This document shows, in pieces, positions 1 to 64,000 of a stretch of 64,000 nucleotides of DNA (its first letter is position 1; each line of letters starts with the position of its first letter). The stretch is taken from positions 384,001 to 448,000 of the forward strand of contig OY969699.1 of NCBI GenBank assembly GCA_963702025.1, written 5' to 3'. This DNA is from an uncultured bacterium (GTDB lineage Bacteria > Babelota > Babeliae > Babelales > Vermiphilaceae). Made by a program: the position numbers and the translations under genes. The notes under the pieces are model-generated. The model was not told where the DNA came from and made no database searches. It saw only the letters and a list, made by a program, of their open reading frames with translations.

Positions 1-2
1 CA

Positions 3-680
3 TTACCAGATTATCTCTCGAGAAAGGCGATACCGGCTCTGCTAAGCCATGAATATGAGGTTATTGCAAAACATTTACAGTGGCATTTTGCGAAGTTTGG
101 GAGCTTGCAATATTGTTTAGATATAGTTGACAATCTTCCGGTTGGGATCGAAATAAAGATTATTAAAATTCTAAAAAACTTACTCGACAAAAAAGATATG
201 GATGAGATTCACTATGCTGTTCAAGGAAAAGAAACAGATTTTTCAAAAAAACCATATTCTCAATTGTTCGTGATGCTTTTAAAGAGCACAGTTAAAAAGC
301 AATTCGAGAATGCAAGAAAATATGCATCATTGTGCAGCAATTATCCTTCACTCACTAAAGAATGTATTACTAAGATTCAATTGTACCTAACGCAGATTCC
401 ATTTCAATCAGATGAAGAAAAGAGGGAATGGAGGGAAATGCCAAACTGTATGTTAGGTATACTCAACGCAAGTAGACGATTCAAAGCAAATCAATCAAAT
501 GATGATCAGGAAAAAGAAATAGAAGAACGAAGAAAAGAAATAAAAGATTGCTGCGCTAAAATTGTGCTTAAAGAAGTGTTTGGCTTCATTGTTGATATAC
601 AAGAAAAATATCATGCAAGAGAGAGTGAGCCGAGTCCTCTTCAGTTAATTAAGGATTCTTTCTTACGGCGTAATTTATGA
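3..680 (+). CDS. Hypothetical protein, 5'-partial (frame open from window start)
   Basis: The frame of ORF 105..680 has no stop back to position 3. No recognisable motif. Overlaps the convergent uvrC 3' end by 40 nt. Confidence 0.55.
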   Translation, partial: LPDYLSRKAIPALLSHEYEVIAKHLQWHFAKFGSLQYCLDIVDNLPVGIEIKIIKILKNLLDKKDMDEIHYAVQGKETDFSKKPYSQLFVMLLKSTVKKQFENARKYASLCSNYPSLTKECITKIQLYLTQIPFQSDEEKREWREMPNCMLGILNASRRFKANQSNDDQEKEIEERRKEIKDCCAKIVLKEVFGFIVDIQEKYHARESEPSPLQLIKDSFLRRNL

Positions 681-2122
681 TAGGTGATAGCAAAGTGGTG
701 CGCATAGTCACGCAATGCGATAAGTAGTTGTCCGACGGGCGTATGAATATCCAGCTTTTTACCTTCAGGAAATGATGTGCTAAAAATTGTTTCTTCACGT
801 TTTGCCAAACTAATAATTGTTGCATTTGGCAATACCGCTTGTGCAGCGCTCAATTGACCTTTGCCCCCATCAATTAGTATCAAATCGGGAATTTCTTCAG
901 GATTACGATATCTGCGCGAGATAATTTCTTGCAAGGCAGCGTAATCATTTTGCGTTTGCAATGTTTTAATTTTGAATCGTCTAAAGTTATTTTTATCCGG
1001 CACGCCATTGCTAAAGCGGACACAGGAGCCCACGATATAGCTACTTTGAAAATGGGATATATCAAAACAATCGATGGTTCGATACACCTCGGTTCCCTCG
1101 GCACTCACCATGAACGGAGTATTTTCTTCTTCCATTCGTCCTGAGTTGGATTTACCAGGAGCATTTTCTTCTCCCGTTCGTGCTGACCTCTCGACTTCGC
1201 TCGAGACTAAAGGCCCAGCCTGCCGCGCCCGCCGAAGCTTTAGCGAAGGCTGGGTCGAAGCATCTCTCGACTCGCATAAACGCTCGCTCGAGACGAACGG
1301 GATTGGGGCATTTAAAAATGCCCCTAACTGTTCCAATGCCTCATCGCGTGGTTTTACCTTAGTTGGCGTTGTGGCCACAAAAATATCATGCTCATATTTT
1401 TTTTCATGAAAACGGGTGCGGATGGTTTCAAAAATGATATCAAGGTTTTCTAAATAACTTGCCAAGCGCCGCGAGCTTTCAAAAGCCATCACTTTGTTGT
1501 ATTCTTTAATTTTTTCTTTCAGATTTTTAATCGATTCTTTATGATTGCCTCGCAACACATCCATGGCAAGCTGCAACCTGAAGAGATATTCATTTTTATC
1601 AAAATTTTCCAAGCAGCTGCCCGCGCATTTGCCCAAGTGATAATCCAGGCACCCATTGGCTATTTTTTTATTGCAGAGATTTAATCGAAACGTTTCACTT
1701 AAATAGGCTGCCACGCCTCGCGCTTGGCGCTTATGCAAAAATGGGCCAAAATAGGTCCCTTTTTTGCGCTTATTACGCACGAGTTCTATGATCGGAAGCT
1801 CGGCACTGGTAGTAAATAAGATGTATAAAAATGGCTGCCCTTCTTTGAGCAAGACATTATATTTAGGCTGATGTTCTTTGACCATTTGGGCCTCAAGAAG
1901 GAGGGCCTCAGTCTCATTTTTGGTCAAAATATAATCAAGGCCGGCATATTCCTCAATGAGTGCTGCTACCTTCCAATCATACCCCTTTTGAAAATAGGAG
2001 TTCACCCTATGGGCCAAATTTTTGGCTTTGCCAACATAGAGTACCTGCCCATCTTTATCCTTAAAATAATAGATGCCGGCAGCTTTGGGAATGGTATTTA
2101 TATGTTTTTTAGGAATAGCCAT
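641..2122 (-). CDS. uvrC: Excinuclease ABC subunit C with an in-frame palindromic-repeat insertion; lacks the C-terminal HhH domain
   Basis: GIY-YIG motif (GIYYFKD...YVGKAKNL...RV.SYF), Cys cluster (CLDYHLGKCAGSC) and RNase H-like motifs (IDCFDISH, LIDGGKGQ, LRDYAHHFA). Confidence 0.95.
   Translation of the reverse strand: MAIPKKHINTIPKAAGIYYFKDKDGQVLYVGKAKNLAHRVNSYFQKGYDWKVAALIEEYAGLDYILTKNETEALLLEAQMVKEHQPKYNVLLKEGQPFLYILFTTSAELPIIELVRNKRKKGTYFGPFLHKRQARGVAAYLSETFRLNLCNKKIANGCLDYHLGKCAGSCLENFDKNEYLFRLQLAMDVLRGNHKESIKNLKEKIKEYNKVMAFESSRRLASYLENLDIIFETIRTRFHEKKYEHDIFVATTPTKVKPRDEALEQLGAFLNAPIPFVSSERLCESRDASTQPSLKLRRARQAGPLVSSEVERSARTGEENAPGKSNSGRMEEENTPFMVSAEGTEVYRTIDCFDISHFQSSYIVGSCVRFSNGVPDKNNFRRFKIKTLQTQNDYAALQEIISRRYRNPEEIPDLILIDGGKGQLSAAQAVLPNATIISLAKREETIFSTSFPEGKKLDIHTPVGQLLIALRDYAHHFAITYHKLRRKKESLIN
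1074..1302. repeat. Nested cluster of REP-like palindromic elements inside uvrC
   Basis: 1074-1117 matches the intergenic copies at 48843 and 59780. 10-bp inverted repeat at 1172-1181/1293-1302. GCCGAAGCTTTAGCGAAGGC unit. 29-bp direct repeat at 1116-1144/1158-1186. Confidence 0.85.
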
Positions 2123-2144
2123 TTTTGCCTCATTTTTAACTATT

Positions 2145-2172
2145 AAGATAGCAAAATTTGCATATTTGTCAA
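2145..2172 (-). promoter_or_regulatory. Sigma70-like promoter for uvrC
   Basis: TTGACA-N16-TATCTT with an extended TG on the minus strand. Confidence 0.5.
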
Positions 2173-2284
2173 AAATGCAAAAATAATAAAATATCTAAAA
2201 GTGAGTTATTTTATTGTTCTTTGATTCAAATTTGCTATTCTAGGAAATAGTTAATTTTTTAATCATCATCAAGTTAGGGGTTTT

Positions 2285-4366
2285 ATGCTTAAATGTCTGT
2301 CTTTTCGCCTTCTCGCAATATACATTGGATTAATGCATTCGGTTGCTATGCTGGCGGTAACACCTAAAGCTAATTCAAGGCCGATTACTTATCAAGAAAT
2401 TGGTGACTTGTATGTGAGTTCTTTTGGTGTTATCCAGGATCAAAAGCCACGAGACTTGGAAAATAATACTCAACAGAAATCCAAAAAATTAAATCTTACA
2501 ATTCCTGTTTTGAGTGATCATGAAAAGCGACAAATGCTTTTTGAAATCATGGCAAAAAGAAAAGATTCGGATGCTCAAGAATCTGCATATTCTGATGCTA
2601 TACGCATTATGTTAAAGGACCTTGATGCTTATTATGGTTTTGGCAAAGATTCCAAAGAAACTCTGATGAGCCATTTAAATTATACTGATACTACTTTTGG
2701 TGAAGTGCAACTTGCTTATTTATTGGCGCATCCAGTCGCAGATAATTCATTGCTTCAAAAGCGTCAATCTTTCATTGAAGAGTTAGTTTCTAATGAAGAA
2801 TTATGCAATGAACTTGATGCCATTTTAAATCAAGTAAAAAAAGCCGAATCAGGATTCTTTTCATTTAAAAAATCTGAAGATCCTGTTACGGGCGAATTCA
2901 TTCAAAAACTTTACTGGTCTAAATTGCCTGACTGGCTCAATAAAAGCCCTCATGCGATGGAAGCTTCTATCCGCCTAAAGAACTTTGGAACTTTCTTCGA
3001 AGCGGGTGGCGGATTGCCATTCTCAATAGGCATTATGAGCTTATGTCTCGCCGCATCAAATTACATGGAACGCCGGGCTGCCGGAGAGAATGTTTCTTAT
3101 GGCACGGTTCTCAAAGAAGGTTGGACAGCGACAAAATTATTTGCCAGTGGTATTTGTGATGCAATAAAAAATCCACCTTCAGACCCTGCAAAAAGACAGC
3201 AACTATATTTGGTCCTGGGTGGTGGTGCGGCATATATTACTTTCATATTGGCCGTTCAAGCATATCAAACAAAAGTTGCCATAGGCAATGCGCGAGAGAT
3301 TCGGGACACTATCAATTATATGCAGACTCGTTTAGGCGATGTTGCAAGTATTGTTGAAGCTTCTCAGCAATTACAACGTATTGCAAGCGAAAATACAGCT
3401 ATGGCGTCAGGGGTCTTCAGCATTGGCAACCTTGGCCGGTTGTTGCATGGATCATCACGTTCTCAAGAATTTGCGCAACTTATTGATTTGCTGCAAACCA
3501 ATACTTTTAAAGGATCCGCTTCATTCTTTTCTCTTTCCGGGCGTGTTCTTGCCGCATATCGCTTAATGAATGAAGAAAAAGATAATTTTGCACCGGCACT
3601 TGCTGCTCTTGGTGAAATTGATGCATGCCTTTCAATGGCAAAATTATACAAAAAAATGCGCAATGAGCGGGCACAGGTAAGCTTTGCAACATTTGTTAAG
3701 ACCGCAAAGCCATACATCAAGCTAACTGATTTCTGGAACCCATTTATTAACCCTAATGTGGTGGTAACTAATTCTTTGGAACTTGGTGATGGCACCGATG
3801 TTTCCAAAATTATCTTGACCGGTTCTAATACCGGGGGCAAATCGACAATTCTCAAAGCGATACTTATTAATATGCTTACCATTCATACATTTGGATTTGG
3901 ATTTGCATCGGAATGTGTTGTATCTCCACTCTCATTCATCGGCAGTTATTTGCGAGTGAATGATGATGTTGCATCGGGCGAATCGAAATTTAAGGCTGAA
4001 GTAATGCGTGCTAAAATGCTTTGTGAAACCATGGAATCATTGCCCAGGGATCAATTTGGATTTGTGGTTATCGATGAACTTTTTACTGGAACAGGCTCTG
4101 AAAAGGCTGCTGTTGCTGCTTCTAAGGTTGCACAAAAATTAGCAACACTTGAAAACAACCTGTATATTTTAGCAACACATTTTCCACAATTGACTGAGCT
4201 TGCTAAAAATAATCCGGGTATTATTAAAAACTATAAAGTTGATGTTTACAAAGATGAAGCGGGTAATCTCGTGCGGCCATTCAAACTTGAACTTGGCATT
4301 AGTACCAATAATATTGCTAATGATATTTTGAATGAAGAAATCAGAGATATCGATTTTAGTATTTAG
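2285..4366 (+). CDS. MutS-related ATPase (domain V) with a signal-like N-terminus and internal hydrophobic segments
   Basis: Walker A GSNTGGKST, SKFKAE, Walker B VVIDELFTGT and ILATHF. No mismatch-binding domain I seen. Confidence 0.85.
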   Translation: MLKCLSFRLLAIYIGLMHSVAMLAVTPKANSRPITYQEIGDLYVSSFGVIQDQKPRDLENNTQQKSKKLNLTIPVLSDHEKRQMLFEIMAKRKDSDAQESAYSDAIRIMLKDLDAYYGFGKDSKETLMSHLNYTDTTFGEVQLAYLLAHPVADNSLLQKRQSFIEELVSNEELCNELDAILNQVKKAESGFFSFKKSEDPVTGEFIQKLYWSKLPDWLNKSPHAMEASIRLKNFGTFFEAGGGLPFSIGIMSLCLAASNYMERRAAGENVSYGTVLKEGWTATKLFASGICDAIKNPPSDPAKRQQLYLVLGGGAAYITFILAVQAYQTKVAIGNAREIRDTINYMQTRLGDVASIVEASQQLQRIASENTAMASGVFSIGNLGRLLHGSSRSQEFAQLIDLLQTNTFKGSASFFSLSGRVLAAYRLMNEEKDNFAPALAALGEIDACLSMAKLYKKMRNERAQVSFATFVKTAKPYIKLTDFWNPFINPNVVVTNSLELGDGTDVSKIILTGSNTGGKSTILKAILINMLTIHTFGFGFASECVVSPLSFIGSYLRVNDDVASGESKFKAEVMRAKMLCETMESLPRDQFGFVVIDELFTGTGSEKAAVAASKVAQKLATLENNLYILATHFPQLTELAKNNPGIIKNYKVDVYKDEAGNLVRPFKLELGISTNNIANDILNEEIRDIDFSI

Positions 4367-4386
4367 TGAGAAATTTATGTAATAAG

Positions 4387-4412
4387 AAGGGCTCTTAACC
4401 GAGCCCTTTTTT
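4387..4412 (+). terminator. Intrinsic terminator between convergent genes
   Basis: AAGGGCTC-ttaacc-GAGCCCTT followed by a T-tract. Confidence 0.7.
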
Positions 4413-5502
4413 ATGCATCGTGAACAATGTGCCATTGCGTATGCGGTAGGCGAGCATTCTGTTTTGCAGCGTCGAGTAATGATCTGCCTTCTTGTGCGAG
4501 CTTTTTATTGTGCGGCAGTCCATACCCCTCTAAAAATGCGCTTGTTGCTTGCGCAAAAACTTTTTTGGTACTCAAGTGGCTATGTTTGATAGTAGGATCT
4601 TTAATTACCAAGAGATAAACTTGACGGTTGCCACTTGCTTGAATTTGTTCAATCAATCTTTGCATATCAGCATTGGAGTAATAGGCATCATTATCAAGGT
4701 GCGCGATAAAAATTGGCAGATTTGGTTTTATAGTGCTCAAATCGGCATGCGGTAGATGAAGCGGATTTTTTACATCTTTAAAATACCATTGCACGATCGA
4801 TTTCATGTCAACCGGTAGCCATTGGCCATACTGATTTTCCAGATTGCGAATCATTCTTTTAGAGTCAATAAACGGTGATTCTAAAATGAGTGCTTTCACC
4901 TCGGGCGCAGGATTGCGGGCAAGAAATTCGAGCGTAATTTTGGCCCCGATGCAGGTAGCAGCAATAATAACGGGCGCTTTTGGATTGTCTTTAATGAGCT
5001 GATTATAGACAAATTCCAAGCATTGAATATTTATGCCTTGCCCAAAATCAAAATAATCTCTGCCGTAATAATAATCAAATGTCACCAAAGGACTGTTTAT
5101 GATACCATTTTTAATCCAAGGGTTCGCTGATCGCAGTGCATGACCCTTTTGGCCGTGCCACATGCGTCCCCAGAAATCTCCGCGCGGACCAGAGTGAATA
5201 AATAGAGGGATTTTAACGTTTTTTGGCAGCCCTTTATGAAAAGTCCATAAAGGATTAGTGGGATTCATTTTAAATTCAATGGTGCCGGCGGCAGGCATTA
5301 GGCCTCTTTGTTTATAGTTCTCAAAGAGATTGGGAATGGTAGTTGTTGGTGGAAATATTGCTTTTTTTGCCGGGGTTACAAAATAGGCATTCAGGTTTTC
5401 CAAAGATGGAACTATCTTTGGCTGCGCATTCATAGTGCTGAACGTGGTAATTAGTGAACCGATGAGAAAAAATAACTTATAAGAATTGTTATCGATAGAC
5501 AT
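4411..5502 (-). CDS. Exported alpha/beta-hydrolase-fold protein
   Basis: Signal peptide, nucleophile-elbow-like ATCIG, LILESPF and a C-terminal His (KHSH). Confidence 0.6.
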   Translation of the reverse strand: MSIDNNSYKLFFLIGSLITTFSTMNAQPKIVPSLENLNAYFVTPAKKAIFPPTTTIPNLFENYKQRGLMPAAGTIEFKMNPTNPLWTFHKGLPKNVKIPLFIHSGPRGDFWGRMWHGQKGHALRSANPWIKNGIINSPLVTFDYYYGRDYFDFGQGINIQCLEFVYNQLIKDNPKAPVIIAATCIGAKITLEFLARNPAPEVKALILESPFIDSKRMIRNLENQYGQWLPVDMKSIVQWYFKDVKNPLHLPHADLSTIKPNLPIFIAHLDNDAYYSNADMQRLIEQIQASGNRQVYLLVIKDPTIKHSHLSTKKVFAQATSAFLEGYGLPHNKKLAQEGRSLLDAAKQNARLPHTQWHIVHDA

Positions 5503-5675
5503 AAATTGACCTCCAAAGTTTCTCTATAATCAGATTAACAGAAACTATTTGTTAGTCAAAAAAATGGCTGACTTATTAGGTTTTGATTGAATAAAAATCA
5601 ATAAAGTTCAATTTGAAAATATTTATATGGTATTATGAGTGAAGGAAAAGATTGTTGCTAATAAAGGGAAAAGTA

Positions 5676-6938
5676 ATGAAAAAGTGTATTATAACAAGAT
5701 TTTTGATTATCAGTAGCTTATTCTTGGTCGACATGATGCCTGCAGGGCTAAAGGTGCTCCCGGCAGGAAACTACTTATTTTCGGTGGCCCCAGGGTCTTT
5801 TGAGATGCCTGCCGGCGATCGACGCTATGACCATGTTTGTTGGCTCGCTTCACATAATGCTTATGCAGCTGAGCATTATGGCTATATTTATGCCAATCAA
5901 ACATATACGTTTAGCGAACAACTTGAACATGGCGTTCGTCAATTTGAGCTTGATATTGAAAAAAGATGCTGGGATAAAACGCTTGGGGTACTTGGTTCTT
6001 CAGGCTGCACAGTGAGTATGTGTCATGGTAGTTGTGAGGTTAACAAATTTATTCAACCTAAAGTATCCGGCATCCTTGAAAAAACCGGTGATCCGTTGGG
6101 TATGAAAACGTCAGCTCTTGTAGTATTTAAAGATTTTTTAAATAAATACCCGGGTGAAATTATTACCATAACTATTGAAAATCGTGTTACTGAGCCGGGA
6201 TTATTGGATAAACAATTTGAAGATGCCGGCGTTCAGGATATGGTGCTCAAGCCAACTGATTGGAATCCTATTCAACAAAAAGGTTGGCCAACTTTGGATT
6301 GGTTAAGAAAAAACAATAAGCGCTTGATAGTATTTAATGATAAAGAGGCCGCCGGACAAAGATTCAATACAAGCTTGCCATTTGCGGCTACCAAATATAC
6401 CTATTTTCAATGGGCATGCTTTGCACAAAATCAATGGGCTGGTGCTTCAGCAAAACGCCTCGAAGATGTTGCAATGTTAGAAAGAAAAGCATCCGAGAAT
6501 CAAGGGCAGATCACTAAGTACCTATTTGAATTGGATTATTTTGCCGATGGTGCCAAAATTATAGGAACGGTGCCAACTGATCTGATTGTTAAAATTGCCG
6601 GCGCACTTGGCAAACAAACTCCTTTTAGAGGCGACTACAGAGTTGTTAATAATGCCGAATTGCGCAAATTGTTAGAGATGGTGCTCGCACGAGGATTAAG
6701 CACGGGTATTGCAAAGGGCCGTTATCCAAATTTTATAAAAGTTGACTATATTGAAGAGGGAAATCCTCTTGCATTAGTAAATGAAATTAATGCAAAAGCA
6801 AATGATCCGGCAGTGCGTGAAATTATGTTTAGACCAATATTTTCACCCGAGAGAGAACGCGAATACAATGCTGCCATTGCCGGTGGCATGAAGCCAATTG
6901 ATGCGCTTAAAATGATGCGAGACAAATATAAGGTATAA
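5676..6938 (+). CDS. Secreted PI-PLC X-domain-like phosphodiesterase
   Basis: WLASHNAYA, NQ...QLEHGVRQFELDI, CHG and FL..YPGEII motifs, plus a signal peptide. Confidence 0.75.
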   Translation: MKKCIITRFLIISSLFLVDMMPAGLKVLPAGNYLFSVAPGSFEMPAGDRRYDHVCWLASHNAYAAEHYGYIYANQTYTFSEQLEHGVRQFELDIEKRCWDKTLGVLGSSGCTVSMCHGSCEVNKFIQPKVSGILEKTGDPLGMKTSALVVFKDFLNKYPGEIITITIENRVTEPGLLDKQFEDAGVQDMVLKPTDWNPIQQKGWPTLDWLRKNNKRLIVFNDKEAAGQRFNTSLPFAATKYTYFQWACFAQNQWAGASAKRLEDVAMLERKASENQGQITKYLFELDYFADGAKIIGTVPTDLIVKIAGALGKQTPFRGDYRVVNNAELRKLLEMVLARGLSTGIAKGRYPNFIKVDYIEEGNPLALVNEINAKANDPAVREIMFRPIFSPEREREYNAAIAGGMKPIDALKMMRDKYKV

Positions 6939-7044
6939 AAAATTAAGCACAAATTTACCTTATAGATAAAAACATTTATATTGAATACTGTTCCTTACTA
7001 ATTATTAATTTTTCTTCGCATTACTTTTTACGAGGTTTTTTACA

Positions 7045-8241
7045 ATGCTCTATAAATTTCGCTATGCCATTTTTGCTGTTTCATGTTTAGTTGTTGGATG
7101 GAGTGGCTATAAAGTTTACAATTATTTTTTTGATTACACAGTGCCCATCATAACGCTTGACGGTATTGAAAATGAGAATTGTTATGCGGGAGAAATTTCA
7201 TGCAAGGTGGTGAGTAATAAAAAAGGTGATTTATCAGTGTGGCTTGATGGACAGCCGCTTATCAGTAACTATCGATTAAGCATGCGTGAACATGAACATC
7301 CATTTATTATCCCCTCAAAAACAATTAATAACGGTAAGCATACAATCAAAATTGAACTTGTGGATGCGTCATTTGCAAAAAATAAAGTTCTTATTGAGCG
7401 ACCATTTTTAGTTGATAACATTCCCCTGCAAGCAGCATTTGTGCGTTCAGAGGCAGATTATAAAGTGTTCCAAGGGCGCACGTTACATTTACAAGTTCAA
7501 GCGAATAAGGAAGTAAAAGAAGCAAAGGTGCGAGCCTTATCAAATGAATTTGATTGTTTTCCTGAATCAAAAAATTCTTCAATTTATGAATGTTTTGTTC
7601 CTATATCTTGCGAAGAAGCCCCCAACGAATATTTGCTCAATGTTGAAATTGTGGATAAAGTTGGCAATGCGCTTAATTTAGAAAGCAAATTTCAAGTAGT
7701 TCTCTTTCCCTTTAAAAAGCAAACGTTGCAAGTAAGTGATGAAAAAATGACAGAAGAAAAAGCACTGGGAGCAGATTCAGCTAAACTTGAAATGGTGATG
7801 GAAGAATTATTAAAAAAATCACCGCATGATAAATTATGGCGCGGACCATTTTGCACACCAATAGATGTTGCGCGTGTTACCTGTGATTTTGGCACTATCC
7901 GCACCACGCAAGAAAAAGGACGATACGCACATAAAGGTTTAGATATTGCTAACGCACCACGCTCGGTGGTCTGGGCGCCGCAAGATGGCATAGTAGTACA
8001 CAAAGAGCGTTACGCATTTTCGGGTAATACGGTGATTATTGATCATGGATGGGGAATATTTTCTTTGTTCTTTCATCTTGATAATTTTGCCGATATTAAT
8101 GTTGGCCAAAAGCTTGCAAAGGGTAATCCGGTGGGCACATTAGGAAAAACCGGTTATGCAACGGGTTATCATTTACATTGGGAAATGAGAGTGAACAATG
8201 TGCAAGTTGATCCGATGCAATGGACCAAGATAAGTTTTTAA
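7045..8241 (+). CDS. M23 family metallopeptidase, membrane anchored
   Basis: HKGLD and HLH zinc motifs, GNTVIIDHG, N-terminal TM segment. Confidence 0.9.
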   Translation: MLYKFRYAIFAVSCLVVGWSGYKVYNYFFDYTVPIITLDGIENENCYAGEISCKVVSNKKGDLSVWLDGQPLISNYRLSMREHEHPFIIPSKTINNGKHTIKIELVDASFAKNKVLIERPFLVDNIPLQAAFVRSEADYKVFQGRTLHLQVQANKEVKEAKVRALSNEFDCFPESKNSSIYECFVPISCEEAPNEYLLNVEIVDKVGNALNLESKFQVVLFPFKKQTLQVSDEKMTEEKALGADSAKLEMVMEELLKKSPHDKLWRGPFCTPIDVARVTCDFGTIRTTQEKGRYAHKGLDIANAPRSVVWAPQDGIVVHKERYAFSGNTVIIDHGWGIFSLFFHLDNFADINVGQKLAKGNPVGTLGKTGYATGYHLHWEMRVNNVQVDPMQWTKISF

Positions 8242-8259
8242 AATTAGGAGAGTAGAAGA

Positions 8260-8793
8260 ATGAATGTAAAAAGTGCATATTGGTGGTTCTTGGCGCAGTC
8301 GATGCTGCGGTTGTATCTTTTAGCCTTAGCGCTGATTTTATGCGCCGGATGTTGCTGGTGGTATTTTGTATATCAACCATTAGCACGCTCGATAGTTTAT
8401 GGAGAAAGAAACGTTGATCAACTTCTTGCCCAACTAGTTGTTGCCAAAAATAGCCGTCGTGAATTAGCAACACTTACCAAAAAAATTTCTGAATTAAAAA
8501 AAAGCTCCACTTTGCAATGGCAAAAAAAATCGGTTCATGAAATTCGCCAAGAATCATTAGCATTTCTTGCTGATAGCGCTCTTGAAGTTGGCATGCAGAT
8601 CCAAGCATGTCGTTTGATGCAAGATCACACAAAAAATAAAATCACTTTTACCAGTCAAGGAACTTTTGACCAAATTATTCTTTTTTTTGAAAAAATAAAA
8701 AAAGAGTCACAAATCTTTGGCTGCCAAATGATTCAAATAGCGCGCACTACGGGCGAGGGAAACATTTTGCACGCCGTTTTTGAAATTGTTTAA
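8260..8793 (+). CDS. PilO/GspM-like type IV pilus/T2SS inner-membrane component
   Basis: N-terminal TM, coiled coil and a GTFDQIILFF segment resembling PilO. Confidence 0.5.
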   Translation: MNVKSAYWWFLAQSMLRLYLLALALILCAGCCWWYFVYQPLARSIVYGERNVDQLLAQLVVAKNSRRELATLTKKISELKKSSTLQWQKKSVHEIRQESLAFLADSALEVGMQIQACRLMQDHTKNKITFTSQGTFDQIILFFEKIKKESQIFGCQMIQIARTTGEGNILHAVFEIV

Positions 8794-8955
8794 AAAATAA
8801 AAGACCCTTCAACTGGATAGCTGAAGGGTTAGGGGGGTGAACAATACGAAGAAGTATTGTTCATTAGGGACATTGTTAAAATTTTTATTTCATTGAAAAA
8901 ATTCTTAGTTTGGGATGATCCTAGCAACCGGCACAAAAGTTGTCAAGAAAAAAAC

Positions 8956-9762
8956 TTATGCCGGTGCTAAGAAATCTTGAGCCGCTTTGCAACCGGATTT
9001 TGCCAAGCGGTATGCTTGCTCGTATAACAGTATGCGAAGAATTACATCAGCACAACTTTTTTGCCCGAGTTGAGCAAATGAACTCCAGCATAGTGTATGA
9101 AGTGAGTCCATACTGCCATTGATAATTCCTTTGCAAATATCACTTGAAAGCCATTCATTATTTATCCACGATTTTTGGCAAGATTGAACAGGCGAATTTT
9201 TTTGACGCGCAAGAAACTGCGCAGATAAATCCAATGCGGTTTGCAATCCAATTGCTTGTGCCATGGCAAATGATATGTTGCATATATAATTATTTTGAGC
9301 AATGTAGGAAAGGCCCAAGCATGCTGCTGCAAACGTGCATTGAGCAGTCTTGCATAGCATAGGATTTTTCAATAACTTAGCAACGGTGCTATTTGCTTCT
9401 TCGCCCAAGGCATAACTTGTGCCGGATGCAATAGTTTGGACTAATTCCGGATCACAAAAATCGCAACGGCTCAGAAGCAAAAATCCCGTTCCGGTGGTTA
9501 AGGCCCACCATGATACTTTGCTTGCAAGAATACTCACAATAACAGGAATTCCTTTAGTTTTGCAGACATCGGCACATAATTTCCCCGAAGCTTGTATATC
9601 TTCAAGTGATATCGTTTTGCCTTCAGTCAATAGTTCAGGAATTGCGCTTACGGTAAATTGTCCGGTAGCATTTAAGGGATCAATTACGGTTCCGGGTGCC
9701 ATTGCAGATAGAGGAATGCTAAAAAATATTAGAAAAGTGAGAAAAAAATGTTTGAAACCCAT
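8956..9762 (-). CDS. Secreted/membrane hypothetical protein (SP-Met class)
   Basis: GGAGG RBS, signal peptide ending LSA|MAP, internal hydrophobic segments. Confidence 0.6.
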   Translation of the reverse strand: MGFKHFFLTFLIFFSIPLSAMAPGTVIDPLNATGQFTVSAIPELLTEGKTISLEDIQASGKLCADVCKTKGIPVIVSILASKVSWWALTTGTGFLLLSRCDFCDPELVQTIASGTSYALGEEANSTVAKLLKNPMLCKTAQCTFAAACLGLSYIAQNNYICNISFAMAQAIGLQTALDLSAQFLARQKNSPVQSCQKSWINNEWLSSDICKGIINGSMDSLHTLCWSSFAQLGQKSCADVILRILLYEQAYRLAKSGCKAAQDFLAPA

Positions 9763-9842
9763 AAAAACCTCCACAATTAGTTTTAGGTACTTTTAAGAAT
9801 ACCAGAAATATAATCATTGTCAAAAATTGACAAACAGAATTA

Positions 9843-10811
9843 TTAAACCAGCTTCCGGCTCAAAAAAAACGCTTTTACCTTCTCATTTTGCGCATAATCA
9901 GCAGGAGTTTTTTTATATTTATCTTCTAAAGAGCAGTCTGCCCCTTGTTCAAGCAAATACTCAATTACCTTAAGGTTTGGAGGCCAATGATACATTTTCT
10001 CTTCTTCCATTTTTTCAACTATTATATGCAATGGCGTGAGTCCATCTTTATTCTGCGCGTCAACATCCGCACCCGCTTTACACAGTAATCGTATACTATC
10101 AAAATAAAAGTATCTGCATGCCTTGTGCAGAGCTGTTTCTTTATGTATATCGCATGCATTACTATTGGCACCATTTTTTAGGAGCCAAATAATAGCTTTT
10201 TTTCTGATCTGTGTGTTTCCTAATGCCATCCAAATGAGTGGTGTTTCATTATAGAGATTACGTGCCTCTATGTTGGCACCATACTGCTTAAGTATATCAG
10301 CAGCTTTTGTATCTCCTTGGAGTAAGCAATGAAAAAGTGCGGTATTGTCAAGCATGGCATCGTCAGGATAATTCACATCCGCAATACCTTTTTCAAGCAG
10401 TGATTTTATGAGTGCTACTTTAGTTTCCTCTACCATCGCATAAGACATGGCTAAATTCAAAAGGACTCTATTATCAATCTTGATAATATCAGACTGAATT
10501 TTTGTATAGTGCTTACCTAATTTTATAATCGGATAACTAAGAGATAGATTTAGGAGAGCTATCAAAGGCATGGGCGCAATCTCTGAACTGATAACTACGA
10601 AATTTGCCAACCCTATTCCGGCACAAAAAAATGTGCCGGCTAAAATCATGCCCTCTTTATCATGCTTAAAAAGAAATTTTGCAGCCTGAGCATAATTATA
10701 GGCTTCTTGCGCATATTCATGAATCATTTTTTTAGTATTATCAGATAAAAAATTCATACCAAAAAAATGTGTTGGCAGTATCAATAATAAAATAAAAATG
10801 CTTTTTTTCAT
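9843..10811 (-). CDS. Ankyrin repeat protein with signal peptide and TM hairpin
   Basis: ETPLIW, ETALHKA, GLTPLH and GADVDAQN repeats. Confidence 0.85.
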   Translation of the reverse strand: MKKSIFILLLILPTHFFGMNFLSDNTKKMIHEYAQEAYNYAQAAKFLFKHDKEGMILAGTFFCAGIGLANFVVISSEIAPMPLIALLNLSLSYPIIKLGKHYTKIQSDIIKIDNRVLLNLAMSYAMVEETKVALIKSLLEKGIADVNYPDDAMLDNTALFHCLLQGDTKAADILKQYGANIEARNLYNETPLIWMALGNTQIRKKAIIWLLKNGANSNACDIHKETALHKACRYFYFDSIRLLCKAGADVDAQNKDGLTPLHIIVEKMEEEKMYHWPPNLKVIEYLLEQGADCSLEDKYKKTPADYAQNEKVKAFFLSRKLV

Positions 10812-11584
10812 GAATCTTTAAATTTTAAGAATTTTTTTGCTTCTTCTAATGTCTGCGGGCTGGCATAAGCCGGCGGATTCTTTTTGTGAATATCTTTAAT
10901 TGATAATATAGCCCCCTGCCTGTTAAGCACTTCAATTAAATCAATATTACCTGTTTTAAATGCATAATGTGACGCAGTTTTGAACTCTGCGTTTTGTGCA
11001 TTTACATTTGCGCCATTATTCAGTAGCCAGTGAATGCCAGTTTTGACCTCCTGTGTAGTATGCATTTGAGAGAGTGTGATAAGCGCTGGCTCTTCATCGT
11101 TTGACGTTATATTAACTGGCGCATTGTATGCTTTAAGAAGATTTGCTATTTCAATATTGCCAGTTTTAAGTGCTGCTTTTAAGCATCGGTGACCGTAATC
11201 ATTATTGAGATTAGTAAATTCATTATTTAATAATTTTTTTAATTCCCCAATTTGTTGACGAGCGGTACTACCATAGATTTGTAAGTGTAAATCTTTAATA
11301 TATTGCTGCTTGGCATGAATTCCCATGTCTGCCCAAATATAGGAAAATAGACTAGAACTAACCAAAAAAAATGAAATTTCTAAGTAAGGTTCGGCAGGAT
11401 GTACAGAAATGGCCTTAGAAAGAACGGCTAAAAGTATATAAGAGAAAAAAGTATTGCTGAAAGACTTTTTACAATTAAAGGCAAAGCCGTCTTTTAGATC
11501 TCTCCATGTTATTTTTTTAGTATTTTCCATGCTTGCCGATGGCAAAAAGAAAATTAATGGCAATAGCCAGGTATAATGCTTCAT
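10808..11584 (-). CDS. Ankyrin repeat protein with signal peptide and TM hairpin
   Basis: LLNNGANVNAQN and TASHYA motifs. AAGGAG RBS before MKHY. Confidence 0.8.
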   Translation of the reverse strand: MKHYTWLLPLIFFLPSASMENTKKITWRDLKDGFAFNCKKSFSNTFFSYILLAVLSKAISVHPAEPYLEISFFLVSSSLFSYIWADMGIHAKQQYIKDLHLQIYGSTARQQIGELKKLLNNEFTNLNNDYGHRCLKAALKTGNIEIANLLKAYNAPVNITSNDEEPALITLSQMHTTQEVKTGIHWLLNNGANVNAQNAEFKTASHYAFKTGNIDLIEVLNRQGAILSIKDIHKKNPPAYASPQTLEEAKKFLKFKDS

Positions 11585-11598
11585 CAGTTTACTCCTTT

Positions 11599-12312
11599 TC
11601 AAACTCCGGCGATGAAATTTTTGATGGAAGGATAGGCACTTGGATTTCTTGAAAGCTCAGCCGAGGGCGCAGTTTCAATAATTTTGCCATCTTTCATGAG
11701 ATAAATGGTACAATCCAAACGTTCTAAAAGAGATGTGTCATGGGTGGCTACCAAAACAATGTACCCTTCTTTGGCTAGTTCTTGAATAATATTTGCAACG
11801 TAGGCAGTGAGCAATGGATCCAATGCGGATGTTGGCTCGTCAAGGCAAATAACTTTTGGTTTAAGCGCCAGGGTCCGCGCAAGCGCGAGCCGTTGCTTTT
11901 GGCCCCCTGATAGATCTGCCGGATAGGCATTTGCTTTATCAGCGAGCCCATAATGAGCAAGGAGTTGCAGTGCAATTGCTTGAGCCTCTTTTTTTGTTTT
12001 GTGGAGTGCCAGCTCGAGTGCTAAGGTAATATTCTCTTCAACGGTTAAATGATCGAATAAATTAAAGTTTTGAAAAACAAAACCAACCGTGTGTGTTTGA
12101 TTTACGGTGCTTAATACTAGTGGTTTATTATTTAATTCAAATGATCCGGCGTCAACGGTATCAAGGTTATTTAGAATGCGCAATAATGTTGATTTGCCAA
12201 CTCCTGACGCGCCGAGCAAAACGGCAATTTCTCCCTTTTTTACCTCAAGAGAGATATCGTTCAAAATAAGTTTTTGGCCAAAACGTTTGGTGACTTGGTT
12301 AATTCTTAACAT
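11599..12312 (-). CDS. Polar amino acid ABC transporter ATP-binding protein (GlnQ-like)
   Basis: GASGVGKST, LSGGQKQR and DEPTSALDP. Confidence 0.92.
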   Translation of the reverse strand: MLRINQVTKRFGQKLILNDISLEVKKGEIAVLLGASGVGKSTLLRILNNLDTVDAGSFELNNKPLVLSTVNQTHTVGFVFQNFNLFDHLTVEENITLALELALHKTKKEAQAIALQLLAHYGLADKANAYPADLSGGQKQRLALARTLALKPKVICLDEPTSALDPLLTAYVANIIQELAKEGYIVLVATHDTSLLERLDCTIYLMKDGKIIETAPSAELSRNPSAYPSIKNFIAGV

Positions 12313-12958
12313 GACGATTCATCCTTTGTTCAAGCCAATTAATGAAAATTGAGAGTGTAGTGGTTATAACTAAATAAACGAGCGCGACTGCGGCAAACGA
12401 GCTGATTGCATCAAAAGTGCGACTTCGAATAAAGTTGCCCTCTTTGGTCAATTCAACAACACCAATTAACGAGGCCAAACTTGAATCTTTAATAAGGGTA
12501 ACAAATTCATTGCCCAATGCCGGAATCACTACTCTAAATGCTTGGGGTAAAATAATAAAACGGGTTATTTGAATTGTAGAAAGTCCTAAAACTTTGCCTG
12601 CCTCAATTTGGCCCTTATCTACCGATTTAATGCCGGCTCGAATAATCTGGCTCACATATGCTGCGCTGTTGAGACCAATAATGATTATGGCAATCCAAAA
12701 CGGCGCAAGATTAATGCCCAGTTGCGGAAAGATAAAGGGGGCAAATATAATTTGAATGAGCATTGGCGTTCCGCGAACAATAGTAACGTAGAGGGTTATT
12801 AACCAACGCAAGATTCTACTTTTACTTGTTTGACCAAGCGCTAAGAGGGTGCCCAAAAGTATCCCGATGGTGGCCCCAAGGCCGGCGATCTCTAAGGTAA
12901 CAATTGCGCCGCGAATAAGAAGGGGGATTGAGTCTTTAATAAGTTGAAAATCTATCAT
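12299..12958 (-). CDS. Polar amino acid ABC transporter permease
   Basis: RGTPMLIQ, GQIEAG and LIKDSSL. Start reassigned to MIDFQ. Confidence 0.92.
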   Translation of the reverse strand: MIDFQLIKDSIPLLIRGAIVTLEIAGLGATIGILLGTLLALGQTSKSRILRWLITLYVTIVRGTPMLIQIIFAPFIFPQLGINLAPFWIAIIIIGLNSAAYVSQIIRAGIKSVDKGQIEAGKVLGLSTIQITRFIILPQAFRVVIPALGNEFVTLIKDSSLASLIGVVELTKEGNFIRSRTFDAISSFAAVALVYLVITTTLSIFINWLEQRMNRHVKN

Positions 12959-13027
12959 TGTTTTCCTGTAAATTATACGATACCTTAATAGCCTAGTTAA
13001 ATTCTGATTATTTTTAAAGAACTGATT

Positions 13028-13300
13028 ATGGTAATAGTAAAAACCAAGCCTACATTTAAACAAAGAGTTTTAGATATTGTTGCCCAAATTCCTGAGGGTA
13101 AAACAGTAACCTATGCCCAAGTTGCCCAGCTTGCAGGTAGCCCCGGCGCTTTTCGCGCTGTTGGCACCATCATGAGCAAAAATTATGACCCTGCAATCCC
13201 CTGCCATCGAGTGATTCGCTCTGATGGAACTTTGGGCGGCTACAATCGGGGAGGCATTGCAAAAAAGCAAGAAATCCTAAACGCAGAAAAGTTAAAGTAA
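13028..13300 (+). CDS. MGMT family methylated-DNA--protein-cysteine methyltransferase (single domain)
   Basis: IPEGKTVTY, RAVG and the PCHRV active site. Confidence 0.88.
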   Translation: MVIVKTKPTFKQRVLDIVAQIPEGKTVTYAQVAQLAGSPGAFRAVGTIMSKNYDPAIPCHRVIRSDGTLGGYNRGGIAKKQEILNAEKLK

Positions 13301-13408
13301 TCTTCCGATAATTTTTTTCATAAGTGAATAATTGTTCGGAATTTTTTCTTGAAGCAAAGATGCAATAGCTTCATTATAACTATGGGAAGTAAGATTGCGA
13401 TCGGTGAT
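13292..13408 (-). pseudogene. C-terminal remnant of an HI0074-like HEPN toxin
   Basis: Minus frame reads ITDRNLTSHSYNEAIASLLQEKIPNNYSLMKKIIGRLL* (Rx4H motif). It is out of frame with the ATG at 13413 and the N-terminal part is absent. Confidence 0.75.
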
Positions 13409-13697
13409 TCCATGCAATGCCCTCTTTTTGAATCGAAGCTTTCATATCATTGTTTATGCGATGCATGTCGACCACTTCAATTTTGTAGGGAATATTGGTT
13501 GCTTGGAATATGCTCATTATTTCATCAATGGCTGTTAAAGCCAGTGGCATGCCTGCATCGATTGCAATATCAATATCGGACCATTTGCTTGCAGTTCCTC
13601 GTGCCCGTGACCCAAAAAGATAAATTTTTACCTGCGGCAATAATGCATTGATAATATTAATAATTTTGTGTTTTGTTTCATTATCAATAGTATTCAT
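13380..13697 (-). CDS. Minimal nucleotidyltransferase (MNT antitoxin-like)
   Basis: YLFGSRARG and SDIDIAI motifs. Confidence 0.88.
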   Translation of the reverse strand: MNTIDNETKHKIINIINALLPQVKIYLFGSRARGTASKWSDIDIAIDAGMPLALTAIDEIMSIFQATNIPYKIEVVDMHRINNDMKASIQKEGIAWNHRSQSYFP

Positions 13698-13707
13698 ATT
13701 TTCCTTG

Positions 13708-14472
13708 TTATTCTAACCACTTCTTTTTGAGCATTTCCAATGTGCCGTCAGCAGCAATTTCATCAAGCGCTTTTTGAATCGGTTCTAGCAGTTCAGGATA
13801 TTTTTTTGAAATGGCAATCGCGTATTCATCGCTGGTAGTGGGAATTTCGGCCAATGAAAATTTTTCTTTACCATAATGATCAATAAATGATTTTATGCTG
13901 CTGCGCGCGGCAACAAATGCATCAACACTCTTATTCTCAAGTGCCATAAACGCTTCAATAGGTGCGGCATATCGAACAAGTTCCGGCCCTTCAACCTTGG
14001 CCATATAATAATCAGCGGTGAAACCTTCATTCACAGCAACTTTTTTTCCCTTTAGTTGTTCAAGCGTGGTGAGTGGCTTGCTTGCCGGGCTAATAATCAA
14101 AAGTGGGTCACCTTGAATGTAGGGCTTAGTGAAATGTATGCGCAATGCGCGATCGGGCGTCGGTGTTAAACCGGCGCCAATTACTTGGATTGAGCCGATT
14201 TGCAGTGCCGGAATCAACGCATCAAATGCCATGTCGCGCAATTCAACTTTTTTGTTAAGACGTTTTGCAACTTCGTTAATAAGATCAATGTCAAAACCCA
14301 CAACCGCGCCATCTTGTATAAAGCTAAACGGTGCATATTCGCTATTTGTTCCAACAACAAGAATGTCATCATGCGCCGACGCATGAGCCGATGGCTCTCG
14401 GTGCGCCAAAAACCAAATAGCAAAGATACTGCCTAGCAAAGAGAGTGCTACGATAGGAACTATTTTATTCAT
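13708..14472 (-). CDS. Amino acid ABC transporter substrate-binding protein (family 3)
   Basis: YAPFSF, GFDIDL and FTKPY. Confidence 0.92.
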   Translation of the reverse strand: MNKIVPIVALSLLGSIFAIWFLAHREPSAHASAHDDILVVGTNSEYAPFSFIQDGAVVGFDIDLINEVAKRLNKKVELRDMAFDALIPALQIGSIQVIGAGLTPTPDRALRIHFTKPYIQGDPLLIISPASKPLTTLEQLKGKKVAVNEGFTADYYMAKVEGPELVRYAAPIEAFMALENKSVDAFVAARSSIKSFIDHYGKEKFSLAEIPTTSDEYAIAISKKYPELLEPIQKALDEIAADGTLEMLKKKWLE

Positions 14473-14485
14473 AAATAACCTTTAA

Positions 14486-15250
14486 TTAGTAAAGCGGAGG
14501 CGCTGATGGCGCATAGGCAACAACGTTTTGTACTGCTTGATTAATGGACGCGCGTAATTTCTTTTTATCTACTTTGCTGCGACACAAAGGGCAGTTTGCC
14601 TTATTTTCCGTGAAAAACCAACGTTCGGCACAATCAACGCAGATATCATGGCCGCATGGGGTAAGAAATACCCGAGTTACTTCATTAAAACTTTCCATAC
14701 ATACGCAGCAATCTGATGATGGATAATATTGTTGTGCAGGTGAAGAAGATGCAGAACTTGGCTTTTCATTCTGGAGTGATTGATAAATTTTTATATACAA
14801 ATCCTGGCCAATGTAGCCGCTAAAAATTCCTTGTTCTAGATATGTTGATTGCATGCACTGATAAACCAGCCAATCATAAATATCTTGCGCTATTTTACGC
14901 GCTTTTATTTGATTGGTTAACTCTTTGGCAAAGTAATAGGCTTCCTCTTTAATAAAATCAAGTATTATGCCAAGCATTAATTGGTCAACATAATCCACCG
15001 GATATTCTTTTTCATATGAAAAGGAGCTCCAGTTCCAGGCAAGTTCATAATTGTTTGAAATGCCAATTTCATTTTTTACAGCATTACCAACATTAAATAA
15101 CCGTGGGTTAGTATGATTGGGATAAAACCAATATTCAAGACATTGGGTGGTGTAACTAGCGATATATCTTTCCGGTATTGTTTTGGCTGCAGCATAACTG
15201 TTAAAAATTGCGGGAGCAAAAAATAGCAATAACAAAGTACTAGAGCGCAT
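14486..15250 (-). CDS. Secreted C3HC4 RING finger protein (eukaryote-like E3 candidate)
   Basis: CVC...PCGHDICVDC...W...CPLCR, signal peptide, C-terminal PSAPPLY. Confidence 0.85.
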   Translation of the reverse strand: MRSSTLLLLFFAPAIFNSYAAAKTIPERYIASYTTQCLEYWFYPNHTNPRLFNVGNAVKNEIGISNNYELAWNWSSFSYEKEYPVDYVDQLMLGIILDFIKEEAYYFAKELTNQIKARKIAQDIYDWLVYQCMQSTYLEQGIFSGYIGQDLYIKIYQSLQNEKPSSASSSPAQQYYPSSDCCVCMESFNEVTRVFLTPCGHDICVDCAERWFFTENKANCPLCRSKVDKKKLRASINQAVQNVVAYAPSAPPLY

Positions 15251-15344
15251 AATAGTGTTCCTTTAAAAAAGTAATTTTCATGATGAAGCAAGTCTAATAC
15301 CCCGAATGCCATGGGTCAAGGATTAAAATAAAAGGGGGTGTTAT

Positions 15345-16331
15345 TCAAAAAAGAATGCTTACTCCCGGCAGTGCGGTGCGGAGCATTGTTTTAGTTTCTT
15401 TACTTAATGGATTGTAGCGAAGATCAAGCAATTGCAAGTTAGTGAGTCCAGCCAAAGCTTTTCCATGAATTTGTTGAATTTTATTGTTGCCAAGATTAAG
15501 CACTTCCAAGTTAGCAAGTCCAGCGAAAGCCTGAGCATCAATTTGCTGAATTTGGTTATTGCTAAGATAAAGCCATTCCAAGTTATTTAGTCCGGCGAAA
15601 GCTTCCGCAGGAATTTGTTGAATCTCATTGTCGTGCAGATGAAGAAGCTTGATTGTTTCTTTATTGGGAATATTTTCTAAACCTGCAAGATTATTGATTG
15701 CTAAATGAGACAAATCAAGCACCCCATTTTTGTTGACCTGAATTTGCTGCGGCCGATAATCAAGATAATCTTGGATAGAAAAACCAAAGCTGCCGGGTAT
15801 CTGGTCCCACTTAATTTCTTTGCCGCTGAGCAGATAAGTGTAAATGCTGTTTTTAACGGCGGTTCCCAGTTCGCCAGTGCCTATTTTCTTCACAACTGTT
15901 TCAGTCAATTTCTCATCAGCAAGAATTCTTGAAGCAGCGAATGTCAGTGCAATTTTTAAATCAAGAAAGTCGGCTGCCTTAATAAAGGCAATCAAATCAT
16001 TGATTTTCACTTCTTTATCAACGGCATCGAGTAGTAGCTTATCGCCTTTTAAATCTTTGTGAAGGTAAACTGACCACATAAAAGCCGCAATATCTTGCAG
16101 TGTTTTGCTTGGGATATCTTTAAATTCAACTCTTTTTGCAGTTGCTTCTTGCCCGCCCATGGCAAGAAGATCTTTTATTTGCTCACTTTGCAAAGCTATC
16201 TCTTCAGGTGCCTGGAATTCTTGATTGTCGGGCCCAACAAGAGTAATCACTTGCGCCTGTTTCTCCATGCCAATGATATTAAAGCCTGTTGCAAGGCAGA
16301 TGAGGGCTACTAATAACTGTTTTCTTAACAT
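15345..16331 (-). CDS. Secreted Skp1/BTB-POZ-like + LRR protein (copy 1)
   Basis: ITLVGPDNQEF...IALQSEQIKDLL...IPSKTL...IKAADFLDL resembles Skp1. 24-aa LRRs follow. Confidence 0.8.
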   Translation of the reverse strand: MLRKQLLVALICLATGFNIIGMEKQAQVITLVGPDNQEFQAPEEIALQSEQIKDLLAMGGQEATAKRVEFKDIPSKTLQDIAAFMWSVYLHKDLKGDKLLLDAVDKEVKINDLIAFIKAADFLDLKIALTFAASRILADEKLTETVVKKIGTGELGTAVKNSIYTYLLSGKEIKWDQIPGSFGFSIQDYLDYRPQQIQVNKNGVLDLSHLAINNLAGLENIPNKETIKLLHLHDNEIQQIPAEAFAGLNNLEWLYLSNNQIQQIDAQAFAGLANLEVLNLGNNKIQQIHGKALAGLTNLQLLDLRYNPLSKETKTMLRTALPGVSILF

Positions 16332-16364
16332 GATTTCACCTAAAAAATGGTAAAAATATCAATA

Positions 16365-17351
16365 TCAAAATTCAATATATACTTCCGGTAGTGCAGTGCG
16401 GAGCATTGTTTTAGTTTCCTCGCTTAAAGGATTGTTGTGAAGATAAAGCCATTGCAAGATATTAAGCTCTGCAAAAGCTTGCGCAGGAATTTGTCGAATT
16501 TGATTGCTGGAAAGATAAAGCATTTGCAAGTTATTAAGTCCGACAAAAGCTTGCGCAGAAATTTGTTGAATTTGATTGCTGGAAAGATAAAGCCCTCCTA
16601 AATTATTAAGTCCGGCAAAAGCCTGTGCAGGAATTTGTTTAATTCGATTCTCGCCAAGATCAAGATCTTCGATTGTTTCTTTTTTAGGAATGTTTTGCAA
16701 GCCTGCAAGATTATTGATTGCTAAATTTCTCAAATTAAGCCGTCCATAGTCATTAATCTGGAATACTTGCGGGCGATAATCAAGATAATCCTGAACAGAA
16801 AAACCAAAGCTGCCGGATATCTGGTCCCACTTAATTTCTTTGCCGCTGAGCAGATAAGTGTAAATGCTGTTTTTAACGGCGGTTCCCAGTTCGCCAGTGC
16901 CTATTTTCTTCACAACTGTTTCAGTCAATTTCTCATCAGCAAGAATTCTTGAAGCAGCGAATGTCAGTGCAATTTTTAAATCAAGAAAGTCGGCTGCCTT
17001 AATAAAGGCAATCAAATCATTGATTTTCACTTCTTTATCAACGGCATCGAGTAGTAGCTTATCGCCTTTTAAATCTTTGTGAAGGTAAACTGACCACATA
17101 AAAGCCGCAATATCTTGCAGTGTTTTGCTTGGGATGTTTTTAAATTCAATTCTTTTTGCAGTTGCTTCCTGCCCGCCCATGGCAAGAAGATCTTTTATTT
17201 GCTCACTTTGCAAAGCTATCTCTTCAGGTGCCTGGAATTCTTGATTGTCGGGACCAACAAGAGTAATCACTTGCGCCTGTTTCTCCATGCTAATGATATT
17301 TAAACCTGCCGCAAGGCAGATGAGGGCTACTAATAACTGTTTTCTTAACAT
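16365..17351 (-). CDS. Secreted Skp1/BTB-POZ-like + LRR protein (copy 2, tandem paralog)
   Basis: N-terminal part nearly identical to copy 1; LRRs divergent. Confidence 0.8.
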   Translation of the reverse strand: MLRKQLLVALICLAAGLNIISMEKQAQVITLVGPDNQEFQAPEEIALQSEQIKDLLAMGGQEATAKRIEFKNIPSKTLQDIAAFMWSVYLHKDLKGDKLLLDAVDKEVKINDLIAFIKAADFLDLKIALTFAASRILADEKLTETVVKKIGTGELGTAVKNSIYTYLLSGKEIKWDQISGSFGFSVQDYLDYRPQVFQINDYGRLNLRNLAINNLAGLQNIPKKETIEDLDLGENRIKQIPAQAFAGLNNLGGLYLSSNQIQQISAQAFVGLNNLQMLYLSSNQIRQIPAQAFAELNILQWLYLHNNPLSEETKTMLRTALPEVYIEF

Positions 17352-17619
17352 GATTTCTCCCAAAAATGATCAACATATATTGTCTACTTGTAATAATAAC
17401 AGGATGGCTTCAATAAAGTCAATTACAATTAGAAATAAATAGTTAAAAAGTGCTGTAATAGAGGGGTATTTAGCGCTAATGCCCCGATAGCCAGGATTCA
17501 GTGAAAATACGTGTCTCTTTGGGGGGGTAAGCGCTTTACCGCTAAAATGTATTGTTTTACGATTACTGGCTTTGATAAAATATTGATAAGAAATTAGGGT
17601 TAATAAAAGGGGTTGGCCA

Positions 17620-19062
17620 ATGAAAAGTACTGTGCGATTGTTAGCATTATTCAGCGTAGGGGCATGCAATCTTTCTTGCATGGAAATGCCAAAAAAACTT
17701 ATGACACAAGAAGTTGCTATAAGAAGTCCTGAGCAAGTGCTTGAGGCAGGAAAACCAATACATTTTTCTCCTGAGTCTAACCGGCAAAATAATATCGGTG
17801 TAACAGAAAAAAACGTTATGGGGCTCACGAGCGAGATCTTTAATGAAGTATTATTAAAGCAGCTTCAAAAAAGAGGATTTCAAGGAGAAATTACCAATCA
17901 AAGTGAGCCGACGGTCCTTATATTTTCCGAATTGGATCGCTTAAAGGCAAATGTTATTAGTGAAAGAAGTCACATAAAAACCTATTTTCAATCATATATA
18001 GATTTTGTGACACAAAAAGCAAAAGAGTTTGTGCGGCAGAATAAAAAAGTTATCGTAATTAATTTTTGGTACAAATATGATGCCGATTCTCTGCGCTTTA
18101 TTCAACAAAATGGCCGCTGGAATAGAATTGCCGAAAGATTGCAAACTCATCCCAATAAACGATTTGTGCAAGATTATCCTCGCTTAGTAGAAAGATTGCT
18201 AACCCCCGAAGGGTTGCGCGAGCATGCCAAAATACTCGATTATTTTAAAGAAGAAACGGCAGCGCTTTCACCGCAAGGCATTCATATGTTTTATTTTGAG
18301 TTCCCCATTCCAAATGTGGTGATTCCTCCAAATGAATCGGATTATCCCTATTTTAAGAAAGAATTCGATCAATCCAATTATAATGCTTTAGAAATGACCC
18401 GCTTGGTTAATTTACTGCTGCAAGAATCTGCTAAAAAGGCTCCTCGCCCGCAAGTACCACCGCGCCCTGAAGAGCGGCCGTTGATGCCACCGCCCGTGCC
18501 GCCACGGGAGGCCGCTGCGCCACAAATTGGCAAAGAGCTTTCAGCGGAGCAATTGGCCGAGCAGATTAAAAAAATTCAATCAGAGCTTCGCAAGCTTACC
18601 CTGCAAGCCGGAAAAAGACCGAATCCTGAGGATGCACTAAAAATTGCTCAGTTTACACAGGTAACAAGCGAATTGGAAAAAGAACTTATTGCGCGAGAAA
18701 AAATGGCGCAACCACAACCAAAGAAAATAGCACCGGCGATCAAACCACCCGAAGAGGTTCAGCGGCCAGAACCGGAAAAAGAGGCGGAAGAAAGCGCTTT
18801 GGCTAAACAATTAAAAGAAAGAAAGAGCGGATTAAGAAAAACGCCTGAATTGGAAGGAATAAGACCATCAAAACAGCAAGAATGGGAAAGTATGAATGCC
18901 CAAACATTGGAAAAGGAGCTTTCTTATCTTAATCAACAGTATACGAAATTGATTTTTGCAGGAGGAAGTGGCACTGCTCAGGCAAAACAACTCGAGGCTG
19001 ATATTAACTTTGTGCAAGCGCTATTAAAAAAGATTTCACCGGTAAATGAATTTGAGTGGTGA
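17620..19062 (+). CDS. Secreted proline-rich/coiled-coil protein with a WH2-like motif
   Basis: SP|MEM, PPPVPPR, ALAKQLKERKSGLRKT and C-terminal EFEW. Confidence 0.65.
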   Translation: MKSTVRLLALFSVGACNLSCMEMPKKLMTQEVAIRSPEQVLEAGKPIHFSPESNRQNNIGVTEKNVMGLTSEIFNEVLLKQLQKRGFQGEITNQSEPTVLIFSELDRLKANVISERSHIKTYFQSYIDFVTQKAKEFVRQNKKVIVINFWYKYDADSLRFIQQNGRWNRIAERLQTHPNKRFVQDYPRLVERLLTPEGLREHAKILDYFKEETAALSPQGIHMFYFEFPIPNVVIPPNESDYPYFKKEFDQSNYNALEMTRLVNLLLQESAKKAPRPQVPPRPEERPLMPPPVPPREAAAPQIGKELSAEQLAEQIKKIQSELRKLTLQAGKRPNPEDALKIAQFTQVTSELEKELIAREKMAQPQPKKIAPAIKPPEEVQRPEPEKEAEESALAKQLKERKSGLRKTPELEGIRPSKQQEWESMNAQTLEKELSYLNQQYTKLIFAGGSGTAQAKQLEADINFVQALLKKISPVNEFEW

Positions 19063-19082
19063 GAAAATAATCCGGTTTTTTC

Positions 19083-19870
19083 TTATAATCGCAAGTCAGT
19101 GCTGCCGGGCAAAGAAGCGCCAATCTCTTTTTTGTTTGCATTGTTCAGTGGGTTGCTGCTTAAAGCAAGCAGTTCCAACTTTTTAAGCGGAGCAAATGTT
19201 CCGGGAGCGGTCTGGATTATTTTATTATTAGCCAGAATTAAGCGTTGCAGCCTGGTGAGGCGAGAAAAAGTTTGTTCAGGAACTTGAGTAATGCGATTCT
19301 GATCAAGACTAAGATATTTCAAATTGGTGTTCTTCTCTAATGTATCAGAAGGGATTTGGGTAATACGATTTTTGGAAAGAATGAGTTCTTTCAATTGATT
19401 TAATCCGGCTAAAGCTTCATGAGGAATTGCGCGTATTTTATTGTCATTGAGCCATAGTATTTCAAGATTTTTTAGCCCGTCGAAAGCTTTTTTAGAAATT
19501 TTCTTTATCTTATTTTTGCCTAAATAGAGTGTATGCAAAGTGAAAAGGGATTAAAAGCATGAGAACGTATACGTTTAATTTCGTTATTGTGAAGAGAGAG
19601 CTCTTTAATGCATACAAGCGTCAACGGAGTGAAGGCCTGGGCATCGTACAATGATGGAGTCTGCCAAAAAAGATGAGTAGGAACTTTCTTAAGGCTCATC
19701 GTGGTAAGCCGCAATGTGAGAGCAATCTCTTCCTTTTTTTTCTCTTCCGGTAAGCCTTTCAAGGTAAGAGTAGTAGTAATCTCTTCTCTTTCCCCTTGAG
19801 GTAAGCGTTCCATAGCAAGCGTAGTGGCGAAGGAAAATACTAAAAGTTTTGTTAGGTTATTTTTCAACAC
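19083..19870 (-). pseudogene. Secreted LRR protein split by a frameshift near 19540
   Basis: ORF 19520..19882 (SP + first LRR) continues in another frame as LHTLYLGKNKI... in ORF 19083..19538. Confidence 0.7.
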
Positions 19871-20272
19871 AATGTCTCCCAAAATGTATAAATTTTACCT
19901 GAATTATATCAGAACAGATGCGCAAGACAAGAAGCAAAAGAATATTCTATTTCGCGAAAAAAAATGTTTTTTCTTGCATTGCTCTCCCAGTGATAAATAA
20001 ATGAAGTTGCTGAGAGTAATGATGGTGAACAATGATTTCATCTTTTCCCTATTTCTAAAATTCTATATATGTTCCCGAATAGGTATTGCTCAGCTTCTTA
20101 GTTTCTTCATTAATTGGATTACTTTCAAGGAAAATTTCTTTTATACTGTTTCTATTTGAAACTTTGAAATAATTGTTTGTTTAATCTAGTGCAAATATAA
20201 AATTGACAAATAAGATAGTTGTGCTAAATTAGGGGTAAAGTATGTTATATTATCTCAAATTTGGAGGTTTTT

Positions 20273-21415
20273 ATGATTAAACAATATTTTCTCTATCTAC
20301 CCCTGCTTATGGGGGGCCTTTTAGGGTCAAATCTGGCCTATTCTGGGGCTGTTTTATGGGTTTTACACTTTAAAATACCCAATAAAAAGATACTTTTTTT
20401 TGCTGAGCAACATTACGGGGAACTCGATAATGGACAAAAAGCAGAAAGGATTGCCAATATACAAGCTATGCCACTTTTTAACCTTTTTGAGGATCTTGAG
20501 CGTAGCAACCAAAAATGCTCATTGTATCTGGAATGTCGTGAAGGGTTAAAGAGGAATCCTGCTTCATTCGATGGTCGAGCATGGTTTGATACATGCATGA
20601 TAAGTTATGCGCGTGGGGAAGGAATTCCATCATGGGCAACTTCGGTCCGTAATTTTGATCCGAGAACACAACGTGAAATGTTTCTATTAAAGGACATTTT
20701 TCGTTTTGACAAATGTATGCATGACTGGACAGAAGAAAATTATAGCCACCAAGCATATGAACGATTAATGAAAGGATTTGAACAAGGAGATGGATTTGAT
20801 GAAGATGAATCTGAAAATAGTGAGGAACTTACGGATGAAAGTGAATCAAAGGAAGGTTCTATGAAACTCGTTGATGATGATTATGATGAATTGCCCAAAG
20901 AAATATACCAAAAACTTGATTCCGCTATTACTGAATTAAAAAAGGTGATATCGCCCGTAGATACCGCTCTTTTTAATAAATGGACCGGAGAATGTATGAA
21001 GCATAAGCAAGCCTTGGTAAATTTATATGAAGAAAAGGCTAAAACAAATAAGAAAAAACTCTTTGGTTATTTATTCGCTATGGCTCGTCAGCATAAAGAA
21101 AAATTTTATGAAAAGCTTTCTGAGACACTTAAATGTGAAGAAAAATTAAAAAGCGTTTCCACTTTGTTTGGAGCAATTGAGCATCATACTGATTTTGTGC
21201 TGCTCCATAAAATTTTATCTGACACAAGTCCTTTCATTGTTGTTCATGGAGGAGCTGATCATCTCAAGAATGTTTACAACACTTACTTTTCTGAAAGCAA
21301 CATGCAAACAAGAGGCAAAAATCCGTTATCTTTGAATACTAAAACAATGATTAACGATCCTGATTATTGTTATCAGCAAATGAGAGATCTTGTTTTTAAA
21401 ATAGATAGAAAATAA
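20273..21415 (+). CDS. Secreted hypothetical protein, possible EreA/ChaN/TIKI-like fold (paralog 1)
   Basis: FFAEQH, LYLE and VVHGGADH motifs; acidic insert. Confidence 0.6.
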   Translation: MIKQYFLYLPLLMGGLLGSNLAYSGAVLWVLHFKIPNKKILFFAEQHYGELDNGQKAERIANIQAMPLFNLFEDLERSNQKCSLYLECREGLKRNPASFDGRAWFDTCMISYARGEGIPSWATSVRNFDPRTQREMFLLKDIFRFDKCMHDWTEENYSHQAYERLMKGFEQGDGFDEDESENSEELTDESESKEGSMKLVDDDYDELPKEIYQKLDSAITELKKVISPVDTALFNKWTGECMKHKQALVNLYEEKAKTNKKKLFGYLFAMARQHKEKFYEKLSETLKCEEKLKSVSTLFGAIEHHTDFVLLHKILSDTSPFIVVHGGADHLKNVYNTYFSESNMQTRGKNPLSLNTKTMINDPDYCYQQMRDLVFKIDRK

Positions 21416-21436
21416 TTCGAATTAGACGAGGTTATT

Positions 21437-22558
21437 ATGTATCAGAAGCTCTATTTTTATTCCCTGTTTTTTCTAGCGGGAGCACTATCGCCAAATCCGG
21501 CCCATCCTGGGGCTATTTTATGGATGACTCGCTTTGAGATCCCCGGCAAAAAGATACTCTTTTTTGCTGAGCGGCATGGCGGTAAGCTTGAAAATGGACA
21601 GGAAGTAGAAAAGATTGCCAACATACAAACTATGCCTTTGGTTAACCTTTTTGATGATCTTGAACGAAACAATCAAAAATGCTCATTGTATCTGGAATGT
21701 CGTGAGCACAATAAAAAATCTATCCTTGATGAAATCGCTCAGGGAAATCCTCTTCAGCTCAATAATCGGCCATATTTTGATCAATATTACGTAGATTATA
21801 TTTTAAATAATGCAATACCACCCTGGATACATTCAATAAAAAATTTTGATTCTCGATCAGAGAATGAAGAATCATTGTATATTAATGTTTGCCTCTTTGA
21901 TCGCTGTATTTCTCAATGGGCAAAAGAAAATTATAGTGAAGTGGCATTTGCCCGCTTAACCAAAAAGTTTGAAAATGGTGATGAAGAGACTGATGAAACG
22001 GATGAACCTATAGAAAATTCTTCTCAGAAAAATGATTCTAATCAAGTAGCCGATTTCGATGAATTGCCCGTTGAAGTATATGCTAAATTAGACTCAGCCG
22101 TTGCTGATGTAGAAAAATTAATTCCGGCAGTGGATACTGATCTTTTTAAAAAATGGGTTGCCAAATGCATGGAACATAAACTTGCATTAACAAAATTGTA
22201 TCAAGAAAAAGCAAAAACAAAACATAACCATCTTTTTAGCTATTTATTTAACATGGCTCACAAACATAAAGAAAAATTTTATGAAAAGCTTTCAGAAGTT
22301 CTTGGGTGCAAAGAACCATTGCACTCGGTTGCCAGCTTATTTGGAGCTATCAATTATCATGCTGATTTTAGACTGCTTCGGGCCATTCTTTCTGATAGCA
22401 ATCCCATAATCATTGTTCATGCAGGGGCTTTGCATCTTTCACATATACATGATTCTTATTTTTGTAGGACTAAAATGCCAATAAAGGGTAAAAATCCATT
22501 GAATTTGGCTATTAACGATATGATTAACCATCCTGATTATTGCTATCAGCAAATGTAG
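21437..22558 (+). CDS. Secreted hypothetical protein, tandem paralog 2 (last residues lost to a 1-nt insertion)
   Basis: FFAERH, LYLE and IVHAGALH. Colinear with 20273..21415. Confidence 0.6.
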   Translation: MYQKLYFYSLFFLAGALSPNPAHPGAILWMTRFEIPGKKILFFAERHGGKLENGQEVEKIANIQTMPLVNLFDDLERNNQKCSLYLECREHNKKSILDEIAQGNPLQLNNRPYFDQYYVDYILNNAIPPWIHSIKNFDSRSENEESLYINVCLFDRCISQWAKENYSEVAFARLTKKFENGDEETDETDEPIENSSQKNDSNQVADFDELPVEVYAKLDSAVADVEKLIPAVDTDLFKKWVAKCMEHKLALTKLYQEKAKTKHNHLFSYLFNMAHKHKEKFYEKLSEVLGCKEPLHSVASLFGAINYHADFRLLRAILSDSNPIIIVHAGALHLSHIHDSYFCRTKMPIKGKNPLNLAINDMINHPDYCYQQM

Positions 22559-22728
22559 AGATATCATTTTTCTCAACTAATTTCTCTTCTTTTTGTCCAG
22601 GTTAAAATTGATTATTAGAAATATAACATGAAGTAATAGTCTAAAATACTTGACAGTTCTTTTATTTAATATAATCTAGGGAGTAGAATGTAAGGTTATA
22701 ATTTAAATCTCTAAATGGAGGAAATCGC

Positions 22729-24351
22729 ATGAATATGCGTAAATCAATGAAGATCTTATCACTAGGTCTTTTACTATCTATCCCTTTTGCAACCCATCCT
22801 ATGGAATTACCGGACTTGTCTCAGGCAAAAAAACCTGTTGCTTCATGGTTTTGGAACAAATGGAATAACGTGCCAACCTGGAAAACAATAAAAGAGACTG
22901 TTTCAGCGACAACCAATGCTGTGGTAAATACCCCCCAAGCCATAAAAACAGTTGCTGCACATACTCCTTCGCTCGGGGACATGGCTCAAGCAACTAAAAG
23001 TTATGTTCAAAATTCACCCGTTATTCAAGAGCAGGCTCAAAATGCTGTTGTTGCACTGAGTAACGCAAGCAAAAATATGCCATCAAACCCTACCCTTAAA
23101 AAGGCTGGTGCCGTTGGTGCTTTGGCTGCAACTGGCTATTTAGCGCATAAAGCGTACCAATGGATTAATGCTGAAAATACTGCATTGCCAAGCTTTCAAA
23201 TATTTGAAGCAAATGGACGCGTGGAGCGTATAGGCCAAGCTGCTCAATTGAATGAGCAAGGTATGCCTGTTGAGCAATTGTCATTGCAGCAAGAAAATCA
23301 AACTGAGCCGATGATTAAAAAAGACATGGCTTTAGATATGTCTGAAGCCGAACAAGCAAATTCAAGTGCTCGATCGAATGTGGACCAAAATAGTAATAAT
23401 AATGACATTCGACAAGAAGAGCCGGCTAAGAAATCTGCTTCAATTCTTTCTCAATACGTTGACGTAAATGATAATAAAAAGAGACTTTCTTCCGAGGCGA
23501 ATAAAGACAAAGCATTCTTAGTATCGCAACAAAATAGACAGCTCACGGATAGCAAACTCGCTGTAGCGATGCTAAAATATGATGCTGCTCTTAAGGATTT
23601 TCAAGCCGGTCAAATCGATATGGATTCTGAGCCGATTGTTGTTGTGTTGCCAGAAGCGCTGGTGCAACCAAAAACTCAGAAAGTGGCAGTTAAATTAGAA
23701 CCAGAAACAAAACCCGCTCCTGCAAGGCCAAAGCAAAAACGGGTTGATGCTGATCAACCAATGCAATATGCATATGCACGCACTGAAGAGTTGCCAATGC
23801 AACAATATTTCCCTGTTGAACAATTGATCCTTAATACTTTTGCTCAATCAAGTGCCGCTCATTCGAATGCGAATAATGATGCAGTTGATGCAAAAATAGC
23901 TGAATCATTAGATCGCTTCACTCAAGAAAATAACAATGCACCTCAAAGAGAGCATAATAAACTCTTAGAAACGGTGTTGCCGGTATCAAGCAATACTCAG
24001 TTGAAGCTTGTTGAAGAGCCTGCGGTAGAAAAACCAGTGCATCAACTGGATCTTGTTAGAGAAGATGCGACTATAGAAAATACTCCTAAATCCAAAGATA
24101 AAACAGCGCAAGAGAAACTATTCGATGAATTATCGGTAGTTGATGCGGATGGTAATACTGCATTGCATCGAGCTGTAATTGATGGAAATGAACAAAAAGT
24201 ACGTGAAATACTGAATCCATTTATTAAAAGAATGGATCTTGCCGCACGCTTAATTCATGAAATTAAAAATAATGCCGGTCTTAGTGCTGCTGAATTAGCA
24301 AATCATATTGATAACTTTAATATTTTGCTTGTAATTATTGGTTACCTATAA
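22729..24351 (+). CDS. Secreted low-complexity protein with an internal TM and C-terminal ankyrin repeat
   Basis: SP|MEL, AGAVGALAATGYLA and DADGNTALHRAV. Confidence 0.7.
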   Translation: MNMRKSMKILSLGLLLSIPFATHPMELPDLSQAKKPVASWFWNKWNNVPTWKTIKETVSATTNAVVNTPQAIKTVAAHTPSLGDMAQATKSYVQNSPVIQEQAQNAVVALSNASKNMPSNPTLKKAGAVGALAATGYLAHKAYQWINAENTALPSFQIFEANGRVERIGQAAQLNEQGMPVEQLSLQQENQTEPMIKKDMALDMSEAEQANSSARSNVDQNSNNNDIRQEEPAKKSASILSQYVDVNDNKKRLSSEANKDKAFLVSQQNRQLTDSKLAVAMLKYDAALKDFQAGQIDMDSEPIVVVLPEALVQPKTQKVAVKLEPETKPAPARPKQKRVDADQPMQYAYARTEELPMQQYFPVEQLILNTFAQSSAAHSNANNDAVDAKIAESLDRFTQENNNAPQREHNKLLETVLPVSSNTQLKLVEEPAVEKPVHQLDLVREDATIENTPKSKDKTAQEKLFDELSVVDADGNTALHRAVIDGNEQKVREILNPFIKRMDLAARLIHEIKNNAGLSAAELANHIDNFNILLVIIGYL

Positions 24352-24408
24352 GTGACACAATGTTGCGCATTAAAAAAATAGATGTGTAGGTGGATATCCT
24401 GCACCTCA

Positions 24409-26019
24409 TTAAAATAATTCTTGTATATATTGTTCAATTTGCTGGGCACTCACCTGAGTGCCCATTGCTCTGTAAAATTCTTCATCATATTCCCGCGTTT
24501 GAATAACAATAGGCATGGTTAGTGCATGGCCCATAAGAAGCGCTTGTTTTTTGCTATCCAGCGATGCCAAAATAGACCGTAAATTCTGCGCGCCATTCAC
24601 CCCATTGAGTACTGCTTGAATATCTTTTTCATCGTTGAGTTGTGCCACAATCTTGGTGCCAATCTGAGAAATAATTTCTTGATCTATGCCCGAAGGCCGC
24701 TGATCAACCACGAGTAGTGAAACATAATATTTGCGCATTTCGCGGGCGATGATCCCAAAAATTGTTTGACGCGCCGCTTGCGGATTTAAAAATTTATGCG
24801 CTTCTTCAATGGTGATCATCAATTTTTTTGGTTCATCCTCTTTCTTTTGAGACCCTAAAAATTTTTCTGTTTTGGCAACATATTCATGGTGAATGCGGCG
24901 CGTGATAATATTGGCGATGAGCAGATAGCAAAAAGTCTGTGTGTAATTGCCAAATTCTACAATCACATTAATGCCACGGTCCAAATATTCCATCATCTGG
25001 TCAATTACGTTGCCCGCCTTATAGGCGCCCGATTTTGTAGAAACAAAAAAAGGCAACCGCTCAATGCGTTTTAATTTGCGATAGAGCGCGGCAATTGATT
25101 CCGGATGCCCGCCAAGCTCGGTTGCAAACTCTTTTAAGCTATCGCCCCGGGATAATAATACCGAGAGCCATTCATGTTTATATTTTGCGGCAATCAAATG
25201 GGCCGCTTCAAGTGCGGTAGAATGTAAATTAAGTTCATCTTGCAATGAAAGAATATCCTCAACGCTCACCGATTCTAAGGGAATGGTAATTTCAACATCC
25301 GGTGTGCCGCCACGGCGGCGCGTTGATGCCGGATCGAGTGAAAAAATCACTACTTTATCGCAAAAGAGAGTTTTTAACCCCTTTACAAATGATTGGCCCG
25401 CTCCTTCTTTGCGTGCTTGTAGGCCATATTCGCTATGCATATCAAAAATGAGGTTCACTGCCTTTTCTTGCTTGATGAGCCCGGCAAGCACCAAGCGTGT
25501 AATGAATGTTTTACCTGTTCCCGTTTTGCCAAAAATGCCGTTGCTACGCTCGGTCAAACGCTCAAGATCAAGGCAGACCGGGGTTGCCATGTCTAAGGGG
25601 CAGCCTATGTTAAAATAGCGCTTTTCAGGGTGATCCTCATTGCCAAATATGAGTGCAACATCCCTGTTATCTACTTCTAAAACGTTTGAAAAATGGGGGG
25701 GTATGGTTTTGACCGGCATTGGCCTGCCATCGGCCCCCAGCATAAGCATGGGCTTGAGGGTTGCGGTAGCATAAATATCTTTTTGCTTTAAGAATGAGAG
25801 CAGCAATTGTTCCGATTCATCTGGAGGAAAGAGAAGAATATCTGGATGGGAAATTGCCAGGCTTAAATCAGTAATAAGTGAAAAATATTTATGGTTTTTA
25901 CCTACAATGGAGACAAATTTACCTGTTTTGATCTCTTCGGGGTTGGCTTGCGCATCTATGCGCATCACCATCCCTTCGGCAAGGGACCCTGAAACAATAT
26001 GACCTATTTTTTTCTTCAT
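24409..26019 (-). CDS. HerA/FtsK-like ATPase (DUF87 type)
   Basis: N-terminal HAS-barrel-like region, GKTGTGKT, FDMHSEY, IEEAH, REMRKY and DQRP. Confidence 0.85.
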   Translation of the reverse strand: MKKKIGHIVSGSLAEGMVMRIDAQANPEEIKTGKFVSIVGKNHKYFSLITDLSLAISHPDILLFPPDESEQLLLSFLKQKDIYATATLKPMLMLGADGRPMPVKTIPPHFSNVLEVDNRDVALIFGNEDHPEKRYFNIGCPLDMATPVCLDLERLTERSNGIFGKTGTGKTFITRLVLAGLIKQEKAVNLIFDMHSEYGLQARKEGAGQSFVKGLKTLFCDKVVIFSLDPASTRRRGGTPDVEITIPLESVSVEDILSLQDELNLHSTALEAAHLIAAKYKHEWLSVLLSRGDSLKEFATELGGHPESIAALYRKLKRIERLPFFVSTKSGAYKAGNVIDQMMEYLDRGINVIVEFGNYTQTFCYLLIANIITRRIHHEYVAKTEKFLGSQKKEDEPKKLMITIEEAHKFLNPQAARQTIFGIIAREMRKYYVSLLVVDQRPSGIDQEIISQIGTKIVAQLNDEKDIQAVLNGVNGAQNLRSILASLDSKKQALLMGHALTMPIVIQTREYDEEFYRAMGTQVSAQQIEQYIQELF

Positions 26020-26189
26020 GGTTCTTTTGTTAGAATTTTTAAGCTGTGATAATTGTATCAGCAAAAAGCGTTTTGCGCATATCGCTACTTTTTGCTATAC
26101 TCGAAATCGTCGATTTGTTCTTATTGGCCTTCACATTCTATATAGTAATCTTTGATATCATGCCACTAAGATTTTTTTACTAAGGGAAA

Positions 26190-28742
26190 ATGCCGATGAT
26201 AGCACGTATTTTGGCCATAATTTTGGGGACGAATAATGCACGACAATTGCGAAAAATTCAACCTATTGTAGATAAAATTAATGGTTTTGAGCCGGCCATT
26301 AGTGCATTAAGTGATGAATCACTTGCTCAAAAAACCGTCGAGTTCAAAGAACGCTTAGCCAAAGGAGAAACGCTTGATGATATTCTCCCGGAAGCATTTG
26401 CGGTGGTGCGAGAAGCATCAAAACGCACCATTGGGCAGCGCCATTATGATGTGCAGCTCGTTGGAGGCGTTGTTTTGCATCAAGGAAAAATTTCTGAAAT
26501 GAAAACCGGAGAAGGTAAAACATTAACTGCTACCCTTCCGCTCTATCTCAATGCGCTGGCAGGTAAAGGGGCCACGCTTGTGACAGTGAATGATTATCTG
26601 GCTCGGCGTGACTCTGAATGGATGACCCCCATCTACTCTTTTCTTGGCCTAACGGTCGGTTGTTTGCAAAACACTATGCACGATCATGAGCGCAAAGAAC
26701 AATATGCCCGTGATGTTCTTTATGCCACGAATAATGAATTAGGATTCGATTATTTACGCGATAATATGAAATTCCGCTTGGAAGATTATGTGCAGCGCGA
26801 ATTATTTTATGCGATCGTTGATGAAGTTGACTCCATTTTGATCGACGAAGCACGAACACCGTTGATTATTTCCGGGTCTTCCGGTGAAAGTAGCCAGCTT
26901 TATCAAACAGCAGATAAAGTGGTTCGCCGGTTAGTAAAAGGAGAGGATTACGAGGTTGATGAAAAGCAGCGCAGTGTTCAATTAACCGAATTAGGTAATG
27001 ATAAAGTAGAAAAAGCGCTGGGCGTTCCCAATCTCTATGCGGTAGAAAGCTTAAATTTACTTCACCATATTAATCAAGCATTACGCGCGCACTCTTTGTT
27101 TAAACGCGACGTTGATTATGTGGTCAAAGATGGGGAAGTGCTGATCGTTGATGAATTTACCGGACGTATTTTGCCCGGTCGCCGTTATAGCGATGGTTTG
27201 CATCAAGCGCTAGAAGCTAAAGAAGGCGTTGAGATTGAAAAAGAAACACAAACATTGGCTGCCATCACCTTACAAAATTATTTTAGACTCTATAAAAAAC
27301 TGGGTGGCATGACCGGTACAGCAGCAACCGAAGCAGAAGAATTTTATCGCACCTATAACCTCGACGTTGTTTCTGTGCCAACTAATAAAAAGATGATCCG
27401 TGATGATAAACAGGATCTTATCTTTTTGACTAAAAATGCAAAATATAAATCAATTGTTGCCGATGTTAAAGAGCGCCATAAAAAAGGCCAGCCGGTTTTG
27501 ATTGGTACTATTGCCATCGAAACTTCTGAGCTGATTAGTGACGTGCTTACTGCCAACGGTGTGCCCCACGATGTGTTAAATGCAAAACATCATCAACGTG
27601 AGGCGGAAATTGTGGAATATGCGGGGCAAACAGGCAGAGTAACTATCGCAACCAACATGGCTGGACGTGGTACGGACATTAAGTTGAGTCCCGAATCGGT
27701 CACCGCGGGCGGGCTATATATTTTAGGCACCGAGCGGCATGAAAGTAGACGTATTGATAATCAGTTGCGCGGCCGTTCCGGGCGACAAGGTGATCCGGGC
27801 GAATCCCGTTTTTATATCTCTTTAGAAGACGATCTAATTCGTATTTACCAAGGCGAGCAGCTCAAGAAAAATATGGAACGTTTTGGCATGAAAGAAGATG
27901 AAATTATTGAATCTTCGATGGTGTCCAAGACTATTGAACGAGTGCAAGAGCGTGTTGAAAAACAAAATTTTGATATTCGTAAACATCTTCTTGAATATGA
28001 TGATGTGCTTAATCAGCAGCGTATTGTGGTCTATCGTATTCGCCGTGATGTGTTGGAAGGAAATGAAAACATCTATGAATTAGTGCGTGATATGGTCCTT
28101 AAAACTATTGAAGATACGGTTGCGCGCCATGTTCCTTCACGGGCAATTACCGCTGAACAAATACAAGCAATTATTCATGAATTGGCGGCAATAACCAGTA
28201 TAAAGCCGGCTGAATTTGAGGCTAAAAAATTTAATATAGCCAATCGAGAAACTTTTGAGCAAGATTTAAGCACCTTTATTCTTGAAAAATATGAGCATTA
28301 TCGCCAACGCCAAAATAAAGATATTATTCATAATGCGGAAAAATGGCTTATGCTAGAGACCATTGATCAGGCTTGGAAGCAGCATATGCTTAACCTTGAT
28401 CACTTAAAAGAAGGTATCAACCTTCGAAGCTACAGCCAAAAAAATCCACTCATTGAATATAAGCGCGAGGCTTTTGCAATGTTCCAAGAAGTAATGCAAG
28501 ATATTCAACGCATGACCGTGCATCATATTTTCCACTTAAATACCGAACGCTTTGATCAGAATGAACTTGAAAAGAAACGGGAACGTGAGCTTGATCAAAT
28601 TAATCTTCTTGCGGGTCATGGCAGTGTTGATGAGGCTGAAAAAGCTCAACCGCAAGCGCGTGCAGAGCATATTGGTCGCAATGATCCGTGTCCGTGTGGT
28701 TCAGGTAAAAAATATAAAAAGTGCCACGGCGAAGGCAAATAA
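26190..28742 (+). CDS. secA: Preprotein translocase subunit SecA
   Basis: MKTGEGKT, DEVDSILIDEARTPLIIS and C-terminal SEC-C motif GRNDPCPCGSGKKYKKCH. Confidence 0.98.
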   Translation: MPMIARILAIILGTNNARQLRKIQPIVDKINGFEPAISALSDESLAQKTVEFKERLAKGETLDDILPEAFAVVREASKRTIGQRHYDVQLVGGVVLHQGKISEMKTGEGKTLTATLPLYLNALAGKGATLVTVNDYLARRDSEWMTPIYSFLGLTVGCLQNTMHDHERKEQYARDVLYATNNELGFDYLRDNMKFRLEDYVQRELFYAIVDEVDSILIDEARTPLIISGSSGESSQLYQTADKVVRRLVKGEDYEVDEKQRSVQLTELGNDKVEKALGVPNLYAVESLNLLHHINQALRAHSLFKRDVDYVVKDGEVLIVDEFTGRILPGRRYSDGLHQALEAKEGVEIEKETQTLAAITLQNYFRLYKKLGGMTGTAATEAEEFYRTYNLDVVSVPTNKKMIRDDKQDLIFLTKNAKYKSIVADVKERHKKGQPVLIGTIAIETSELISDVLTANGVPHDVLNAKHHQREAEIVEYAGQTGRVTIATNMAGRGTDIKLSPESVTAGGLYILGTERHESRRIDNQLRGRSGRQGDPGESRFYISLEDDLIRIYQGEQLKKNMERFGMKEDEIIESSMVSKTIERVQERVEKQNFDIRKHLLEYDDVLNQQRIVVYRIRRDVLEGNENIYELVRDMVLKTIEDTVARHVPSRAITAEQIQAIIHELAAITSIKPAEFEAKKFNIANRETFEQDLSTFILEKYEHYRQRQNKDIIHNAEKWLMLETIDQAWKQHMLNLDHLKEGINLRSYSQKNPLIEYKREAFAMFQEVMQDIQRMTVHHIFHLNTERFDQNELEKKRERELDQINLLAGHGSVDEAEKAQPQARAEHIGRNDPCPCGSGKKYKKCHGEGK

Positions 28743-28767
28743 AAAAAGGCCGGGATTTCTCCCGGCC
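28741..28767 (-). terminator. Intrinsic terminator hairpin
   Basis: GGCCGGGA-tttc-TCCCGGCC preceded by A7 (U-tract on the minus strand). Confidence 0.7.
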
Positions 28768-28787
28768 ACAATTATTATGAGCTATTA

Positions 28788-30806
28788 CTATGGTTGGGGT
28801 GCTGGAATCCCTACCATTTTACCATAGCTCAATTGAGTTTCTCTGATATTTTTTAGAATTGCATTCAATTGTTTTACCAAATTGTCTTTTCTATCAGGTT
28901 TGGCGAGATTATCAATGTCTGCTAAGATTGCATCAATCTCTTGTCCCGCGCGATCAAGACTTCTTTTGCTTTCTGCATTTTTCTTAAGCAACTCTTGTAT
29001 AGTTTCTTTACACTTTCTAATTTGCTCTTTGCTTTTGTTGAGTTCTTCTTTTAAAAGATCGAGTTCGTCTTTGCATTTCGTAAGTTCTTCTTTTCTTGTT
29101 TGTCCTCGACTTATCATTTGATCAGCGATTTTTGCTTCTTGTTTCAGTTTATTGTTTTCCTCTTCGAGTTGAACTTGTTGTGCTCGCAGTTTTCGTTCTA
29201 CTTCTTCGGCCAGCGTAAGCTTTTGACGGAGATCTTGTACTTCGTTCTTTATTTGTTCATTAACTGCCTGACGTTCTTGTGTTATTCGTTCCTGAGCTCT
29301 TTTGCGCTCTTCTAACTCTGTCTGAAGTTTCTCAAGTCTTTCTTCGGCATCGATATTTACTTCTTTAGAAGCGGTTAGTTGAGCGGTAGCAGTTTGGAGA
29401 TCTTTATTGAGTTGCTCATTTTTACTCTTGAGCTCCTTATTTTCTAAAGTATAGAGATCCTCTAATCTCTTGACTTCTTCTTGCGCCTTGTGCATTACAT
29501 TAATTTCTTTCTTAAGTGCCTTATTTTCATTTTCGAGATGCTCAGCTTTTTCTTTTTCTTTTACATATCTTTCTTCAACTTTACGTAATGGTTTTTGTTG
29601 CTCTTGAGATAGGAGTTTTTTCTTTGCTTCTGCCAATTCTTCAGGCGTTAATATCTGTTTTGAAACGGCGCCTAGATTTTTGTTGAGTTCTTCAATTTGT
29701 TTTCTAAGTGCTTGTTCTTTTTGTTCAGCCTGCGCAAGTTTATCTTGACAATCCTTTAACGCTTTTGGTGAAACCACAGGAATTGCTTCTTTTTTAATCT
29801 TCTCTTTTTCTTGATTTGCTCTTTCCAATGCTTTTTCATATTGCTTGATTTCATTTTCAGCGCGTTGTTTTTGTTCTCGAGCTTGATCAAGTTGTTGCCG
29901 AAGAGCATCGATTTGTTGTTGTCCACCACCGCGTGCTTCTTCTGCTTGTTTTCTAGCTTGTTCAAGTTGTCTGAGTAATTCTGCGGTAGTTTTTTCAGTC
30001 TCGGTAAGTCTTGCCCGTAAGTCTCGACACTCCTTAGCACCTGCGCCTGCATCTTTTGCTCGTTCTTCAAGAGCTCGCATGCGCACAGCAAGATCCCTTG
30101 ATTCAGACGCTAATTGCCGATTGAGAATATCTGCCGCTTCACGTTCCCCTTGTAATTTACGCAGTTGTGCTTCGAGCTTTGACAATTGTTCTAGTGAGGA
30201 AATCTGCTGATTTTCTAAAGCTGTAGCAGCTCTATCACGCTCCGATTGTAATCTTGATAGTTGTGCATCTTGTTCCTCAATCCTTTTTTGCAATGCTTGA
30301 GTGATATCGCGATTTTCGGCCATTCCTTTTTCAATTTCAGCCTTTAATCGTTGTTGTTCAGCGGCTCTTTTTTGTGTCTCTTCCTTTCGCTGTGCCTCGC
30401 GGCGCCGTGCTTCGGTTTCTACTGCTCTTCGTTCTTCTTCGATTCGTTTTTTTCGCGCCGCCTGTTCTTCTTCTGTTCGTGCTGCGGCCCGTTCTCGTTC
30501 GTATCTACGCCTTGGTTCTTGAGGTCCTCTGGCAAGTATATCGGGCCCTTCCATTGCTATCCATGATGATCGTGCTTTTGCAAGATTTTGGGTCAATTCG
30601 TTAACAAGACTATCACGGCCAGCTTGTCGAAATTGTTCGATAATGTTTTTTGCCGTATCCCATTGGGTGGCATTTAATGCTTGATAAAATTGATCTTTCA
30701 ATGATTGAACTTCTTCCGGGGTAAGAGGGGCTGGAGGTCTTTGCATTGCATACAATGGCCCAGAAGCAAAAATTGTGAGCAATAATACTATTATTTTTTT
30801 ATTCAC
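28788..30806 (-). CDS. Secreted long coiled-coil protein
   Basis: AGGAG RBS + GTG start, SP|MQR, extensive E/K/Q/R heptads. Confidence 0.75.
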   Translation of the reverse strand: MNKKIIVLLLTIFASGPLYAMQRPPAPLTPEEVQSLKDQFYQALNATQWDTAKNIIEQFRQAGRDSLVNELTQNLAKARSSWIAMEGPDILARGPQEPRRRYERERAAARTEEEQAARKKRIEEERRAVETEARRREAQRKEETQKRAAEQQRLKAEIEKGMAENRDITQALQKRIEEQDAQLSRLQSERDRAATALENQQISSLEQLSKLEAQLRKLQGEREAADILNRQLASESRDLAVRMRALEERAKDAGAGAKECRDLRARLTETEKTTAELLRQLEQARKQAEEARGGGQQQIDALRQQLDQAREQKQRAENEIKQYEKALERANQEKEKIKKEAIPVVSPKALKDCQDKLAQAEQKEQALRKQIEELNKNLGAVSKQILTPEELAEAKKKLLSQEQQKPLRKVEERYVKEKEKAEHLENENKALKKEINVMHKAQEEVKRLEDLYTLENKELKSKNEQLNKDLQTATAQLTASKEVNIDAEERLEKLQTELEERKRAQERITQERQAVNEQIKNEVQDLRQKLTLAEEVERKLRAQQVQLEEENNKLKQEAKIADQMISRGQTRKEELTKCKDELDLLKEELNKSKEQIRKCKETIQELLKKNAESKRSLDRAGQEIDAILADIDNLAKPDRKDNLVKQLNAILKNIRETQLSYGKMVGIPAPQP

Positions 30807-30990
30807 TTTTTCTCCTTTTTTTAGAATAAAAACTAGTATTGTTACTAGCAGTTTTTGATTTATAGAGTCAATAGAATCCCTAAAGTGCTTAAATTCCAAT
30901 TTTACCATATTCAGGAAAGAACTATGGTTACTTTGGTTTCCCATTACTTTTGGGTATACTTGAAATTAAAATTTAAACTTAAAGGCCATT

Positions 30991-32250
30991 ATGTTACGTG
31001 TTAAAGGTACCAACGATTTTTTAGATCTGAGCTTATACAACTACATTCTTACTACTATAAAGAAGCATCTTGCACTTTATGCTTTTAGTGAAATTGAGAC
31101 CCCGATCCTAGAGCATACCGAACTTTTTAAGCGCACTCTTGGCTTGCATACAGATGTAGTTAATAAAGAGATGTTCATCATAAAATCGCATGAGCAGCAT
31201 GAGGAGTCGGAGCAAGATAGTATATGCCTTCGGCCGGAAATTACCGCTTCCATGGTACGTGCTTTTGTAGATAATGGCATTCAAACAACTCCCTGGAAAG
31301 TTTTTACCTATGGCCCCTGTTTTCGGTACGAACGTCCTCAAAAAGGAAGATTCCGAGAATTCCATCAAGTGAGCATTGAGGTTATAGGTACAGCGGCAGT
31401 TGCCCAAGATGTACAATTGATCACCATGCTTGATAGATTGTTCCACGAAGCATTGAAGTTTAATAATTACGCCTTACTTATTAACTATTTGGGCTGCCCT
31501 GAGGATCGGGTAAACTATCGTGCGATTCTTAAAAAATTTTTAGATGATCAACCGAGTATATGCGCCAATTGCATGGAGCGTAAAGAAAAAAACATTATGC
31601 GGGTATTTGATTGTAAGGTTGAGCAGTGCCAAAAGATATATCAAAATGCGCCCAAAATAACCGATTATTTATGCGCGGCATGCGCCCAAGAATGGCAACA
31701 GGTGCAGCATGATCTTGAATTGATGAGCGTTACCTTCAAAGTGCAGCCAACCTTGGTGCGCGGGCTGGATTATTATAATAAAACGGTTTTTGAATTTGTG
31801 AGTGGCTCTTTGGGAGCGCAAAATGCCTTTTGCGGTGGCGGCAGATATGAGCAATTGGTAACCCAAATAGGTGGCAAAACGGATGAAAAATCTATTGGCG
31901 CAGCCATCGGTTTTGAGCGCCTGCTTATGATGTTGGAGCCGTTTAAGGACTCAATGCCATTGCCTCAACCGCCCAAATTACATGTGGTTTTACCTCTTGG
32001 TCAAGAGCAGCAGATGCTAGCATTGTTACTTGCCGATGAACTTTATGCAGTTGGATTGTGCGCTGAAGTATTGCTGGAAGGCGGGTCAATCAAAAGTATG
32101 ATGAACCGAGCAAATAAACTCGGCGCTGCCTATGCACTACTTCTTGGTTCTGATGAACAACAAAAAAATCAAGTAACGGTAAAGAATATGATTACTGGAG
32201 CGCAAGAAACTATTTCTCAAGCTGATTTGGTTGGGTATTTGCAGAAATAG
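30991..32250 (+). CDS. hisS: Histidine--tRNA ligase
   Basis: LRPE.TA, FRYERPQKGR, LVRGLDYY and GGGRY. Confidence 0.97.
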   Translation: MLRVKGTNDFLDLSLYNYILTTIKKHLALYAFSEIETPILEHTELFKRTLGLHTDVVNKEMFIIKSHEQHEESEQDSICLRPEITASMVRAFVDNGIQTTPWKVFTYGPCFRYERPQKGRFREFHQVSIEVIGTAAVAQDVQLITMLDRLFHEALKFNNYALLINYLGCPEDRVNYRAILKKFLDDQPSICANCMERKEKNIMRVFDCKVEQCQKIYQNAPKITDYLCAACAQEWQQVQHDLELMSVTFKVQPTLVRGLDYYNKTVFEFVSGSLGAQNAFCGGGRYEQLVTQIGGKTDEKSIGAAIGFERLLMMLEPFKDSMPLPQPPKLHVVLPLGQEQQMLALLLADELYAVGLCAEVLLEGGSIKSMMNRANKLGAAYALLLGSDEQQKNQVTVKNMITGAQETISQADLVGYLQK

Positions 32251-32256
32251 TTTTCC

Positions 32257-32931
32257 TTAATCAATAATTTCTTTGCCGGTTTCAGAGTTTTTAAGATGGT
32301 AATTTTCTACTTTTCCAGTGAAATCAGGGCGATAGTAAATCATTAAAGGCTGTTCAAAATAGGCAAGGTTATTACCGGCTCCTGCTATTTTATCATCACC
32401 ATTTCCCTGTGCTACCCATATAAGATCATTAACCTTACCATTAAATCGAGGCCGTTCTCCTGAACCTTTAATCTCGGGGTGTTTTTTAAATAAATTATAG
32501 AGTATATCTAATGCTCTTTGGGTACTTTCTGTCCCTAAATCACTATAAAAGACAACTCGAGGAAGATGTTTTTCTCGTAAATGTTCGTCAGTATTAACTG
32601 CTACCTTAAAAATATGAATTAGTCTTTTTAATTCGGGATCATCTTTAAAGGCATCAAGGATCAAAACGATCAATCTGCTTAAATCAGTCCCCGCCGCCGG
32701 CATGAGATGGATTTTATACCGATTCGTTATGGACTTGAGACCAATTTTTTTATCTTCAGCATTCCACGATGATATTTCGCGCAGGGCATTTTGAACGTTA
32801 TCTTGTAGGTCCAGATACTTTATATTAATACTGCGGGTGGGGCTGGTTGCAGAAAATACACATAACCCGAAGAATAATATGGCACAGGCAAAGAAAGTTG
32901 CGCCCCGTAAGCTCTTCCCAATAGTTGCCAT
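32257..32931 (-). CDS. Secreted hypothetical protein, possible phosphothreonine-lyase-like motifs
   Basis: Signal-like N-terminus; YKIHLMP, FKV and PRVVFY. Confidence 0.5.
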   Translation of the reverse strand: MATIGKSLRGATFFACAILFFGLCVFSATSPTRSINIKYLDLQDNVQNALREISSWNAEDKKIGLKSITNRYKIHLMPAAGTDLSRLIVLILDAFKDDPELKRLIHIFKVAVNTDEHLREKHLPRVVFYSDLGTESTQRALDILYNLFKKHPEIKGSGERPRFNGKVNDLIWVAQGNGDDKIAGAGNNLAYFEQPLMIYYRPDFTGKVENYHLKNSETGKEIID

Positions 32932-33797
32932 GCGTTGGAACGTTGTTTCTGGATTGTTTTTGCTGCCTCAAGCGCTTGTATAAAGAACGCTTCAGAGTAT
33001 ACCCAGTTAGATATTCCCTCTTTTATTGCTTTTGCCTGATACTCCCTTGGAATTAGATTGAATACTCCCGGGAAACGATTGACTAACGCTTGCTCCTCGG
33101 GTGTTAATTGTTCAGATATTACTTGGGGTGCTTTTGGGACCGGTAATGGCCGCGGTTGTGGTTTAATTTGGGGCGCTCCTGGCTTTGCCTTTGCCGGCTG
33201 TTGTTCAAACTGTTTTTCATTTAAGGCTGTATTTACTGCCCACCGCCAGAGCTGATATGCTTGCTTTTGATCTTGTATCATCGTAGAGCCCCGTGTAGCC
33301 AATGGATTTGATTCAAACTCGAAATTCCGCCATTTTATCGATTCAACGTTATCTCCACTACGCAAGCCAAGAATATCCCATGCTGTTGAAGAATCGCTAA
33401 GGGGATTTAAGATGAAAAATTCATTTGGATTTCTTTTGGAGTACGCATTCATAAGACTGTTTTGAATATAATTGTAGGCTCCTTTACTTACCTTTGGCCG
33501 CCCGCCATTTTTTTGTTGTTCAAGTAACTTTTTCCGTTTATTTTCAAGTTCATCTTCGATTTCAGTACGGTGTCTGATCATTGATAAATATTTTTCCTCA
33601 TTAATATAGCCTTTTTTATACTGTTCGATTACATCCTTCATATTTTCTTTATTGGTAGCAATCATAGATTCAACAGTGCTTATTTGTTGAGCCAGTGATT
33701 CTTCTTGTCCCCTTGCTTGCGGGAGTTGTTCCATCCCTTTGCTTATGTAGATGATACCCAGAAGGGTAACTAGAGAGATTTTTAATGTATTTTTCAT
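32820..33797 (-). CDS. Secreted hypothetical protein (coiled coil, degenerate J-like segment, Pro-rich)
   Basis: SP|MEQ, AWDILGL and PRPLPVP. Confidence 0.6.
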   Translation of the reverse strand: MKNTLKISLVTLLGIIYISKGMEQLPQARGQEESLAQQISTVESMIATNKENMKDVIEQYKKGYINEEKYLSMIRHRTEIEDELENKRKKLLEQQKNGGRPKVSKGAYNYIQNSLMNAYSKRNPNEFFILNPLSDSSTAWDILGLRSGDNVESIKWRNFEFESNPLATRGSTMIQDQKQAYQLWRWAVNTALNEKQFEQQPAKAKPGAPQIKPQPRPLPVPKAPQVISEQLTPEEQALVNRFPGVFNLIPREYQAKAIKEGISNWVYSEAFFIQALEAAKTIQKQRSNAWQLLGRAYGAQLSLPVPYYSSGYVYFLQPAPPAVLI

Positions 33798-33981
33798 AGG
33801 ATTTTTCCCCAAATTTTTGCCTATTTTTACTAAATATAGTTCTAATTGTAATTATAATAATATGGATTACTAAAAATCTATGATTTTAAAGAAATTATTA
33901 CTTTCGATGAATGACAAGGCTTTTTTTGAGCTGAAATAAGAAAATCGGGCCTAGAATAGCCCTTTGATGCCAAAGATGTTT

Positions 33982-34671
33982 TTATAAGCCAAATAGCCGG
34001 ACCAAGTAATTTCTGAACATATAAAAGAAAATTACCGTAAATAGAATGCCATCAAAGCGATCTAAAAAGCCGCCATGGCCGGGTAAAAGTGTTCCTGAAT
34101 CTTTAATCCCTGCTCTGCGCTTGAGCCAGGATTCAAAAAGATCCCCGATTAGTGAAAGAATACAAACCATTAATGAAAATAATGCAATAAACCACCGCGG
34201 TTTTGATTTGCCCAGTTCCCAAAGTACGAGTACTAATCCGATGCAAGCAAATATCCAACCACCTACAATCCCTTCCCATGTTTTGCCCGGACTGATTTTT
34301 GGAGCAAGTTTGTGAAATCCTATTGTTGTTCCCACAAAATATGAACCGGTGTCAAAACTAAATACAATAATAAATAAGATAAAAAGCAGCGGATGATAGA
34401 GCGGATTCTGGTTCATGGCGATCAAAAAAGTGAATGGTAGGATCGGATAAAATGGCATTATCAGCCAGTAAGAAAGCTTTTTGATACTAAAAAAATTTTT
34501 CCATTCAAAAATAATGATGAGTAGTAAAATAAAACCGAGCACCATGGAAAAATAGATTGGTGGTAGATAGGCAAATAAAGTCCAAAAAAGTATGCCTAAA
34601 ACAAGGCCGGTTGCTAGCCGTTTTGCAAATTGTGATAGGCCATGCTTGGTAAAAATAGTTACCATGTGCAA
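33982..34671 (-). CDS. cdsA: Phosphatidate cytidylyltransferase
   Basis: SPGKTWEG, GDLFESWLKR..GIKDSG and PGHGGFLDRFD. Confidence 0.95.
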   Translation of the reverse strand: MHMVTIFTKHGLSQFAKRLATGLVLGILFWTLFAYLPPIYFSMVLGFILLLIIIFEWKNFFSIKKLSYWLIMPFYPILPFTFLIAMNQNPLYHPLLFILFIIVFSFDTGSYFVGTTIGFHKLAPKISPGKTWEGIVGGWIFACIGLVLVLWELGKSKPRWFIALFSLMVCILSLIGDLFESWLKRRAGIKDSGTLLPGHGGFLDRFDGILFTVIFFYMFRNYLVRLFGL

Positions 34672-35030
34672 TCACCTTCATTAAAAGCATTGGCAATATA
34701 GACCAACTCTAACTGCGCACCTTCTCCATGCACCAGCGCCACGTCAAAACGGTAGGAGCATTCGGCTGTTGTGCGGTGGGCAATATAATGCTTTGCAACG
34801 CTTATTATTTTGCGCTGTTTGTTTGGCGTTATCACATCACCCAAATCAAAATAATTTTCTTGGCGCATCTTTACTTCTACAAATACCAATAATGAGGGCT
34901 TGCTTGCAATAAGATCAATTTCTCCATCTTTTTTGCGGTAATTACGCTCGACTATTTTAAATCCATCGGCAATAAGTTTTTGCGCTACCTTATCTTCTGC
35001 TTCTTTACCCAGTTGTGAACGAAAATGCAT
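34659..35030 (-). CDS. yraN: YraN family nuclease (UPF0102)
   Basis: RNYR..GEIDLI, FVEVK and RFDV. Confidence 0.9.
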   Translation of the reverse strand: MHFRSQLGKEAEDKVAQKLIADGFKIVERNYRKKDGEIDLIASKPSLLVFVEVKMRQENYFDLGDVITPNKQRKIISVAKHYIAHRTTAECSYRFDVALVHGEGAQLELVYIANAFNEGDCTW

Positions 35031-35049
35031 GATCTATCTTTCTAAATTC

Positions 35050-36102
35050 TTATGCTCTAGTCCGAGATGGCGTTTCCAACTTTTGCGCTTCTTTTACCTG
35101 TTCCTTGATTGTATTATGTCTTTCTTTGTCTTCTACGCTCGGTACAGCAAATTTTGCATTGTTTTGCGCAAGAGGAATTTCCTCTATAAATTTATTCGCA
35201 TCAGCCACAATAGTTCCCGGTTTTGATGGCAGAGCAACAGGCGCTAATACTTTTTGTTCCAACGAAGCCAGTTGTGTTTTGACAGTTGGCAGATCAGGAA
35301 CCAATCGCTTGGTGATTGCATGATCGGGAAATTTTTCACCCAAGGTTAATTGTGCGCGCAATGCTGCTTCAGAATTATTTTGTGCCTGCGCCAAAGAAAA
35401 GCTAATTTCAAGAACTTGTGGTTGAGCTGAAGGCAGATCGGGAAGATGCTCTTTTGTTATTAAATCAAGCCGTTTTTGAGCAGCTTTAAAGTTGTTGCCT
35501 TTGAGGTAAAAATTAAAGATATTAGTGTCGCTTTCTAATAATTTTTCTCTGCATTGGGTGGCAAGCAGGGTTACCTGATCAACATATTCTGATTTTGGAT
35601 GGTTAGCATAAAATTGTTGGCAAAGCTTAAGGGTCTCTTCTGTTTTAGTTTGATCCCTATCAGAAGTCAACGTAAGTTTCCAACCGCATTCAATAGCCTT
35701 ATAATGGGCATAAGCGCAACGAGTTGCTCCCGGATAGAGCAGGATAAACTCATTGTAAGCTTTCTCAGCTTTGGTCCATTCTTGCAATTGATAATAAATA
35801 TCCGCCATTTCTAAGAGGATATCTTTGACCATCTCAGGATCGGTACAATTAAGGCGCATGGCATCCAGATATTTTACTGCAGTTGCCAGATCATTTTGTT
35901 TTAATGCTTTTTCTTTGCCTTCTTTGAGTTCAGCAAACGGTTTATCTGCCAGAGGATTTTTTCGAGGAGTCCCTTTTTTACCTTTGCTGCTCAAGTCGGG
36001 GGCCTGTTTTTGGGGAAACATTGAAGAAGAAAAGGCGCATAGGTCAGGAGCGCTAGTAATCATGAGGCCTAGAATGACTATAAAAAGATGGGGGCGGATC
36101 AT
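35050..36102 (-). CDS. bamD: Outer membrane protein assembly factor BamD-like TPR protein
   Basis: YNEFILLYP..YAHY, DRDQTKT and HPKSEY motifs. Confidence 0.7.
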   Translation of the reverse strand: MIRPHLFIVILGLMITSAPDLCAFSSSMFPQKQAPDLSSKGKKGTPRKNPLADKPFAELKEGKEKALKQNDLATAVKYLDAMRLNCTDPEMVKDILLEMADIYYQLQEWTKAEKAYNEFILLYPGATRCAYAHYKAIECGWKLTLTSDRDQTKTEETLKLCQQFYANHPKSEYVDQVTLLATQCREKLLESDTNIFNFYLKGNNFKAAQKRLDLITKEHLPDLPSAQPQVLEISFSLAQAQNNSEAALRAQLTLGEKFPDHAITKRLVPDLPTVKTQLASLEQKVLAPVALPSKPGTIVADANKFIEEIPLAQNNAKFAVPSVEDKERHNTIKEQVKEAQKLETPSRTRA

Positions 36103-36187
36103 AAAGATTCCTTGGCAAGTTGCGGAGAAAAAACGTAGGATTATAGTATTACTATACAAGAAAATGAATAAAAATTAAGGGTGCTCG

Positions 36188-37900
36188 ATGATCACGATAA
36201 GTGTTGTTGATATTCTTCTTGAAAAAAAGATTATTACCAGTGCTCAGGCGCTTGAATGTCAGGCGCTGGCAGAACAGACGGGGCAATCGGTAGAACAGTG
36301 CCTCATTGAAAAAAAATATGCAACAGATGAGGATCTTGCCAAAGCGATTGCTACGCGAGCCGGGCTGCCTTACATTGAAAAGATCACCGATGCAATGGCA
36401 GATTTGGCAACCCTTGCCAAGGTGCCGCTCAAATTTTTGCGTGACAACGTGGTTATCCCCGTTCTGGTGGATAATCGCCTCACCATTCTCACTGCTAAAC
36501 CGAGCAACTTCCAACCCCTTGATGAGGTTAATATGCTTCTGGGAGGCAATGCAAGCTATGCAGTGGCCACCGAAAAAGTGATCATTGATGCGATCAACCG
36601 TTACTATCCGCTGGAAGGTAGCAAGCAGATGATTGCCGCCTTTGAAAAGGAGGAAGAGCTGGGGCCCGAAGAGGTTGATTTTGGTGCAATCGAAGAAAAA
36701 GATATCATGTCGATGGCTTCAGAGGCGCCCATTATCAAGCTGGTTAATAATATTTTATTTCAAGCGGCAAAGCGTGGCGCATCTGATATTCACATTGAAC
36801 CCTTTGAAAAAGAGTTAGAGGTCCGTTATCGTATTGATGGCGTATTGTATCCGGTTATGACACCACCCAAGCGAATTCAGGGGGCTCTGGTGTCTCGTAT
36901 TAAAATTATGGCAAATCTTAATATTGCTGAAAAACGAATTCCGCAAGATGGCAGAATCGATATTAAGGTAGCCGGTAAAGCAATCGATATTCGTGTCTCG
37001 GTGTTGCCGGTGGTTTTTGGCGAACGGATAGTGATGCGCTTGCTTGATAAGAGTCGCAGCTTTGGCGCACTCAAAGATCTTGGCTTTAGCGAGCGGGATT
37101 ATAAATTAATGGAACAAGATATTCATAAACCAAACGGTATTATTTATATCACCGGTCCAACCGGCTCGGGTAAAACCAGTACATTGTATTGCATCTTGGG
37201 TGAATTGAATAAACCGGATGTGAATATTATCACCGTTGAAGATCCGGTTGAATATCAAATGCCGGGTATTGGTCAAGTTGCGGTGAAAGAGAAAATTGGA
37301 CTCACCTTCGCTGCGGCGCTTCGCTCTATTTTGCGACAAGATCCGGATATTATCATGATCGGTGAAACGCGTGACTTTGAGACGGCTCAAATTGCGGTGC
37401 AAGCAGCGTTGACGGGTCACTTGGTATTTAGTACGTTGCACACAAACAATGCGCCTGCCAGTATCACCCGTTTGCTCGATATGGGCATTGAGCCATTTTT
37501 AATTGCGTCATCGGTAATATTGATCATGGCGCAACGATTGGTGCGCAAATTGTGCCCAAATTGTAAAAAGAAATATATGCCGGCAGAAGATCTTTTAGAA
37601 AGCATAGGGCTCACGCAAAAGACGGCTCAAGGAATCACTTTTTATCAGGCAGTTGGCTGTGATGAGTGTAATCAAACAGGCTATAAGGGCCGCTTGGCAG
37701 TTTTTGAATTGATGAGTATGACGGCCGGGATCGCAAAATTAACTATGGAACGCGCTGATACTTCACTCTTGCGTAAGCAAGCAATAGCTGATGGCATGAT
37801 CTTGCTTATTGATGATGGCATCCGCAAGATTAAAGAAGGATTGACCACTATAGAAGAAGTAATTGCGGTGGCAACGATGGAACAAGAAGTGGTGGAATAA
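36188..37900 (+). CDS. Type II secretion / type IV pilus assembly ATPase (GspE/PilB)
   Basis: ASDIHIEP, GPTGSGKT, LRQDPDIIMIGETRD, TGHLVFSTLHTN and tetra-Cys motif. Confidence 0.95.
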   Translation: MITISVVDILLEKKIITSAQALECQALAEQTGQSVEQCLIEKKYATDEDLAKAIATRAGLPYIEKITDAMADLATLAKVPLKFLRDNVVIPVLVDNRLTILTAKPSNFQPLDEVNMLLGGNASYAVATEKVIIDAINRYYPLEGSKQMIAAFEKEEELGPEEVDFGAIEEKDIMSMASEAPIIKLVNNILFQAAKRGASDIHIEPFEKELEVRYRIDGVLYPVMTPPKRIQGALVSRIKIMANLNIAEKRIPQDGRIDIKVAGKAIDIRVSVLPVVFGERIVMRLLDKSRSFGALKDLGFSERDYKLMEQDIHKPNGIIYITGPTGSGKTSTLYCILGELNKPDVNIITVEDPVEYQMPGIGQVAVKEKIGLTFAAALRSILRQDPDIIMIGETRDFETAQIAVQAALTGHLVFSTLHTNNAPASITRLLDMGIEPFLIASSVILIMAQRLVRKLCPNCKKKYMPAEDLLESIGLTQKTAQGITFYQAVGCDECNQTGYKGRLAVFELMSMTAGIAKLTMERADTSLLRKQAIADGMILLIDDGIRKIKEGLTTIEEVIAVATMEQEVVE

Positions 37901-37941
37901 GCTTAATTTAAGGTGAACTCGATCTAAGAAATTTTACCTAT

Positions 37942-38073
37942 GTCCGCTCGTGGTGAGTGATTGCGAAGCAATCATATCGAACCATGCGGACAAAACACAA
38001 TTGATTTTATTACACAAAAGGCCGCATAGATTCGATACGCCTCATTTCATTCGGCTACTCACTACGAGCGGCC
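37942..38073. repeat. Inverted pair of REP-like palindromic elements (BIME-like)
   Basis: 37942-37991 and 38020-38073 are opposite-orientation copies of CCGYTCRTRGTGAG-hairpin-TATCGAAYCAT. Confidence 0.85.
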
Positions 38074-38128
38074 TGAAGAAATTTACCTAAACTAAAGCTT
38101 TTCTATCAATTCTCAGGTCGAACTCGCA

Positions 38129-38362
38129 TTAGTTTAATTTTTCAGGAAGACTGCGCGGTTGATTTTTCTTATAAGAAATGGGAAGGCTATGAATCTTGCG
38201 CATATGAACTTTTAACTCACCGGCAGTTCTAAATTTCTGCAGACATTCTTGGCGTCTTATATTTTTCACCCTGCAGATAACGTCTTCTGCATCATACATG
38301 CACCATGAAATTAATGGTAATAAGAATAAATTGATGAAATAAAAATGTTGAAAGAATTTCAT
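38129..38362 (-). CDS. Small secreted protein with one C2H2-like zinc finger
   Basis: SP|MYD and C...CLQKFRTAGELKVHMRKIH. Confidence 0.6.
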   Translation of the reverse strand: MKFFQHFYFINLFLLPLISWCMYDAEDVICRVKNIRRQECLQKFRTAGELKVHMRKIHSLPISYKKNQPRSLPEKLN

Positions 38363-47844: not shown

Positions 47845-48693
47845 ATGAATATGATTTTACACTATTTTTCATTATGCTTGATTCTCAGCTTGTGGCAGGT
47901 TGCCGCAATGGAACTGCCTCCTGCTGGCGAGTTAAAATCAAAAGCATCGATAATTGCAAAAAAATCGGTGTATGAACAAAAGAACACAATGTATAATGAC
48001 ATTGTGGATCTTATTAATAATAATGAAGATTTAAATGCGCTGATCTATTGCAGAAATGGGAGAACCGCTCTTGGGCATGCTGCTTTTAATAATAAATTAG
48101 AGGAAGCAGCATTATTGCTAGATCATGGTGCAGATCCTAATGCTGCCCCAACCAATGAAACTCCCCTTATTTTGGCAGTAGAAGGTGGTCATCCTGCAAT
48201 GGTTAAATTGCTGACGAGCCGTGGGGCAAATCCTAATATTGGTCCCCGCTTTCCGTTGCACACTATTTGTTACTGCGTAAAAGATGTGCTTGACGCAGAG
48301 AAAATAGCAGCACGGCTTGAGATGGCGCACTGGCTTTTAGAAAATAACGCTGATCCTGAATTAAAAGATGCCAAAGGAAATACGCCAATTTTTTATCTTT
48401 TAGAGCCCACTGATTTTACTGCCTGTTATGCTCATTGTCCGGCAGGATGTGCTGTTCATCCGGATTCAGCACGTCAGCGAGAAATCATTTTTAATCAGCG
48501 TAAAGAATTGATAGGTGAGTTTATCCATTTAATCAAATTGGAAACAAAAAATAATCAGGGCAAAACAATAGTTGAATTTGCAACATCACCATCGGCGTAC
48601 CCATTTTTAGGTGCGCACGCTAGTCAAGATGCGATGCGCAAAGAATTGGGTGAATTTATAGAATCATTTTTTGTAACTAAGAAATTAATATGA
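47845..48693 (+). CDS. Secreted ankyrin repeat protein
   Basis: GRTALGHAA, ETPLILAV and GNTPIFY. Confidence 0.85.
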   Translation: MNMILHYFSLCLILSLWQVAAMELPPAGELKSKASIIAKKSVYEQKNTMYNDIVDLINNNEDLNALIYCRNGRTALGHAAFNNKLEEAALLLDHGADPNAAPTNETPLILAVEGGHPAMVKLLTSRGANPNIGPRFPLHTICYCVKDVLDAEKIAARLEMAHWLLENNADPELKDAKGNTPIFYLLEPTDFTACYAHCPAGCAVHPDSARQREIIFNQRKELIGEFIHLIKLETKNNQGKTIVEFATSPSAYPFLGAHASQDAMRKELGEFIESFFVTKKLI

Positions 48694-48800
48694 AAATACT
48701 ACCATTACTTTTGCTTTTCGTGATTATTGCCCCATGTAGTAATGCTATGGAAATGCAGGCAAAGAAAGTAAAAACAAAAGACTTTAAGATCTTACTTTGA
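48690..48800 (+). pseudogene. Truncated SP-Met gene remnant (36 aa)
   Basis: MKILPLLLLFVIIAPCSNA|MEMQAKK...* overlaps the upstream stop (ATGA) and ends shortly before a repeat element. Confidence 0.5.
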
Positions 48801-48841
48801 CGCTTTACTTGTTTTTTACGTACGTTTGCGCTAAAAATCAA

Positions 48842-48925
48842 TCATGGTTCGATACGCTGCGCTTCGCAATCACTCACCATGAACGGGGGTTTGCTATTAG
48901 CTGCAATGTTATCATCGAACCATGA
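48842..48925. repeat. REP-like element plus partial inverted copy
   Basis: CATGGTTCGATACG...ACTCACCATGAACGG at 48843-48886; 12-bp inverted repeat with 48914-48925. Confidence 0.8.
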
Positions 48926-48945
48926 TAAACTAGAGAGTAGCACGT

Positions 48946-49671
48946 ATGAAGCAGTATGTTTTTCTTGTCTTTGTTTTTTTTAGCGCGTCAGCGCAAAATC
49001 AGATTTTTAATAATCCGGATCTGGGTAAAACACATTTTATTGTTGGGTTGCCGCCACACGAAAATAGCGTGCAAGAAGAAGTGCCAATCACGGCTAGTAC
49101 CGATTTGCATGCGCGCTTAATTTGCAAAGATGGTAGTTGCATGCATGCCTTTTTTTCTCCCGATGATGATCTTGAAGAATTATTAATTCAGCTTATTAAT
49201 GCGGAGAAAATGAGTATTCAGTTGGCAGTATTTTCATTCACCGATGGCGCGATTGCCCAAGCGCTTATTAATGCCCATCGTCGTGGCATAAAAATTGTGG
49301 TGATAACTGATATTTCCGGCGCGCGTGATAAATTCTCAAAAATCGATTTACTCAAAAAAAATGGCATAACCGTTCTGGTCTACGATCCCCGCAATCAAAC
49401 AGTGCTCAACAATATTATGCATCACAAGTTTGTGCTTTTTGAAAAAAACGTCGGGAGCAAATCATTGGTGTGGACCGGTTCCTATAATTTTACCAAATCG
49501 GCAACACGTAACAATCAAGAGAATATTGTGCTCCTGGACAGCAAGCCGTTGATTGATAAATACGCAAAACAATTCTCATTATTGCAAGAACGTACGAGAA
49601 AATTGCCGGTGAAATTTGCGCAAAGAAAAGATACGCTATCGAATTGCTTCATTACTACAATTCCTTCCTAG
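48946..49671 (+). CDS. Single-domain phospholipase D family (Nuc-like) protein
   Basis: FFSP, MHHKFVLFE (HxKxxxxE variant) and WTGSYNFT..A...NQEN. Confidence 0.88.
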   Translation: MKQYVFLVFVFFSASAQNQIFNNPDLGKTHFIVGLPPHENSVQEEVPITASTDLHARLICKDGSCMHAFFSPDDDLEELLIQLINAEKMSIQLAVFSFTDGAIAQALINAHRRGIKIVVITDISGARDKFSKIDLLKKNGITVLVYDPRNQTVLNNIMHHKFVLFEKNVGSKSLVWTGSYNFTKSATRNNQENIVLLDSKPLIDKYAKQFSLLQERTRKLPVKFAQRKDTLSNCFITTIPS

Positions 49672-49724
49672 CTCGAGCATCATGCTATTCGCCTTTAGAA
49701 AAAAAAGCAAGTAGTTTTTATTTG

Positions 49725-50717
49725 TTATTGTTCAAGAATTTCTAAAAGCCTTTTAAAATCGTCAGGAATTTCTTGCGAAAAAGTATACGGTACATTCTGA
49801 AAGGTAAATGAGAGGGATGATGCATGCAATGCATGGCGGTCAATGAGTTTTGACGATGCGCCATACATAAAATCACCAACAAGTGGATGACCGATCGCGC
49901 TCAAATGAACACGAATCTGATGGGTGCGTCCGGTTAGAGGATTAATTTGCACTAATGCATGATTGTCAAAGTAACGCAGCACGGTGTAATGAGAAAGCGC
50001 GTGGCGAGTTGATGGTTGATTGCGCTGGCGATAATGAGTTGTTAACGCCTTTTCATCAGGAATATGAGCCATCATTTTTTTTCGATTAACCGGATGACGG
50101 CCAATCGAAAAATCGATACTACCGGTAGCTGGCGGATGGCCTTCAACTATGGCCAGATAAGTTTTTGCAATAGTGCGCTGTTTGAACATGGCGCCAAAGG
50201 TCATGTGAGCAAAATTGGTGCGAGGGATTATTAAAAGCCCCGATGTTTCTCTATCAAGACGATGCACAATTCCCGGGCGTTCAATACTGCCCACATCAAC
50301 CAGCTCGTGATGGTTGGTCAAGAGCCAATCAACAACAGTTGGTTCGGTAGTTATTGTTTCGGTTTGATGAACAAGCAATTTGGCAGGTTTGGCAATAATA
50401 AAAAAATGTTCGTGCGCATAGAGTATCTTAATGCCTAAATCAGAGTTCACTGGGTTAAAAAGAGGCCGACTTGCTTCAAGTGGAAATGAGATGATAATAG
50501 TATCAGCTGTTTTTACCTGGGCGCTCGATTTTGCCGGTTGGGCATTAATAGTAATAGCTTTTTGTTCCAGCAGGCCTTGAAAAAAACTGCGAGAATATTC
50601 AGGGAGCGCCACTGATAAAAATTTATCAATACGCTGACCTGCTTGCGATTCTTCAACCACCAACGATACTGTTGATGAAACTGGTTTGTTAGTGCTAATC
50701 TGAGATCTCATCTCCAT
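49725..50717 (-). CDS. rluD: RluA/RluD family pseudouridine synthase with S4 domain
   Basis: RIDKFL, GIVHRLDRETSG and TGRTHQIRVH. Confidence 0.88.
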   Translation of the reverse strand: MEMRSQISTNKPVSSTVSLVVEESQAGQRIDKFLSVALPEYSRSFFQGLLEQKAITINAQPAKSSAQVKTADTIIISFPLEASRPLFNPVNSDLGIKILYAHEHFFIIAKPAKLLVHQTETITTEPTVVDWLLTNHHELVDVGSIERPGIVHRLDRETSGLLIIPRTNFAHMTFGAMFKQRTIAKTYLAIVEGHPPATGSIDFSIGRHPVNRKKMMAHIPDEKALTTHYRQRNQPSTRHALSHYTVLRYFDNHALVQINPLTGRTHQIRVHLSAIGHPLVGDFMYGASSKLIDRHALHASSLSFTFQNVPYTFSQEIPDDFKRLLEILEQ

Positions 50718-50881
50718 TTGTGCCCCATTAGGATTAAAATAGTAAAAAACTCCTTATTTTTAAAGATAAGGTATTGATACAGAATGTCAATCAAAAAAAC
50801 CCTAATAGACAAGCTTTTTTTAATGGTTTAGTATGAGAAAAGCAGAGAGCAAAGATATGCTCAAAAATTTACTTAAGTAAA

Positions 50882-50997
50882 TCCGTTTGCCTCGATCCTT
50901 CGATACGCACCTTCGGTGCTACTCAGGATGTGTAAAAAACCACACATGGTGAGTGCGAGCTAAGCGAGCGTATCGAACCATGACCCGAACGAACGGA
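50882..50997. repeat. Pair of REP-like elements in the mgtE leader
   Basis: CCTGAG-type copy at 50895-50929 and GGTGAG-type copy at 50945-50982 in opposite orientation; outer CCGTTTG/CGAACGG. Confidence 0.8.
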
Positions 50998-51007
50998 AGT
51001 AAGGAGA

Positions 51008-52372
51008 ATGTTCATGAATAGTCAACGCTTATTGCATGAAATTCAGGATCATATGGAGGCGGTTATTACCCAGAATTCAGATTTGGGTAAGGGCCTCTGG
51101 GAACAATTTTTGCAGCTACATCCTGCTGATATAGCTGATTTTTTTTCCGATATTGATCCGGATTATTTCCAGTTGCTTTTCTTGAAACTCCCCAAAAAGC
51201 TTCAACTTGAGGTGTTTCAGGAGTTTTCAGATATTATCAAGGTGCACAGCCTTGCCTTTATGAATGAGCAGGAACGTGTTGATGCGTTGAACACCCTCCC
51301 CATAGACCAATTAACCGATTTATTTGATCTTTTTTCTGACGAAGAGCTCAAGGTCTATTTAGAACTACTCAATAAAATGGCACGTGAAAAGGTGCTTTCG
51401 TTGTTAAAATTTGACCCGGAATCAGCCGGGGGCATCATGGACACGGAAGTTTTGGTGCTTATCCAGGATTTTACCGTAGAAAAAAGCATCCAAGTATTAC
51501 AACGATTGCAGCCCAATAGAGAGATTTATCAACAGATTTATATCACCGATCGCGATCATCATTTGCTAGGGCATATTCGGCTGGAAGATTTGGTATTGCA
51601 AAATCCCCAAGCGCGCATTCAATCCTTTATGCGGACAAATGAATATGTGGCGCGCCCGGATGAAGATAGAGAGCCGATTGCAAAAAAAATGGTGCACTAT
51701 GGCTTGATGACCGTGCCGGTTGTGGATGAAAATAATATATTTTTAGGAATCATTACCAATGAAACATTGGTTGATGTGTTGGTTGAAGAGGCCTCTGAAG
51801 ACGTGCAAAAAATGTCTGCTTTGGCGCCAATGAAATATCCTTATTTTGAGACGTCATTTCTTCGCCTCTTATTTGAACGTGGCTATATTCTTATTGCACT
51901 ACTCTTGGCCCAATCATTTTCTACCACTATTATGAAATCCTATCAAACAACATTGGAATATGGGGTTTTGCTTTATTTTACCACTATGTTGATTTCCACC
52001 GGCGGCAACACGAGCAGCCAAACATCGGCAATTGTGATTCAAGGGTTAATTACCGGCGAACTGCATGCCATGAATGTGTTTAAATTTTTGCGGCGCGAAC
52101 TACTGATGTCGGTAATTTTAGGCCTTATTTTGGGCATCGTTGCTTTTTTTAGATCATATATTGCTGCTGCATCACTTATTGAAAGTGTTGCCATTAGCGC
52201 CTCATTAACAATTATCGTGATAGTTTCCACCATGCTTGGCAGCCTTATACCTCTCATGTTAAAAAGGCTGGGTATCGATCCGGCATTCTCCGCCGGTCCA
52301 TTTTTGGCAACTTTAATGGATATTTTAGGAATTCTTATCTTTTGTTTTGTGGCACGTTGGATCTTGTTTTAA
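51008..52372 (+). CDS. mgtE: Magnesium transporter MgtE
   Basis: HPADIA, SAGGIM, CBS pair, GGNTSSQT and DPAFSAGPFLATLMD. Confidence 0.95.
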   Translation: MFMNSQRLLHEIQDHMEAVITQNSDLGKGLWEQFLQLHPADIADFFSDIDPDYFQLLFLKLPKKLQLEVFQEFSDIIKVHSLAFMNEQERVDALNTLPIDQLTDLFDLFSDEELKVYLELLNKMAREKVLSLLKFDPESAGGIMDTEVLVLIQDFTVEKSIQVLQRLQPNREIYQQIYITDRDHHLLGHIRLEDLVLQNPQARIQSFMRTNEYVARPDEDREPIAKKMVHYGLMTVPVVDENNIFLGIITNETLVDVLVEEASEDVQKMSALAPMKYPYFETSFLRLLFERGYILIALLLAQSFSTTIMKSYQTTLEYGVLLYFTTMLISTGGNTSSQTSAIVIQGLITGELHAMNVFKFLRRELLMSVILGLILGIVAFFRSYIAAASLIESVAISASLTIIVIVSTMLGSLIPLMLKRLGIDPAFSAGPFLATLMDILGILIFCFVARWILF

Positions 52373-52381
52373 CTAAGTTGA

Positions 52382-52918
52382 CTAAATATTGTTTTCTTCA
52401 AAGTTAGAAACATCAAAAAAATACAAATGGTTGGCTTTGCAGATTTCATCTGAAGGTGGTTCTTGTATTTTTTCTCTTGAATTTTTATTAAAAACGCCAA
52501 TGAGCTTAATAGATCTATCAAGGAATTTTGCATGTTTTTTAGTACGTTGAATAACCAGATATTCGCTCATGGTATAATATCCGGTTTCTCTCTTATCTTT
52601 ATCGAGAATAGGATTTACCCAGTGGCCTCCTGCTTCGTGCATATTCGTTAATTGCCCGGCGCCGATGCTTAATTCTGAGAATCCTGCTTTTAACTCCGCT
52701 TTTATTTGAGCAACACAGGTAGGCTTAGTTTCTTTCATAAACTCTTCGCTGGACATACTTTGCATTGGCAATATGTGGAGTGCTGCAAAGAGTAGTGCCG
52801 TTGCAGTAATTATTTTTATTCTACTTCGCAAGAAAACCTTGGATGGTTTTTTGCTTCGAAGAATTGCAGCACGATACAACGACTCAAAAGCCGTTGCGCG
52901 CTTCATTTGTCTGTTCAT
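52382..52918 (-). CDS. Secreted hypothetical protein whose N-terminus carries an in-frame repeat-derived segment
   Basis: Signal peptide ...LPMQS|MSS preceded by about 30 aa encoded by repeat 52816-52908. Confidence 0.55.
   Translation of the reverse strand: MNRQMKRATAFESLYRAAILRSKKPSKVFLRSRIKIITATALLFAALHILPMQSMSSEEFMKETKPTCVAQIKAELKAGFSELSIGAGQLTNMHEAGGHWVNPILDKDKRETGYYTMSEYLVIQRTKKHAKFLDRSIKLIGVFNKNSREKIQEPPSDEICKANHLYFFDVSNFEENNI
52816..52908. repeat. Two-hairpin dispersed repeat, copy A
   Basis: Homologous to 58787-58890 (TTATTCTAC.TTCGCAAGAAAAC...GGTTTTTTG.CTTCGAAGAATT...AAGCC.TTGC...GCTTCATTT). Confidence 0.75.
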
Positions 52919-53100
52919 AAAGGTTTCTTGGCCTCGCGAACTTTCTGTGGTTTTTTCTTAGTTAACAGATCTTTTTTCTCAAGTTGCGCCTCAAATTGCT
53001 CTACCGTTTGCACATTACTTTTGAAATCTTTGGGTAAAGATCCCAAATTTCAGCTCCATAATCTGCAGCTTTCAAATGAAATTCTTTTAAAAAAGGCGCT

Positions 53101-53131
53101 GCGTCCGCCGAAGCTGATAAGCGAAGGCCGG
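53101..53131. repeat. CCGCCGAAGC-loop-GCGAAGG palindromic unit downstream of tRNA-Glu
   Basis: Matches the unit at about 1228-1250 in uvrC. Confidence 0.65.
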
Positions 53132-53164
53132 ATAGCCAAATTTTTTAAAAGAATTTAAAAAATT

Positions 53165-53239
53165 TGGCGTCCCCACAGGGAATCGAACCCGGATTTCCGC
53201 CGTGAAAGGGCGATGTCCTAACCGTTAGACGATGGGGAC
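53165..53239 (-). tRNA. tRNA-Glu(TTC)
   Basis: Acceptor stem GTCCCCA/TGGGGAC, anticodon loop CTTTCAC, TTCGA T-loop and encoded CCA. Confidence 0.95.
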
Positions 53240-53295
53240 GTGTAATTTGAAAGAGAAATTTCTAAGTATCAAACCATCCTTTAAAGGACTGGCTC

Positions 53296-53421
53296 TACTT
53301 CGCTGCTGACGCAGCTACGAAGAGCGGTCCGCGCCAGGCCCTTCGACTTCACTTCGCTCAGGATAAACTCCGCTCTTACAAACGTGTTTATACTTCGGAG
53401 CCTAACCTGCGTAGGCGAAGA
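53296..53421. repeat. Three palindromic units in the tRNA-Lys/tRNA-Glu spacer
   Basis: CTTCGCTGC..GCAGCTACGAAG, CCTTCGAC..CGCTCAGG and CTTCGGAGCCTA..TAGGCGAAG. Confidence 0.65.
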
Positions 53422-53422
53422 C

Positions 53423-53498
53423 TGGTGAGCCGCGTTGGAATCGAACCAACGACCCACAGCTTAAAAGGCTGTTGCTCTACCGACTGAGCTAGCGGCTC
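53423..53498 (-). tRNA. tRNA-Lys(TTT)
   Basis: Acceptor stem GAGCCGC/GCGGCTC, anticodon loop CTTTTAA and encoded CCA. Confidence 0.96.
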
Positions 53499-53660
53499 AA
53501 ACACACCAATTCAAACAAAAATTGAAAAGACATTAATAAATAGTAGAGATTGAGGGTATTTTTGTCAAGCAAAAGCAAATTGTAACGAAAAAGAATTATT
53601 ATCTAGAGCTTTTTTCTTATCTTTCTGATTATATCCGATCTTTCATCTATTGCACGGAAT

Positions 53661-53780
53661 CCGTTCATGGTGACCCTTCATTACGCACCTAAAGCTTCGA
53701 GTAATTAAGCCTGCAGGGATTAAATTACCCTTCGATAAGCCGCTGTGTGAGCGGCACTCAGGGCGAGCGGGCGAAGGGTA
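53661..53780. repeat. Nested/degenerate REP-like elements
   Basis: CCGTTCATGGTGA start and CCCTTCGATA-hairpin-ACTCAGGGCGAGCGG. Confidence 0.7.
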
Positions 53781-54001
53781 ACTTTTTTTTGCTTTGAAGA
53801 ATAAAATCTTTTCTTTTTGAATAATAAAAGATGGCTCTTGATCGATGCTCCATGCCTGTAGAATTGCATATTTGAATTAAATATAAATGTAATAATCCGT
53901 GCGTTTGACAAGGGAATATTTTAATATAATCTTAAAGTTAAGCTTTCTTTTAAATTAAGTTCTAAAATAAATGTTTTTATAGCTATTTTAAGGTATCACA
54001 C

Positions 54002-55165
54002 ATGAAAAAACTTTTATTAATACTCGTTAGTTCTGCTTCAGCATTAAACATGAATGCTGAGCCAATATCAGAATTTGTTACATGGGCCAAAGATCCTTTC
54101 ACCAACATTATGGTTAATGAAGGCGTGAGCGCTTTAGGCAAAGATGCAAAGGCTTTGGCTGCCGCATCATGGAAACTTGCACAAGATGGCTACAAAATGT
54201 TGCCCAGTAAAGAAGTCCTCTTGAAATCAGTAAAAGATGGTGGAAACAAATCTTATGCTGCGGCCAGAAGTTTTATTACCAGTAACCCGAGGGCTACAAT
54301 TTTTACTGCAGTAGGCGCCGCATTCGCTGCTCCGCTTATAGCCGGTTTGATCGCATCTTTTTATGATGAAAAAAAACGCACTGCGGAAGAAAACGAATTG
54401 AGATCCTTGCAGGTTATTATCTATGGTATCAAAGATTATTTGAATAAATTTCCCGATGAAAGCACTAATCCATTAGATCCTGAAATTACACGCTTTAATA
54501 ATGAAATCATGTTACGTGCATTTTATGACACCTTAAAATATGCAAGTGAAGAATTAAATAACTGTTCACAATGCTTTGTAAATTTAAATCTTAAAAGTCA
54601 AATTGATAATGTAATAAAAATTATCAATAATGATATGACCGTAATAGGATTGGAAAACAAAGAGTTTGAAAAGGCTTTTATTGATTTAAAAGCGGCCATG
54701 AAAGTTCTTAATGATTGGGTATCCACCTCATCGCGTGGTTATGTTAGCTGGTTCTCTTCTTTTATAAAGCATGTTAACAACGTTGAGCATTATTTAAATG
54801 CCCTTCGTTCACCGGTTCAAGGTGAGAAGGTTCCATCAGTTGAGTCCATTCAAGAAGACGTTCGCAAAAGAGAAGCTTATGAGACTCTCGACTGGATTAA
54901 TAGAGTTCAGTTTGTGTCTATTCATCCAGAGCTGATTGAGGCATTTAATCACTTAAAGCAAATAGTATGCGAAGACATTACAAACGTAACGGTCAATAAT
55001 GCGGAATTAAAAAGATTGCTATACGGTTTAGAGCAAAGCGCATTCACGCGTTTACAAAAAATTGATAAATCAATTGCGGTCTCTGTTGCTTTTGGAGCTA
55101 TTCCAACAATAAGCTTTCCGCTTATTGCGTTTGCAAAGATTGTAGAAGGATTCGATCATCAATAG
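54002..55165 (+). CDS. Exported/membrane hypothetical protein
   Basis: Signal peptide plus internal and C-terminal hydrophobic segments. Confidence 0.65.
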   Translation: MKKLLLILVSSASALNMNAEPISEFVTWAKDPFTNIMVNEGVSALGKDAKALAAASWKLAQDGYKMLPSKEVLLKSVKDGGNKSYAAARSFITSNPRATIFTAVGAAFAAPLIAGLIASFYDEKKRTAEENELRSLQVIIYGIKDYLNKFPDESTNPLDPEITRFNNEIMLRAFYDTLKYASEELNNCSQCFVNLNLKSQIDNVIKIINNDMTVIGLENKEFEKAFIDLKAAMKVLNDWVSTSSRGYVSWFSSFIKHVNNVEHYLNALRSPVQGEKVPSVESIQEDVRKREAYETLDWINRVQFVSIHPELIEAFNHLKQIVCEDITNVTVNNAELKRLLYGLEQSAFTRLQKIDKSIAVSVAFGAIPTISFPLIAFAKIVEGFDHQ

Positions 55166-55223
55166 TCGGCTCACACAAGGTTAAAAAATGTTGTTTATTA
55201 TTAATCATTCATGGAGGATTCCT

Positions 55224-55604
55224 ATGAATACTTTCAAATCTATGTTATCAGTAGCAGTGTTATTGTCAGGTATGTCAGCAGCTGCTTTTCCAGGTCAAGC
55301 ATTCATTCAAGCTATTAGAGCAAGAATACCATCTATGCCATCTATGCCTTCCAAAAAAGATGCTTCTGAATTTTTAGCACTTGCTAGTGCTACAGCTGGA
55401 AATACGTTGAACAATGCATATCAATGTGCTCAACCGTATTTGACCAAGAAAACTGCTGCTATTTCAGCAGGCGTTATAGCTACTACCGCTGCCACCGCGG
55501 TTGCCTACAAAAAAGGTTACTTTGGTAAAGCAGCTAACGTTGTTGCAAATGCTGCAAAAGCTGCAAAAAATGCAGCAGCTGCAAAATTTGCGAGCAAAAA
55601 GTAA
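55224..55604 (+). CDS. Small secreted Ala-rich protein with late TM and basic tail (paralog 1)
   Basis: GGAGG RBS and AVAYKKGYFGKAAN. Confidence 0.65.
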   Translation: MNTFKSMLSVAVLLSGMSAAAFPGQAFIQAIRARIPSMPSMPSKKDASEFLALASATAGNTLNNAYQCAQPYLTKKTAAISAGVIATTAATAVAYKKGYFGKAANVVANAAKAAKNAAAAKFASKK

Positions 55605-55685
55605 TCAGATTTCTCTCTGATCTTTGAGGGGGTGTGCAACACGCCCCCGCTTAATTCTAATCCGTCTTTATATATGGAAAATTAC

Positions 55686-56063
55686 ATGAAATTAAAAAAA
55701 ATTATTTTATCAGCAGCATCTGTAGCATTATTGCAATCGATGTCTGTTGTGGCTGGAATACCAACTAAAGATTTCAACTTCTTAGAAGATTCGGCTCATT
55801 TAGAAAAATGTTTAGAGTTTGCACCGCAGGCGTTTTTTGATGTCCAGAAAAGTATTACGAGCACTATGAAAAATTTTGCGACCAATACTCTTACTAAACG
55901 TAATGTTATTGGTGCAGCAGTAGTTGCAACCGTTGTAGGTTCCGCTGTTGTTGCCTATAAAAAAGGTTACTTTGGTAAAGCAGCTAACTTTGTTGTAAAT
56001 ACCGCAAAATTAGCAAAAAAAGCATTAACCGGCCCAATAGTTGATCCAAATTCAGGTAAGTAA
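55686..56063 (+). CDS. Small secreted protein with late TM and basic tail (paralog 2)
   Basis: VVAYKKGYFGKAAN, with near-identical DNA to paralog 1 in this segment. Confidence 0.65.
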   Translation: MKLKKIILSAASVALLQSMSVVAGIPTKDFNFLEDSAHLEKCLEFAPQAFFDVQKSITSTMKNFATNTLTKRNVIGAAVVATVVGSAVVAYKKGYFGKAANFVVNTAKLAKKALTGPIVDPNSGK

Positions 56064-56084
56064 TCGGTTTTCTCTGTAATCTTT

Positions 56085-56113
56085 AAAAGGGTGCTTTATC
56101 GCACCCTTTTTTT
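56085..56113 (+). terminator. Intrinsic terminator
   Basis: AAAAGGGTGC-tttatc-GCACCCTTTT followed by a T-tract. Confidence 0.8.
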
Positions 56114-56230
56114 GTGCCAAATTTTTTATCAAACCCTGCATGAGTTTCTTTTCAAAAATTAAGCGAGAGCTATACTGGTGTCTTGAATTCATCATACTTT
56201 CTCATCATTTAACGCAAGAAAGAATCTACC

Positions 56231-57247
56231 ATGAAACAAATGCATCGCCTTATCATAACAACAGCTCTATTCTTTTGTTCACTTGCACATGCTTTACAGG
56301 AAAGCACGTATCACTATAAAGAAGAACTGGAAAATTTTAAAAAGTCACCGCAGTATGAGCTTATTTTTAATGAAGATACTCATCCGATAGTAAGGGGTCT
56401 CAATCGTGATATTGAAAATTATAAAGAATTGACAAATTGGCAACGAATTACGCGATTTGGATTGTTAACATTTGCGGTAGTTGTTACTGCTGATGCCATG
56501 CCAAAACTCTATGCATGCATTGATGGCGTGTGTAATAAAAGTAGAATTGCAATGCCTACCGTCTTTGTAACGGTAGACAAAGGATTTTTTAATGCGGCGG
56601 CAATAAAATTATTAAAAAGCACCGGAGCCATTGTAATTGGCCAAAAGATGATATACAAGACAAATGATCGTCAATTAGAGGCGATTATAGCCCATGAGAT
56701 AGGCCACATTAAACATGATCACATAAATAAAACACTTGAGTTGCTTTTGCCAACTGCCGTTATTATTCAAGCGTTAAAATATTGCATTCTCAATAGATTT
56801 AGGGTGTTTCCAGAAAGTAATAAATTGTTCTATTGGGCAGTCGATATTTCTCTAACATGGCGTTTAGCAGCCATCATAACCAACCTGATGCTTAATAAGA
56901 AATTTGAAAAAGAAGCCGATGAATTTGCCTATGGAGATATGGGCAAAGGGGAGGGACTCATTGAGTTTTTTGATCTGTTGCAAGAAAAAGAATTGCAGAC
57001 AGATGCAGATTTTATTGCCACGTATGTCAAATTGCAAGAGAATGAATCAGAGATTGAGCCGGCAGATTATGCCGGTTTGAAGTTTAGTTTTTATGTAGCA
57101 AGGGGCATCCGTTATTTGGAAAACGCGTATAGATGGTTTTATTATAATACTCGGTATGGGGCGCATCCCAGCCCGCAAGCGCGTAGTGCAACGATTCAAA
57201 AATATCTTGAAGAACAAGTTGCGGATGAAGAAATTGATACTGAGTAA
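56231..57247 (+). CDS. M48 family zinc metallopeptidase
   Basis: FNAAA, AHEIGH, EKEADEFA and HPSPQAR. Confidence 0.85.
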   Translation: MKQMHRLIITTALFFCSLAHALQESTYHYKEELENFKKSPQYELIFNEDTHPIVRGLNRDIENYKELTNWQRITRFGLLTFAVVVTADAMPKLYACIDGVCNKSRIAMPTVFVTVDKGFFNAAAIKLLKSTGAIVIGQKMIYKTNDRQLEAIIAHEIGHIKHDHINKTLELLLPTAVIIQALKYCILNRFRVFPESNKLFYWAVDISLTWRLAAIITNLMLNKKFEKEADEFAYGDMGKGEGLIEFFDLLQEKELQTDADFIATYVKLQENESEIEPADYAGLKFSFYVARGIRYLENAYRWFYYNTRYGAHPSPQARSATIQKYLEEQVADEEIDTE

Positions 57248-57295
57248 TAAATAGGGCTAAAGATAAGATGCCTTTTAATTAGAAAGCTTTGTTGA

Positions 57296-57319
57296 ATTTT
57301 ACATACATCCATGTAAAAT
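57296..57319. promoter_or_regulatory. Candidate HicB operator
   Basis: Perfect 9-bp inverted repeat ATTTTACAT-N6-ATGTAAAAT, about 40 nt upstream of hicA. Confidence 0.55.
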
Positions 57320-57358
57320 ATACATAAATATATAAATTTTCATTGCTCAGGAAAATAT

Positions 57359-57550
57359 ATGAAAAGAAGAGATTTGGAGCGTGCGCTTACCAAGTTAGGT
57401 TGGTATCTAAAGAGAAATGGTGCAAAGCATGATTTGTGGACTAATGGCCAAGAAGAAGAGACAATACCGCGGCACAATGAGATTAATGAGTTGCTTGCAA
57501 AAAAGATTTTAAGGACAGCTCAAAAAGCTTCAAAAAGGGAAATAAAATGA
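57359..57550 (+). CDS. hicA: HicA family toxin
   Basis: MKRRDL...GW...GAKHD...IPRH.EI...LAKKIL. Confidence 0.9.
   Translation: MKRRDLERALTKLGWYLKRNGAKHDLWTNGQEEETIPRHNEINELLAKKILRTAQKASKREIK

Positions 57551-64000: not shown

Follow-up and report, generated by a model that had tools for sequence, protein, structure and literature searches.

A tandem gene pair encoding putative exported proteins with a predicted Skp1/Elongin C-like domain and leucine-rich repeats in a host-dependent bacterium

Two adjacent genes, here called A and B, encode proteins in which an N-terminal leader is followed by a predicted Skp1/Elongin C-type POZ domain and a leucine-rich repeat (LRR) module. The proteins are likely exported, and they may attach to a cullin-RING ubiquitin ligase of the host and bring host proteins to it, a reading whose chances we consider about even. 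Both genes lie in a window of 64,000 nucleotides, which is the whole stretch of DNA that was analysed. Members of the phylum are widespread parasites of protists, and the source bacterium is small and host-dependent. If the reading is correct, the family imitates the adaptor of the ligase instead of its F-box receptor, and it would offer a concrete handle on host manipulation that can be tested, namely which cullin is bound and which proteins are targeted. The available text of two genome papers on the phylum goes no further than Sec export and lists of eukaryote-like repeat domains (PMC6561590; PMC4776705).

The gene pair and its leader

Gene A (15345..16331) and gene B (16365..17351) are both on the reverse strand, and both ORFs are intact. 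Each encodes 328 amino acids, counted in B from an ATG; a TTG four codons 5' of this ATG falls inside the ribosome-binding stretch. They are tandem paralogs with an offset of exactly 1020 nt, as the initial annotation had stated, and their proteins are 84% identical (274/328). Pfam LRR_8 was matched by both (2.3e-37 in A and 7e-40 in B). Skp1_POZ scored 20.5 bits in A, just under the cut-off of 21.9, and 24.7 bits in B, which is over it. The AF2 model of full-length A has a pLDDT of 91 and a pTM of 0.79. The spacer from B to A is 33 nt long, and no terminator-like site was found in it. A promoter-like site is present 5' of B (17393..17422, reverse strand; TTGACT, 18 nt, and TATTAT with TG), which is a consensus match only, and the count of such sites in the region is not above the shuffled expectation. 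Of five low-share soil-metagenome runs, four were examined and gave eight contig pieces of 151-224 nt at a depth of 2-3, none of which spans the locus; no RNA data set was among the runs listed. A soil-metagenome contig that covers 16330-16505 bridges the junction between the stop of B and the start of A with 0 differences, and it may stem from the genome's own assembly sample.

Residues 1-21 of A (16269..16331, reverse strand) form a leader, MLRKQLLVALICLATGFNIIG, that is followed by ME. AF2 places a hydrophobic helix of low pLDDT at residues 4-18. The leader of B (17289-17351, same strand) is the same. Both fit a genome-wide motif, [AGS]-M-E-x-P, that is present in 238 ORFs, and an N-terminal hydrophobic stretch occurs in 69 of the 89 family members. 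The same leader is found on RING, ankyrin, and RBR-like proteins of the genome, whose known roles in eukaryotes are intracellular. It appears that A and B are likely exported effectors with a putative Sec-type leader. A Sec leader by itself delivers a protein to the periplasm only, and entry into the host cytosol is a step that we infer; the case for export to the host is drawn from the leader together with the biology of the phylum. Signal peptides have been reported on putative effectors of a cultured member of the Dependentiae (PMC6561590).

Among the neighbouring genes are some for ankyrin proteins, for further LRR proteins, and for a protein with a RING finger. The idea of a minimal ligase that includes an adjoining RING protein was set aside, as a regular-expression scan found a RING ORF in 0 of 17 loci, 12 of them from other genomes.

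The N-terminal domain

The POZ domain spans residues 26-151 of A (15879..16256, reverse strand), as placed by VIA-align and by profile comparison with the PDB, and lies at 16899-17276 on the same strand in B. Domain-only inputs were used in these searches; the full-length model returned LRR proteins only in Foldseek and VIA-align, and a full-length PDB profile search was swamped by LRRs. The AF2 model of the domain (pLDDT 89, pTM 0.84) was aligned by VIA-align with Skp1 at Z 12.6 (rmsd 2.5-3.0 A, 107-115 residues, 21-26% identity) and with Elongin C at Z 11.6 (rmsd 2.3-2.8 A, 87-91 residues). The best 50 matches listed are all Skp1 or Elongin C complexes, with Z from 12.6 to 11.3, and the leading Foldseek matches are likewise Skp1 and Elongin C. 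Viral Skp1 and BTB proteins were nearest in a library of viral structures, with only 2 at E <= 0.001. Skp1_POZ was matched at E <= 0.01 by 51 of the 89 family members (best 6.6e-21), and BTB (PF00651) by 2 of 89 at the same threshold, a weak similarity with a best value of 5e-4. A profile built from six N-terminal domains of this genome and compared with the PDB over positions 17-130 gave E values of 2e-8 for Elongin C and of 1e-7 to 1e-5 for Skp1. Elongin C was also the best sequence match in a single-sequence search (E 0.006). The fusion of an N-terminal POZ domain to LRRs, proposed in the initial annotation, is thus found in both A and B, and the fold is agreed on by Pfam, by PDB profile, and by AF2 with Foldseek and VIA-align. 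A prediction of a homodimer from two copies of the domain gave a score of 0.00, which makes no call either way.

The label "Skp1-like" is replaced here by Skp1/Elongin C-like because the domain is without PxPN, a motif in strand B3 of Skp1 that has been implicated in Cul1 contact (PMC1257465). A and B read RVEFKDIPSKT in this strand, with no P-x-P-N, and the motif is not conserved in the 93-row family alignment. The C-terminal F-box-binding domain of Skp1 (PF01466) was matched by 0 of the 89 members at E <= 0.01, and none of the 22 Pfam families matched at this threshold is an F-box family. In VIA-align, the alignment with Skp1 ends near residue 144-151 (model residue 120-130, Skp1 residue 128-141), and the F-box-binding helices are therefore not reproduced. 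The N-terminal domain is not a true Skp1.

In the family alignment, the core is best conserved at AA(D/N)(F/Y)LD in the A4 helix, and L123 is conserved in 97%. This helix aligns with AANFLD of Elongin C, and the Elongin C profile alignment (2e-8), which covers positions 17-115, ends in the aligned aanfLd motif. The aromatic residue aligns with Phe109, whose change to alanine abolishes the binding of Elongin C to Cul5 (PMC3779351). The region of strand B3, RVEFKDIPSKTL, reads like the aligned stretch of Elongin C. Fold homology and the retained A4-helix motif point to putative docking of the domain on a cullin. Skp1 and Elongin C are described as binding cullins in a bipartite manner, for which an F-box or Cul-box partner is needed (PMC3779351).

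The LRR module and the proposed role

The LRR module takes up residues 157-328 of A (15348..15863, reverse strand) and has the same layout in B (16368-16883, same strand). It consists of a conserved N-terminal cap, RYYxL ... FSIQDYLDYxP, 24-residue units, and a C-terminal cap helix. By LRR_8, VIA-align, and repeat register, the units belong to the 24-residue "typical" class, LxxLxLxxNxIxxI, in a curved solenoid with caps. Model residues 166/187-328 align with LRR ectodomains at Z 14-16 in VIA-align. The same N-terminal cap and LRRs are present without the POZ domain in L007. An intramolecular F-box mimic, with the RYYxL helix and FSIQDYLDY in an F-box groove, was dropped as the leading idea because the segment aligns with LRR N-terminal caps and travels with LRRs in proteins without a POZ domain.

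The four pairs of LRR strings quoted in the initial annotation were read correctly, and the differences do concentrate at the exposed x positions and are not evenly spread. When the concave x positions are taken as 2, 3, 5, 7, and 8 of each 24-residue repeat, A and B differ at 17/20 of these positions and at 19/82 other positions of the LRR region (Fisher p = 5e-7). In LRR1-3, with the comparison restricted to concave versus non-scaffold positions, 13/15 and 14/33 differ (p = 0.005). The dN/dS ratio is 2.6 at the concave positions, on only 9.3 synonymous sites, and 0.23 in the rest of the LRR region. This suggests diversifying selection on the LRR face.

In the role proposed here, the exported protein would dock through its N-terminal domain on a host cullin-RING ubiquitin ligase, and the concave face of the LRRs would bind host proteins and present them to the ligase. 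Another role, which we find unlikely, is that the POZ domain is independent of cullins and serves as a packing or oligomerisation module of an exported or surface LRR binder, for example an adhesin or a receptor decoy outside the host cytosol. The Sec-type leader would suit such a binder, as would the match of the 24-residue LRRs to extracellular LRR ectodomains above all others, the existence of the same capped modules without a POZ domain, and the self-association of POZ folds in other families (PMC1257465). Sequence and structure, however, point to the two ligase adaptors that are monomeric, Skp1 and Elongin C, rather than to BTB-ZF or T1, the classes that self-associate. The leader, moreover, is shared with the RING, ankyrin, and RBR-like proteins noted above, and their intracellular roles in eukaryotes argue against a place outside the host cytosol.

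It is quite unlikely that the domain is a decoy whose partners are Elongin B or F-box or BC-box proteins of the host in place of a cullin, and that it sequesters them or tethers LRR, protease, or ankyrin cargo to them. Strand B3 and its surroundings (RVEFKDIPSKTL) are Elongin C-like, and the corresponding sheet of Elongin C is the one paired with Elongin B (PMC1257465). The domain has counterparts of helices A4 and A5, which are part of the partner-binding groove, and a metalloprotease fusion suits the delivery of an enzyme to a host complex as well as it suits a ligase role. The F-box-binding domain of Skp1, however, is found in none of the 89 members and has no structural match in the model.

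The N-terminal domain defines a family of 88 database clusters, and among 261 genomes of the phylum 25 contain it. LRRs are the fusion partner in 75 of the 89 members, and Peptidase_M48 is the partner in 2. An M48 fusion in this genome has Skp1_POZ at 28.8 bits, above the 21.9 cut-off, and L017 combines the domain with an ankyrin-type tail (read by eye). For the relatives, the precomputed Pfam lists and the source names give LRR families only, so the family is invisible in current annotation. No names or accessions were found for 10 cluster representatives, and the ESM Atlas holds no entry for the query or for homologue P0003. A word search for longer relatives gave 5 matches, of which one carries the name "Leucine-rich repeat (LRR) protein". 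In the literature searched, a bacterial architecture of a Skp1/Elongin C-like domain with LRRs is unreported; the papers listed on Skp1-like proteins, LRRs, and cullins concern plants, plant-pathogen effectors, and general ubiquitination. Titles and abstracts on the Dependentiae and BTB hold nothing related.

The concept of a single-chain adaptor-receptor is not new, as it is known from eukaryotic BTB proteins and from BTB-LRR families of Protochlamydia (PMC4209131), and the architecture can be regarded as one version of a strategy known from chlamydiae that infect amoebae. The PEX1 family of Protochlamydia has an N-terminal BTB domain and C-terminal LRRs (Domman et al., 2014, PMC4209131). As described there, it resembles the family studied here in being bacterial and amoeba-associated, in joining a eukaryote-like N-terminus of the POZ superfamily to C-terminal LRRs, in forming a multigene family with tandem duplicates and a copy number that varies between relatives, and in the proposed recruitment of host proteins to ubiquitin ligases. 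It appears to differ in subtype, with Skp1_POZ far ahead of BTB PF00651 here (51/89 versus 2/89). PEX1 also belongs to another phylum and carries a type III signal, whereas the leader here is of Sec type and the domain is also fused to protease or ankyrin repeats. If the proposed role is correct, the BTB-LRR precedent of Protochlamydia would be extended to one more phylum, in which both the POZ subtype and the export route are different.

Skp1 (PF03931 and PF01466), the adaptor of SCF/CRL1, is the best structural match, one that takes in helix A5 and an additional helix between A3 and A4, and its AAxYLD-type helix is kept in the family. It differs in having PxPN in B3 and a detectable F-box-binding C-terminal domain, and the domain here shares one polypeptide chain with a substrate-binding domain of its own and with an export leader. 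Elongin C, the adaptor of CRL2/CRL5, is a stand-alone protein of about 110 residues without helix A5 that acts alongside Elongin B and a SOCS- or VHL-box receptor on another chain. The domain here, in contrast, continues with A5-like and further helices and then with the LRR module in the same chain. Its likeness to Elongin C lies in sequence, in the close alignment of the B3 region and the AANFLD helix with the phenylalanine needed for Cul5 binding (PMC3779351). The Cul3 adaptors with BTB domains (BTB-kelch and MATH-BTB proteins, and the BTB and Skp1 proteins of poxviruses and giant viruses) likewise combine a docking POZ fold and substrate-binding repeats in one chain, but A and B show no long-form BTB extension in model or sequence, the leader runs straight into strand B1, and the repeats are LRRs and not kelch or MATH. 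Bacterial F-box effectors such as Legionella AnkB, whose complex with host Skp1 (PDB 5k35) is among the VIA-align matches, share a eukaryote-like module with repeats and the presumed redirection of a host cullin-RING ligase. The AnkB type mimics the receptor and needs host Skp1, whereas the family here would mimic the adaptor itself.

A bolder scheme, which we consider less likely than not, combines these features. A portable Skp1/Elongin C-type docking domain would plug into a cullin without a host adaptor or F-box protein, and it would be freely combined with LRR, ankyrin, or protease modules. Export would be by the lineage-specific leader [AGS]-M-E-x-P, which marks about 240 proteins of the genome. 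Conversion would keep the docking half alike while the LRR face diversifies. If true, the family would parallel variable receptor families, but in bacteria and on a ubiquitin-ligase chassis.

Divergence within the pair

The mismatch list of A and B gives a longest identical run of 318 nt, at 15798..16115 on the reverse strand and 16818-17135, which is the run that the initial annotation had reported. It lies in a near-identical tract, 15777-16331, with 11 differences in 555 nt, compared with 102 differences in the 432 nt of 15345-15776. When the 113 differing sites among 987 were permuted in 20000 shuffles, 0 runs of 318 were obtained and the longest was 112. The dS between A and B is 0.047 in the N-terminal domain and 0.61 in the C-terminal part, roughly 12-fold lower in the adaptor half. 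Third-codon differences number 5/171 in the adaptor half and 42/136 in the LRR half (p = 6e-12). Flanking non-repetitive sequence is also less alike at neutral sites than the N-terminal domain. No closer donor of the LRRs was found elsewhere in the genome, where A and B are mutual best matches at 78% nucleotide identity.

Gene conversion and recent duplication had been offered together as explanations of the constant adaptor. Conversion explains the near-identity of the adaptor half better, because of the difference in dS and the divergence of the upstream spacer. Turnover of repeat units accounts for some of the difference between the LRRs. Two units of one gene (B2/B3 83%, A2/A3 78% nucleotide identity) resemble each other more than units at matching positions of the two genes do (74-75%), and unit turnover therefore inflates the apparent divergence of the LRRs. 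A recent duplicate without conversion, whose LRR half looks old through shuffling, duplication, or replacement of units within each gene, would fit this resemblance, but it is very unlikely, since shuffling does not explain a non-repetitive C-terminal cap unit that is only 86% identical, a non-coding 33-nt spacer 5' of the near-identical tract that is only about 50-70% identical (16/33 mismatches ungapped, about 70% identity with gaps), or a dS of 0.70 in residues 196-225 ahead of the regular repeats.

We infer that the duplication is old and that gene conversion later made about 555 nt of the 5' half uniform again, with the LRR units turning over and diverging meanwhile. The pair would thus be a clean bacterial example of partial gene conversion inside a tandem duplicate. 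A constant adaptor with variable LRRs describes A and B well. It is not a family rule, because among the four tandem pairs examined the mosaic is absent in two and present in just two. The second pair with the mosaic is in another genome and has a dS of 0.043 versus 1.14.

Domain anatomy, fold and predicted cullin docking

Genes A (15345-16331) and B (16365-17351) lie in tandem on the minus strand. Both are intact and encode proteins of 328 aa, of which 274/328 residues are identical. In the AF2 model of A (pLDDT 91, pTM 0.79), residues 1-21 are a hydrophobic leader, modelled at low pLDDT; it is followed by a mixed alpha/beta N-domain (residues 26 to about 151) and an LRR solenoid (residues 157-328), consisting of a conserved N-cap (RYYxL ... 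FSIQDYLDYxP), 24-residue units, and a C-terminal cap helix. The LRR part was aligned to LRR ectodomains by VIA-align (Z 14-16, residues 166/187-328). At the related locus L007 (2506-4986), three leader-plus-LRR genes in tandem keep the cap (RYYxL...SIQDYL) and have no POZ domain, which shows the cap to be part of the LRR module.

The N-domain was modelled by itself on a 93-row alignment (pLDDT 89, pTM 0.84). All 50 of the 50 VIA-align matches shown were Skp1 or Elongin C complexes, with Z 12.6-11.4 for Skp1 (rmsd 2.5-3.7 A, 100-115 residues) and Z 11.6-11.3 for Elongin C (86-91 residues). The top Foldseek matches were likewise Skp1/Elongin C. A single-sequence search with A matched Elongin C alone (E 0.006), and a profile of six copies from the same genome matched Elongin C (2e-8) and Skp1 (1e-7 to 1e-5). 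Pfam Skp1_POZ was identified in 51 of the 89 family members (best 6.6e-21) and BTB in two of the 89.

Like Skp1, the N-domain has a helix between A3 and A4 as well as helix A5, which is described as absent from Elongin C (Stogios et al., PMC1257465). Like Elongin C, it has a B3 strand (RVEFKDIPSKT) that reads similarly to the aligned Elongin C stretch and an A4 helix that aligns to AANFLD. In Skp1, PxPN in strand B3 contacts Cul1 and two C-terminal helices bind the F-box, according to the same text (Stogios et al., PMC1257465). However, PxPN is not conserved in the family alignment, the Skp1 C-terminal Pfam domain was found in 0/89 members, and the structural alignments end at Skp1 residue 128-141. 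With its features mixed in this way, the N-domain joins Skp1 and Elongin C in their branch as a third member. The initial annotation, a Skp1-like adaptor fused to LRRs, therefore stands for the POZ fold and the LRR fusion, with Skp1/Elongin C-like as the better name for the adaptor.

The A4 helix, AA(D/N)(F/Y)LD, is the best-conserved core element of the N-domain, and L123 is kept in 97%. Cul5 binding is reported to be abolished in the Elongin C mutant Phe109Ala (PMC3779351). The A4 match to Elongin C is the main argument that these proteins may dock onto cullins, and it is one by homology only. The likeliest reading, to which we give about even odds, is that A and B are exported single-chain ligase receptors. 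They would be exported from the bacterium, the POZ domain would dock onto a host cullin, and the LRRs would bind host proteins and present them to the ligase. The Skp1/Elongin C cullin interface is described as bipartite and as requiring a partner box (PMC3779351), and none was found in these proteins. This speaks against docking. We regard it as unlikely that the N-domain instead acts independently of cullins, as the scaffold of an extracytoplasmic LRR binder. It is rather doubtful that it serves as a decoy that engages Elongin B or partners with a BC-box or F-box; the missing F-box-binding part of Skp1 speaks against this.

Family members and precedents

An exhaustive search with residues 22-200 matched 88 cluster representatives at E <= 0.001, and 34 of these at <= 1e-10; gene B brings the family to 89 members. 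LRR_8 is present in 75/89 and Peptidase_M48 in 2/89. Neither the nine inspected proteins (three among the shortest matches) nor the 12 aligned relatives included a bare Skp1/Elongin C, and all inspected relatives except P0088 possess a leader or family-type C-terminal modules. The family is real and well defined. It also contains doubled architectures, and a relative at locus L017 ends in ankyrin-like repeats, as read by eye.

The genome of A and B is a single contig (C1) of 1,596,033 bp and 39% G+C, in which the window is C1:384001-448000. Its eight N-domain matches are three tandem pairs (the second at C1:748996-751562, the third at C1:552.4-555.5 kb), an M48 fusion (C1:1446597-1447958, Skp1_POZ 28.8 bits), and a remnant. 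Loci at which the N-domain is fused to a Peptidase_M48-type metalloprotease (HExxH) are L002:998-2359 (-) and L014:1437-2834, and P0078 is such a fusion protein. A genome of the same genus conserves the fusion, and one metagenomic protein carries it twice. At E <= 1e-5, matches occur in 25 of 261 genomes of the phylum, nearly all of which are listed in the same order; within the genus, six of the seven other genomes have one. Elsewhere in the phylum, four to six matches are set close together at G198:C1:558175-565677, G104:C1:471058-475551, and G121:C1:405008-412613. This patchy, multicopy, tandem pattern resembles the birth-and-death families described by Domman et al. (PMC4209131).

The nearest described system, compared by description only, is PEX1 of Protochlamydia, with 73 members that carry an N-terminal BTB domain and C-terminal LRRs (PMC4209131). 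That text names Parachlamydiaceae as the only prokaryotes then known with a BTB domain. A comparative paper on TM6 lists WD40, F-box, LRR, and TPR domains (PMC4776705). A word search of its main text and that of PMC6561590 gave no mention of BTB or Skp1. No published account of this architecture was found in the main-text literature searched, and public annotation of family members gives an LRR label only.

Divergence between A and B

The differences between the LRRs had been noticed mainly at exposed x positions, and this was confirmed. Concave sites (positions 2, 3, 5, 7, and 8 of each 24-residue repeat) differ at 17/20 and other LRR sites at 19/82 (p = 5e-7). When LRR1-3 were compared at concave and non-scaffold positions only, 13/15 and 14/33 differ (p = 0.005). 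By the Nei-Gojobori method, the concave codons, which hold only 9.3 synonymous sites, have a dN/dS of 2.6 and the rest one of 0.23.

About 320 identical nucleotides had been noticed at an offset of 1020 nt. The offset is exactly 1020 nt, and the longest identical run, 318 nt, was measured precisely where it had been read (15798-16115 versus 16818-17135). When the 113 differing sites were shuffled 20000 times, no run of 318 appeared (longest 112). Within the tract 15777-16331, A and B differ at 11 of 555 nt, and in the remainder of the gene at 102 of 432 nt. Their N-domains have a dS of 0.047 and their C-terminal parts one of 0.61, and third positions differ at 5/171 versus 42/136 (p = 6e-12). 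The 33-nt spacer upstream of the tract is diverged (16/33 ungapped mismatches; about 70% identity with gaps), and identity in the C-cap unit, which is not repetitive, is 86%. The best fit is that the genes duplicated long ago and that their 5' halves have recently been converted. Repeat units within a gene (B2/B3 83%, A2/A3 78%) are closer than positional counterparts between genes (74-75%), so unit turnover adds to the apparent LRR divergence; still, recent duplication with LRR shuffling and no conversion is improbable, and no other LRR donor was found in this genome. A tandem pair in another genome, L008, is also a mosaic (dS 0.043 versus 1.14), and the other two pairs of this genome are not. 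The constant-adaptor mosaic is a recurrent event; of the proposal that conversion or recent duplication keeps the adaptor constant, conversion is retained, but not as a rule of the family.

Leader and genome setting

An N-terminal hydrophobic stretch is present in 69/89 members, and at least four of the 20 without it seem to start at the post-leader Met. In this genome, M-[EQD] stands right behind the hydrophobic stretch in 238 of 824 ORFs that have such a stretch, compared with 26 in a control window. At the junction, the logo shows M (median residue 22) with [AGS] at -1, E at +1, and P at +3. A and B conform to it (IIG-ME, IIS-ME), and both this leader motif and the LRR module recur in L007. 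Eleven junction ORFs lie inside the window, with junctions at 16266-16271, 17286-17291, and 17680-17685, for example. Judged from sequence, the M-E-x-P junction appears to be lineage-specific and could be the site where signal peptidase cuts, a tag for sorting, or an internal start. In a cultured member of the phylum, signal peptides are reported on 44% of coding sequences, putative effectors included (Deeg et al., PMC6561590).

B starts at an ATG behind a ribosome-binding stretch (GGGAGA), in which a TTG four codons upstream also falls. The gap from B to A is 33 nt, and A has a stretch of this kind as well (AGGTGA). A promoter-like site upstream of B (17422-17393) is a consensus match only, in a region where the number of sites is not above shuffled expectation.

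The pair has effector-like neighbours: a RING-finger protein, ankyrin proteins (9843-10811 and 47833-48693), and more LRR genes. The genome also holds three ATP/ADP-translocase genes. These neighbours and the translocases are consistent with its likely placement in Dependentiae (Babelota), among parasites of protists. The RING gene (14486-15250, minus strand) is directly downstream of A; its protein begins with a hydrophobic segment and ends in a RING finger (zf-C3HC4_3, 7e-10). A regular-expression scan of 17 loci, 12 from other genomes, gave no RING ORF. Five more RING or RBR-like ORFs were picked up in this genome by such a scan, including a tandem pair (C1:73511-76745).

Upstream of B, a 480-aa protein (17620-19062, plus strand) shares the leader junction of A and B (LSC-ME-MP); its second half is proline-rich and charged, and it has no Pfam match. 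A third leader-plus-LRR gene (19083-19882, minus strand) has no POZ domain, and its start region is similar to those of A and B. Near 19520-19545, at a T run, it is split into two frames that overlap, either because it is a frameshifted pseudogene or through an error in sequencing. Over the 224 nt at the start of B (17208-17431), a soil-metagenome contig shows 6 differences and may thus come from a closely related strain; seven other pieces match exactly.
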